A DNA stretch of 64,000 nucleotides. Origin: Octopus sinensis. Lineage: Eukaryota. Shown here one piece after another: positions 1 through 64,000 of this stretch. The notes under the pieces were generated by a model. That model did not search any database, had not been told where the DNA came from, and saw nothing but the letters and a program-made list of their open reading frames with translations. The translations under genes were made by a program, and so were the position numbers. Location of the stretch: assembly GCF_006345805.1 (NCBI RefSeq), contig NC_043002.1, forward strand, positions 14,198,001 to 14,262,000, written 5' to 3'. Each line of letters opens with the position of its first letter. The stretch's first letter is position 1.

Positions 1-132
1 TTCCGATTGTTTTGGAGTACCTGATTGATGGATCTCTCTCTAGCATTGGATTATTTTGACTTATTCGTTCAGAGAACGCAATCTCTGCACCTTTGATCAT
101 GATTTATATACATACATACATACAGTCATACA

Positions 133-201
<69 letters not shown>

Positions 202-203
<2 letters not shown>

Positions 204-595
204 ATAGCAGTATCGCCGGCGTTGCTCGGGTTTGTAAGGGAAATAATTATATAAGCATTTTTAGAGATGTAAGTATAATAGCCATCTCAATATGGCTAAC
301 CACAAAGGGGGGGGTTACTGTAGCTTTTTACGTTCTGAGATTTAATAATAAATTTTAGAGAGTTACTTCCCTTATATAGTGTCAAAAATGTATTAAAAAT
401 GGGAAAAATTGATGGTAAATTTTTTTAAATCGTAGACTCATCGTAGACGCGCGCTAATACCCAGACGGTCTCGATATGAATCACGACTATAAGATACCGG
501 TTTTGGTTAAACTGCACCGCAAAATGTTGGGAGTAGTAGTTAGGAATCTAAATCGTAGGAGCCAGACACACAACCTCACTTTTATATATAAAGAT
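202..595. mobile_element. Non-autonomous Helitron/Helentron-like (HINE/DINE-1-type) element
   Basis: Begins TAATAGCAGTATCGCCGGCGTTGCTCGGG (short subterminal inverted repeat) and ends CTTTTATATATAAAGAT. These termini resemble Helentron-associated elements. No ORF; sits at a (TA)n tract. Confidence 0.55.
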
Positions 596-699
596 TTCCT
601 CTATTTACATAATATGAGGTCTCTTTCTTTCTTTTGTTATCTTACTGTTTTTACCAATATACATATATATATATATATATATAATAAATATATATATAG

Positions 700-1021
700 T
701 TACAGAGATGTACTTGCATAGCAAGTGACTTGATCTGAGATCGTGTGCTGGAACGAAAACAGTTGCAGCGTTGAAGGTGTTTATAAGCCATTAAGAAACA
801 CACAAAAACGTTAGATTCACTTGAACATTTAATTTAATTTGTCAAAATATTTTCATCGCTTTGAGACCGCGAACCTGTTAGCACGATATTTTGGTCAGTG
901 AACAGGTCGCGGTCTCAAAGCAACGAAAATATTTTGGCAAATTAAATTTAAATGTTGAAGTGAATGTAACGGTTTTTTTTGTGTGTTTCTTAAATGGCTT
1001 ACAAACACCTTCCACGCTGCA
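700..1021. mobile_element. Penelope-like pseudo-LTR fragment with inverted partial copy (foldback)
   Basis: Arms 764-879 and 901-1021 are about 115-bp inverted repeats. A second non-foldback copy lies at 43786-43990. Contains an HHR-like fold at 889-941. Confidence 0.55.
889..941 (+). ncRNA. Minimal type I hammerhead-like fold, G3-C8 variant
   Basis: TTTTGGTCA GTGAACA G GTCGC ggtctcaaa GCAAC GAAA ATATT T TGGCAAA: stem I, core GUGAACA, stem II (one mismatch), GAAA, palindromic AATATT stem III, UUU triplet. Confidence 0.5.
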
Positions 1022-1094
1022 TATATAAATACACACATATATATATATGTATGTATGTATGTGTGTATATGTGTATGCATGTATGTGTGTGTGT

Positions 1095-1317
1095 GTGCGT
1101 GTCTGTGCTTGTGATTGTCCTCCACCACTGCTTGACAACGGATGTGGGTTTTGTTTACATCCCTGTCACCTAGTGGTTTGACAAAGGAAACAGATAGAAT
1201 AAGTACAATGCTTACAAAAATAAAACTGGAGTTGATTCATAAAACTACAATTCTTCAAGGATTGCCCCCAGCATGGCCACAGACCAATGGCTGGAAAAAG
1301 CAAGAATAAAAGAATAC
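1095..1317 (+). mobile_element. SINE family B, diverged 3' half
   Basis: Similar to the body and tail of 8554-8975 (GCTTGACAAC, GATAGAATAAGTAC, CCCCAGCATGGCCACAG). Confidence 0.7.
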
Positions 1318-1380
1318 ATTCTCTGCTTTGGTCTTATGTCAAGGCATGAGAAGCTTGAGTTTACATGAAAGGCCTAACAG

Positions 1381-1645
1381 ACCTTGTAGAAACAGCAGCC
1401 AAATCTCCCTCAAATCACACCTTACTGTCTTATGTATGTATATATATATGAGCCAATGAGGGGGACCTCTACATGGTAGCTAGACCTGGTAGAAATAGCA
1501 GCCAAATTTCCCCAAATCACAACCTTACTGTCTTATCTATGTATATATGTATGTATGAGCCTATGAGGGAGACCCCTACATGGCAGCTAGACATGGTAGA
1601 AATAGCAGCCAAATCTCCCTCAAATCACACCTTAATGTCTTATCT
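1381..1645. repeat. Tandem repeat, about 2.5 copies of a 103-107 bp unit
   Basis: ACCTGGTAGAAATAGCAGCCAAATCTCCCTCAAATCACACCTTA recurs at 1381, 1484 and 1591. Confidence 0.85.
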
Positions 1646-2959
1646 TTCTGCTACTTATATTCGTCGTGTAAAAACTTTCCTGTCACACACTCACGCACAC
1701 CCACACACACACACACCACACACACGCGCGCGCACCCTCACACACACACAACGCGCGCACACACACCCACACACACACACTCACACACAACGCACGTTAG
1801 CTTACAATTTTATTTATATTTTGCGTGTGTATGTGTTGAAGAGGAAGTGGGAGGCAGAGTGAAAGAATCACTCACTACAGTAAGTAAATTACTTTCATTT
1901 TATTCGCTGCCCACTGTTTGTGTGCGTTTGCGTGTGCTGTAAACCAGACTAAGAAAAGCATTTGACACACACACCAGAACGTGAGTTTTCTGTAAATTTT
2001 GCTTAATTGGAGTTTAAATTTTAAAAACTGGACCTGGCATGACGCGATGCATTGTACTCTCAAAAATGCGAGGTAAATTGTAATTGAAGAAATCCTATAT
2101 TGTAGATTTGCATAACTCCCAAAGGGAGGCAGATAAAATCTGCCTTTTATAATAAGAGATATAATGTATGTATATATATATATATATATGTATATGTACG
2201 TATATATATATGTATATATATATATATATAATATATAGCGAGAGAGAGAAATAGATAGATACGTCTATATAAATGTATGTGTATATATATATGTATATAT
2301 ATATGTGTGTGTATGTGTTGTTGTGTGTATATATATAATATATATATATATAGAGAGAGAGAGATAGATACGTGTATATATATATATTTATACTGACTCA
2401 ACATATATATTATAAGTATATGTATATATAAATATGTGTGCGTGTATATACACATACACACTAACACATACATATATGTATATATATATATATATACACG
2501 TACATAAGTATAACTTATATTACTAATATACTTTTGAGGAACATAAAACTAATATTTGCCACTTCGCGTTTCCCTCTACGGATCTAATATCCTCTCATAT
2601 TGTAGCATTCTCGAAGTTACTCGTACGTAGTGAAACTACCAATCAATAATATCAATAATGAATACAAAGGCATATTGATAGATAGAACCATCTGTAAAAT
2701 ATATTAAAACTCACATTGAATTTTAGCAGACAAAACAGACAAAAGACAGTCTACCGGAAAAGTCAAACGAACAGTTATTATGAAAATAATGAAAGATTTT
2801 CCAGGAGAATTATTGCACAAAGGTATATTTTACTAATACTTAGAATATATAATATTCAGTTATAGAATATAAAGAACGAAATATAGGGTACCATTTTTCG
2901 TGTAATAGGAAATAACCTGACAGAAAATAGCACCAACTTAATTAAAACTTAGAAAATAT

Positions 2960-4030
2960 CATAACTTGTAAATAACTTTTCCAGTTCAATGCGAGACAAA
3001 ACAACACTATTCTCCCAATTTGACGATGGTTGTAATAAGAAGATTTCTCATGGAAAAAAATGTTTATGAGCATTAACGGAGGACTGGCATTGTATTTCTA
3101 CAGCATGGTATTATGTACATATAAGAAAGGTTTTTATGGAAACGAAAGAAAACAATGACTGCGTGGCAGAAAACGGACTTAGATTATGGAAGCACTCCGT
3201 CGGTTACGATGACGAGGGTTCCGGTTGATCCGATCAACGGAACAGCCTGCTCGTGAAATTAACGTGTAAGTGGCTGAGCACTCCACAGACACGTGTACCC
3301 TTAACGCAGTTCTCGGGGATATTCAGCGTGACACAGAGAGTGACAAGGCCGGCCCTTTGAAATACAGGCACAACAGAAACAGGAAGTAAGAGTGAGAGAA
3401 AGTTGTGGTGAAAGAGTACAGCAGGGATCACCACCATCCCTGTCGGAGCCTCGTGGAGCTTTAGGTGTTTTCGCTCAATAAACACTCACAACGCCCGGTC
3501 TGGGAATCGAAACCATGATCCTACGACCGCGAGTCCGCTGCCCTAACCACTGGGCCATTGCGCCTCCACACTTAGATTATACAATATAACAGAAAAGATT
3601 CTACAATCTTAGTGGGAGACATGGCCGAATAAATATTGACATGATCGATGTTTAACAGCATTGGAAGTTCTCCAAGAGAAAATGTTAATAGAAAGGGTTT
3701 TCGAAATTTCCTAAAAAACAAGAGAAAACAAAAAAAGAAAAAGAAGAGTAAAAAGAAAAAAGAACACAGTTTCTACAGATTCGAAACAAGGAAGATATAA
3801 ATAAGAGCTGTATGACAGAATGTTGCTTAACAAAAAGTTTCGAAGATGAGCGAATCATACTAAAAATATATTTGCTATATTGCAGACGTTTTTTTGCAAT
3901 TTTTGAATACTAGAATGAAAATATACACTAAGTAGACGTCAGCAAAAGCAAGTAGACTGAAAATACTTCATACTAATATCTTTATTAGAACATATCGCAA
4001 AAAAAATTCCTTCCTCGTAAACACACGAAT
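2960..4030 (+). pseudogene. Possible highly decayed Penelope-like reverse transcriptase remnant
   Basis: Scattered motif-like translations NNFFQFN (about 2972) and YIADVFL (about 3876; compare RYVDDIF). Many stops and frameshifts; interrupted by a SINE. Confidence 0.3.
3188..3569 (-). mobile_element. tRNA-derived SINE family A, tail type 1, full length
   Basis: Minus-strand head GGAGGCGCAATGGCCCAGTGGTTAGGGCAGCGGACTC with B-box-like GGTTTCGATTCC. 11-bp TSD ACTTAGATTAT at 3177-3187 and 3570-3580. Confidence 0.9.
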
Positions 4031-4750
4031 AACATATATACACACATGTAGACACATTTACATCCAGGAACCGAGTGCGTAAAGCGCATTAAATAAGACA
4101 TCGGTTTCTAAAGTCAACATGAACATAAGACTACTAACTCAAGCAGAGTATACTTTCAATACACAGCTTACGTACATAGCATTTGTTATGAGACGAATGA
4201 TACTACGTTGACGCCTGCTCTATACTTCACTTAACACATTACGCTGTGTACTGGTAGAAAGATCGAAAATCTAACATTCCGACAAGTTATTACAACTTTA
4301 TGAATGGGTCAGTAACTATACATTTCCTATCTTGACAGTCTGTTCAAATTTTTGTTTTCCAATGTTCTTTTTCTTTTTTTTGCAGTACTTTTATCCATCT
4401 CTTAATAATTTTATATTTCTTCCGTTTTCGTTGGTGTTTTCTACACTTTGCATTGCCGTCGATCTTTACAACCATCTCTACTATTTTAGATAGTCTTACA
4501 ATATCGATTACTTTCTAAAACACACGAAGCTTATATTTATATAAAAGAAGATCGATAGATGATGATAACATCAACCGTATTATATAACTGGTAGGCATTA
4601 AATTTAATTCAAATTCAGAAAAACGAAATGAACGGTTGTATGTATTTGAAATCCAAAATTGGTTCTATAGGCGAGAGGGTAACATCCAAGATTTCTAGTG
4701 GAAGGGTTAGGGCAGAAATTTTGGAAGCAGTGAATTAATCGATTACATTA

Positions 4751-5515
<765 letters not shown>

Positions 5516-5769
5516 ATATATATACCGCTAATGTATTTTTAGGTGTTTAATTTTGTTTTATTAATTTTTTATAAATTTTATAATTTTATAATTTTAAAGT
5601 CTTTTAAATATCTCTTTAAATTGTTTTTTTTTTCGTATTTCTTTTATCGACCCAGAAAGGAATAAAAGCTAATCAACATTGGGGATTAATCTCCCAATAT
5701 AAAGAGTCATAAAAAATATCTTTATGCATTTTGTTCGACGCTCTAACGATTCAGCCAGCTCGTTGCCTT

Positions 5770-5975
5770 GGGTTCAAGTTTTGACAGAAGACCAGAAATT
5801 TTAGGGGGGAGACGTAAGTCAGTCATATCGAACCCAGTGCGCAACTGGTATTTATTCATTCATTTTATGGACCCGAAATGACGAACGTGAAATTCGACCT
5901 CAGTTACAACTGAACTCAAGAAGCCGGAAGAAATGCCCGTAAGCACTTTGTCCGACGCGGTAATGATTTAGCCAC
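5770..5975 (-). mobile_element. Old diverged SINE C-related copy
   Basis: Degenerate match to the SINE C central domain (ATCGAACCCAGTGCGCAACTGGTA, GACCCGAAA, TTCGACCTC). Confidence 0.55.
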
Positions 5976-6454
5976 CGTAGTTGAACTACTAAATACAACT
6001 CAATTCGACCATCCCCGACACTTTCACTCAATTTTAGCATTTACAGAATGTTTTGGTGATCTTGTATTTCCTAAAAACGCCATCTTAGTAAAGAGAAATA
6101 TAGTTCTTCAGACAGGAAAGCGAAAATGGTAAATGGAACCGGAAATTGTTTCAGCAACGTCTTATGTTTCCATGTATGGCATTCGCGTTTATTATTTAAA
6201 AACTTGGGAATTTTTCTCCTATTTCTTATTTGTTTAAAGAAAAGTCAAGAACCAAACGAACGGCGCGAATATCACGTGAACCATATATTTTTAGAAAGGT
6301 TCGATTATTTTAGGAATATTTAATGTCCTTCTGCGCTGACAGAGCTTTGCTGACAGGAAATTGACTAACATCTTCACCGTAAGAAAAATGCTACGAAAAA
6401 TATATTCATGAACTACTGCTGTTGCTTCTGCTGCTGCTGCTACTACTACTACTA

Positions 6455-6517
<63 letters not shown>

Positions 6518-7112
6518 TAAATGCTCTGATGCAGTACCAGGCAGTGGCTCTAATGGTTACTGATCTTAACTGACTGGAAGTGTTATCATGTACATGTTTC
6601 GTCTTGTTATAAATAAAAGATGGGCTACTGCAAATATTATGTTCAATACCACAGATTTGCTTATCAGTTGCTTGACCTTAATTAGTTGAGCTTGTCCTTT
6701 AGTGGCTGATGATATGTGCATTTCTGATCACGAGCAGAAGTAGTAGCGGAGCATCATAACCATGTGTTGAGAGGAATTCTTTGGGGTTTGGATAATTCAC
6801 TTTTGGAAACGTGTTTTTCATTCTTCATCCTTAAACAAACCTTATTCAGGGACCTTTTGAGCAGGATGGGCTACTCAACCTAAAAGAAATTCTAACTGGG
6901 CACCACCTGCAAGGTCATGGGCTATTAATCTTGATATGAGATCACTATGTCGCGCACATATGTTTGTGATGCATGTGTCAAGAGTACACTTATCAGACGG
7001 GTAGTCATGATGGGTATACTAGGCTTCGTATATTTTACGCCAGTGCCACTTTGATGGCATGCAATGCTCTCTCACTCAATAATAATAATAATAATAATAA
7101 TAATGATAATAA
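6518..7112 (+). mobile_element. Probable 5'-truncated non-LTR element 3' UTR between (TAA)n tracts
   Basis: About 560 bp of complex non-coding sequence ending CTCTCTCACTC then (AAT)n. Preceded by (ACT)n(AAT)n. Confidence 0.45.
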
Positions 7113-7289
7113 TAATGATGATGATGAGGATGAGGATGAGGATGATGAGGATGATGATGAGGGTGATGATGATGATGATCTCGATGATGATGAAGGAATC
7201 TCCCGTCCAAGACTATGTATGAGTGTTCAGCTTTTCGATGAACCACTTTCACATATGGTTTGGTTATAGTGATCAAATGTATGTGTCGC

Positions 7290-7466
7290 TCATTAGCCCT
7301 CACTCTCCATCAATTCGACGTTGCCTGCACGCATCAGGTGTCAAAGTAATCGGAGAGCAATGTGATATGAAATGTTTTGCTCAAGAACACGACGAACTAC
7401 CCGGTCTTGTAATCGAGACCAAGACCTCTCGACCGTGAGTGCAGCACCCCCAACTACTTGACCATG
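7290..7466 (-). mobile_element. tRNA-derived SINE (family E), diverged
   Basis: Minus strand has a tRNA-like head then GTGTTCTTGAGCAAAACATTTCATATCACATTGCTC. Related to 42268-42581 and to the head of 30153-30463. Confidence 0.6.
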
Positions 7467-7544
7467 ATAGCTACCATTCCTGTCGATTTCGGTGTATGAG
7501 TACCGGAAGGAAAGGTTTTGAAACAAAAAAAGAAAGTTATGAAC

Positions 7545-8150
7545 TTTAAAAATAAAAGTTGCACCTATTTTCGATGGATGCGTGAATGTAATTTAAGTCC
7601 AAGTATGGATTTTACTGTGAAGTCACAATTGGGATACTAATGATTTTCGTTATGTCTGGGATTGAACACACGTCTCTGTTGATTGCAGGAAATAATTGTT
7701 TTCTTGTGCTGTTCCTTTAACCCTGTTTCGATGCATCATCACACCTTTTATAGCATGCAAATCGATCTAAGGAATAAATTTCCCAATATGTCAAATTAAA
7801 TAACAAAGATTTTAATGACTGTTGAGCATTTCTTTTATTGCGGTATTCCTCTTCATTTTAGCCATGCAAAAGAATTTTCGGAATGCGATCAGCTTTCATA
7901 AGAAGAACATGTCCTACCAATATGTACGGATTACTCAGCAGCACGCTTTTGATATGGTGATATACAAGGAGGTACCCAAATGTAACTAGAAACTTTCCGT
8001 GTGGGACAAGCCCGTTGTAGTTCACACCTGCGGCATAGAATGCAACCTTTAGGCATCACTCTGCTGACCTGCATCGTCGTGTGTCTTCGCACTGTTTCGT
8101 GGTTCGTTTTGTTGTGCAGTACTTTCACCGTGTTTGTCAATTTTTGTGAT
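7545..8150 (-). pseudogene. Decayed RTE-clade LINE, C-terminal region
   Basis: Minus-strand translations TNTVKVLH, VSRVMPK and CELQR resemble RTE TNTEVL, VSRMP and GELQRG. Terminal C2H2-like PNCDFTVKSILGLKLHSRIHRK* near 7560-7640. Confidence 0.6.
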
Positions 8151-8553
8151 AGCTGAAACGAAGGAACATCGTGCTTTTGGAAATTTTACTTTCAGCTGTG
8201 GTAAACGGGGGCCGAAACAATTGTCATGCCTCAAACAAGTTTACGAGTGGTTTCCACACTTTAGGAATGGTCACTTGTCGCTTGAAGTAATAACAGTCCC
8301 TGTCAGTACATATGCATACAATTGTGTACTTTCACTTCAGTATTAGAGTTTTTGAGCTCTCATTTCTGGCAATGTGGATTTTCAATGTAGGTAACGATTA
8401 TAATTTTCCTTTTTGATAACACAATGCACACTGCTGTCTATATCGATTACACACACAAACACACACACACACACACACATGCATGCATATCTAGTCAGAC
8501 ATATGTACATACGCACATACATCATATACATACTATATATATATATTATATAC

Positions 8554-8975
8554 ATAGGCGCAGGAGTGGCTGTGTGGTAAGTAGCTTGTTTACCAACCAC
8601 ATGGTTCCGGGTTCAGTCCCACTGCGTAGCACCTTGGGTAAGTGTCTTCTACTATAGCCTCGGGCCGACCAAAGCCTTGTGAGTGGGTTTGGTAGACGGG
8701 AACTGAAAGAAGCCCGTCGTATATATGTATATATATGTATGTGCGTGTATGTTTGTGTGTCTGTGTTTGTCCCCCTAGCATTGCTTGACAACCGATGCTG
8801 GTGTGTTTATGTCCCCGTCACTTAGCTGTTCGGCAAAAGAGACCGATAGAATAAGTACTGGGCTTACAAAGAATAAGTCCCGGGGTCGAGTTACTCGACT
8901 AAAGGCGGTGCACCAGCATGGCCGCAGTCAAAATGACTGAAACAAGTAAAAAGAGAAAAAAAAGAGAATAAAAAA
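8554..8975 (+). mobile_element. tRNA-derived SINE family B, full length
   Basis: Head ATAGGCGCAGGAGTGGCTGTGTGGTAAG with GGGTTCAGTCCC. Tail GGCGGTGCACCAGCATGGCCGCAGTCAAAATGACTGAAAC plus A-rich end. About 10 copies in the window. Confidence 0.92.
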
Positions 8976-9016
8976 ATATATATACACATATAGATATGTA
9001 TGTATGTATGTATGCT

Positions 9017-9060
<44 letters not shown>

Positions 9061-9427
9061 TAATGTTCTTATGTATGTATACCCAAATATATTTTGCATA
9101 CAAGTTCCGCCCTGACCTCACAATTATCACTAATGTCAGCAAATATGAATTAAGACGACACGTTTCTTGGGCTCAGAGAGAAACAAAGTCAGTTATTTAT
9201 TGCCTGCACTGTAACATCAGTTATAGTCTGGAATTATTAATCAAATAACAGACAGTCCTCTATTGATTTCCTTTATAGAAAATACAAATATAGTTGTGAA
9301 AAAGTATATTTTCAATAAAACATAGAATAACTGCTGACTAAAGTGTCATTACTCGCCAACATACACACCAAATAAAACATATTTTTTCATTGTAGAATTA
9401 TGTCGAACATATATTATAATATGTATG

Positions 9428-9475
<48 letters not shown>

Positions 9476-9491
9476 TATATATATATTATAT

Positions 9492-9522
<31 letters not shown>

Positions 9523-9549
9523 GTATATATATGTATATATATATATATA

Positions 9550-10530
9550 GCTATGCAGATGACACAAAAGTCTCCCACGCAATACAAAACCCCTAAAATA
9601 TTGCGCATCTGCAACATGAGCTGGACACAATATACAGGTGGGCTGAGGACAACAACATGCAGTTTAATGCAGGTAAGTTCCAGGCCCTGCGCTACTGGCA
9701 CACAAAGGTAAATGACGTGAAGACTGGATACACTGGCCCAGGAAGAATTGCAATCCCTGAGTCAAAATCAGTGCGTGACCTGGGCATTGACATGAGCAAT
9801 GATGCTCTTTCCAAATGCATATTGCTAATCTGGTGATAAAATGCAGACGGCTAGCTGGATGGATTCTCCGAACTTTCAGAACAAGAGAGAAGGAGACACT
9901 GATGGTCCTATGGAAAACATTTGTCCTCAGCCGCTTGGACTACTGCTCCCAACTTGGTCACCACACAATATAAAACAAACAGCAGAACTCGAAGCAACTC
10001 AGAGAAGCTACCACAAAGAAAATCGTCTCAATGCAAAATGTCAGCTACTGGGAAAGACTGAAGGTATTAAACCTCTTCTCCCTGGAGCGGAGGCGGGAGA
10101 GATATGCAGTTATATACATCTGGAAAATCCTGGAGGGTCTTGTCCCAAACTTTGGCATTCAAAGTTACTCCAACCGCAGAACGGGGCGCCGCTGCGTGGT
10201 GCCAAGGATTCCAACATCACCATCAAAATACAGTCCAGATACTGCAACAGCTTGGGTTTCAGAGGACCACAGCTCTTTAACATCCTCCCTAAATGCCTGA
10301 GAGACTTACATGGTGTGGATGTGGGTTTCTTTAAACTAAACTGGATCTCTTCTTGTTGGGAGTCCCAGATGAACCTACCTCACGACAGGAGACGGATGCG
10401 GGCAGCAGCATCGAACTCCCTTGTTGATCAGTGCCACGTATCAGAGGTGGATTCACAAACTAGTGTAGCTCATTCAGCGGTGGTGCCCCAGCATGGCCGC
10501 GGCCTTCGGGCTAAACATTTTAAGGATTTA
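9550..10530 (+). mobile_element. 5'-truncated LINE, same group as 13184-17111
   Basis: Starts at YADDTK; includes YSLERRRERYAVIYIWKILEG and LGFRGPQLFNILP with frameshifts. 3' end GGTGCCCCAGCATGGCC. Confidence 0.9.
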
Positions 10531-10735
10531 AGGATATATGTATATTATATATGTATATATATGTATATATATATATATATATGTATGTATATGTTATATA
10601 TATATATATATGTATATATATGTATATTATATATATATGTATATATATGTATATATTATATATATGTATATATATGTATTATATATATGTTATGTATATA
10701 TATATATATATATATCTTATATATATATAATATTG

Positions 10736-10777
<42 letters not shown>

Positions 10778-11044
10778 TTAATATATATGTATATATATGT
10801 ATATATATATATAATATATGTATATATATGTATATATATATATATGTATACTTGATACTTTGATAGGTTTCGGCCATTATTGCCCAGGCCATGTCTAACT
10901 TAATAGCACCACCTGGTGAAGGTCTTTCAAGTCAGAATTCGGGCACTATGGCCCACTCTCTATAATATGTATATATATGTATATATATGTATATATATTA
11001 TATATATATATATAGATATATGTATATATATATGTATATATATG

Positions 11045-11075
<31 letters not shown>

Positions 11076-11300
11076 GTAATATATATATATGTATATATAT
11101 GTATATATATGATATATATGTATATATATGTATTATATATATATATATGTAATATATGTATATATATTATATATATATATATATGTATATAGTTATATTA
11201 TATAATTATATATATGTTATATTATATATGTATGATATATATGTAAATATGTATATATATATATGTATATGTATATGTAATGTATATATATATGTTATGT

Positions 11301-11348
<48 letters not shown>

Positions 11349-11680
11349 GTATATATATATATGTATATATATATATATGTTATATATATATATGTATATA
11401 TATGTATATATATATGTAAGATATTATGTATATATATATATATATATGTATATATATAATATATATTATAATATATATATGTATATATATATTATTATAT
11501 ATATATATGTATATATATATATGTATATATATATATTTATATATATATATGTATATATTATATATATAATATATGTATATATAATATATTATGTATATAT
11601 ATATATATGTATATATGTATATATTATATGTATATATATATATATGTATATATATATAATATAATATTAAGTATATATAT
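10531..11680. repeat. Long degenerate (TA)n/(TATG)n low-complexity tract
   Basis: Nearly pure T/A with scattered G, interrupted by about 110 bp of complex sequence at 10855-10965. Confidence 0.95.
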
Positions 11681-12132
11681 ATCCGGTTCCGTTTCAGCAG
11701 AGAAAGACGTGATTGCCTTTGCTCTGTGAAAAAGTTTGCATAGAACGGCGAAATAACCCACTGTAGTTGCAAAACGTAAAACTCTAAGTCACAGAGATCA
11801 CTACAACACTTTGGTTTAAAAATATTTAAAAAAAAATATATATATAAATATATACATATACACAGTAATTTTCATTTTCGCCGAAACGCACATGGTGCAA
11901 AAATAACTGAATCAAGTTATCTCCTGCAAGAAAGAAAAAGAAGTATCTCTCCTGAAAAAAATCCCGTAAACCAAAAAAAAAAATAATCCAGACCACATTG
12001 TTGGATTAAGTATCAATTTCATCTATTTCATATTTTATTTTTATTCTATTTTATCTTTCACTTTAGGCCCACATCTAGTTAAAGTTGCGATCGTCATTTG
12101 TTTGTTTACATTTTCAATAACTGTTCTCGATA

Positions 12133-13125
12133 TAATAATTTTCCAGATACTCTATCTTCTAATTAGCCTTAAGATTATTAAATAACGTTTATATTGATAC
12201 CGTAAAAGCAAATTAAATTAAATAACGTTTAATATTGTTTAATATTGTTAATAATTATTGTTAATTAGCCTTAAGATTAAATTAAATAACGTTTAATATT
12301 GTTTTAATATTGTTAATAATTAATAATTTTTCAGATACTCTATCTTCTAATTAACCTTAAGATTAAATTAAATAACGTTTAATATTAAAAACGTCTAATT
12401 AGCCTTAGGATTAAATTAAATAACGTTTAATATTGTTTAATATTGTTAATAATTATTGTTAATTAGCCTTAAGATTAAATTAAATAACGTTTAATATTGT
12501 TTTAATATTGTTAATAATTCTTCAGATACTCTATCTTCTAATTAGCCTTAAGATTAAATTAAATAACGTTTAATATTACCCACACTCTAATATAATATTA
12601 ACATTGCTAATATATTTTCAGATACTCTATCTCCTGATTAGCCTTAAGATTAAATAACGTTTTTATCCACACTCTAATATAATATTAATATTGCTAATAT
12701 ATTTTCAGATACTCTATCTTCTAATTAGCCTTAAATTAAATTAAATAACGTTTAATATTAATATGTCTAATTAGCCTTAAGATTAAATTAAATAACGGTT
12801 AATATTGCTTAATATTGTATATATAATTTTTCAGATACTCTGTCTTCTAATTAGCCTTAAGATTAAATTAAATAACGTTTAATATTACCCACACTCTAAT
12901 ATAATATTAATATTGCTAATATATTTTCAGATACTCTATCTCCTAATTAGCCTTAAGATTAAACAACGTTTTTATCCACACTCTAATATAATATTAATAT
13001 TGCTAATACATTTTCAGATACTCTATCCCCTAATTAGCCTTAAGATTAAATAACGTTTTTACACAAACTTTAATATTGTTAATATTTCTTTTTCAAGTAC
13101 TCTATCTTCTAATTAGCCTTAATAT
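12133..13125. repeat. AT-rich modular tandem array abutting the LINE 5' end
   Basis: About 13 copies of AATTAGCCTTAAGATTAAAT interleaved with CAGATACTCTATC and CCACACTCTAATATAAT modules; about 310-bp higher-order repeat (12575 vs 12885). Confidence 0.9.
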
Positions 13126-13183
13126 CTTCCTGTCTTCTCTCGAACATAATTAGATAGATAAACGGATAGACGGATTATCCAGC

Positions 13184-14094
13184 ATGTCCAGAGCATGGAG
13201 ACGTGACGAGCTGGATTTATTTGTACGAGCATGGGAGTGCGCCGGCGGAGATAGCCCTAGGGAGGTGATTGCGGCTGCGCTGAAGAGCAGAGGCTACAAG
13301 AGGACAGCGGCTCAGATGGAGCGAAAGAGACAGGAATTCGTGCGCTCATATGCGCTTGTACGGTCGCACATTGGCGCACTTGATGCCATCTTTGAGAACG
13401 AGCGGAGCAAAGATGGCAAGAATGGAGACGATGAAAGAAGTCACCCCCACCTGGTGGACGCCCGGGAGGAGGTTTTGAATGAGAAACCTGCCCGGGAAGT
13501 GAACCCAGGTGCAAGTTCTCCAACCGGCAGCAAGGGCCATGGAGACGGAGAACCCGGTGAAGAGGTAGAGGGAGGAAGAAGAACTAAAAGAAGGACTGGA
13601 AGAGCTAAAGGAAAGAAAAAGCTCAAGCAGGACCAAAGAGTGAAACAACCAGAAATAGAAGTGGAACCGCAAAGGATGGAACCAAACAGCGCACACGGGT
13701 GTGTATGTTCTACCTGAGAGGTTCCTGCTGGCATGGAAAGGAAGGTGCAGGCTGCCGCTTTGCACATCGGGGACCCTGCCACAGAGACACGAGGCAGATG
13801 GACAAACCATCAACACAAAGAAAAGGGATGGACCACGCACCACCTGCCCCAAAGCGGAGGTACGCAGATGTTGTGCGCGCCACAAACAGCCAACATGATG
13901 TTGTCGAAAGAGCAGCTGCTGAGCAACAATCTTTTTTGTGCATGGCACAAAAGATTGTACAGCAGCTGACCTGGCTTCATCAAACCCAAGCCCGCAGGTG
14001 GGACTACCCACTATATACCAGACCACCACAGCAAACAGACACAGGATGGACACCGCCGGCAACAACGTACACCTCACCTCGATACTCCTACTGA
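13184..14094 (+). pseudogene. LINE ORF1 (one frameshift near 13699): Myb/SANT trihelix-like N-terminus and CCCH zinc finger
   Basis: WRRDELDLFVRAWE...IAAALKSRGYKRTAAQMERKRQEFVRSY, then CMFYLRGSCWHGKEGAGCRFAH (C-x7-C-x8-C-x3-H) in the -1 frame. Confidence 0.7.
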
Positions 14095-17019
14095 ACATCA
14101 GAGGACTGCAAACACTCAGTAACAGGACAAAGATCCCGTTCCTGAGAGACTTATGCATAACACTTACAGAAACGCACCTGAAACCGGACATAGCAGATGC
14201 GGAGTTACACATACCACAGTATGCTGTACTACGGACCGACAGGAAAGAAAGGAGTCATGGAGGTGTTGCTATGTACATCCGTGAGGACCTCACACCCCAG
14301 GTCCTCTTGTCATACTCAAACTCGGTGTGTGACACACTAATTGTACATATTAGGCAACTTGATGTAGTTGTGTGTGCTACATATCGCCCTCCAGATGCCC
14401 CAAGCCATGTGGGCAAGTTTGAAGACTGCCTTATAAAAATAGAAGAAATTCTAACCACATTAGAACAACACATAGGTGTGCTTCTTATGGGAGACTTCAA
14501 TCTGCCCAATGTCAGATGGCCCGAGGGCCTTTCTCTCCCAGGAATGACAAGATGTGAACGAGGACAGGCGAGGTCCCTCCTGAACCTCATCAACACCCTG
14601 TACATGGAGCAGGTAATACTCCAACCAACCAGGGCAGGAAACACACTGGATCTCTGCTTCACAAATGACATGGATCTCATCCATAATGTGAATGAAAGAC
14701 ACCGACACTACTCTCGGATCACAACATGATAGAGCTGACCATGTACGGGCCAAAAGAGAGCACGGACATGCAGCCTACAAGAAACCCTCAAAATCTTTCC
14801 AGCTTGAACTACCATAAGGCAAACTGGAAACAAATTGAGAAAGAGATCCTCAAACAAAACTGGCCTAAATGTCTCTCCTCGCCAGACATCGACGTGAAAC
14901 TTCAACAATTCATGTCTGTAATGCAAGCCATATGCTACAAATGTGTCCCAGAGAGAAAGGCCACTGTACACAAGAACAAAATCCCAGAGAGAGGAAAAAT
15001 TTAATGAGACGGCGTACGAAATTTTCAAATCGCCTAAACAACAGATTGAAAGCAGTGAAAAGTCCCGCCTAAAAATAAAACTGTTGGAAATCGAAAAATG
15101 TCTGCAACTCTCCCATGAAAAAGAAAGAGCAGACAGAGAAGCCTGGGCTATAGAAAACATAAAATCTAACCCCAGAGCTTTCTACAGGTATGCCAAAGAA
15201 ACAGCTACAGTGCACTGTAGAATAGGGCCACTCCTCGAAAAGGATGGCACACTTACAGGAAAACCAATGAGGGTAAGTGAAATACTGAATGAGCAATTCA
15301 AGAGTGTTTTCACTCCACCCCTTGGCATCTCCAAATCACCAATCCAACTGACTTTTTTACCACTGCAGATATAAAATCAGAGGCGGCGACGATAGATTAC
15401 ATCGATATAAAGGAAGAAGATGTAACCAAGGCTATAGATGAAATGAAAACAGACTCAGCTACTGGCCCCGATGGATTCCCGGCAATCCTCCTAAAAGCAT
15501 GTAAGAGAGTCCTAGCAAGACCACTGCAGTTCCTCTTTCAGAGCTTCCTTGCAGCTGGCAAACTTCCAGGAAAACTGAAGGAAGGTAAAATATGCCCCAT
15601 TCATAAAGGAGGTAGCAGAGCGGAAGCCAAGAACTATAGACCTATCTCTCTGACCTCACACATCAGCAAGGTCATGGAACGAATAGTCAGAAGGAAGCTG
15701 ATCACCTTCCTTGAAGAGAATGACTTGCTGCCCGACACCCAACATGGTTTCCGACCAGGGAGAAGCTGTTTAACTCAGCTCCTACAACACTATGACTGGG
15801 TGCTGAAACGGCTGCTCAACCACTCAAATGTGGAAGTGATATATCTCGACTTTGCAAAGGCCTTTGATAAAGTCGATCATGGAATGATATGTCACAAACT
15901 GCGTGATCTCAACATAGTTGGAAAACTGGGAGAATGGCTTCATGACTTTCTGAAGGATAGAAGTCAGGTGGTAGTAGCCAATGGGGCCACCTCCATTAAC
16001 ACACAAATAGTGAGCGGTGTTCCGCAGGGCACTGTTCTGGGACCACTACTGTTCATAATGGCCCTCTCAGACATGCCCTCAGCCACGCAGAGAGCCACGA
16101 TCACAAGTTATGCAGATGATACAAAAGTTTCACAGGCAATACAGAACCCTGAGGACACTAAACACCTGCAATGTGAGCTGGACGAAATATACAAGTGGGC
16201 TGAAAAGAATAGCATGCAGTTCAATGCTGGAAAGTTTCAAGCTTTATACTATCAGCATGCAAAACTGAATGCAATACCCAATGAATACACTGACCCGGAG
16301 GGATTGCAATCCCAGAGGCACAATCAGTGCGTGACCTGGGTATTCACATGAGTGATGACGCGACCTTTCATGTACATGTTGCTAAACTGACAATGAAATG
16401 TAGACGGCTGGCTGGATGGATTCTTAGAACCTTTAGAACAAGAGAACAAGAAACCATGATGGTCCTCTGGAAGACACTTGTCCTAAGCCACTTTGACTAT
16501 TGCTCTCAGCTATGGTCACCATCCAGTGTCAAGTTGATCACAGAACTTGAGGCGATCCAACGAAGCTACACAAAGAAGATAGCCTCTATGCAGAATGTAA
16601 GCTACTGGGAAAGACTCAAGAGATTAAAATTATATTCCCTGGAGCGTAGGCGGGAAAGATATGCCATAATATACATCTGGAAGATCCTGGAGGGAAGTGT
16701 CCTGAACTTTGGCATCGAGAGTTACGCAAATGCCAGAACTGGGCGCCACTGCGTGGTGCCTAGGACTCCAAACCTGCCATCAAGATGTAGGACAAGATTC
16801 TGTGATAGCCTGGGCTTCCGAGGCCCACAGCTCTTCAATATCCTCCCGAAGAACCTGAGAGACCTGCATGGGGTGGATACAGATGTCTTTAAAATGAAGC
16901 TGGATCTCTTCCTGTCAGGTGTCCCAGATGAACCAACTTCACGGCAGGAGGGGCAGATGAGGGCAGCTGCATCGAACTCTCTCATGCACCAAATAGCAGT
17001 TGCTAGAAAGCCTCCATGA
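13938..17019 (+). pseudogene. LINE ORF2, APE endonuclease plus reverse transcriptase, frameshifted (CR1-group/Proto2-like; clade uncertain)
   Basis: Endonuclease motifs LLNIRGL, LTETHL, MGDFN, TRAGNTLDL. RT motifs TGPDG, YRPISLTS, QHGFR, YLDFAKAFD, GVPQGTVLGP, YADDTK. C-terminal RGPQLFNILP...LDLFLSGVPDEP. Several frameshifts between 14.7 and 16.3 kb. Confidence 0.92.
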
Positions 17020-17111
17020 AGTGAAACCAAGTAGCAACACCAAATGGCGGTGCCCCAGCATGGCCACAGCTCATAAGCTGAAACTAGAATCAATCAATCA
17101 ATCAATCAATC

Positions 17112-17263
17112 TATATATATATTATATATATATATGTATATATATATATATTAGATATATATATATATGTATATATATAATAATTATTATAATATATATA
17201 TATATAATAATATATATATTATGTATATATATGTATATAATATATATATATGTATATATTATA

Positions 17264-17310
<47 letters not shown>

Positions 17311-17524
17311 GTATGTATTGTATATGTATGTATATGTATATCTATGTATTAGATAATATGTATATATATATATATGTATATATATATATGTATATATATA
17401 TATATGTATTATGTATGTATGTATATTGTATGTAGTATATATATATGCATGTATATATACATGTATGTATGTATATATATGCATTTATATATACTGTATG
17501 TATGTAATATATATGTATTATATA

Positions 17525-17567
<43 letters not shown>

Positions 17568-17593
17568 GTATATATATGTATGTATATGTATCT

Positions 17594-17631
<38 letters not shown>

Positions 17632-17734
17632 CTATATACATATAGATAGATATATTCATATATACAGACATATAGATGTATTCATATACGCATACACATA
17701 TATATTTATACACGCACACATACGTATGCATGCT

Positions 17735-17779
<45 letters not shown>

Positions 17780-17815
17780 GCATGTATGTATGTATATATG
17801 TATGCATGTATATAT
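17112..17815. repeat. (TA)n/(TATG)n/(CA)n low-complexity tract
   Basis: Visible dinucleotide and tetranucleotide composition. Confidence 0.95.
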
Positions 17816-18421
17816 GTACGTGTGTACGAGATGGAAATAAATGTTTTCAAAATATATCCAGAATATATTCCAGGAACTTCTAGAACAACGCAGATATTCT
17901 GTTTATATGATATCAAATTACCTCAAACCGAGAACTGGTGCAAAATATTATAAAATGATGTAAATAGAATGACACTTTAAAAATATATAACTTCTCTGTA
18001 TGATAATAAATAGACACAGTGCATATAATTCCACTGGACATTCCTTACGGTTATGATATAATCTGGTTTCTGTTTATGGAACATCGCAAATTATATGTAC
18101 ATAATTTCCATGCTCAGCCGTCTGTTGTTCTGCTGATGAAAGCAACAGAAGTGAGTGTATAATTTGCTGACAATTGGGACGCCATAAACACCGATCTACG
18201 ACCAGGGATGTACATAGAATATGCGTATTCAGTTTAATATACATAACTTGATTTACTGTTTTTATGCTTCTTTCTGTTCACAACAATTTATATTATACAA
18301 TTTAGATCTGAATTTGACGTATTTCTATATTATAAGCGCTTCGTACAGACGACAAGGTAACATTATCGCTATATTTTGAAAATAACATTTATATTTTCAG
18401 CTATATCTGATTTTAAAGTAG

Positions 18422-18817
18422 ATAGGCGCAGGAGTGGCTGTGTGTTAAGTAGCTTGTTTTCCAACCACATGGTACCGGGTTCAGTCCCACACCTTCTACT
18501 ATAGCCTCGGGCTGACCAAAGCCTTGTGAGTAGATTTGGTAGACGGAAACTGAAAGAAGCCCGTCGTATATATGTATATATATGTATATGTGTGTGTGCG
18601 TGTATGTTTGTGTTTGTCCCCCTAGCATTGCTTGACAACCGATGCTGGTGTGTTTATGTCCCCGTCAATTAGCGGTTCGGCAAAAGAAACCGATAGAATA
18701 AGTACTGGGCTTACAAAAAATAAGTCCGGGGTCGAGTTGCTCGATTAAAGGCGGTGCTCCAGCATGGCCGCAGTCAAATGACTGCAACAAGTAAAAGAGT
18801 AAAAAGAGTAAAGAGTA
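18422..18817 (+). mobile_element. SINE family B, small deletion in head
   Basis: High similarity to 8554-8975; tail (GTAAAAGA)n. Confidence 0.9.
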
Positions 18818-19529
18818 TATAGCATAAATCTTTAGACATACGACATATAAGTTTCATTGTGATGGCAGTCTATAATTTCTCATTGTTTTAATTTACTCTA
18901 CGCATCACACATTTGACTTGTGTCAGGCATTGTACCGCGGTCATGCTAGAGCACCGCCAAGAATTGTTTATTCGGAAAAAATCGGACCCGCAATTTATCT
19001 TTGAGTCTGGTGCTTATTCTCGTATCAGGACAATAGCCCCACTAGAACAATTGATGACCCCGCCAGAAATATTCCCCCTGATGACAGCTACCCCGCTTCG
19101 TTAGTTACTCAGTCTCCATTATATTAAGAAGTTTTAAATCACTATCTGTCGTCCTTGGGGGTTATAGTCCAGAGTGGTGTTGGTGGTGGTCGTAGGTGGG
19201 GGGTACATGGCCTAGACTAGCTTATTCTATAGCTAATTATTTTCCCGAAACCGCTGAATTAAGGGGATGTAATCAAAGCGTCTTCGGCTTTTAAGCCAAG
19301 ATATAAGAAAGCCAAAGATACCAAAGTATACTTATAAACCCATGCACTCGCACACAGACACAAATATACAACAGGTTCCCACACCATTTCTGTCTGACAA
19401 ATTCGCTGAGATTGAATTAATCGACCGGGAACTATAGTAGAATGCACTTGATCAATTCAAGGTGGAGTGGGACTGAACCAAACTCTTGCCGTTGCAAACA
19501 GGGCGCCCTAACCATACAGTCACACCTGA

Positions 19530-20640
19530 TCTTATTTACGAGAAAATTACAAGGAATGCATTAATCAAATTAGCTGCAGAGAAAGCATTGTTTATGCAGG
19601 CTCGTCTTTCCAGTTTACTGATTTCCTGAATTAGATTGACAGTATCATTGCAAGCTCCATAAATATTTAAAGAGAATATTAAATAGCCCTTATACGAGAA
19701 TGGCAGCTGGTTCGGTTGATACCCCATTTCTAGTCCAGGATTAAGCTGCATACAAGACAAACTACTAAATTCTTGCTGTACATACAATGTGTGTTCAAAA
19801 ATCATCCCCTTTACGGTTAACTTCAAGATATCTCACCACCAAGATATGTAAATACGATATGTAAACAAACGGCGGCGAGCTGGCAGAAACGTTAGCACGC
19901 CGGACAAAATACTTTGCAGTATTTCGTCTGCCGTTACGTTTTGAGTTCAAATTCCGCCGAGGTCGACTTTCCCTTTCATCCTTTCAGGGTCGATTAAATA
20001 AGTACCAGTTACGCACTGGGGTCGATAATTCGACTTAATCCGTTTGTCTGTCCTTGTTTGTCCTCTCTATGCTTAGCCCCTTGTTGGTAGTAAAGAAATA
20101 GGTATTTCGTTTCTCATTACGTTCTGAGTTCAAATTCCACTGAGGTCGACTTTGCCTTTCATCCTTTCGGGGTCGTTAAATTAAGTACCACTTATGAACT
20201 GGGGTCGATATAATCGACTTAATCCGTGTGTCTGTCCTTGTTTGTCCCTCTGTGTTTAGCCCGTTGTGGGCAGTAAAGAAATAAGATATGTAAATGACTT
20301 CACATAACTTAGGCGTTTCCTATCAACCTTTATAGGAGTTTAAGAAAGATTACAAACCGGTGACCTCAGCTTGACCCCACGAGTTTGTTTAGGAGTAGGG
20401 CAAGGTTGGTGGATTACTTCCGTCTTCTTTATGTTGATGGTGAAGCCAAAAGCTTTACATGCAGCAGAAAACCGGTCTAGAAGTTCCTGAGTTTCCTCTA
20501 AGGAGGTCGCTACTAGTACAGCACCATCTGCAAAAAGTAGATTACGAATAATACTGGCGCGTAGTAGTGTTCCTCGATTTTAGCTACTTAATTCTCCAAA
20601 TTTTGAATTTCTATTCGCGTATACAACAACCCATGCTGCT
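19530..20640 (-). pseudogene. Decayed RTE-clade LINE RT region, interrupted by a SINE C dimer
   Basis: Minus strand IIRNLLFADGAVLVATSLEETQELLDRFSAACKAFGFTINIKKTEVIHQP, then FTYLGGEIS resuming beyond the insertion. Confidence 0.8.
19871..20282 (+). mobile_element. SINE family C (Meta-domain-like), head-to-tail dimer
   Basis: Head GGCGGCGAGCTGGCAGAAACGTTAGC; central GTCGACTTTGCCTTTCATCCTTTCGGGGTCG...TAAGTACC resembles the MetaSINE domain as I recall it. TSD AAGATATGTAAAT at 19841-19853 and 20283-20295. Confidence 0.9.
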
Positions 20641-20687
20641 AACCAAAAGCTATAAAACAATTTTCTCAGCTTATTGAACTTCGTTAT

Positions 20688-21066
20688 ACTCTTTTACTCT
20701 TTTACTTGTTCCAGTCATTTGACTGTGGCCATGCTGGAGCACCGCCTTTAGTCGAGGAATTCGACCCAATGTAAACCTAGTACTTATTCTATAGGTCACT
20801 TTTGCCGAACCGCTAAGTTACGGAGACGTAAAAACACCACGATCGGTTGTCAAGCGACGTTGGGGGTGGGGAACTCAGACACAAAAAACACACACACACA
20901 TATATATATATACATATATACGACGGGCTTCTTTCAGTTTGCGTCTACCAAATCCGCTCACAAGGCTTTGGTCGGCCTGAGGCTATAGTAGAAGACACTT
21001 GCCCAAGGTTCCACGCACTGTGACTGAACCCGGAACCATGTGGTTGGTAAGGAAGCTACTTACCAC
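20688..21066 (-). mobile_element. SINE family B
   Basis: Reverse-complement match to family B body and tail; head slightly truncated. Confidence 0.88.
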
Positions 21067-21727
21067 AATACGCCAATAAATCACTATTGTTCCTGAAAGT
21101 TGTTTTTATACCTTGTACGAGCTGCTCGAATCTTACTGCCTTTCTACATTTTGATCCGTGTATCTTACTTTTACACACACACACATTTATATACGCACAC
21201 ATGAGCACACACGTGTATATATCGAAATTATATACCTGTATAAACATATTTGCATGTATGTGTATGTCAATGTTGGGTTTTGTTTTGCGTTTAACATTTC
21301 TATTTGAAAGCTTACACAATGAAAAACCGCTATATTCTAATATAACTGAAAAATTAATCAACACTATGTAATATATTATTCGTATGAAATGCAATATTCT
21401 GCCAATATCTGCATAAAGACACATTAAAGAAACAAACATCTGTATTTCCCATTATATCAAAACTGTATGTAGACGTTTGTATAAACGAGTATTGTAATCC
21501 TATCACACTTAATAAAGTATAGAACGGTATTATTAGGCTCCTAATTTGTTTTTAGGTATATACATACATTTGTCTGTGCATGTGTATGTATACATAAAAT
21601 ATATATATATATTATATATATATATATTATATATATATATATATACACATCCATACATATATCACCAGATAGATAGGCGAGCATAAGTGTGTACCTGCGC
21701 CGCTATATGTATATAATAATATTAAGA

Positions 21728-22493
21728 AATGGAACAAAAACGCAACAGAAGACATTAAACATTCGGACAGATACAGATAGACGACAGAAAAGCGGACTGG
21801 AAAAACAACAATTAGAAGGGCAGGTAAAAAAGACGGGTCATTCCTGGCCTTTGTTCCTCCTCTTTTCTTTTTATCGCTCCCACTTCTTTCTCAAATCCCT
21901 TGGCCATCTCCTTTCTTCACTCCCACTTTTGCTCCTCGTTTATCTCTCCTGTACCTTCTCCTTCGTTTCTGATTTCTTTTCTAATCCTTCAATTCCGCTG
22001 CTCCCTACATCTCTCTCCTTCTTTCACGTGACCGGTGTCCGGCCACCCATGATCTTTATTTCTTGGCCTGACTACCGACTGCCAACACCTCTTATGTCCA
22101 TCTATGTTTCTGCCTTTAGGCTTTCACTTCATAAACGCCAGCTCAATTTGATTCGTTCTAATTCTAAAGTCGCCTGTTGTTATATTCTTGTTTGTATTTT
22201 TAACTGTGTACCATGTTCTTCATTTTGGGTCTTCGTTGCCGTACACATTCGCTAGATTTTTTACAAAGGGGTGTAATGATCTTCGCTTAGACTTTTTTGG
22301 GGGCAACCAGATCGAACTGTCTCAAGTGTAACTGCCCGAAACAGTAAGGACTTCTGGCATACTAGAGTGAGGAAAGAAGGCTACGAACGACCCGTCATTT
22401 TTTGCCTGTTCTTCTAATTGTTGTTTCTCCTGTCCGCCTTTCTATCGTCTATCTGTCTGGAATTTTTATTGTCCTCTATTGCGTTTTTGTTCC

Positions 22494-22496
<3 letters not shown>
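21728..22496. mobile_element. Element bounded by about 115-135 bp inverted repeats (Penelope-like)
   Basis: 21728-21843 matches the reverse complement of 22385-22496, with roughly 15-20% mismatch. Half-HHR motif GGGCA...TGCCC GAAAC A GTA near 22311-22358. Confidence 0.55.
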
Positions 22497-22542
<46 letters not shown>

Positions 22543-22867
22543 GTATATATATATATATTTATATGCGCGTGTGTGTGTGAGTGTATGCGTGTGTACGCAT
22601 GAGTGTAGGCATATATAAATACGCATTTATAAATTTACTATTTACATATATAAGAACTTATATTCCAGTTTGGTTATGAAGGAACGAGTCGACATTCGTA
22701 GCCAATGCGTAACAAGGCAGAAATTTACCCGCCTACAACCTGATAACGCCTTTCACAGTCCAGTTCGTTTCCACACATATCAACGGTGTGGGAAAATTTG
22801 TTCTGAAAATAATTCAGCAGTGAAAGTTCTCTCCACGTCCGACTGCACACAAATGTGTTACTTATGA

Positions 22868-23520
22868 ATAAACACACGGTGCTCCGGTTAAAGTTCATAT
22901 TTTCGTTAAAAAGACAACACATTATATCCTATCCCAAAATAAAAGTATTTTGAAAATAAAAAAAAAAACCTAGATCATGGACGAGAGATACGTTATTACT
23001 CGAAGAAGTCGCTCCCATCTTCCACCACGGCCTCAAGACCTCTACGGAACCTGGCAAATGCATTCCTTAGTGTGTCCATCTTCGAATACATTTTATCCAC
23101 CAGCTCGGCCTTGGTATTACAATATATGCGGTTAGTGCTTATCTCCACGCCACTCCATATTCAGTAATGCATGAGATGAAAATCGGGGTAAATAGGAGGT
23201 AAAAAAATTGGGGTTGCTGCAGTCGTAGAAATTCTCCAACAATCACTTCTGACACTTTCCGTAAATATGGCAAAGAGCTGAATACTGCTACCACACATAT
23301 GGCCTTCCAGCATCAACCCTCTCCAAGCAGATATTTAACTAATCTACAATAGCTTCACATAATTGCCTGAATTGAACCTAAGACGCTGTTCAAAGATATG
23401 AGGATGAGGTATTGGTTGATGACACGGTCGGAACGCCTGCTGTGTTCCTTCCTACTCGACACGACTTCGTAACCATTATTTGCAGTTGTCCATCTCACGA
23501 CTTACAGCTTTTATAGTGTT
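22868..23520 (-). mobile_element. Tc1/mariner transposase 3' remnant
   Basis: Minus strand reads, with frameshifts, ENFYD...PDF..M.YWIWSGVE..TNRIYCNTKAELVDK...RNAFARFRRGLEAVVEDGSDFFE*, similar to the SPDLNP region and C-terminus. Confidence 0.75.
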
Positions 23521-23563
23521 CACAAAAGACATACACATACACACACGCACACCATATATATAT

Positions 23564-23595
<32 letters not shown>

Positions 23596-23755
23596 CTTAC
23601 ATACACATATATATATAAATATTTATTTATATATGCGTGGGTGAGTCTCTGTGTATATGTGTATGTCGTACGCTTTGCCAAACTCTGTAGCTCACAAATT
23701 TAGACATGCATTACGAAGAAGTGTAATATTAATATATATATATATAATATATATA

Positions 23756-23787
<32 letters not shown>

Positions 23788-23858
23788 GTAGTATGTAAGT
23801 ATTATATGTATGTATGTATGTAATATATATAATATATATATATTATATATATATATAT

Positions 23859-23911
<53 letters not shown>

Positions 23912-24602
23912 TGTGTGTATGTATATGTGAACATAGGCATCTGTCGTTTAGTTTTTCTAGAATTAATGGTAGAAAATTTTGTCATACACGATGTTGTTCT
24001 CTATAACACATTATTTCTATTTTCATGCATTGCTAAATATATTACAAATCCATGTTGCACCGTTCATGTCAATTATTCAGTCGGCGCCAAGGTATTCTCA
24101 GCAATTCGGTATTTCTCACGTAATGAAGTTCCTGCTGGATTTTTGCTCCATACATCCTGAAATCAATAAACTATTAGTTTAATAGACAAGCTGACTACTC
24201 GTTCATAAAATGATATAAGACTTTCGTAAAGCCGTCTTTAATGGGTAATAACCACTGCACAGTTATATATCATGTGAGGTACTTATTACTCTATTGGTAA
24301 ATATATACGATAATTAACATATTCAATATATTGGAGGAAATTATTTTTCACGTCATGTGCACTCCATAATCGTACGAACCCCTACACGCATATGCATATA
24401 TGTTTAACATGCACGTTTCTATATATGCATACATATGTGCTTATGAGTGCACTTTTGCATGTGTGTCTCTATCTATATCTGTATATGTGTATGAGCCTAT
24501 ATGTGAGTGTGTCTTTATGTGTACATTGTATATATGCATGTACATATATATATGTTTGTGTGTATGTGTATACATACATATATATATATATATGCACAAT
24601 AC

Positions 24603-24688
<86 letters not shown>

Positions 24689-25108
24689 GCTCTCATGTAC
24701 GTGTGATACACTTACTCGCATATACATATATTAATATTTATTTGTACGCGGAGTTGAACTGCGATCAATTTTATTTCAGTCAGAAAGATTAGGTAATGGT
24801 TTTTGTTGAGTACTTATCTTTTTACATGAAGAATAACGGTGACTGTAATTCCGAGGTGTTTTTTAGGAATCTAGGGCATTTGAGTTCATCTTGAGTTCAA
24901 ATAATATCATATAAGGTTGTTGAACGTGGTGTTACGTTGATTGAGTTCTGATGGAAAAATATTACAGAAGGTTTTACTGCTTAAATTTGGTGGTGTTCAG
25001 CTTTCAGTCAAACGTGTAAACATTTGCAGTCAGGTGTGTCTGTTGCACTCAGGTGTGTCAGCTTCAGTTCATGAAGTTGGAAATATTAGTCGTTCAGTAA
25101 ATGTTTAA

Positions 25109-25328
25109 CCCTCTAGCATTTAAACCGGCCACATCAAGCCAAAATATTCTACCTGCTTTATGTTCAAACTGGCCAGATGTGGCCCCTCACTCCTATTCTA
25201 CAACATCATTCTAAAATTTAAAACTTACCTTATAAAAACTTCAAAACTACAAGATAATGCATGATTAATTCAAAACAATAATAATAAATAAATGATACAT
25301 TAGACAGAATAATCTGAATGCTAAAGGG
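25109..25328. mobile_element. piggyBac-type MITE
   Basis: TTAA at 25105-25108 and 25329-25332; TIRs CCCTCTAGCATT / AATGCTAAAGGG (11/12 match). Confidence 0.85.
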
Positions 25329-25648
25329 TTAAATCAGATTAAAATTTCTTTCATGTTTGTTGAAAATTGTTTCTATTGGACAGGTGGATAGGTCAGTCGT
25401 GTTTATGAAGGTGCGTCAGGCTAAATCACACCGCAGGTTAAATCAGTAACATTTAGTGATTTTGCGCTTTACGTTTCAAAAACGAAGGTGTGCTGGAGAA
25501 AATGTTGATTGATCAGCAGATTATTTATATCATATAATTGTTGTTACTTAATTTATAATTTCACTTTTGTATACTGTCGAAATAAAGGTCGTACACTACG
25601 TTGTTAGAAATATTTCTTCTTTGATTTTTCAAGCTGGTTTGTACGCAA

Positions 25649-28395
25649 TCCTGCGCCTATATACTACCACACATCCACTCCTGTGCCTATATATTACCAC
25701 ACATCCACTCCTGTGCCTATATACTTACCACACATCCACTCCTGCGCCTATATAATTAACACGCATCCACTCCTGCGCCTATATACTTAACACGCATCCA
25801 CTCCTGCGCCTAAAAACTTTCCACACATCCACACCTGCGCCTATATACTTTCCACACATCCACTCCTGCGCCTATATACTTACCACACATCAACTCCTGC
25901 GCCTATATACTTTCCACACATCCACTCCTGCGTCTATATACTTTCCACACATCCACTCCTGCGCCTATATACTTACCACACATCCATTCCTGCGCCTATA
26001 TACTTACGACACATCCATTCCCGTGCCTATATACTTTCCACGCATCCACTCCTGCGCCTATATACTCACCACACATCCATTCCTGCGCCTATATACTTAC
26101 ATCACATCCACTCCTGCGCCTATATACTTACCACACATCCATTCCTGCGCCTATATAATTCCGCACATCCACTCCTGCGCCTATATACTTACCACGCATC
26201 CACTCCTGCGCCTATATACTTACCACACATCAACCTCCTGCGCCTATATACTTTCCACACATCCACTCCTGCGCCTATATACTTACCACACATCCACTCC
26301 TGCGCCTATATACTTACCACGCATCCACTCCTGCGCCTATATACTTTCCACACATCCACTCCTGCGCCTATATACTTACCACACATCCACTCCTGCGCCT
26401 ATATACTTTCCACACATCCACTCCTGCGCCTATATACTTACCACACATCCACTCCTGCGCCGATATACTTACCTCACATCCACTCCTGCGCCTATATAAT
26501 TACCACACATCCACCCCTGCGCCTATATACTTACCACACATCCCATCCTGTGCCTACATACTTACCATACATCCACTCCTGCGCCTATATACTTACCACA
26601 CATCCACTCCTGCGCCTATATACTTACCACACATCCATTCCTGCGCCTATATACTTACCACACATCCACTCCTGCGCCTATATACTTACCACACATCCAC
26701 TCCTGCGCCTATATACTTTCCACACATCCACTCCTGTGCCTATATACTTTCCAAACATCCACTCCTGCGCCTATATATTTTCCACACATCCACTCCTGCG
26801 TCTATATACTTTCCACACATTCACTTCTGCGCCTATATACTTACCACACATCCACTCCTGCGCCTATATACTTTCCACACATCCACTCCTGCGCCTATAT
26901 ACTTACCACACATCCACACCTGCGCCTATATACTTTCCACACATCCACTCCTGCGTCTATCTACTTTCCACACATCCACTCCTGCACCTATATACTTACC
27001 ACACATCCACTCCTGCGCCTATATACTTTCCACACATCCACTCCTGCGCCTATATATTTACCACACATCCACTCCTGCGCCTATATACTTTCCACACATC
27101 CACTCCTGCGCCTATATATTTACCACACATCCACTCCTGCGCCTATATACTCACCACGCATCCACTCCTGCGCCTATATACTTACATCACGTCCACTCCA
27201 GCGCCTATATACTTTCCACACATCCACTCCTGCGCCTATATACTTACAACACATCCACTCCTGCTACAACACATCCACTCCTGCGCCTATATACTTTCCA
27301 CACATCCACTCCTGCGCCTATATATTTACCACACATCCACTCCTGCGCCTATATACTTACCACACATCCACTCCTGCGCCTATATACTTTCCAGACATCC
27401 ACTCCTGCGCCTATATACTTACCACACATCCACACCTGCGCCTATATACTTTTCACACATCCACTCCTGCGTCTATCTACTTTCCACACATCCACTCCTG
27501 CACCTATATACTTACCACACATCCACTCCTGCGCCTATATACTTTCCACACATTCACTCCTGCGCCTATATATTTACCACACATCCACTCCTGCGCCTAT
27601 ATACTTTCCACACATCCACTCCTGCGCCTATATATTTACCACACATCCACTCCTGCGCCTATATACTCACCACGCATCCACTCCTGCGCCTATATACTTA
27701 CATCACGTCCACTCCAGCGCCTATATACTTTCCACACCCACTCCTGCGCCTATATACTTACCACACACCTCCATTCCTGCGCCTATATACTTTCCGCACA
27801 TCCACTCCTGCTCCTATATACTTACAACAACAACATCCACTCCTGCGCCTATATACTTTCCACACATCCACTCCTGCGCCTATATACTTACCACAACATC
27901 CACTCCTGCGCCTATATACTCACCACACATCCACATCCTCCTGCGCCTATATACTTACAATCACACGTCCATTCCAGCGCCTATATACTTTCCACACACA
28001 TCCACTCCTGCGTCATATACTTACAACACATCCACTCCTGCGCCTATATACTTTCACACATCCACTCCTGCGCCTATATACTTACCACTATCCACTCCTG
28101 CGCTATATACTTACCACACATCCATTCCTGCGCCTATATACTTTCGCACCTCAACATCCTCTGCTCCTATATACTTACAAAACTTCCAACCATCACCCCT
28201 GCGCCTATATACTTCCACACATCCACTCCTCGCCTATATACTTACCACACATCCATTCCTGCGCCTATATACTTACCACGCATCCACTCCTGCGCCTATA
28301 TACTTAACACGCATCCACTCCTGCGCCTATATACTTACCACACATCCACTCCTGCGCCTATATACTTACCATACAACCACTCCTGTGCCTATATA
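25649..28395. repeat. 31-bp minisatellite (about 88 copies) derived from the SINE B 5' end
   Basis: Unit CCACACATCCACTCCTGCGCCTATATACTTA is the reverse complement of the SINE B start ATAGGCGCAGGAGTGG(C/A)TGTGTGGTAAGTA. Internal 516-bp duplication. Confidence 0.95.
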
Positions 28396-28829
28396 TGTGC
28401 GTTACTATGTTGCATACCAGACATTTGAAGATTATGTATTTTATATAATAAATATATAGGGTAAAATGAATGTCTAAATATCATTACAAATACCTACATT
28501 TAAAAACGGATAGAATATAGTCTATAATCATAGTCTACGCAACTCACAGAAGTTGAAATTCCTAAATAATAATCATATAACATTAAAAAACAATATCTGC
28601 GGAATGTTGTCTGTATTCATATGCATCGTTGGGAAGCCCTGTTGCGTTTCTAGGTTACCCAGCGGTTGTCCATACTTTTCTGATTTTATGTGTGGTATGT
28701 GGCAGTATGTATGTATGTATGTATGTATGTATGTATGTATGTATGTATGTATGTATGTATGATGTATGTATGTATATGTGTTTGTGTATGTGTGTGTGCG
28801 TGTGTAAATGTATATAGTAAAAGTATATA

Positions 28830-29046
28830 GGCGGCGAGCTGGTAGAATCTTTAGCACGCCGGGCGAAATGCTTAGCAGTATTTCGTCTGCGGTTACGTTC
28901 TGAGTTCAAATTCCGCCGAGGCCGACTTTGCCTTTCATCCTTTCGGGGTCGATTGAATAAGTACCAGTTACGCACTGGGGTCAATATAATCGACTTAATC
29001 CGTTTTTCCCCTCTGTGTTTAGCCCATTGTGGGTAGTAAAGAAATA
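28830..29046 (+). mobile_element. SINE family C
   Basis: Full head to AAAGAAATA tail; flanked by GTAAATGTATATA-like repeats. Confidence 0.9.
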
Positions 29047-29419
29047 GTAAATGTATATATGTATAAATGTGTATGTGTGTGTAAATGAATACATACATGC
29101 CTATATAAATTCATACATAAATCCATAAGTAATATCATTATAATTTATGTATTGACAAAATTATATATGTATATATATATGTATGTATATATATATATAT
29201 ATATAATATATATATATATTATATTTGTATATATATATATATTTGTATATATATATATATTGTATATATATATATACATACATCTTTATATTTATATGTG
29301 TATATATATATGTGTGTTGTGTGTGTGTGTGTGTGTGTGTGTGTGCATGTATGTATAACTATGTACGTATGCATAAGCATACATATACTTGCATAAGCTT
29401 TGCTTTCTGTTTGAAACCA

Positions 29420-29590
29420 GAAATAGCATACGAGAAGGCGTCCTTCAGTCCCTGGAACGCTGGGACCGGTGCACTGCTGCGAAAGGTGACTATTTCGAAG
29501 GAGACGGTGTTAAAACTTAGGCAAATAAGTTCCTTTTTTTAATATATTAAGCATAACTCATCCGGTAATGTTTTGATACCACCTCGCATA
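29420..29590 (+). mobile_element. mariner 3' end fragment
   Basis: 29446-29520 translates QSLERWDRCTAAKGDYFEGDGVKT*, a typical mariner C-terminus, followed by a TIR-like CACCTCG end. Confidence 0.75.
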
Positions 29591-29819
29591 TATTTGTATG
29601 GGTGAGTGTGGCCGTGTTTGATCTTCAACAACTGTTTGACAATTGAGGTTTTTGATCTGATACAGAAAAAGTTATGGAATATGTATTAAAGTTATCATGG
29701 AATTGTATTAGAGTTAAAAATAAATGCAAGAGTTGTATAACGGATAACGGATACTGCGAGTTGGTGCTAAAATATTCCTGGCCTGAAGGGTATTGCGAAA
29801 GTTCTTGTTGAAGGCCCAA

Positions 29820-29989
29820 CCTTCCAAGTTTATGAGTTGGAGGACCAAACTACCGAGTTCAGAAATACTGAAGGACCGTTGAAATAAGTGTGTATATCGG
29901 AGAAGATATTACGCTGAATAAAATCATAACTGATTTTCCTATATTTTCTTTTACCTAATGGCATGTTCCTTTCAGCACACCCTCGTATA
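29820..29989 (+). mobile_element. Second mariner 3' end fragment
   Basis: DR*NKCVYRRRYYAE* (compare RWxKCVxxxGDYVE) followed by CACCCTCGTA-TA terminus. Confidence 0.6.
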
Positions 29990-30152
29990 TGTGTTTAGTA
30001 AACACAGAAACAAACACACACGCACACACACACACACACACACAGACACACACGCACACAGATACACACACAGACACACACACACAGACACACACAAATC
30101 ACATACATATAACCTGTTTGTTTGTTTGTGCTATATATATAATATATATATA

Positions 30153-30463
30153 AGGAGTACTCCGTCGGTTACGACGACGAGGGTCCCAGCTGATACGATC
30201 AACGGAAGAGCCTGCTCGTGAAATTAACGTACATGTGACTGAGCAATCCCCAGACACGTGTACCCATAACGTAATTCTCAGGGAGATTCAGCGTGACACA
30301 GAGTGTGACAAGGCCGGCCCTTTTAAATACAGGTACAGCTCATTTTTGCCAGCTGAGTAGACTGGAGCAACGGGAAATAAAGTGTCTTGCTCAAGGACAC
30401 AATGAATTGCCGGGAATCGAACTCACGACCTTACAATCGTGAGCCGAATGCCCTAACCACTAT
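30153..30463 (-). mobile_element. SINE with family A tail 1 but a different head and central domain
   Basis: 30153-30335 matches the tail of 3188-3569; 30340-30463 has a CTTGAGCAAGACAC-type domain instead of the family A domain. Confidence 0.8.
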
Positions 30464-31095
30464 GTATAATATACACATATATATATTATACATACACAGG
30501 CACACATACACACACATATACGTAAACGCTTATCTGCATATGAAGGCCCGCATGTCTTTGTGTGTGTATAATTCTTAATCTGTGTCTTTGTATGCAGTCG
30601 AATGTGTTTACATACGTCTGTGTCTCTTTGTACGCGTTTTTGTTCGTGACTGTAGTTCACGAACTGTAATACTTCCAGATGACGATAATAATTTGACCCA
30701 AGGTTAATTGTCTTTAACAAAATGCGTTAAACTTTAGGCCTTAACACATTTCAAGAAATACCGTAATTCTATTTTCGATTGATGATTTATTCATCTGTAG
30801 GTCAAAGCAACTTTCACTAGACATGAAAGGGAAATACATAATTTTCCTGAAACTCTAAGACTGCCTTAACCTAATGTGAATACATTAAGTTTATTCCATG
30901 CATTTTCATTGAACTGCTACAACGATATATTACTTTAGCGGAACGTTGTTAGGGTGATAAGTTACAGCCACCGGATACGTCAAAAACACTTCCCATACTC
31001 ACCCTCTTGATGTGTTAAATATAGAAGTTCTTTCTGTCGCATTCTGTCTGTTATTGCGTCTTCTCAAAAGATGCTATTTTGTAGTTTTTTGAGCC

Positions 31096-31396
31096 CGAAT
31101 TTGGTCCGATTGGAAAGGTCTGTGTCTAAGGCATCTCCAGCCGATAAAACTCTACAAAGCATTTAGCTACTCGAATTTGGTCCGGATTGGAAAGATCTGT
31201 GGTTAAGGCACCTCCAGCCGAAAAAAATTCTACCAAGCATTTCGCTACCCGAATTTGGTCAGGATTGGAAAGGTCTGTGGTTAAGGCACCTCCAGCCGAA
31301 AAAAATTCTACCAAGTATTTCGCTACCCGAATTTGGTCAGGATTGGAAAGATCTGTGGTTAAGGCACCTCAAGCCGAAAAAACTCGACCAAGCATT
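31096..31396. repeat. Tandem repeat, about 3.9 copies of 76-78 bp
   Basis: CGAATTTGGTC starts at 31096, 31172, 31250 and 31328. Confidence 0.92.
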
Positions 31397-32072
31397 CGTT
31401 AGATTATTAATTACATAATAATAATTCGGCAATTCCACCGCTCTCATTAATGATTTCGATAACATGCATCTTCATGTTATAACTAACAAATTATATTAAG
31501 TACCAGTGTGCAGTGTAAGTATTGATTTTGGTTGCGCATTCTATGACGTGTCTGCTAAACAACATTATCACTTTTAGGGCCAATGATTAGCATACTGCAT
31601 GCTATGCTGCGTTAATGGCATGGAAGCATCTGATTGATAGAAAGTCTATGAAACAGCACATATCTAATTTTGAAAACATCTGTTCTTTAATTAGCTCGCC
31701 AATCTTTTCTCTGATAAAGACCTACACAGACATATATGAGCACACCACGCACGCTTACGCATATATATTCGCACACGTTTCTCTGTATACATGTGTGAAA
31801 GTAAATATGCTTTGCATTGTTCACTTTTTTCGTACTTTATTTGATTATATAAATACATTTATGTCGTTCTTAAGGCGAAAATACACTCTAAATCGAAAAA
31901 GAAACCCGAGTTGGTTTGTAGTAGTAAATTTATTATTAAAACAATCAACGTTGCTCATTTACATGTCAGGTGCAATTTGAAGAGAATACTTTACTTTGAA
32001 CAAATATATTTTTATGACTTGCTTCAGAACAATCCAGAGAAATTCCAGCATGACAGATATATAACTGTATGC

Positions 32073-32280
32073 AGAGGCGGCGAGCTGGCAGAAACATTAG
32101 CACGCCGGGGGAAATGCGTAGCCGTATTTCGTCTGCCGTTACGTTCTGAGTTCACATTCCGCCGAGGTCGACTTTGCCATTCGGGGTCGATAAATAAAGT
32201 ACCAGTCACGCACTGGGCTCGATATAATCGACTTAATCTGTTTGTCTGTCCTTGTTTGTCCCCTCTATGTTTAGCCCCTA
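32073..32280 (+). mobile_element. SINE family C
   Basis: 15-bp TSD TATATAACTGTATGC at 32058-32072 and 32281-32295. Confidence 0.9.
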
Positions 32281-32386
32281 TATATAACTGTATGCTGCCT
32301 TCATTTGAAGTCAGTATGATATGTGCGAACCTACGAAACGCTTGGGTCTTGATTCACCCTATAACTTCTGATTACGGTGACACACA

Positions 32387-32425
<39 letters not shown>

Positions 32426-32769
32426 TTATATACACTTGCGTTTCCTTCAAGCCATTAATACGAAGGAGATAATGTGTCCCCTCATTAGATTAAACGTGAT
32501 TAGAAATATGAATTTGAAATTAAGGCATACGTGGAAGAAAAGACAGTGTTCACATATTTAATTTGTTGCTTCTAATTGTCGGTGTTCATGTATAGTATCA
32601 TTTCGTTCCTTTTTAAATAATATTCAGCCTGATATAACTTGTAAATTATGAATTATAGATATATATTTTTAAGTGAAATGTTTTACTACTTCGTGCACAT
32701 TAATTGATATATGTAGAGAAATAATTTAATGCACTAACTAAAGATTTATTGGTATATATTTCAAATAAG

Positions 32770-33000
32770 AGCGGCGAACTGGCAGAAACGTTAGCACGCC
32801 GGGTGAAATGCGTAACCGTATTTCGTCTGCCGTTACGTTCTGAGTTCAAATTCCGTCGAGGTCGTCTTTGCCTTTCATCCTTTCAGGGTCAATAACTTAA
32901 GTACCATTTACGCACTGGGGTCGATATAATCGACTTAATCCGTTTGTCTGTCCTTGTTTGTCCCCTCTGTGTTTAGCCCCTTGTGGGTAGTAAAGATATA
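32770..33000 (+). mobile_element. SINE family C
   Basis: Full-length match to the family consensus seen in other copies. Confidence 0.9.
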
Positions 33001-33599
33001 ATAATATATATTTCCAATTTTATATTGTAGCGACACAAGCAGTCAGCGCCATATTGGATGAGATTTTGCGGCAACCATTGCCATCTCCGAATCTGGAGCG
33101 AGATCTCACCTGCATCAATTTGCTATGCGCGAGATCACAACGAGGGTCGCGATGGGAAACTCTATGTAAAGGAAAAACCCGATTCAGCTCTCTCTCTCTT
33201 TTTGGCGCCACTGCACAGTAGCGCTGGCTGAACACCACCACTGGCTGGACCTGTCTATATGTTGTATGTCCAGAGGCAATGCGCCCGCACTAGCGGAGCT
33301 ACTACATAACGCACACAGCTAAAGATAGTAGCTGAGGGCAGCACACTTCATATATCTTGTAAAACCTGTAACTAAACCAGTTGTAAATAGCATTTGTATT
33401 TGAAGTTTTCTCTCTTCGCCTGCCAGAAGTCTGAACTACACGAAGAACAAAAAGATTATGGAAGAAGACGATATTCTTCTGATATCGTAAACCTTGCCTT
33501 CCGTTATAAAAATATAAAAGATTCAGTTCCTCAGCGCGCCACCTATGGGAAGCGTATTCTACTCCATATACCGGACAAAAAAATTATTGTAAGTGAATA

Positions 33600-33832
33600 T
33601 ATATTTCTTTACTACCCACAAGGGACTAAACACAGAGGGGACAAACAAGGACAGACAAACGGATCAAGTCGATTACAGCGACCCCAGTGCATAACTGATA
33701 CTTAATTCATCGACCCCGAAAGGATGAAAGGCAAAGTCGACCTCGGCGGAATTTGAACTCAGAACATCGTGGCAGACGAAGTGCGGCTACGCATTTCGCC
33801 CGGCGTGCTAACGTTTCTGCCAGCTCGCCGCC
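33600..33832 (-). mobile_element. SINE family C
   Basis: 19-bp TSD AAATTATTGTAAGTGAATA at 33581-33599 and 33833-33851. Confidence 0.92.
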
Positions 33833-34204
33833 AAATTATTGTAAGTGAATAGTTGAGAGGAAAGAGACCAAATGACTAAATACAGGTCTAAACTTAAATA
33901 CTGGAGACGATTTACCCAACTAGAACCCTTCAGATGTAAATATAAGACGAAATGAATTATTTCGATATATGCTGTGGTTTACAGTTTCGTAATTAATTTA
34001 TTTTCTGAATTATTCATATTTTATGACAGAGAATTACTCATATTTTATGGCAGTGAAAGTTTTATCGTGAATTCGATTAGAAGATATTATAATATATGGT
34101 TTTGATGAATGAAATGATATCTAGTTGACACCTTTTTTTTTTTTGTATGTCCATGAACATGATTCAGGAGTAATATCATTAATAATCCTGGTCTGAAGTT
34201 GTTG

Positions 34205-34380
34205 GAGAGGAGATTACTCGATTTCATCGACCCCAATGTTTTACTGGTACTTAAGTTATCGACCCCCGAAGGAAGAAAGAAGGCAAAGTCGACCCCGGCG
34301 GGATTTGAACCCAAAACGTAGCGACGGATGAATTACAGCTAAGCATTTCGTCCAGCGTGCAAACGTTTCTCCCAACTCAC
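34205..34380 (-). mobile_element. SINE family C, diverged
   Basis: Partial reverse-complement match (GGCAAAGTCGACC, CTAAGCATTTCGTCC). Confidence 0.7.
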
Positions 34381-34519
34381 CACTTAGTGATATCATTCAT
34401 GATAGTGAAATAGTTAATCTATGCTCAATATATAATTACCTATTTCCCTCAAACTTACCTCTTACCTATGAAGTATCAAATGTGCATACTCATGATCTCA
34501 TCTATATATCTATATTTAC

Positions 34520-34868
34520 ATTACTCTTTACTCTTCACTCTATTACTTGCTTCAGTCATTTGACTGTGGCCATGCTGGAGCACCGCCTTTAGTCGAAGAA
34601 ATCGACCCCGGGACTAATTCTTTGTAAGCCTTGTACTTATTCTATCAGTCTCTTTTGCCGAACTGCTAAGTTACGGGGATATATATATATATATACATAT
34701 ATACGACAGGCTTCTTTCAGCTTCCGTCTACTAAATCCACTCACAAGGCTTTTCTCGGCCCGAGGCTATAGTAGAAGACATTTGCCCAAGGTGCCACAGA
34801 GTGGAAATGAACCCCGAACCATGTGGCTGATAAGCAAGCTACTTACCACACACCCACTCCTACGCCTT
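34520..34868 (-). mobile_element. SINE family B
   Basis: Reverse-complement match from tail to head CCACTCCTACGCC. Confidence 0.85.
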
Positions 34869-36323
34869 AGGTATACTTCTTAAAAATTTGAAAGATGAGA
34901 GGTTACAGTGATTCGGCTGCTATATCATTCTTTTGGGGTCGATAAAATAAGTAGCATTGGAATACCGGGTCAGTCGGATCGACGTACCTCTCCCCAAATT
35001 TGGTGGTCTTGTACCACAATTTGAAATCAATATTAAACGCATTTTTCTTTCTTTTATCCCCGCAGTTACCATATCAAACTTAATCGCCGCATTAAGGCAT
35101 GTAACAGATTTTTGTTTTTTCATTTACTGATAATATATATCCTTTATTCAAGTTTCTCTCTCTCTCTCTGTTTATCGCTCTTTTGCTTCCTCCTTCTCCC
35201 TGACACGCTCTCTGTCTGCCTGCTTCCTCTCTCTCTCTCTCACACACACACACACAAACACACTCACACATACATATTTGTGTTTATTCTATTTCATATT
35301 ACTACTTCGGACCGAGTAGGACAGTTCTATATGCTATTTTATACACCTGAGTAACGATCAGTAATGTGCAATGGTTGATTTTTTTCTTTTCTCTTTTACT
35401 TGTTTCAGGCATTTGACTGTGGCCATGCTGGAGCACCACTCTAAAACAAATTTACTTGAAATATTTCATAAAAGATACTAGGCAACTGGTCTACATACAT
35501 TTCAGATCTTGTGAGGTAATACGAAGATGTTATGAGACCTTACATATACATACATTTTTGTCACAGAAGCAAATAGAAAATTTGAACAAAAGAATATTTT
35601 ATTAGAGGTATTGCAATAAAAAGATTCAAGAAAAAATATTTGCAATTATTATTTTCCATAACCACGTGTTGTAGCTTCCTCCCTTGCATATTAATAAATA
35701 TCTGAAATAAAAAAAATAGCGTCCATATAGATGTTTCATCAAAAATTGTGAGATTATTAACTGAAGAAAATTAGACACAAAGTGTGAAACTATGCATCAA
35801 ATGTAAACTTTTTCAAATATATATTATTTTTGATATATTCTATGAATATAATTGGATTTTGTATTGCAATAACGAAAAAAATTTAACGTCTGTGAAAGGA
35901 ATTGTGCAGCCAAAATCTTCAGTTGGATGTGAGATGAGAAAATACTAGTTAATTGAACACGATAAGTAATTGCAGTTATTTGACTGCTTAATGTAAAATA
36001 CTACGTAAATGTTTGTAGGTTTCGGAAATGAAGATTTTCGATAAGTGATTAATTAGATCGCGACTGAAAGATGATATGTAATAAAATTACACCGCTGCAT
36101 TAAAGACTGAATGTGTTTCAGCACCATGATAATTGTGATAGTAAACTCATCTTATGAAACAGAATATATTGTGGAGCGTAGAATAGTGTTAGTGTTTCAA
36201 GAGGCTAAAAGCCACAGTTGTCTTAGTGTAGTTTAGGCATTTACTAATCAAGTGTTCATAGAGTTAATGTACGATTGTGTGATAATATTTATAACAAGAA
36301 GGAAATGAAAACGCATACGACAA

Positions 36324-36357
<34 letters not shown>

Positions 36358-36398
36358 CACACACACACATATATATATTGTGAAGTATATTTTCCCCC

Positions 36399-36765
36399 TA
36401 AATGTGGCTGACCCATATGGGAGGCTGCTACTGTAGTTTATAGCCCCAAGAAGACTTCTCCTCCAGCGGTCTATTGACACACTGTCTGTGTCCTATCAGT
36501 ATTTGCAAAGAGAATTCATCGTTCCCATCCCCAGCCTGACGTGATACACATGGACCCCTAGCCGGTGATTGTCATGCGTTGATGACGGTTTACTACCCAG
36601 AAACCCGGGTCCGTGTGCATCACGTCAGGCTGGAGATGGGAACGATGATTTCCCTTTGCAAATACTGATAGGGCACAGACAGTGTGTCATTAGCCAGCTG
36701 GAAGAGATGTCTTCCTGGGGATATAAACTGGAGTAGCATCGTCCGATATAGGTCAATCAAATTTA
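36399..36765. repeat. Foldback with about 155-bp inverted arms and a central hammerhead
   Basis: 36399-36557 matches the reverse complement of 36607-36765; the spacer holds most of an HHR fold. Confidence 0.85.
36565..36623 (+). ncRNA. Type I hammerhead ribozyme (U3.G8)
   Basis: GTGAT tgt CATGCG TTGATGA c GGT ttact ACC ca GAAAC CCGG GTC CGTGTG c ATCAC: extended stem I, palindromic ACCCGGGT stem III, GUC site after 36611. Confidence 0.7.
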
Positions 36766-37347
36766 TGTGACAAATATACATCACGATGTCGTGCTGCTAC
36801 TGTTTATATTTCGCTCAGAGATTTATTATTGCTATGGATTTACAAATTCAATACCCATACATATCTTACATCTATTTTCTTTCCTCCACCTCACTCTCTA
36901 TTTGTATCACATCGAAAATAACTATGACTTAATTTTTTCTCTCACACCGTCTCCGATTAAGAGATATCATTATTAATTAATATCCTAGAAACAGCTGTAA
37001 GACCTTCTATCTCTAAATACCCTAGTATCTATACAGCCTTGGCTTTTTTATCTTATTACGCAAAAAATTCTTATATATATATAAATAATATTGTGAAACA
37101 GTAGAGGACTCCATTTGTGGTAATGAAAATAAACATCAATGCTAGTGTAATCAGTTAGCAGTATATAAAACACAGCAGAAAAAAAAACCTGACCGGCATT
37201 TTAAACTTTCCAAAAGAGTAGCGGATACATTTAAATATCTTCTAGTCGTTGTTTTCAATGCAGGATTGGTAGACCTTTGCGATAATCAGAGTTCCAATTG
37301 AAAAAAACAGAAACACTAAACCAACGTGTCAGAAGATAGAAAGGAAA

Positions 37348-37788
37348 GGCAGCGAGCTGGCAGAATCGTTAGCACGCCGGGCGAAATGCGTAACCGTATT
37401 TCGTCTGCCGTTACGTTCTGAGTTCAAATTCCGACGAGGTCGACTTTGCCTTTCATCCTTTCGGGGTCGATAAATTAAGTACCAGTTACGCACTGGGGTC
37501 GATATAATCGACTTAATCCGTTTGTCTGTCCTTGTTTGTCTCCTCTATGTTTAGTCCCTTGTGGGCAATAAAGAAACATTGGCACGCCAGTCGAAATGCT
37601 TAGCGGTATTTCGTCAGCCGTTATACCCTGAGTTCAAACTCCGCCGAGGTCGACTTTGCTTTTCATCCTTTCGGGGTCGATAAATTAAGTACCAGTTACG
37701 CACTGAGGTCGATGTAATCGACTTACTCCATTTGTCTGTCCTTGTTTGTCCCCTCGGTGTATAGCCTCTTCTGGGCAATAAAGAAATA
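37348..37788 (+). mobile_element. SINE family C dimer
   Basis: Two tandem units; TSD AGAAGA(T/C)AGAAAGGAAA at 37331-37347 and 37789-37805. Confidence 0.9.
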
Positions 37789-38310
37789 AGAAGACAGAAA
37801 GGAAACGGTTTTGGACGAACACTTCAAATTATTTCCATTAGTTTCTGGTATTTAACATCACTAATTTATATTTGTTAATGATTTTGATATTGTTTGGTTT
37901 TTTACGCTAATCACATTTACACACTTACAATATCCAACCCCAAAGGAAAATAAAGTAACACAGACTAAGAAACAGCGACGAGCTAGGTGTTATCTGCACG
38001 TAAGCCGAATTCTACGATGTAAATTTACCTGTGACGCCGTTGTAATTTTAATTAAGATAACATTGGCAAACAGGTCTTTTGTTCTAGTACAACACCGACT
38101 TTCTGGATACTCATAATCCGGTTCCTCTTATAATCACACTAACTTATGAGAAGGAAATTCAAATTCTCTTAGCTGCCACATTAGTTTACTGGTACTTTTG
38201 CAGAGATTAGTTCGTTGCACAGTTCGATATTAATAAACATTAATAACAATTATACTAATTACCCATTTTCACCTTTATTATGTCTTCTCAATAGGAAATG
38301 TATGCTATTT

Positions 38311-38628
38311 ATTAATGGTATGTCATTTTAGATTTTATGGTTGCTGTTGCTGTTGAACGATGCGGTCTTCATCACATTAGTGGGAGAAGTCCACAACGGG
38401 GTCCTTTGCTATTCGTAAGACCCGCAGAAGAGAACGCAGGTCAACCCCCGACACCGAGAGCATCGACGGATGGATAAATGCGCCTCCAGTCTCAGCGGTT
38501 GCGTAGGAAGTCGGGGACAAGAAACAGGAAGAAAGAGTGAGAGAAAGTTGGGGCGAAAGAGTACAACCCCCTACCGGAGCCTCGTGGAGCTTTAGGTGTT
38601 TTCGCTCAATAAGCACACAGGTACCAAT
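38311..38628 (-). mobile_element. SINE family A central domain with tail type 3, head missing
   Basis: Closely similar to 39336-39728. Confidence 0.8.
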
Positions 38629-38809
38629 ATATATATACAGGTACCAATATATTATTTAATTATTCAAGCACATTTAATATTTCTTTAGAGTGTGTTGACC
38701 GAGGTCAAGATTCTTGGTTCAGAAAAATCATTAATCCAGTAAGGCTTCGAAAACTGGTTGCGGAAGATCGATATTGTGCCCTATACTACATTTTACATCT
38801 TATCCGCTT

Positions 38810-39033
38810 CCTGGTTTCAGTTATTTGAATGCGGCCATGCTGGGCCACCGCCTCAAAGGGTTTTAGCCGAACAAATCGATCACAGGATGTGATTTAATTA
38901 AAGCCTAGTACTTATTATATCGGAACATTTTGCTGAACTGCTAGGTTAGGGGGACGTAAACACAAAAGCACCTGCGGTCAAGTGGTGGTGAGAGACAAAC
39001 ACAGTCACAAAGACACACGCACATAAATACAAT

Positions 39034-39077
<44 letters not shown>

Positions 39078-39262
39078 TACACACACAAACGCCCAGACAT
39101 ATATGAAGGACTACTTTCATTTCCCGTCTACCAAATCCACTTCGTAATTCTTCGCTCGGCGCGATGCCATAGTAGAAGGCATTTGCCCAAGGCAACACTT
39201 TGTGGACTGAACCTGGATCCATGTGGTTGGGAAGCAAGCTTCTTACCGCACAACCGCGCCTA
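38810..39262 (-). mobile_element. SINE family B, diverged
   Basis: Reverse-complement similarity to family B including the internal (CA)n tract. Confidence 0.75.
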
Positions 39263-39335
39263 GAATATATAATAATATATTCCTAACGTTTGCGACACCT
39301 TTTGTCTAAACAAACTATGTCATATAAAACTGGAT

Positions 39336-39728
39336 ATTAATGGTATGTTATTTTAGACGTTATGGTTAATGTTGCTGTTGAGCGATGCAGTCTTCATCAC
39401 AATAGTGGGAGAAGTTCGAAACGTGATCCTTTGCTATTCATAAGACCTGCAGAAAAGAAAGCAGGTCAACCCCCGACACCGAGAGCATCGACGGATGGAT
39501 AAATGCGCATCCAGTCTCTGTGGCTGCGTAGGAGGTCGGGGACAAGAAACGGGAAGAAAGAGTAAGAGAAAGTTGGGGCGAAAGAGTAAACCCCCCCCCC
39601 CGCCGGAGCCTCGTGGAGCTTTAGGTGTTTTCGCTCAATAAACACACACAACGCCCAGTCTGGGAATCGAAACCGCGATCCTCCGACCGCGAGTCCGCTG
39701 CCCTAACCACTGGGCCATTGCGCCTTCA
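39336..39728 (-). mobile_element. SINE family A with tail type 3, full length
   Basis: Same tRNA head as 3188-3569, different 3' 200 bp. Confidence 0.85.
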
Positions 39729-40479
39729 CTATGGTTGCTTTTTAAATTCAGGTGAAGCTGGCCAATCAGATATCGGATAAATGGCTTTCCAACTGTGACC
39801 ATTCGTTCTTTCACAAGCATTATTCAAATCAAACTGTATAATGTGTTGTGCTATTATTTATTCCAACAAAGGTATTTTAAATTAAAGATGACTGCAATAT
39901 CTAACGTGTCCATCAGCTCAGCCACTGGCAGGCGCTCTCATTGGCTCGATATAAATAAGATTTAAGCTGCTAAAGTTATTATAGAAATTCTTCAAGCCTT
40001 AAATGTTTATACTGCTGATCTCATCCAAAACGGAGTATGAAAACAAAAGAAAACTCATCAAGAACAAAAGCGAAATATATAAAAAAGGTATCCCACAATA
40101 AGAATTGTATATATTGTGTATTATGGATGATAATATGGAGTATGTTTCAGTTGCTGAAATTACGTTATTTAACAAAAAGAAATTTCCATTTAATAAAATA
40201 AAGTAAATGTATGCTGCTCTGATAAAGCTTTCAATTTCCAGAAAAATATTATTTTTTCTTTATAATAATAATTGCACATTTCGAAGAGAAACACTGACAA
40301 ATTTGTTTGTGTAAGCGTGACACTATTTTAAAAAAGACATCATTATCCAAATTTCAATAAATGAATATATATATAAGTGTGTGTGTGTGTGTTTGTGTGT
40401 GTGTTTGTGCGCTTGCATGTGTATGTGTGTCTGTAAGTAATATTATGAACAAACACACACACACAGATTAATATAAAAC

Positions 40480-40515
<36 letters not shown>

Positions 40516-41275
40516 ATGTATATATATATATATATGTATATAAATAGCTATACATTAAAACACATATATGCTGGAACATATAAATGTATGTATGTATAAA
40601 TGTATGCATGTATGTGTGTACATATACATATATATCTATATGTGTATATATATACATACATACATGCATACATTTATACATATATATCTATATATTATAT
40701 ATATATATATTATATATGTATGTGTGTGCGTGTGTGTATGTATATGCATATACACAAGTGTATATTTATATGTGTGAATATGTATTTACAAGGAGAGGGA
40801 GAGATAATATACATGTGTGTTTGTGCGTGTGTGTTTTAGTGAGTGTACGAGTGAGACTGCGTATGCACACGCACTCAAAAATGCGCATACATGTATACAC
40901 TGATATATAGTACACTTATATATACACAGTCTCATACAATATTAATATTCATATTATGTGAGCGATGCATTATATTGGTGCCATTGCTTCAATACAGTAT
41001 TTCATTTCTTCAAAGACTATACGGATTATATTTAAAAGAAACAGAAGGATAGAGATTATGGACAATGGCGACGCAGTACATTGAAATGTGGAGAGATGCG
41101 CGCCATGTATTTGCGTTTAAGTGCGTTTTTCTTACTGAATTTGAATAAATACAGAGTCGTAATAATGCCAGGGGCAGAGTTTAAGAATATGTGAATCAGA
41201 CAGCTACTGCTAAGCATGTGGAAGGAAGAGGGGATTCAGTATAGCTAGAGATAGGATTATGAGAGAGAATGAGAA

Positions 41276-41440
41276 GGCGCAGGAGTGGCTGTGTGGTAAG
41301 TAGCTTGCTTACCAACCACACGGTTCCGGGTTCAGTCCCACTGCGTGGCACCTTGGGCAAGTGTCTTCTACTATAGCCTCGGGCCGACCAAATCCTTGTG
41401 AGTGGATTTGGTAGACGGAAACTGAAAAAAGCCTGTCGTA

Positions 41441-41498
<58 letters not shown>

Positions 41499-41517
41499 AT
41501 CTATCTATATATATATA

Positions 41518-41556
<39 letters not shown>

Positions 41557-41808
41557 ATATTTATACGTATATATATATATATATATATAATATATATATA
41601 TATTGTGTGTGTGTTTGTCCCCCCAACGTCGCTTGACAACCGATGCTGGTGTGTTTACGTCCCCGTTACTTAGCGGTTCGGCAAAAGAGACCGATAGAAT
41701 AAGTACTTGGCTTACAAAGAATAAGTCCTGGGGTCGATTTGCTCGAATAAAAGGCGGTGCTAGAGCATGGCCACAGTCAAATGACTGAAACAAGTAAAAG
41801 AGTAAAGA
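41276..41808 (+). mobile_element. SINE family B with expanded internal (TATC)n/(TA)n
   Basis: Head AGGCGCAGGAGTGGCTG and tail GGCGGTGCTAGAGCATGGCC. Confidence 0.9.
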
Positions 41809-42267
41809 GAGGGAGAACGAGGGAGAAAGAGAGGAAATGATGCCAGTTGAGTTAAGCTTTAGCATTTGGATATAATAGAAGAATTCGTGGAATCTTGAAC
41901 CCCCATCACTTATATTTGAATCCGATGAGTTTTCACAAGTGTTTATGTCATAATTTATGTTGGAAAGATTTTAGAATATGCGATGAGTCCAAATGAATCT
42001 GTTTGTGATTCTGGTGATGTGGTTGAAAATAATGTGATAAAATGTCTACGGCTTACTATTTAAAATCTCATTCATATTCAATTTAATTTAATTTAATTTA
42101 AATTTATTCCTGTTACTAATGAATAATGTTAAATATTCTGAACTATAATGAAAAAAACTTTAGGACTTTCAGCCACATGTTAGTTTAGTTTGCAGCGTAT
42201 TGTTAAAATTAAAGGGTCCATTGTTATTTTGTTTCTCAAAATTCCGTGGGCTTATACTGACATTATG

Positions 42268-42581
42268 TGAAGGTGCTTGGCCGAGTGTTTAGTGAGCGTT
42301 AGGCTCACATAAGATTCTTGTATAGCACTGTGTGCTGTGTTTTTGAGCAAGACACCTTATTTCACGCTGCTCCAGTTTACACTGTTGTAGAAAAGGGTTG
42401 CGACGTCATTGGAACCAAGCTGTATCGGCCATTGCATTTATCTTGGATAACAATGGAGGTGTGGTGAGGGTGAGGATGGTATGCTTAGACAACTGTTGGT
42501 CTTTCATAAACAACCTTGTGCCTCGGAGGGTAACTTTCTAGGTGCATTCTCTTGGCTATTAATGACCAAAAGGGTTATCTC
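42268..42581 (+). mobile_element. SINE family E, diverged
   Basis: tRNA-like head then TTGAGCAAGACACCTTATTTCACGCTGCTCCAG domain. Confidence 0.6.
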
Positions 42582-43037
42582 CTTTTTTATTGAGAATACT
42601 TCTGTTTGACGAACTTCAATACACATCAGAAAATAATTTGTCTATCAGTTTTTATTGGAACATAAGTGCGTGCTTAGTTACCAATGACTGATGTCATGTA
42701 TTTCAGTGAGAAGGGGAATTACGATGAAACAACTTACGCGAGGAGTAACTTGCAAATCGGAGAGTATCTTCAAATTCTAAAGGAACAAATGTTGTTAATT
42801 TAATTCAAATTCAACAGGAATAACTTCTCGACTCATTACTTACTGATTGACAGATTGAAACGGGTTCGTTAGCTTATCCCACCACTTGCCCACCTGAAGA
42901 GGAGGAGTAAACCAGATCCCGAATGATGTAAATAGTCTCACTTCCAGAGACCCGCGACCCTATACGATATCATGGGCGAGACTTATATGGTTTTAAGCTG
43001 CAGCCCACCCACACTTTTTTTGTTAATATTGGCTCAA

Positions 43038-43259
43038 GGCGGCGAGCTGGTAGAACCGTTAGCATGTCAGCGAAATGCGTAGCCGTATTTCGTCTGCCGC
43101 TACGTTCGGAGTTCGAATTATCCGAGGTCGACTTTGCCTTTCATCCTTTCGGGGTCGATTAAATAAGTACCAGTTACGCGGTGGGGTCGATATAATCGAC
43201 TCAATCCCTTTGCTTGTCCTCTCTATGTTTAGCCCCTCGTGGGCAATAAAGAAACAAAA
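43038..43259 (+). mobile_element. SINE family C
   Basis: TSD AATATTGGCTCAA at 43025-43037 and 43260-43272. Confidence 0.9.
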
Positions 43260-43785
43260 AATATTGGCTCAAGTTAAGATTCAAGACTGCACCTATCACT
43301 GAAATTACCTTCAGGCGTTCATCGCTCTCTACCAGTCTTGTAATGCAGTCGGTAAAGTAAAATCTAGATTCGTGGGTAAATGGACGAGTTTCTCGGAAAA
43401 CTCTTAGTCTCGACGTGGAGATTATATATTCTGAAATTGTTTGGGGCTGCAAACTGCTACTGGTAAGTTCCCGAAATTACTGGTCTGACAGTGCTTACAA
43501 GGGTCACAATGGATAAGGATTCGGGATAATCTGTAATGATTCGGTGGTGCCACCAAGCGAGAAGGAATCTATGAACAATGCGTGCTGAGCGACATGACAA
43601 GTGGAATTTTGTCTTGCTGCTGCTTTGATGTCGAGGATGACTCCAGCTATTGACTGAGACCATTGAGAGACTCGACATATGTCATTGATATTCGTCTTTA
43701 TATCAAGGTCGAAAGTAAATGTTTGCTAATTTGATCATTATGTATCAGCGTTAAATGTTGCATATTCGCATTCATTATATATATA

Positions 43786-43990
43786 TTACGGAGATGTACT
43801 CGCATAGCAAGTGACCTGATCTGAGATCGTGTGCTGGAACGGAAATATTTGCAGCGTGGATAGTGTTTATAAGCCTTTTAAAAGCATCAAAAACCGTTAG
43901 ATTCTTTCAGCAGTTAAATTCATTTACCAAAATATTTTCGTCGCTTTCAGACCGCGACCTGTTCACTGACAAAATTCTGAGCTGGATATA
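43786..43990 (-). mobile_element. Second copy of the 700-1021 Penelope-like fragment
   Basis: TTACGGAGATGTACTCGCATAGCAAGTGACCTGATCTGAGATCGTGTGCTGGAAC matches 700-760; runs into the assembly gap. Confidence 0.7.
43923..43974 (-). ncRNA. Minimal type I hammerhead-like fold, G3-C8 variant
   Basis: Minus: TTTTGTCA GTGAACA G GTCGC ggtctgaaa GCGAC GAAA ATATT T TGGTAAA; 7-bp stem I (two G.U), perfect 5-bp stem II. Confidence 0.6.
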
Positions 43991-43992
43991 TT

Positions 43993-44092
43993 NNNNNNNN
44001 NNNNNNNNNNNNNNNNNNNNNNNNNNNNNNNNNNNNNNNNNNNNNNNNNNNNNNNNNNNNNNNNNNNNNNNNNNNNNNNNNNNNNNNNNNNN
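43993..44092. other. Assembly gap (100 N)
   Basis: Run of N. Confidence 1.
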
Positions 44093-44778
44093 CGCCAGGT
44101 GTCTCTGAACGTACAGGCACACGCAAAAATATGCCTGTAAGTGTACGTGCATGTGTTCATATATGTTTGCTTGATTGAATGAATGTGTCTGTGCATGATA
44201 AAAGTCGAAACAAAATTGCATTTTCATACAATCGGTTTCGCACTGAAAACGAGACACTTGTCAAATAGTGTAAATCCATGTATATCTACTTAGCAAATTA
44301 GAATAATACGCTTGTGTCTTTATTTTTATGAATACATCTATCAGCATGGATGTTCATTTAAATCGTATTCGTATAATATGCTTCAGTATATTAATATATA
44401 ACCTGCGTCGTTTTCGGAATTATCTAGAGTCGGACCAATTATTAAATCACGCCACCCACCAGGATTCTCCCGTCTTGCAGCATTCCAATTTACGGTTGTT
44501 CACTTATTTTGATTAATAGATTATTTCTACTTTCATCTGTGTTATCACGCTGTCTTTCCTGCCGACAGAGAACATCAATATAAATATATTACTAGTTCCA
44601 AATGAACCTAATGGGTTTTAGTGCGTCCTTCATACTTAACTTGTAGTTTCCTTCACAGGTAAATTGTAGCAGTAGGTGTTCAGCATGGACGTTTCTTGCA
44701 TAGTCAATGTACGAACGGGAATGAAAGATTGTATTAGAATTACTAAGCTATAATCTCTCGAATGACGGTGTTAGAATT

Positions 44779-45234
44779 CGGTTTGAACGGCAGTTTTCTC
44801 TTGCGCTGTCATAAGAAATTGTCACCCATAATTATGACCGTAGAATCAATCTATTGTATTTCAAACTGTTTTAGTTTTAGGGTTATTTAGGGTTAGTTAG
44901 GGTTAGAGTTAGGGTTAGGGTTAGTGTTAGGGTTAGGGGGTGGGGGAAGGGTATCTTTTTTCTTCACAAATGTAAATAAACCCAATCTGTTTCTTAAACG
45001 AGAGACATATTCATTCGGCACTGAATGTTTTTTTTACCTCAATAGATGTCATTGATTGGCTGAAATTGCAGAAATTGAAGAAAAAAACCATAAATATCTT
45101 ACAAACTATAGAATTTTCTCAATAAAGCCAAGGGAAAAAGATGTTTTATAAACATTCTGCCAGTATACGAAGTTTAAAAGTGTTTATTTACGTGGAAATT
45201 ATGTTAAAAACTGCCGTTCAAACCGAAAAGATCC
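44779..45234 (+). mobile_element. TIR MITE with internal (TTAGGG)n, copy 1
   Basis: Right TIR AAAACTGCCGTTCAAACCGAAAAGATCC, left TIR missing its first 9 nt or so; TTAGGG repeats at about 44877-44937. Confidence 0.8.
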
Positions 45235-45746
45235 TTATAATTCTAAATCTGCTGATTCATCGTAGAACATACTAGCATCAATTAAACAGAATCTGCTATC
45301 AGACTTTTTCTTGGAGACATTGCATATACATATGTAGTTAATTTGTTACACTTCGTCTGATTAATATAATTCTATCAAATATTAGGACAACATTTAGCAG
45401 GCTTGTGGAGGTGAATTTGTTGCTGTTAATGTTAGATTACTCGATACTAATACCTTTCGATATCTATGTTTTGTGTTGAAATCCTATCAATGCCGGCTTT
45501 ACCTTCGTTCTTTTAAGGGCCATGAAATAAATAAACTCCCGAATGTTAGAAATAAATATCACAGTTTTAATATAATTGTTGTTGCTATTTAGATATGGTT
45601 CAACACTCATGGTCAAGAAGAACCGTGATTAAAGAGAGTCCAGCTGTGTCCATTCGTGGCTGTTACTAAGTTATGGTTTGGGAACCATATTATCTATAGT
45701 AAACACTCTTCGTTTAAGATGATATGTAAATTAAAGGAGATTTATT

Positions 45747-46167
45747 GGATCTTTTCGGTTTGACCGGCAGTTTTTTAAAATAATTTCCACGTAACTAAAC
45801 TTCTTATAGTGGTAGAATGTGTTAATGAAACATCTTTTTCTCTTGGCTTTATTGAGAAAATTCTATAGTTTGTAAGATATTTGTTGCTTTTTCTTCAATT
45901 TCAGCAATTTCAACCAATCAATGACGTCTATTGAGGTGAAAACATTCTGTGCCGTATGAATATGTCCCTCGTTTATTTACATTTCTGAAGAAAAAAAGAT
46001 ACCCTTCCACCCACCCTTAACCCTAACCCTAACCCTAACTAACCCTAACTCTAACCCTAACCCTAACACAGATTGAAATGCAATAGATCGATACTAGGGT
46101 CATAGTTATGGGTGACAATTTCATATGACACCGCTAGAAAAAACTGCCGGTCAAACCGAAAAGATCC
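45747..46167 (-). mobile_element. TIR MITE with internal (TTAGGG)n, copy 2 (Merlin-like)
   Basis: Perfect 30-bp TIR GGATCTTTTCGGTTTGACCGGCAGTTTTTT; 8-bp TSD GATTTATT at 45739-45746 and 46168-46175; CCCTAA repeats at about 46016-46067. Confidence 0.85.
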
Positions 46168-47199
46168 GATTTATTTTATATTTGTCGTAGATTTACCGAC
46201 TACACAGACACTCCCTGATTCTCTCAGTTTACTCCACTTATTTACTATGTATCTTGATGTTCTCGCGTTCAAATCTCGTCAGTGTATGCTTTGTATTCTC
46301 CGTCGGAAAAAGTACGAATTAACTATGTTAGAATCGACATCGCTATTTTTTCTCTTTTCACTTTTGATCTGGCTACAATATAAAATGTTATCTTTAGAAT
46401 AAAGGAATATATATGTTGCACGCATAATCAATAAATCTATCTATTAGAAGGAAATGAATAATTCATGGACGCAATTAACCGCATTTTCTCAGATCCACTC
46501 TAGAACGTAATATGAAAGGCAAAATGCGATGCTGCTCATGTAATCTCCTTCCTGTTTCCAGGCAGAGATTTATTGTTTCTTGTCCTGGCTTGGTTTATTG
46601 CTGCGCATGCTCAATATGACACTTGTTAAATGATCTTTTATAGATTAATATCAAAACAGTAATTTTTAGGAGGACGATTTTGATGGCATTCAGGTTTTGA
46701 TGGAAAACTACTAGACAATCTCCATCGTTGCAACGTTATAAACTTGGAAATATAATACTCGGAATAAATTGCGATGCAATTTGCTAGATTACTTTTGGGG
46801 AGGCGGGTATTTCTATTATAGAGAAAGATTTAGTGGAGCTGAACGTCAATGAAACATGAACTGTGGTGGGTTTTTATGATCTGGTGTATCAAGATGTTTT
46901 CATGCCTTCCGGATGTTCCTGCGTTGACCTTTGTTAATGGCGTTAGTAATAAACAATAACGACATGTGTTAGACATGCACTAAAGAGAGAAAGAGAAGCT
47001 ATAAATACCGGAGAGGAGAATCACGACATAAATGCCCCGGTTTCCATAGAAAGTCTGAGGAAAGATTCCAATGAATCAACCGAGCATCTCTTCCACTGAA
47101 TTTTTTAATTCTGTGTGTGTGTGTGAGTGTGTGTTGTAGTAGCGATATAAGGACGGATGCATGGCTTATTTATATCACTTGCAGAGCTTGCTGTTGCTA

Positions 47200-47220
47200 C
47201 CGCTGCTGCTGCTGCTGCTG

Positions 47221-47274
<54 letters not shown>

Positions 47275-47605
47275 ATACTGCCTGCTACTACGACTACTAC
47301 AACTGCTGCTGCGACTACTAATACTGCCTGCTACTATTATTACGACTACTACTACTGCTACTACTACTACTACTACTGTTGCTGCTGCTACTACTACCAC
47401 TACTACTACTATACTACTGATACTACTATACTACTGCTGTTGCTACTGCTACTACTGCTGCTGCCGCTATTACTACTACTACTATACTACTGCTGCTGCG
47501 GCTACTACTACTACTAAGCTATTGCTACTACTACCAATGCTACTACAACTACCACTACTGCTGCTACTACTACTACTACTACTACTTGTACTACTGCTGC
47601 TGCTA
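47200..47605. repeat. (CTA)n/(CTG)n trinucleotide tract
   Basis: Direct observation. Confidence 0.95.
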
Positions 47606-47639
47606 CATATCCTCTTGCTCCTCTTTATCATCTGATTTT

Positions 47640-48170
47640 AAAATAATGGGCAATGTGTTAGCGAAAATGCTGGGGGCGGCTTATCCTTGATGGCTTCATA
47701 CGGGATGTGTAAACACATGCCATCCCGGAGAGCTTTATCCTCTACAAACATGTGATACATCATAGGATGGATGAGTTAAGAGCATGCCAAGGGTAGAGTC
47801 TTGATAAATCTAGATCAATCAGAAGCTTTCGATAGGATCGATCGTTACTATTTGGTGGCTATCCCTACGGTAAGTTGATCCATGCAATCTAGCAGCGCCT
47901 TTGATTACTGGCAAGCCGGCCAGATAAATTGCCTGCGGTTTGGTTTGGTACGGACGACCAGATTGACAAGAACTGGGGCGAGGTGACAAGGGGGTGACCA
48001 AATTCGCTCAGATAAACTCTGAGAAGCTTTTTCTCAAAAGTCGAATGAAAGTGGGGAACGCTTGACCATCGTACCCTGCTCTCTTTTACGTCTGATGGAA
48101 ATGGAGAGTCTACAATCCTGCTTACGTTGAAGAGCCATGTTCTACTCGCCATGTGTTCCATTTATTTTCA
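47640..48170 (+). pseudogene. Decayed L1/Tx1-like RT fragment
   Basis: From 47801: LINLDQSEAFDRIDRYYLVAIL, similar to the Tx1-type LDQEKAFDRVDH motif. Confidence 0.55.
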
Positions 48171-48816
48171 TCACCCGCTGAGCAGAGGAGTATATATATA
48201 TATCAAAATAATTAAGATTCAGTTGAATTAGGTACTTAAGATGAGGCACCAAGTCAGTCCGGTATTATTCGCACAGCTCGAAGATGAATAAAAAGCAAAT
48301 AAGTAACAATAATGTCAAGGTCTTAGGGCATTCCGGTCGTTTCTGCCAGTGCGCCGCCTTTGCACAAGAAATATGTGACAATTCTTTGAAAATTTATTAC
48401 CACAGTAATGGGTTTCGCTTCTCCACTTATGTTTATTCAAATCCCATCATGACTTTATCTGTGCTTGTCATAATCGAAGGATCGATAATTCAACTGTCAC
48501 TAGTATATGACTGTTGATGTAATTTACTATATTTTTCTCTTTCGGAAAATGTCCATCTGTCCAGTACAGAAATTTTACTTTCAAAACTTCATAAAAAAGT
48601 TTGAGTACTCTTTTTGACAATGTTTCGAGAAGCCCAGCTGTCATCTATTTACTTTACTAGAAATGATTGATGTTGTTGCTATAGTCCCTGTCTTCTATAC
48701 GTCACTCAAGTCTCTGCCTTGACTAATGCTCGATGATACGATATTATTTTTCTCATTTGCATCCATCGCAAGTTTCTACGAATGTTTAATGTTCATGTAT
48801 ATACTATATACTATAT

Positions 48817-49217
48817 GTGGAGGCGAAATGGCGCAGTGTTTAGGGCAGCGGACTCACGGTCGTAGGATCGCGGATTCGATTTTCAAACCGGGCGTTGTGA
48901 GTGTTTATTGAGTGAAAACACCTAAAGCTCAACGAGGCTCCAGCAGAGGATGATGAACAATCCAGTTGTACTCTTTCCCCACAGCTTCCTCTCACTCTTT
49001 CTTCCTGTTTCTGTTGTACCTGTATTTCAAAGGGCCAGCTTTGTCACACTTTGTGTCACGCTGAATCTCCCCGAGAACAATGTTAATTTAAGGGGTACAC
49101 GTGTCTTTGGAGTTCTCAGCCACTTGCACATTAATTTCACGAGCAGGCTGTTCTGTTGATTGGATCACATGCAGCCATCGTCATCGTAATCGACGGAGTG
49201 CCATAAAAGAAAAATAA
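48817..49217 (+). mobile_element. SINE family A, tail type 1
   Basis: Matches 3188-3569; TSD ATACTATAT at 48808-48816 and 49218-49226. Confidence 0.88.
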
Positions 49218-51167
49218 ATACTATATAGCACATATACATACATACAACCATGCATATATTCACACACACACACACAACACACACACACACACACACGTCT
49301 AGATAGATATGCAAGACTGGTGTAGCATAATATTTTGACAAGTATTGTCTTCATTAATTGTACTTAAACTTGGAGTTTCAGTATGTTTACTATAATTCAA
49401 TCTATTTAACATTATTAACGCCATCGGTTAGTTTTATTTATTTCTCTCATTAAGACTTCTTCAACCTAATTCCATATTGTCAAGATAATTATCCTATTTG
49501 GCAACAAACCCCGTATAATTATCGCATCTTGGGAATAACCACATAATTTGTATTGCATTAGTGATATGTAATATCTCTGTAAATGTGTGATATAAATGTT
49601 GTCGAGTATCCGTGAAGAGAATATACTATTAAGATAAGGGGATATTTATATTAATCTAAATTATTAATTTATCATAATCTACTTAATTTACAATTAAGTG
49701 TTTAATTGTTATGAAATGCACCAACTTCTCACTTCTAATTTCTCTTTGCGTACTTAGGGGATATAATGTCAGAAGGTCTGCTTCAATAAAATCATAACCT
49801 CTAATAGTGTGAACTTAAATTGTTCTCTTGACGATGTTTAATTAATGCAATGTAGATGTTATCTTTCTGTTTTATTAACGCTATCATATTTGTCTTTGCA
49901 TTTTCGTATGTTACAATATCTGGTTATTCTTTTACTTTAACTATGTTGATACAACCCCACTGAGACGGCTATTACTTCTACGATAGAATCTTTCTGTTTT
50001 AAAAGCTTTCTTATGTATAGTCTTCCATCAAAAAGTTCATGTTCATTTATATTCCAAATACCAGATCAATAACAACAATGCTATTTTCCTAAATTCATCA
50101 TCATTTAAAAAATAATTTCAACAAAAGTCGTGTATTTCAACAGGAACATTTTATTAGAACAGTTTTAATTCATCTAGTTTTATTAAAAATCTAACTGATA
50201 ATTAGATCTAATAAAAGTATAAAAAATAATTGGTTGAGGTTTTGATGAGTTTTTCAAATGCATTTGCTTGCAAAGCTGCAACACAATTCGATTTCCTGTC
50301 GATGGATTAGCGGCAGTTGAATGTTTCCTTCCAAATTTATATCATATTCATTGAATTCACACCCTAAAAAATACTAGCTCAATACAGATTCGATAATTTA
50401 AATATTTTCCTTTGAGATTAATTATTTTTATGTAGGAATTATGTTAATGTACTATAGTAATTGGTGTGGGCTCGTGTTGTAGTATTGAGAATCTTGCACT
50501 TACGATCGCCATATCATGGGTTCGATTCTCGGATAGATTTGCAAGTTCTCTTCTTAAGCAAAATACTATATTTCAAGTTACTCTTTGGGTGGAAGAGTAA
50601 CAAAATTGTTTCTACGTTGACAGAAGTGTTTTACGGTGTATCTTCCAGGTCTCTACATTATGTGTTCAAATACCGCCTACCAGAAGAAGTCAGCCCCAGT
50701 AATCATTTCATGTTTAGTCATGGTGGCCAAAATTTCCGTAACGTACTTAGCTGCGACAGAAGAGGGTACGGACCCTCCGACATCGTACAGAGAGTGTTGA
50801 AGAAATTTCACAATCACAGGACATGGCCAACGGCAGACGACAACAAGATTAGACGATTATATCTGCCCACATGTTTAACGACACCTATTGTTATTACGAT
50901 TGCTGTTTGATTTATAGTTTCTTTCGTTATCATTTCACTCGGGAAACACACACATGGGAAATACCCAAACCGTCACCACGGTAAAGGCCAACATGAGGAG
51001 ACGGTTACCTATATGACAATATGTTTAAGATAAATAAATCCACAAGCTCGCAGATGTCAGCACTATGTTCGTCACTATGCAACTTTTTTTACCCATGCTA
51101 ATCCTTTACTAAACAATAGCGTTTTCCTCGAATGCCTGATAAAATCTTGGTCAATAGGATCAGTATC

Positions 51168-51402
51168 TGTTTCTTTATTACCCACAAGGGGCTAAACATA
51201 GAGGGGACAAACAAGGACAGACAAAGGGATTCAGTCGATTACATCGACTCCAGTGCGTAACTGGTACTTAATTTATCGACCCCGAAAGGATGAAATGCAA
51301 AGTCGACCTCGGCGGAATTTGAACTCAGAACGTAACGGCAGACGAAATACGGCTACGCATTTCGCCCGGCGCGCTAACGTTTCTGCCAGTTCGCCGCCTT
51401 TT
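51168..51402 (-). mobile_element. SINE family C
   Basis: Full-length copy; imperfect TSD AATAGG(AT/GC)CAGTATC. Confidence 0.9.
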
Positions 51403-52020
51403 AATAGGGCCAGTATCATCATATGATTTAGCAAGTTCGATAGTTTTATCACATAACCTCTTTCGGACATTGAGACCAAAGTGAAGCTACTAAGTTGGCC
51501 AGCTACGTACGGACTTTGAGAGATAACGAAACACTGCATGTGATTAAATGGAAAGTTATTGAGAAATCCATGCCTTACGTGAATGGATCGAATAAATGCA
51601 GACTCTGGCTGAAAGAGCGCGGATCCTATTCAGATCTAAGATCCCTCACTCTCTATTGATACAAACTTATGCATAAATATATTTTGAAGAATCGGAAAAT
51701 TCTGCCTATTCCCGACTGACTTCATATCTTTTCAGCTTTATCTTTTAAAGTCTAAGGAAGAATGCTCTTTTACCTTTTTACTTTTTATATTTTACATTTC
51801 CGTTTTCTGCTGTTTACTGTCTGCGTTTCCTATATACTGCTTTCTCAGTTTCTTTTTTTGTGTTTCTTCTATTATTCAATTTATTTAGATCGTTATGATA
51901 TGTGGTTTTCGCCTAAGGGATATGTCTGAGTTTTCCCAACATATTAGTACCGTTTTTAAAACATGTATTGGGTCCGTTAAATAAATGAAATATATAGATT
52001 AAATAAATACATAAATATTC
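51403..52020 (+). mobile_element. Penelope-like element 3' remnant (GIY-YIG endonuclease C-terminus plus 3' region)
   Basis: 51447-51620 reads YHITSFGH*DQSEATKLASYVRTLRDNETLHVIKWKVIEKSMPYVNGSNKCRLWLKER, like the PLE motif NH..SF...T.LS.YIW.LK...IKW.I...Y...K.C.LCL.EK. AATAAA motifs near 51980-52010. Confidence 0.75.
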
Positions 52021-52417
52021 ATTTCTACTCAAGGCACAAGGCCCGCAAGTTTGGGGGAGGGGCCAGTCATTCAGATCAATCCCAGTACGCAGCTGGTACT
52101 TAATTTATTAACCCGAAAGGATGAAAAGTAAAGTCGACCTCGGCGGAATTTGAATTCAGAACGTAGAGACAGACGAAATACCTATTTCTTTACTAACCAC
52201 AAGGGGAAAAAACACAGAGAGGACAAACAAGGACAGAAAAATGGATTCAGTCGATTATATCGACCTCAGTGCGTAACTGGTACTTATTTAATTGACCCCG
52301 AAAGGATGAAAGGCAAAGTCGACCTCGGCGGAATTTGAACTCAGAACGTAGCACCAGACAAAATACTGCCAAGCATTTCGCCCGGCGTGCTAACGGTTCT
52401 GCCAGCTCGCCGCCTGT
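52021..52417 (-). mobile_element. SINE family C dimer, second unit with a different tail
   Basis: Junction AAAGAAATA|GGTATTTCGTC on the minus strand; flanking ATAAATACATAA(A)TATT duplication. Confidence 0.85.
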
Positions 52418-52467
52418 ATAAATACATAATATTAAAGAAAGGAACATTATTAAATAATATATATATA

Positions 52468-52507
<40 letters not shown>

Positions 52508-52516
52508 TATAGATAT

Positions 52517-52585
<69 letters not shown>

Positions 52586-52605
52586 ATATATATATATAGA
52601 TACAG

Positions 52606-53279
52606 GTAAAGGACCTGGGCATCTTGGTGGATTCTTCATCTTCGCCTTCGGCCCAGTGCATTCATGCTGCCAACAAAGCACGTGGGGTTCTGTTTTTGAT
52701 TCGGCGGTCATTCGGAATGCTCACAGCAGCCATATTCCTACCGTTCTGTCACGCTGGTGAGACCCATATTGGAGTACGAGATTCAAACCTCTTCTCCTTA
52801 ACTCCTCGAAGACATACATCATCTCGAAAGAGTTCAGAAGCTGGCTACCCGCAGGGTTCTTGGTCTCAAGCATTTGTCTTATGAAGAAAGGTTGAAGACG
52901 CTCGACCTTTATTCTCTAGAAAAACGACGATGCCGTGGTGATCTCATTCTTGCTCACAACATCATAAGCGGAAAGTGTAACCTCTCGAAAGCGCTGTTCT
53001 TCACTCCTGCTCCAGAGCGTCGGCTGCAGGGTCAATCCGAAAAGCTCTATCTGCGACGATTTCATCTCAATCGAAGGAGAGGGGGCTTTCTCCGTCCGGG
53101 TTGCGGATCCGTGGAATAAGCTGCCGGACGAGATAGTGAAGATGCATACGACCGCTCGGTTCAGAGCCTCTCGACCAGAAATGGCCTGAACTCTTTTCAT
53201 GATCACCACCCTGTACATAACTCCATGTCCCCCAACATGGCCTTGCTTTTTGATTTTTGAGCCAAAGAAATTAACTTAA

Positions 53280-53283
<4 letters not shown>
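52606..53283 (+). mobile_element. 5'-truncated CR1-clade LINE
   Basis: VKDLGILVD, KARGVLFLIRRSF, SYEERLKTLDLYSLEKRRCRGDLI, WNKLP; ends (TTAAC)n. Confidence 0.88.
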
Positions 53284-53360
<77 letters not shown>

Positions 53361-53559
53361 TATATACAAATATATATATGGATGAATGTATGCGTACGCA
53401 CCTGGGTGTGCGAGCGCACAGGTGTACGTATGAACAGACGCGCTTACGCATATACTATGAACTTTTTACCCCCTTACCTAAATTAGCGGTCATTCGAATA
53501 GCGCTTTTGTCTAAGTAGCGTCAATAACACAGTAATTTCCCTTTGTATAACGGTCATTC

Positions 53560-53746
53560 TTATAGCGTTTTTCCGACGGCCGGATAACTAAAGAGATTGT
53601 GTTGTGGATTTCCACCTTGGCATCCGAAACTCAGAATTTTCTCTTGGTTACCGAATAATTGTCACATATTACATTTACAGATAAATTCCCCTATTTATAT
53701 AATATTGAGGTGTCTTTCTTTTGTTATCTTACCGTTTTTACCAATA
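53560..53746. mobile_element. Interspersed repeat fragment, possibly Penelope-like
   Basis: About 60 bp (CTATTTATATAATATTGAGG...TTTTACCAATA) match 596-659; both end at a microsatellite. Confidence 0.4.
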
Positions 53747-53754
53747 AACACACA

Positions 53755-53797
<43 letters not shown>

Positions 53798-53905
53798 TTG
53801 TATGCATATATATATTTATTTATATATATATACATATACATATATATATACATATATATATATATACATATATATATATATGTGTGTATATGCATATATA
53901 TATAT

Positions 53906-53970
<65 letters not shown>

Positions 53971-53971
53971 A

Positions 53972-54012
53972 TTTCAGTACCGGTTTCAGTCATTGAGACT
54001 TTTCAACTGTAA
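53972..54012 (-). ncRNA. Minimal type I hammerhead-like fold, U3-A8 variant
   Basis: Minus: TTACAG TTGAAAA GTC tcaat GAC t GAAAC CG GTA CTGAAA; palindromic ACCGGT, GUA site, stem I 5/6 paired. Confidence 0.5.
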
Positions 54013-54139
54013 GCATGGAAAACAATTAAATTTAGGAAAAATTAAAAATGTTTTAAAAAGTGCCTTGAAAGTGACCTGTTGTGGATGGTAGTAGTTCTTG
54101 AATTCTTGAAACATCTTTTTTGATTGTTTTGTTTATAAA

Positions 54140-54347
54140 ATTTGTGTAGGTGCTATTTTAAACTACATCGCTTGACAACCTATTCTGGTGTATTTACGTC
54201 CCTGTTTCTTAGCTGTTCGGTAAAAAAAGCAATAGACTAAGTACTAGGATTACAAAGAATATGTCCAGGGGGTTGATTCGTTCGACTAAAGGCGGTGCTC
54301 CAGCATGGCCGCAGTCGAATAACTGAAACAAGTAAAAGAATAAAAGT
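54140..54347 (+). mobile_element. SINE family B 3' half
   Basis: CGCTTGACAAC...GGCGGTGCTCCAGCATGGCCGCAGTC tail. Confidence 0.85.
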
Positions 54348-54504
54348 ATATATGTATACATTTGTATAAAGTAATATATGCAATGAATTTATAAATGTAA
54401 CAGATGACTAGTTTCTCCATTCTGTACAAACTTAGAAAGCTGCAGCATGCGTGCTGGTTAATTTCATATATTCCACTACTGAACTAATACAGAGTGCCGT
54501 TAAT

Positions 54505-54555
<51 letters not shown>

Positions 54556-55385
54556 AAGAGTGATTGGTATATTGTACTTTTGCCAATATGTAAAATGTGG
54601 GATGGGAAAATTTTTATCGCACCTCTACTTTATGTTATAAAACTGGGAATAATAAAATCTAACATTACCTCGGCAGGGTTTGCGCCTAGAAGATAAAATG
54701 TCTTTAGAATTAACGCAGTGCATTTAACCTGATTCTATATCTAATCCAAGGGGTCTCAAGAACATCATGCATATTTAACGTTTGTTAATAAATGATATTC
54801 GAGTGCCTGCACTTTATTGTATAAAGCTCGGAGGGTCGAAAATTAAAGTTTATTCCAGTAGGATCTTCACTGAGAAGGTAAACTCTTTAGAATGCCAAAC
54901 CCCGAAGAAGAACCGCAGCGAACTGTGTCTGACACTTAACAGATTCTGTTAATCAACGACACTTGTAAATGAATTTAATTATGAAGTAGAAGCGATAGCA
55001 GCATGATAATATCATGATTTGGGTCGCTAAAGTCAAATTGTCATGTAATGTCTCAAACGTGTTATACATTATAATTGATTCATATTGATTTCTGTTGCTT
55101 CACGCAATGACTTAAATAGAAAACCAGATGCAAACTGTCATAAATACAACAGAGATTCCATTGTCAAAACAAAGTAAACTATATCACATGCAAACTAATG
55201 TTTAGAAATACACAAGATCATTATGTAGGTGTTATTCGCTTTGTCAAAACGGACAAAGCAAAATGGCAGCCATAGAATACAATGAGCTATGTCCTCGGGT
55301 TGTCGAGAAGATAGAGGCCTGTAACATAATCTACAACTGTGATAATCTAAACACAGGTCTGTGAAAACTTTAGGCATCACATACA

Positions 55386-55419
<34 letters not shown>

Positions 55420-55435
55420 CATACATAAGTATGTT

Positions 55436-55477
<42 letters not shown>

Positions 55478-55497
55478 GAAACTGACTTATTGGAAGT

Positions 55498-55539
55498 CTA
55501 CCTGAAGATTGTCGATCAAGACAAGAACAATTGTAGTGG
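55498..55539 (+). ncRNA. Degenerate minimal hammerhead (one A missing from GAAA)
   Basis: CTAC CTGAAGA TTGTC gatcaa GACAA GAAC AATT GTA GTGG; 5-bp stem II, palindromic ACAATTGT. Confidence 0.45.
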
Positions 55540-55714
55540 CGGTTTTTTTTGACTATTTATTAAAATTTTATGTATTGATTAAGTGTTTCCTTGTTTGTTT
55601 TGCAAAATAGTGGTTTTGTCTCTAATAATATTTATAATATTTTACTATAAAATTGGATTTAATCCTAAATCTGATTTTTTCCCTGTAAATTTGGATTTAT
55701 TCCCTAATATTTAT

Positions 55715-55813
<99 letters not shown>

Positions 55814-55960
55814 CACATATATATATATATATTATTCAAAACAGTTTGATTCTTATTAAATTCTAATTCAAGTTATGAATCCGACTCAAACTATTTTGAA
55901 TAATATATATAATTCCCAATAAATGTGTGGAGTGCCCTTTCTTTCGTTTGTCCACTCGCT

Positions 55961-55998
<38 letters not shown>

Positions 55999-56118
55999 TA
56001 ATAAAAATAAAATTTTTGAAAAACATTTACCAATGGCCAGCATATTATTAAAAAAATATGTTAAAATCTACTTTCGGCATACTGGGCATTAGGATTATTT
56101 TCTTTTGCCCTTGTTTAT

Positions 56119-56711
56119 AACTTGCTCGCAGCTATGGTCACCCACCAGTGTAAAATTAACAGCGGAACTCGAAGCAATCCAGAGAAGATTCACAAAGAAG
56201 ATCGTCTCTTTGGAACAGCTCAGGTACTGGGAAAGGTTGAAACAGCTAAGACTCTACTCTCTGGGGAGAAGACGGGAGAGGTATGCAGTAATATAGGTCT
56301 GGAAGATCCTGGAAGGAATTGTGCCAAATTTTGGCATTGTAAGCTACACCAATGCTAGAACGGGACGACACTGCATAGTGCCAAAGAAGCAGCAATGCCA
56401 TCACGCTTCAGGACCAGCTTCTGCTACACCCTGGGTTTCAAGGGCCCACAGTTTTTTAATATTCCCCCAAAGAGTCTGTGGAACTTACACAAAGTAGATA
56501 TAGAGGTTTTTAAATCAAAGCTGAACATCTTCCTGTCGACAGTCCCAGATGAATCTACCTCACGGCAAGAGGTGCAAATGAGAGTAGCTATGTCAAACTC
56601 CATTCTTCACCAAGTGCCACATATTAGAGGAGGTTCTTCGTAATAACAGTGTAGCACAAAACGGCGGTGCATTAGCATGGCCGCAGCTCTGAGCTGAAAC
56701 AAGCGAAAAAA
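56119..56711 (+). mobile_element. 5'-truncated LINE 3' end, same group as 13184-17111
   Basis: CSQLWSP, YSLGRRRERYAVI, LGFKGPQFFNIP, VPDES; tail GGCGGTGCATTAGCATGGCCGCAGCTCTGAGCTGAAAC. Confidence 0.9.
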
Positions 56712-56770
56712 ATATATATACACACACACATACGTACACACACACACACACACACACACATACATATATA

Positions 56771-56819
<49 letters not shown>

Positions 56820-59800
56820 CATACACACACACACACATATATATATATATATGTGTATGTATGTATGTGTGTATGTATGTATATGAATTTGCACAAACCC
56901 TTCAATAGTTAGGATGAAATATATTTTCTTCCTGCTAAGTAAGCTGCTTGTGGTATGGAATAAAAAAACAATGCCGTTTTTGTTTAATTGAATTGAATTG
57001 AATTGAAAAAAGTTAATGATATTACTCTGTTTACTTGTTGATTTTCCTCTCATTTGAACGTTTGGTATTAGTATCGTTATCTCCATTTAGTAAGAAAACA
57101 AGTATTAAAATCCGTCGCATACTATATTTATTGTATAACGTCGATGCTATATCGGTGTGTACATTGTTTTTAAACAAGACATTGTAAACCCCATCTTCAC
57201 AATCTCTCCTGCTGCCAGCTCTCTTTTCCTTCGTTCGTAAATTTCCATCTAATTATTCTACGCATATTCTTCTGTTGCTTTTTTGTTTTTGATATTTTTT
57301 TGCCCCATTCTGTATTTCTTTATTCTCTTCATTTGCATCCGTTGTACAGCTTTATCTTTTACCTTTTGCTTTCGCATTCCTTGCCAATACCATTTGATTT
57401 ATATTGCTGTTTGTGTATGTTACGCCCTTTCTATGGATGTCTCGTTAGAAGTGTTTAATATTTATTACAACTAGGGATGCCTATGGAACAAACAAACGAT
57501 TCGCATTTTCCAAAGTATTCTATTTAACATCTCTGCCGCGATCATATTATAATTTCTGTTCTCTTTCCGAAGATACTTTCTTTTCCTTCTATTCAATTTT
57601 CTTAATGCATCATACAAATTTTTTTCTCAGCTCCATTAGAAGTTTCCCTTTCAGTTTGGCATAACCAAGTTATCTATATTCTTTTTTTCTTTCGCAATTT
57701 CCATTGGATATTTCTTTTTCTTTCCACAGATATTTTTTTCAGGGTGTGAATGAAGGCTGACTTATTCTATTAGGGTTCAATATACTTTCCCAACATACTG
57801 TCATTGATACTTTGTAAATTATATTATTTACCGTGAATTGATGTTATGGTTTGCTTCAAGAGTAATAATTCTTTTGAATGCCTGCTTGTATCTACGAATT
57901 ACATTTGGGAAAATGTTTATCCGGTGCCGTTAATGTGCGGTTGGAAATATCCTTTCGCAATCAGTTACATTTCCCTTCAACTACATGCTACATCAGGAAA
58001 ATCCTTGAAAGTGCACCATCAGATCGGCCCAAACCTTAAGTGATATTGCACAAGAAGAAACTGTACGGGTTCACAATAAATTTCCTACTATTGTAAACTT
58101 AGATCATAACAGGTTTTGTTAACATTACTCCGTTGGCTTTCCAAATATACGGACAAGGTTTCAAAATCAGTATTTTAAACATTATCGTAATGTGTAGATC
58201 CGAAACATTATCACGGAGTTATTTTGTACTATCGATACGTAGCATGCAAATGAAATAAAAATATAATTTTAAGACATACAAAATCGAGTAAATGTATAAT
58301 AAATTGTTTTCTCGACTTAGTTTATTCCTTATCAAACGGTATAATTATTAATAGCATTCCATTCCTCATCGTCAAGTTTTTTGTTTACTCTCAAGCATAT
58401 GCAGAGTTTGAAAATAGAAATCTTCGAAGCCCCATAACTAATTTGAAAGAAAAAGCATTAGGTTCTCCTTAAAAATGATTGCACTCAAATTTGATATGTA
58501 GGCACCGATGGTATCAGGGTGTGTATAAGTCTTGAATAAATTGCAAAAATCGATCTCAGGTGAGAATGCGATCGATAAAGCCGTTGAACGTGCATTTGTA
58601 CGCACAAGTATATCAGCTGTTGCCACTAGCTTTTCCATGCCCTTGAACATCCCGTAAAGTAGGTTAGCTTAAAATTAGTCACTTAGTTCCCTAGGTTGTT
58701 GCTTTTCATAAAAATCGCCCCAAGTCGATTTCCTACATGCTTTATCAGATAAACTTATTACTGTCCCAGGTACGTTCACACAAATTTATCATGCTTTTCC
58801 ATCTAGATTTATCCCCAGCTAACCCATTTGTAGGCATCGTTTCCGTCCTGCTTTTCTTCACTCTATTTGTGCATAACTGCACCTTCTATTTTTTGTTGTT
58901 TTTGTACTGCTTAAAGGCACGTTTCTTTCCTGCCAAGCTTAAAGTTTAAACCATGTTTGTGTTCTCCCATCCAACAGCCTTATCAATAGTGGTACTTTAA
59001 ACTCTTCTGTTGCATATTTGTGTGAATAAAATAGTTTTTCTTTGGAAAAGAAAAAAGTCTACCTTTATTTTTTCTGTTGCTGGTGTCTCAAATTTAGGTT
59101 AAATCAGTGTTTCTCAAAGGGGAAGCTTATGGGACGGTCGGACAAGTTATTTTGAGAAAATTTGATGTAAATGTTTGGTAACTCAGCACCGTCCATTGGA
59201 CGGGGGCGTTTTGCTCGTACATATATGTATATATATATGTGTGCATGTACACATATATATATATATATAGAGGAACAATCTTACTTAGAAATGAATGCGT
59301 GCGTTCTGTCATATAATAACTTAATAAATAAATAAAACAGATGCATATATACATACATATATGTACGTACCTACCTCTACATGTATATATACATGCATAT
59401 ATGGAGACAGGATACCAAAAAAACGTCGAACACAATGAGAAACGAAAACATAAACACAAAACCAAGGAAATGGACATTTTTCTTAAACAACGAAAAAATA
59501 AAGTACAGGACATACAAAACAAGGAAAATACCCCTTCTTCAGTCGCCTTTGTTTCATCTACTCCCCGTTTCGAAGGTCAAGGCGATACATGACTTTAATG
59601 AAATAATCCTTCCCGCGAAAATCAAATTTGATAAAATTTGAGTTTTTTTGCGGAGTGGTAAAAATGGTAACAAAAACAAGACAGTAACGACAGTACAAAA
59701 TATAAACAGTAAAAGACAGGACAAGGAGAATAACAGTAACACAAACAAGAAGGGCTGATAAGCCGAACGAGATAAATGTTTTTACGAACGCTAGTTTTTG

Positions 59801-60033
59801 AGAACGGTGAGGGAACAACAGATGTGCCGTCTCTACTTGAAGGTAGCCAGGAGAAGAAAGACAGTAGTAGCATTCGCATCACGTGTCCGCGACGGGAAGG
59901 ATGAGGAGGAGTAAGAGAAAGGGAGAGAAAAAAGGGATTACCGTTGGCTTTCAAATAGCTGATGGGGTTAGTCATCTTTCCTCCTCGCAGTGCTAAATGT
60001 TGTCCCTCAGTATTGTTTAATTTGTTACTGTAA

Positions 60034-60335
<302 letters not shown>

Positions 60336-60541
60336 CGAATATAAACAAGAAGGGTAGTAATATTATTTACTACCAGGTGCCCAGCACAAAAGACGAATTA
60401 GTCATAAGACAAAAATATTATTCATATAGAAAAATATTATTCACGTAGTTATACAATTAAGGGCTCCTAAATTAAGATGCCGAGTGCTGGGAACACAAAA
60501 AGGGGATGAATTTATTGAGAGTGAAAATCAAAAACGTTTAC

Positions 60542-60645
60542 CGATAACTTTAACAACTCGTACCGCGGTTTCTGCTTCTTTCTAGCAAAACACAGAATAT
60601 GTTTGCTAAGGCTAGCTTCATCAGCGAGTCGCCTAAATTTAATCG
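60542..60645 (-). ncRNA. Type I hammerhead ribozyme, array copy 1
   Basis: Minus: GGCGACTCG CTGATGA A GCT [internal loop plus long hairpin] AGC A GAAAC CGCG GTA CGAGTTGTT; predicted cut between 60561 and 60560. Confidence 0.85.
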
Positions 60646-60995
60646 AGGTCTGCAGCGATGTGGGACCATGTGTTGAACCCGACTACTAGCAGATCTTAAC
60701 TTTTCAAATCTCTGCGCAGACGCAAAACTTACACGGCAGTATAGGGCATGCCGGGAAGAATTTTACGAATAAATCCATCATGTAATATGCGAATATAAAC
60801 AAGAAGGGTAGTAATATTATTTACTACCAGGTGCCCAGCACAAAAGACGAATTAGTCATAAGACAAAAATATTATTCATATAGAAAAATATTATTCATGT
60901 AGTTATACAATTAAGGGCTCCTAAATTAAGATGCCGAGTGCTGGGAACACAAAAAGGGGATGAATTTATCGAGAGTGGAAATCAAAAGCGTTTAC

Positions 60996-61099
60996 CGATA
61001 ACTTTAACAACTCGTACCGCGGTTTCTGCTTCTTTCTAGCAAAACACAGAATATGTTTGCTAAGGCTAGCTTCATCAGCGAGTCGCCTAAATTTAATCG
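60996..61099 (-). ncRNA. Type I hammerhead ribozyme, array copy 2
   Basis: Identical core; predicted cut between 61015 and 61014. Confidence 0.85.
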
Positions 61100-61448
61100 A
61101 GGTCTGCAATGATGTGGGACCATGTGTTGAACCCGACTACTAGCAGATCTTAACTTTTCAAATCTCTGCGCAGACGCAAAACTTACACGGCAGTATAGGG
61201 CATGCCGGGAAGAATTTTACGAATAAATCCATCATGTAATATGCGAATATAAACAAGAAGGGTAGTAATATTATTTACTACCAGGTGCCCAGCACAAAAG
61301 ACGAATTAGTCATAAGACAAAAATATTATTCATATAGAAAAAATTATTCATGTAGTTATACAATTAAGGGCTCCTAAATTAAGATGCCGTGTGCTAGGAA
61401 CACAAAAAGGGGATGAATTTATCGAGAGTGAAAATCAAAAACGTTTAC

Positions 61449-61552
61449 CGATAACTTTAACAACTCGTACCGCGGTTTCTGCTTTTTTCTAGCAAAACAC
61501 AGAATATGTTTGCTAAGGCTAGCTTCATCAGCGAGTCGCCTAAATTTAATCG
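61449..61552 (-). ncRNA. Type I hammerhead ribozyme, array copy 3
   Basis: Identical core; one substitution in the stem II internal loop; predicted cut between 61468 and 61467. Confidence 0.85.
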
Positions 61553-61902
61553 AGGTCTGCAGTGATGTGGGACCATGTGTTGAACCCGACTACTAGCAGA
61601 TCTTAACTTTTCAAATCTCTGCGCAGACGCAAAACTTACACGGCAGTATAGGGCATGCCGGGAAGAATTTTACGAATAAATCCATCATGTAATATGCGAA
61701 TATAAACAAGAAGGGTAGTAATATTATTTACTACCAGGTGCCCAGCACAAAGGAGGAATTAGTCATAAGACAAAAATATTAGTCATATAGAAAAATATTA
61801 TTCATGTAGTTATACAATTAAGGGCTCCTAAATTAAGATGCCGAGTGCTGGGAACACAAAAAGGGGATGAATTTATTGAGAGTGAAAATCAAAAACGTTT
61901 AC

Positions 61903-62006
61903 CGATAACTTTAACAACTCGTACCGCGGTTTCTGCTTCTTTCTAGCAAAACACAGAATATGTTTGCTAAGGCTAGCTTCATCAGCGAGTCGCCTAAATT
62001 TAATCG
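61903..62006 (-). ncRNA. Type I hammerhead ribozyme, array copy 4
   Basis: Identical core; predicted cut between 61922 and 61921. Confidence 0.85.
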
Positions 62007-63005
62007 AGGTCTGCAGCGATGTGGGACCATGTGTTGAACCCGACTACTAGCAGATCTTAACTTTTCAAATCTCTGCGCAGACGCAAAACTTACACGGCAG
62101 TATAGGGCATGCCGGGAAGAATTTTACGAATAAATCCATCATGTAATATGCGAATATAAACAAGAAGGGTAGTAATATTATTTACTACCAGGTGCCCAGC
62201 ACAAAAGACGAATTAGTCATAAGACAAAAATATTATTCATATAGAAAAATATTATTCATGTAGCTTTCTATATATCTATCTATTTGTTTGTGTGTATATG
62301 TGTATATGTATGTCTGTGTGCGTGCGCGCGTACTTCCGTGAGTGTATGCGTGTGTATGTGTGTCTATTTGTGTTTATGTGTATGTGTATGTGTATGTGTA
62401 TTTGGTGTGTGTGTGTGTGTGTGTTAGAGACACTGTATATAGACGTTACGATATACGTTTCGAAACAATTTCCATTGAAAAATACGTTATCCAATTTGAA
62501 GATATGCAATGAAATCCATGCAAAATAGCAGGCATTTGTAATTGTTCTCTAGACAACTGTTTATGTTACAATCAAACTTATTAGTAAATTGAAAATGACA
62601 TTTCGTTCCGTTCTTCTGTTATTTATCAACATTGCCTCGTAACCAATCATCTCTAAGTAATATTATTGTTTTGCGCCAGCTGTTGGACACTTTCCTGACA
62701 TTATGCTCCAGATTAGCTCGGCTGGATACTTGCGAACGACACATATTTATCTAAGCCATATATCTATACGTTCCTGTGTGTGGGATGTACGAATCTCTTG
62801 GTTTGCATTTGAGTGCATTTGAGCGTTTCAATTCGTGTGAATGCATATGATTTTGCGAGTGAGTCTTTGCATATGTAGTACCCCCATATATGCATTCATA
62901 CATACACGTATACGTACAAATATACATATATTATACATTACATATATATGTATATATATATATATATATACTCATATATGTTACGTTATATTATGCATAT
63001 ATATG

Positions 63006-63038
<33 letters not shown>

Positions 63039-63104
63039 GTATATATATACATACGTGTAGATTTATGTACCTATACATATGTATATATGCATATATATTA
63101 TATA

Positions 63105-63137
<33 letters not shown>

Positions 63138-63685
63138 CTCACATATATATTACATTATTTTATACAAACATATATTTATGTATATACATACACACATATA
63201 TATATCTATGTGTGTGTGTGTGTGCATACATATATTACATTATATCATACACGTAAATTTATATATATTTTTATATACATGCATTCATACATACGTATAC
63301 ATATATATGTATCCACGATCGCTCTCACACACACACACACTCACGCACACACACACACGGGCACGCATACAAGCACATATATACATATAGTAAATAGAAA
63401 GTAAGCTTATCACCATGGCGACGCATCACATCATTTACCATGTATAGCATGAAGTGTGACATATGGATGGTAAAATTTAATTCAGAAATGGCGTCAACGG
63501 TGAAAACAAGTGATTTCATAAATGCAAGTTATTAAATAATGTAATATGTCCCCTTTGAAATTACAAAACTGAATATTTTCACATGATCAATGACACAGCA
63601 TGGACATTAAAATTGCGGCTAACGTTATCTACGAAAACTCATTTACACTCTTGTGGTTTTACATTGTTAGGTATAATTACACAAT

Positions 63686-63858
63686 CGGACGGTATCCCAC
63701 AGAAGCTGCTCCGCCTCATACAAGGCTACTACCGATCGACTCGAGCACGCGTCAGGGTCTATGGTGAGCAGGCGTTCTCAACACCACGCTCCGGGACTAC
63801 CGGGGCGTAGAGGAGAGGAGTCGCGGTTACGGACCTGGTCTACGCGGACGACATCGTA
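63686..63858 (+). pseudogene. Internally deleted RTE-type RT fragment
   Basis: GIPQKLLRLIQGYYRSTRARVRVYGE followed closely by DLVYADDIV; the GVRQG motif is absent. Confidence 0.7.
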
Positions 63859-63907
63859 TATATATATATATATATATACGAGAAAGAAGCAACAAGAATG
63901 GATTAGT

Positions 63908-63998
63908 TTTTAGTACAATTGTTTCATACAAAGACAGGCTTTATTAAAAGTTGCAAATATTGCAGCAGATAAAGGTGTCCCGTACTCATCAGCTAAAA
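63908..63998 (-). ncRNA. Type I hammerhead ribozyme with long stem II
   Basis: Minus: TTTTAG CTGATGA GTAC [GGGACA/TGTCTT, CTTTAT/ATAAAG, TGCA/TGCA helices] GTAT GAAAC AATT GTA CTAAAA; predicted cut between 63914 and 63913. Confidence 0.8.
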
Positions 63999-64000
63999 CA

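What the first reader, a model, noticed from the sequence alone, without database searches (positions are those of the whole stretch)
60336..62263. 454-bp tandem array with an intact hammerhead in every full unit: candidate retrozyme / circular RNA system
Seen: four full units plus 113 bp. On the minus strand each full unit has a complete type I HHR: stem I ACTCG/CGAGT extendable with G.U pairs and a bulge to about 18 bp, core CUGAUGA, A.A-closed stem II with a long inserted hairpin, GAAA, palindromic stem III ACCGCGGT, GUA site. Core and stems I/III are invariant across copies while other positions differ. Established: tandem non-coding repeats with minimal type I HHRs (newt satellite 2, Schistosoma SM-alpha, cave-cricket pDo500, metazoan non-LTR retrozymes) self-cleave into monomers, and retrozyme monomers accumulate as circles; as I recall it, the newt motif also has A on both sides of stem II. 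Inference: this is such an element, probably in an octopus, giving 453-454 nt monomers and moved in trans by a Penelope-like RT. I cannot confirm whether this family is already described.
Basis: partly seen in the sequence, partly recalled or inferred. Interest (0 to 1): 0.93.

Follow-up and report, generated by a model that had tools for sequence, protein, structure and literature searches.

The report
Hammerhead-ribozyme tandem repeat in an octopod
A 454-bp DNA repeat, present 4.25 times in a row in what looks like an octopus-group genome, carries a self-cutting hammerhead RNA motif in every full copy. It fits the already known class of animal "retrozymes", so it is a credible new member, not a new kind of element.

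Summary
TRF finds one array at 60332-62263, period 454, 4.3 copies, 98% identity. Each of the four full units carries, on the minus strand, every conserved hammerhead core nucleotide in type I topology. Helix I is 9 bp, extendable to 19. Helix III is the palindrome ACCGCGGU, followed by a GUA|C cleavage site. Predicted monomers are 454/453/454 nt.

A descriptor loose enough to accept this motif gives 0.003 hits per 64 kb of simulated sequence. A second, unrelated hammerhead lies 1.65 kb away on the same strand (63908-63998). It matches Rfam Hammerhead_1 end to end at 19.4 bits, below threshold, and sits 35 nt from a (TA)n tract. LINE reverse-transcriptase homologs place the window in an octopod.

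Caveats:
- The array's hammerhead gets no Rfam hit at any threshold tried.
- It has an A.A mismatch where G10.1-C11.1 is normally conserved, and a 45-nt helix II.
- The invariance of the motif across copies is statistically uninformative.
- No other copy was found anywhere I could search.
- Cleavage, circles and a Penelope-like partner are untested.

Best reading: a non-LTR retrozyme-type element, a new member of a known kind. Interest is moderate.

The parts
60332..62263 (-). Tandem array: 4 full units (61810-62263, 61356-61809, 60903-61355, 60449-60902) plus a 113-117 bp partial unit (60332/60336-60448). The unit is 454 bp, GC 0.38, with no ORF longer than 70 aa stop-to-stop.
   Evidence: TRF; MAFFT; blastn of the unit against the window; ORFs.
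61913..61994 (-). Hammerhead A, unit 1: helix I 9 bp, CUGAUGA, A.A-closed helix II with a 45-nt span, GAAA, helix III ACCGCGGU. Predicted cut after A17 at 61922 (GUA|C).
   Evidence: Descriptor scan; coordinates; sequence.
61459..61540 (-). Hammerhead A, unit 2. It holds the only variant in the motif, G>A in the helix II internal loop. Predicted cut after 61468.
61006..61087 (-). Hammerhead A, unit 3. Predicted cut after 61015.
60552..60633 (-). Hammerhead A, unit 4. Predicted cut after 60561. With the extended helix I the structured region is 60541-60646.
   Evidence: The hammerhead-constrained fold is -25.1 kcal/mol against an MFE of -28.0.
60034..60328 (.). (ATCT)n/(GATA)n microsatellite abutting the 3' end (RNA sense) of the array. 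The 11-mer TCTATATATCT occurs at 60318 and again at 62267 on the other flank, but also at 60155 and 60171.
   Evidence: TRF; 11-mer positions.
62264..62424 (.). A short GATA-like stretch followed by TA/GT microsatellites, abutting the 5' end (RNA sense) of the array. Joining the two flanks reads as one degenerate (GATA)n tract.
63908..63998 (-). Hammerhead B, an unrelated sequence on the same strand: UUUUAG-CUGAUGA-[56-nt helix II, 7 bp at its base]-GAAA-CAAUUG-UA|CUAAAA. Helix III is the palindrome ACAAUUGU. Predicted cut after 63914. The element continues beyond the window end at 64000.
   Evidence: Strict descriptor (0.015 expected per 64 kb). Rfam Hammerhead_1 model positions 1-45 of 45, 19.4 bits, E 0.014 in a 121-nt search, below the gathering score of 34.
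63856..63913 (-). A 35-nt stretch 3' of the hammerhead B cut site (63879-63913), then a short (TA)n run (about 63856-63878). This looks like the 3' end of an element inserted at (TA)n.
   Evidence: Sequence. Penelope-like elements prefer (TA)n targets and carry 30-40 bp tails (PMC8557442; PMC11167929).

Best explanation
The array is a non-LTR retrozyme-type element in an octopod genome: a non-coding 454-bp unit repeated head to tail, whose minus-strand transcript carries a type I hammerhead ribozyme in every unit.

Shown here: the tandem structure; the complete hammerhead core and three-helix topology; the 8-nt palindromic helix III; the monomer sizes; the low GC; the microsatellite flanks; and a second, independent hammerhead nearby.

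Inferred from the described retrozyme pathway (PMC7229834, PMC4209133):
1. The minus strand is transcribed as a multimer.
2. Helix III is only A-U plus C-G closed by a CGCG loop, so a lone motif is weak. Two motifs of neighbouring units pair their ACCGCGGU palindromes into an extended helix III, a double hammerhead.
3. Each cuts at GUA|C, releasing 454-nt RNAs with 5'-OH and 2',3'-cyclic phosphate ends.
4. A host tRNA ligase circularises them.
5. A Penelope-like reverse transcriptase/endonuclease copies the RNA and inserts more-than-unit cDNA at AT-rich or microsatellite DNA.
6. After insertion the array has also changed at the DNA level by unit duplication or conversion.
For: - Tandem array of 4.3 x 454 bp at 98% identity.
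- All conserved core positions (C3 U4 G5 A6 N7 G8 A9, G12 A13 A14, A15.1-U16.1, H17=A) in type I order in four consecutive units. Expected by chance: 0.003 per 64 kb.
- Helix I of 9 to 19 bp.
- The hammerhead fold lies within 3 kcal/mol of the MFE, without counting core or tertiary contacts.
- The ACCGCGGU self-duplex is -16.1 kcal/mol. It has the same A-C-[palindrome]-G-U design as the experimentally cleaving coral, mussel and axolotl retrozyme hammerheads.
- It meets the operational retrozyme criteria of Li et al. 2026: a TRF repeat with at least 2 consecutive units holding a complete hammerhead, a motif MFE below -5 kcal/mol, and a unit length inside their 51-972 bp range. Most of their families have 7 units or fewer.
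- GC 0.38, no tRNA-like part and no ORF with relatives.
- The array sits in a (GATA)n tract.
- A second hammerhead on the same strand, supported by Rfam at sub-threshold level, ends 35 nt from (TA)n. That is the layout of a Penelope-like 3' end.
- The source is an octopod. 235 Rfam Hammerhead_1 hits are reported in the giant squid genome (PMC6962438), and retrozymes are shown in another mollusc, the mussel.
Against: - No Rfam Hammerhead_1 match for the array motif, even at E<=10 on 121 nt.
- A.A replaces the highly conserved G10.1-C11.1 pair. Proximal helix II is only 3 bp, and the canonical loop 1/loop 2 contacts cannot be recognised.
- The unit is seen at one locus only. It is absent from the rest of the window and from every collection I could search.
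- Four near-identical copies give no covariation and no evidence of selection.
- The circular fold is only moderately structured: 62% paired, z = -2.4.
- No Penelope-like ORF is present in the window; the only clear reverse transcriptase is a LINE.
- Units 1 and 4 are identical, while units 2 and 3 share two variants (columns 247 and 387). A single rolling-circle cDNA followed by independent decay does not predict this.
Confidence: 0.65

Rival explanations
1. A relic: the repeat descends from a hammerhead-bearing element (a retrozyme or a Penelope-like terminal repeat), but the ribozyme is now inactive. The A.A mismatch and weak helix II would be the damage. The array would then be an ordinary local satellite that grew by unequal crossing-over, with no RNA cycle.
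For: No Rfam hit. A.A at 10.1/11.1. A single locus. The relationships among units, (u1,u4) and (u2,u3), point to turnover at the DNA level. There is no sign of selection.
Against: All 13 core nucleotides and all three helices are intact in all four units. A mismatch at the same pair (U.U) occurs in axolotl HHR_Amex2, which cleaves, and does so better as a dimer. Units at 98-100% identity indicate a young array. CpG observed/expected is 1.1, so there is no decay signal.
Confidence: 0.2
2. Part of an autonomous Penelope-like element and not a separate non-autonomous family: a run of pseudo-LTRs left after loss of the ORF, or belonging to the element whose 3' end (hammerhead B) enters the window at 64000.
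For: Penelope-like elements form partial tandems and carry type I hammerheads in their pseudo-LTRs. Retrozymes are reported to be close relatives of pseudo-LTRs. Hammerhead B lies on the same strand 1.65 kb away.
Against: The array unit and the hammerhead B region share no sequence. No RT or GIY-YIG ORF adjoins the array. A LINE fragment and microsatellites lie between the two. The Penelope-type minimal hammerhead features, an extra nucleotide after A9 together with G10.1-C11.1, are absent.
Confidence: 0.1
3. A chance resemblance: an ordinary tandem repeat that happens to contain CUGAUGA, GAAA and complementary flanks.
For: The descriptor was written after seeing the motif. Rfam is silent.
Against: The very descriptor that includes those freedoms yields 0.003 hits per 64 kb. 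On top of that the motif falls inside a tandem repeat of retrozyme size, has the family-typical palindromic helix III, and has a second hammerhead next to it.
Confidence: 0.05

Closest known systems
Mussel (Mytilus galloprovincialis) non-LTR retrozyme, 350-390 bp repeats (PMC7229834)
   Same: Also a mollusc. A non-coding AT-rich tandem repeat of a few hundred bp with one type I hammerhead per unit. Helix III is an 8-nt palindrome of the same form (ACGCGCGU there, ACCGCGGU here). The canonical loop 1/loop 2 contacts are not recognisable in either.
   Different: The mussel motif has a 4-bp helix II with G10.1-C11.1, a 5-nt loop and a GUC site. Here helix II is A.A-closed with a 45-nt span and the site is GUA. 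The mussel family has about 5000 copies and proven circular RNA, whereas here one locus is seen and no RNA data exist. There is no sequence similarity outside the core.
Axolotl HHR_Amex2 / retrozyme Rtz_353, and newt satellite 2 (PMC7229834)
   Same: A mismatch at the base of helix II (U.U there, A.A here). A GUA cleavage triplet. Helix III of two pairs capped by a palindromic tetraloop (ACACGUGU). Expected to work best as a double hammerhead between neighbouring units.
   Different: It is a vertebrate family with about 60,000 motifs, short helices I and II, and measured activity (22% as a monomer in 1 h, much more as a dimer). The octopod motif has a much longer helix I and helix II and is untested.
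Minimal hammerheads in the pseudo-LTRs of Penelope-like elements (PMC4209133)
   Same: Type I topology, palindromic 15.2-16.2 and loop 3, a larger than usual helix II, and association with microsatellite or AT-rich insertion sites. Hammerhead B in this window fits best: 7 bp at the base of helix II, 35 nt to the element's end, and (TA)n beside it.
   Different: Those motifs keep G10.1-C11.1 and an unpaired nucleotide after A9, have a short helix I of 4-5 bp, and flank an RT/GIY-YIG ORF. The array motif has none of these, and no such ORF is in the window.
Rfam RF00163 Hammerhead_1
   Same: The same core and topology. Hammerhead B aligns to all 45 model positions.
   Different: Hammerhead B scores 19.4 bits against a gathering score of 34. 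The array motif is not reported at all.

Membership tests
Hammerhead ribozyme, type I | Conserved core CUGANGA ... GAAA ... UH, with A15.1-U16.1 and H17 not G | tested here: met
   CUGAUGA, GAAA, U16.1 and A17 are present in all four units and in hammerhead B.
Hammerhead ribozyme, type I | Three helices around the core, with helix I open and helices II and III closed | tested here: met
   Descriptor scan; constrained fold of -25.1 against an MFE of -28.0 kcal/mol.
Hammerhead ribozyme, type I | G10.1-C11.1 pair at the base of helix II (highly conserved; PMC4209133) | tested here: not met
   A.A in the array motif and G.U in hammerhead B. Precedent for a mismatch here: U.U in axolotl HHR_Amex2.
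Hammerhead ribozyme, type I | Score at or above the Rfam RF00163 gathering threshold (34 bits) | tested here: not met
   The array motif gives no hit at gathering score or at E<=10. Hammerhead B scores 19.4 bits, E 0.014.
Hammerhead ribozyme, type I | Tertiary contacts between loop 1 and loop 2 | tested here: inconclusive
   A 4x5 internal loop sits where loop 2 would be, but helix I runs 9 bp before its first interruption. The canonical nucleotides are not recognisable, as in the mussel.
Hammerhead ribozyme, type I | Mg2+-dependent self-cleavage at the H17 site | not testable with these tools
   Needs in vitro transcription of monomer and dimer.
Non-LTR retrozyme (PMC7229834; Li et al. 2026 preprint) | Short head-to-tail tandem repeat (150-450 bp in the 2020 paper; 51-972 bp family consensus in the 2026 preprint) | tested here: met
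   454 bp x 4.3. This is at the upper edge of the 2020 range and inside the 2026 range.
Non-LTR retrozyme (PMC7229834; Li et al. 2026 preprint) | At least two consecutive units, each with a complete type I hammerhead | tested here: met
   Four consecutive units. This uses my own relaxed descriptor; whether the published rnabob descriptors accept a 45-nt helix II is unknown.
Non-LTR retrozyme (PMC7229834; Li et al. 2026 preprint) | Non-coding, no LTRs, low GC (<50%) | tested here: met
   GC 0.38. The longest open stretch is 70 aa and has no relatives. No tRNA-like part. No terminal repeats other than the units themselves. PBS and PPT were not searched for specifically.
Non-LTR retrozyme (PMC7229834; Li et al. 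2026 preprint) | Short helix III capped by a small palindromic loop (double-hammerhead design) | tested here: met
   ACCGCGGU, with a self-duplex of -16.1 kcal/mol. Same design as the validated constructs.
Non-LTR retrozyme (PMC7229834; Li et al. 2026 preprint) | Monomer RNA predicted to be highly self-paired | tested here: inconclusive
   Circular MFE of -103.7 kcal/mol, 62% paired, z = -2.4 against mononucleotide shuffles.
Non-LTR retrozyme (PMC7229834; Li et al. 2026 preprint) | Multiple dispersed copies in the genome (a mobile family) | not testable with these tools
   No eukaryotic genome collection is searchable by DNA. There is one locus in the window. Indirect searches were all empty.
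Non-LTR retrozyme (PMC7229834; Li et al. 2026 preprint) | Expressed as linear and circular monomer RNA | not testable with these tools
   No RNA data are available.
Non-LTR retrozyme (PMC7229834; Li et al. 2026 preprint) | Co-occurrence with hammerhead-bearing Penelope-like elements | tested here: inconclusive
   Hammerhead B next to (TA)n looks like a Penelope-like 3' end. No Penelope-like ORF lies within the window.
Penelope-like element pseudo-LTR | Direct repeats flanking an RT plus GIY-YIG ORF | tested here: not met
   No such ORF is next to the array. The only clear reverse transcriptase is a LINE with an APE endonuclease at about 13.9-17 kb. For hammerhead B the answer lies beyond the window end.

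The most novel reading that the evidence does not exclude
Octopods may carry a lineage-typical hammerhead architecture: a non-Watson-Crick or wobble 10.1/11.1 pair and a 45-56 nt rod-like helix II. Two unrelated families with this design occur within 4 kb of each other here. Such motifs largely escape Rfam and standard descriptors. If so, cephalopod genomes would hold a large uncounted population of self-cleaving repeats and small circular RNAs, and the A.A-closed form would be an active natural core variant.
Probability: 0.25. Interest if true: 0.55.

Novelty: new member of a known kind. Interest (0 to 1): 0.4.

Why it matters
If it is active, it would extend ribozyme-made small circular RNAs (retrozymes) to cephalopods. 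I found no description of them there in the searchable literature; the only trace is a count of 235 Rfam hammerhead hits in the giant squid genome. It would also give a natural test case for a hammerhead with an A.A pair at 10.1/11.1 and a long helix II, a form that current covariance models miss. That has a practical consequence: Rfam-based annotation probably undercounts such elements. The element class, its mechanism and its link to Penelope-like elements are already established in other animals, including another mollusc. A specialist would therefore find this expected, not surprising.

Tried and rejected
- **Rfam cmscan.** The whole window at gathering score, 2 kb at E<=10, and 121 nt at E<=10 gave nothing for the array motif. 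Only hammerhead B appeared, at sub-threshold level.
- **Custom covariance model.** I built one from four experimentally cleaving retrozyme hammerheads (coral, mussel, two axolotl) taken from the supplement of PMC7229834. With filters off it mis-aligned the array motif (9.1 bits, E about 3) and missed hammerhead B. A model with a short helix II cannot bridge the long inserts, so this test is uninformative.
- **Other copies by way of called ORFs.** Exact look-ups of two unit ORFs and one other window ORF found nothing on record. The word-indexed protein search with the 70-aa open stretch found nothing. The full HMMER search of representatives gave one hit, P0121, which is a translated unrelated tandem repeat at 23% identity; I rejected it as spurious.
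- **Exact-pattern DNA scans.** Scans of metagenome contigs and viral contigs were empty. Neither collection is expected to hold cephalopod DNA.
- **Octopod contigs.** The 22 kb fetched around LINE homologs (L001, L002) contain no hammerhead.
- **tRNA-derived SINE origin.** ARAGORN finds nothing.
- **Target-site duplication.** The 11-mer TCTATATATCT flanks the array but recurs inside the microsatellite, so it cannot be told apart from microsatellite sequence.
- **Invariance of the core across units as evidence of selection.** Rejected on the binomial test.
Full report

Yes. Tandem Repeats Finder reports a single array at 60332-62263 with period 454, 4.3 copies, 98% matches and no indels. Aligning the minus-strand units gives four full units (61810-62263, 61356-61809, 60903-61355, 60449-60902) and a partial unit of 113-117 bp, with 13 variable columns in all. 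BLASTN of one unit against the window finds only these copies. It also shows that units 1 and 4 are 100% identical, while units 2 and 3 are 98.2% and 98.7% identical to them.

**2. The motif.**

On the minus strand each full unit reads GGCGACUCG-CUGAUGA-A-GCU...AGC-A-GAAA-CCGCGG-UA|CGAGUUGUU.
- Every conserved hammerhead position is present in type I order: C3 U4 G5 A6 U7 G8 A9, G12 A13 A14, A15.1/U16.1 and A17.
- Helix I has 9 contiguous pairs. RNAfold extends it to 9+5+5 = 19 bp through a 1x1 loop and a 2-nt bulge.
- Helix II is an A.A juxtaposition, three Watson-Crick pairs, a 4x5 internal loop and a 12-bp hairpin, 45 nt in all.
- Helix III is the 8-nt palindrome ACCGCGGU. In a lone motif that means A-U and C-G closed by CGCG.
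- The predicted cuts lie after 61922, 61468, 61015 and 60561, giving monomers of 454, 453 and 454 nt with GC 0.38.
- Forcing the hammerhead pairs and leaving the core single-stranded gives -25.1 kcal/mol. The unconstrained MFE is -28.0, so the active fold is accessible even before core and tertiary contacts are counted.

**3. More than chance?**

I wrote a type I descriptor loose enough to accept this motif: helix I of at least 5 bp, a mismatch allowed at 10.1/11.1, at least 3 further helix II pairs, a helix II span up to 60 nt, and a 15.2-16.2 pair. In 300 first-order Markov simulations of the window it hit 0.003 times per 64 kb. In the real window it hit the four array units and one more place.

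**4. A second hammerhead.**

That extra place is 63908-63998 on the minus strand, at the very edge of the window: UUUUAG-CUGAUGA-[56-nt helix II, 7 pairs at its base]-GAAA-CAAUUG-UA|CUAAAA. Helix III is again a palindrome, ACAAUUGU.
- It also passes a stricter descriptor that requires 10.1/11.1 to pair, for which 0.015 hits per 64 kb are expected.
- In a 121-nt Rfam search it aligns to all 45 positions of Hammerhead_1 at 19.4 bits, E 0.014, below the gathering score of 34.
- It shares no sequence with the array unit.
- Thirty-five nucleotides after its cut site comes a short (TA)n run, followed by a LINE reverse-transcriptase fragment on the other strand.

Penelope-like elements (PLEs) carry hammerheads in their terminal repeats, prefer (TA)n targets and leave 30-40 bp tails (PMC8557442; PMC11167929). 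So this looks like the 3' end of such an element whose body lies outside the window. Two independent hammerheads within 4 kb make a chance origin for either one very unlikely.

**5. What fails.**

Hammerhead B tolerates a 56-nt insert and still scores 19.4 bits. The shortfall of the array motif therefore comes mainly from the base of helix II, where A.A replaces G10.1-C11.1. That pair is described as highly conserved (PMC4209133).

I could not confirm this: the Rfam consensus shows G..C. A documented precedent is the U.U mismatch in axolotl HHR_Amex2. That motif also has a GUA site and a palindrome-capped helix III. It cleaves 22% in an hour as a monomer and much better as a dimer (PMC7229834).

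With 13 variable columns in 454, one or none in the 82-nt motif has P = 0.29.

**6. Source organism and surroundings.**

The window is AT-rich (about 36% GC) and full of microsatellites. It holds a LINE with an APE endonuclease and a reverse transcriptase at about 13.9-17 kb. The best named relatives of that reverse transcriptase are from Octopus (69%) and Argonauta hians (74%), with unnamed hits up to 82%.

The array lies inside a degenerate (GATA)n tract, with 295 bp of it on one side and about 25 bp on the other. An 11-mer repeats on both flanks but also inside the microsatellite, so a target-site duplication cannot be claimed.

**7. Comparison with what is known.**

Cervera and de la Pena (PMC7229834) define non-LTR retrozymes as follows:
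- 150-450 bp tandem repeats with one type I hammerhead per unit;
- low GC, and no LTR, PBS or PPT;
- expressed as 170-400 nt linear and circular RNAs;
- co-existing with hammerhead-bearing PLEs.

They are shown in a coral, a mussel and the axolotl, and inferred in many invertebrate phyla. The validated constructs have helix III sequences ACAGUACUGU, ACGCGCGU, ACACGUGU and ACAUGU. That is the same A-C-palindrome-G-U design as ACCGCGGU and ACAAUUGU here.

Li et al. [quoted passage not shown] They report consensus lengths of 51-972 bp, mostly 7 units or fewer, and a close relationship to PLE terminal repeats. The array meets these sequence criteria.

The features it cannot be tested for here are genome-wide copy number, RNA expression, circularity and cleavage. 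I found no paper describing retrozymes in cephalopods. The giant squid genome paper lists 235 Rfam Hammerhead_1 hits without further analysis.

**8. Mechanism and a complication.**

The most likely working is the published retrozyme cycle: minus-strand multimeric transcription, double-hammerhead cleavage through the palindromic helix III (self-duplex -16.1 kcal/mol), ligation to a 454-nt circle by a host tRNA ligase, and reverse transcription and insertion by a Penelope-like enzyme at AT-rich or microsatellite DNA. Only the sequence anatomy is shown; every step is inferred.

One observation does not fit the simplest version. If the whole array were one rolling-circle cDNA from a single circle, the units would start identical and diverge independently. 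Instead units 1 and 4 are identical, and units 2 and 3 share two variants (columns 247 and 387). So either the template was heterogeneous, or the array has since changed by unit duplication or conversion at the DNA level. The circular monomer is only moderately structured (62% paired, z = -2.4).

**9. Searches for relatives.**

No tool here searches eukaryotic genomes by DNA. The indirect routes were all empty or spurious:
- exact look-up of unit ORFs;
- protein-space searches with the 70-aa open stretch;
- pattern scans of metagenome and viral contigs;
- a scan of 22 kb of fetched octopod sequence.

This says little about copy number in the source genome.

**10. Verdict.**

The locus is best read as a retrozyme-type hammerhead repeat of an octopod, a new member of a known kind, with two unusual features: an A.A pair at 10.1/11.1 and a long helix II. 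Those features explain why Rfam misses it. Confidence in this reading is about 0.65. The main rival is an inactive relic evolving as a local satellite (0.2).

Noticed in passing
window 63856-63998 (minus strand): A second, unrelated type I hammerhead at the window edge: Rfam Hammerhead_1 at 19.4 bits, full model length. It is followed by 35 nt and then (TA)n, which looks like the 3' end of a Penelope-like element lying beyond position 64000.
   Followed up: partly
window 36377-36787: A foldback with 181-nt arms, 85% complementary, and a 49-nt spacer. The spacer edge (36573-36617, + strand) holds a hammerhead-like string with U instead of C3: CAUGCG-UUGAUGA-...-GAAA-CCCGGG-UC-CGUGUG, again with a palindromic helix III. 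It scored only 10.8 bits, E about 1, with my weak custom model. It may be chance or a decayed motif.
   Followed up: no
window 60449-60902 and 61810-62263: Units 4 and 1 of the array are 100% identical, while the two units between them differ at 6-8 sites and share two variants. This indicates unit-level duplication or conversion, or a heterogeneous template.
   Followed up: partly
window 25649-28395: A large minisatellite with a 31-bp unit (TCCTGCGCCTATATACTTACCACACATCCAC), about 88 copies at 85-91% identity and strong C over G skew (GC skew -0.71). It creates a spurious 585-aa ORF.
   Followed up: no
window about 13150-17020 (+ strand): A LINE-type retrotransposon with a weak Myb/SANT-like match, an APE-type endonuclease (13938-14729) and a reverse transcriptase (15443-16351). 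Its closest named relatives are from Octopus and Argonauta hians. Further LINE C-terminal fragments lie at about 9974-10297 and 52600-53116.
   Followed up: partly
window 63559-63807 (+ strand): A fragment of a LINE reverse transcriptase (...GIPQKLLRLIQGYYRSTRARVRVYGE...). It is cut off at the (TA)n tract next to hammerhead B, suggesting a nested insertion.
   Followed up: no
window 19919-20283 and 37372-37786: Two 2-copy tandem duplications (183 and 210 bp) of a related SINE-like sequence containing a B-box-like GAGTTCAAA(T/C)TCC. ARAGORN calls no tRNA.
   Followed up: no
window 43993-44092: A run of 100 N, that is, an assembly gap.
   Followed up: no
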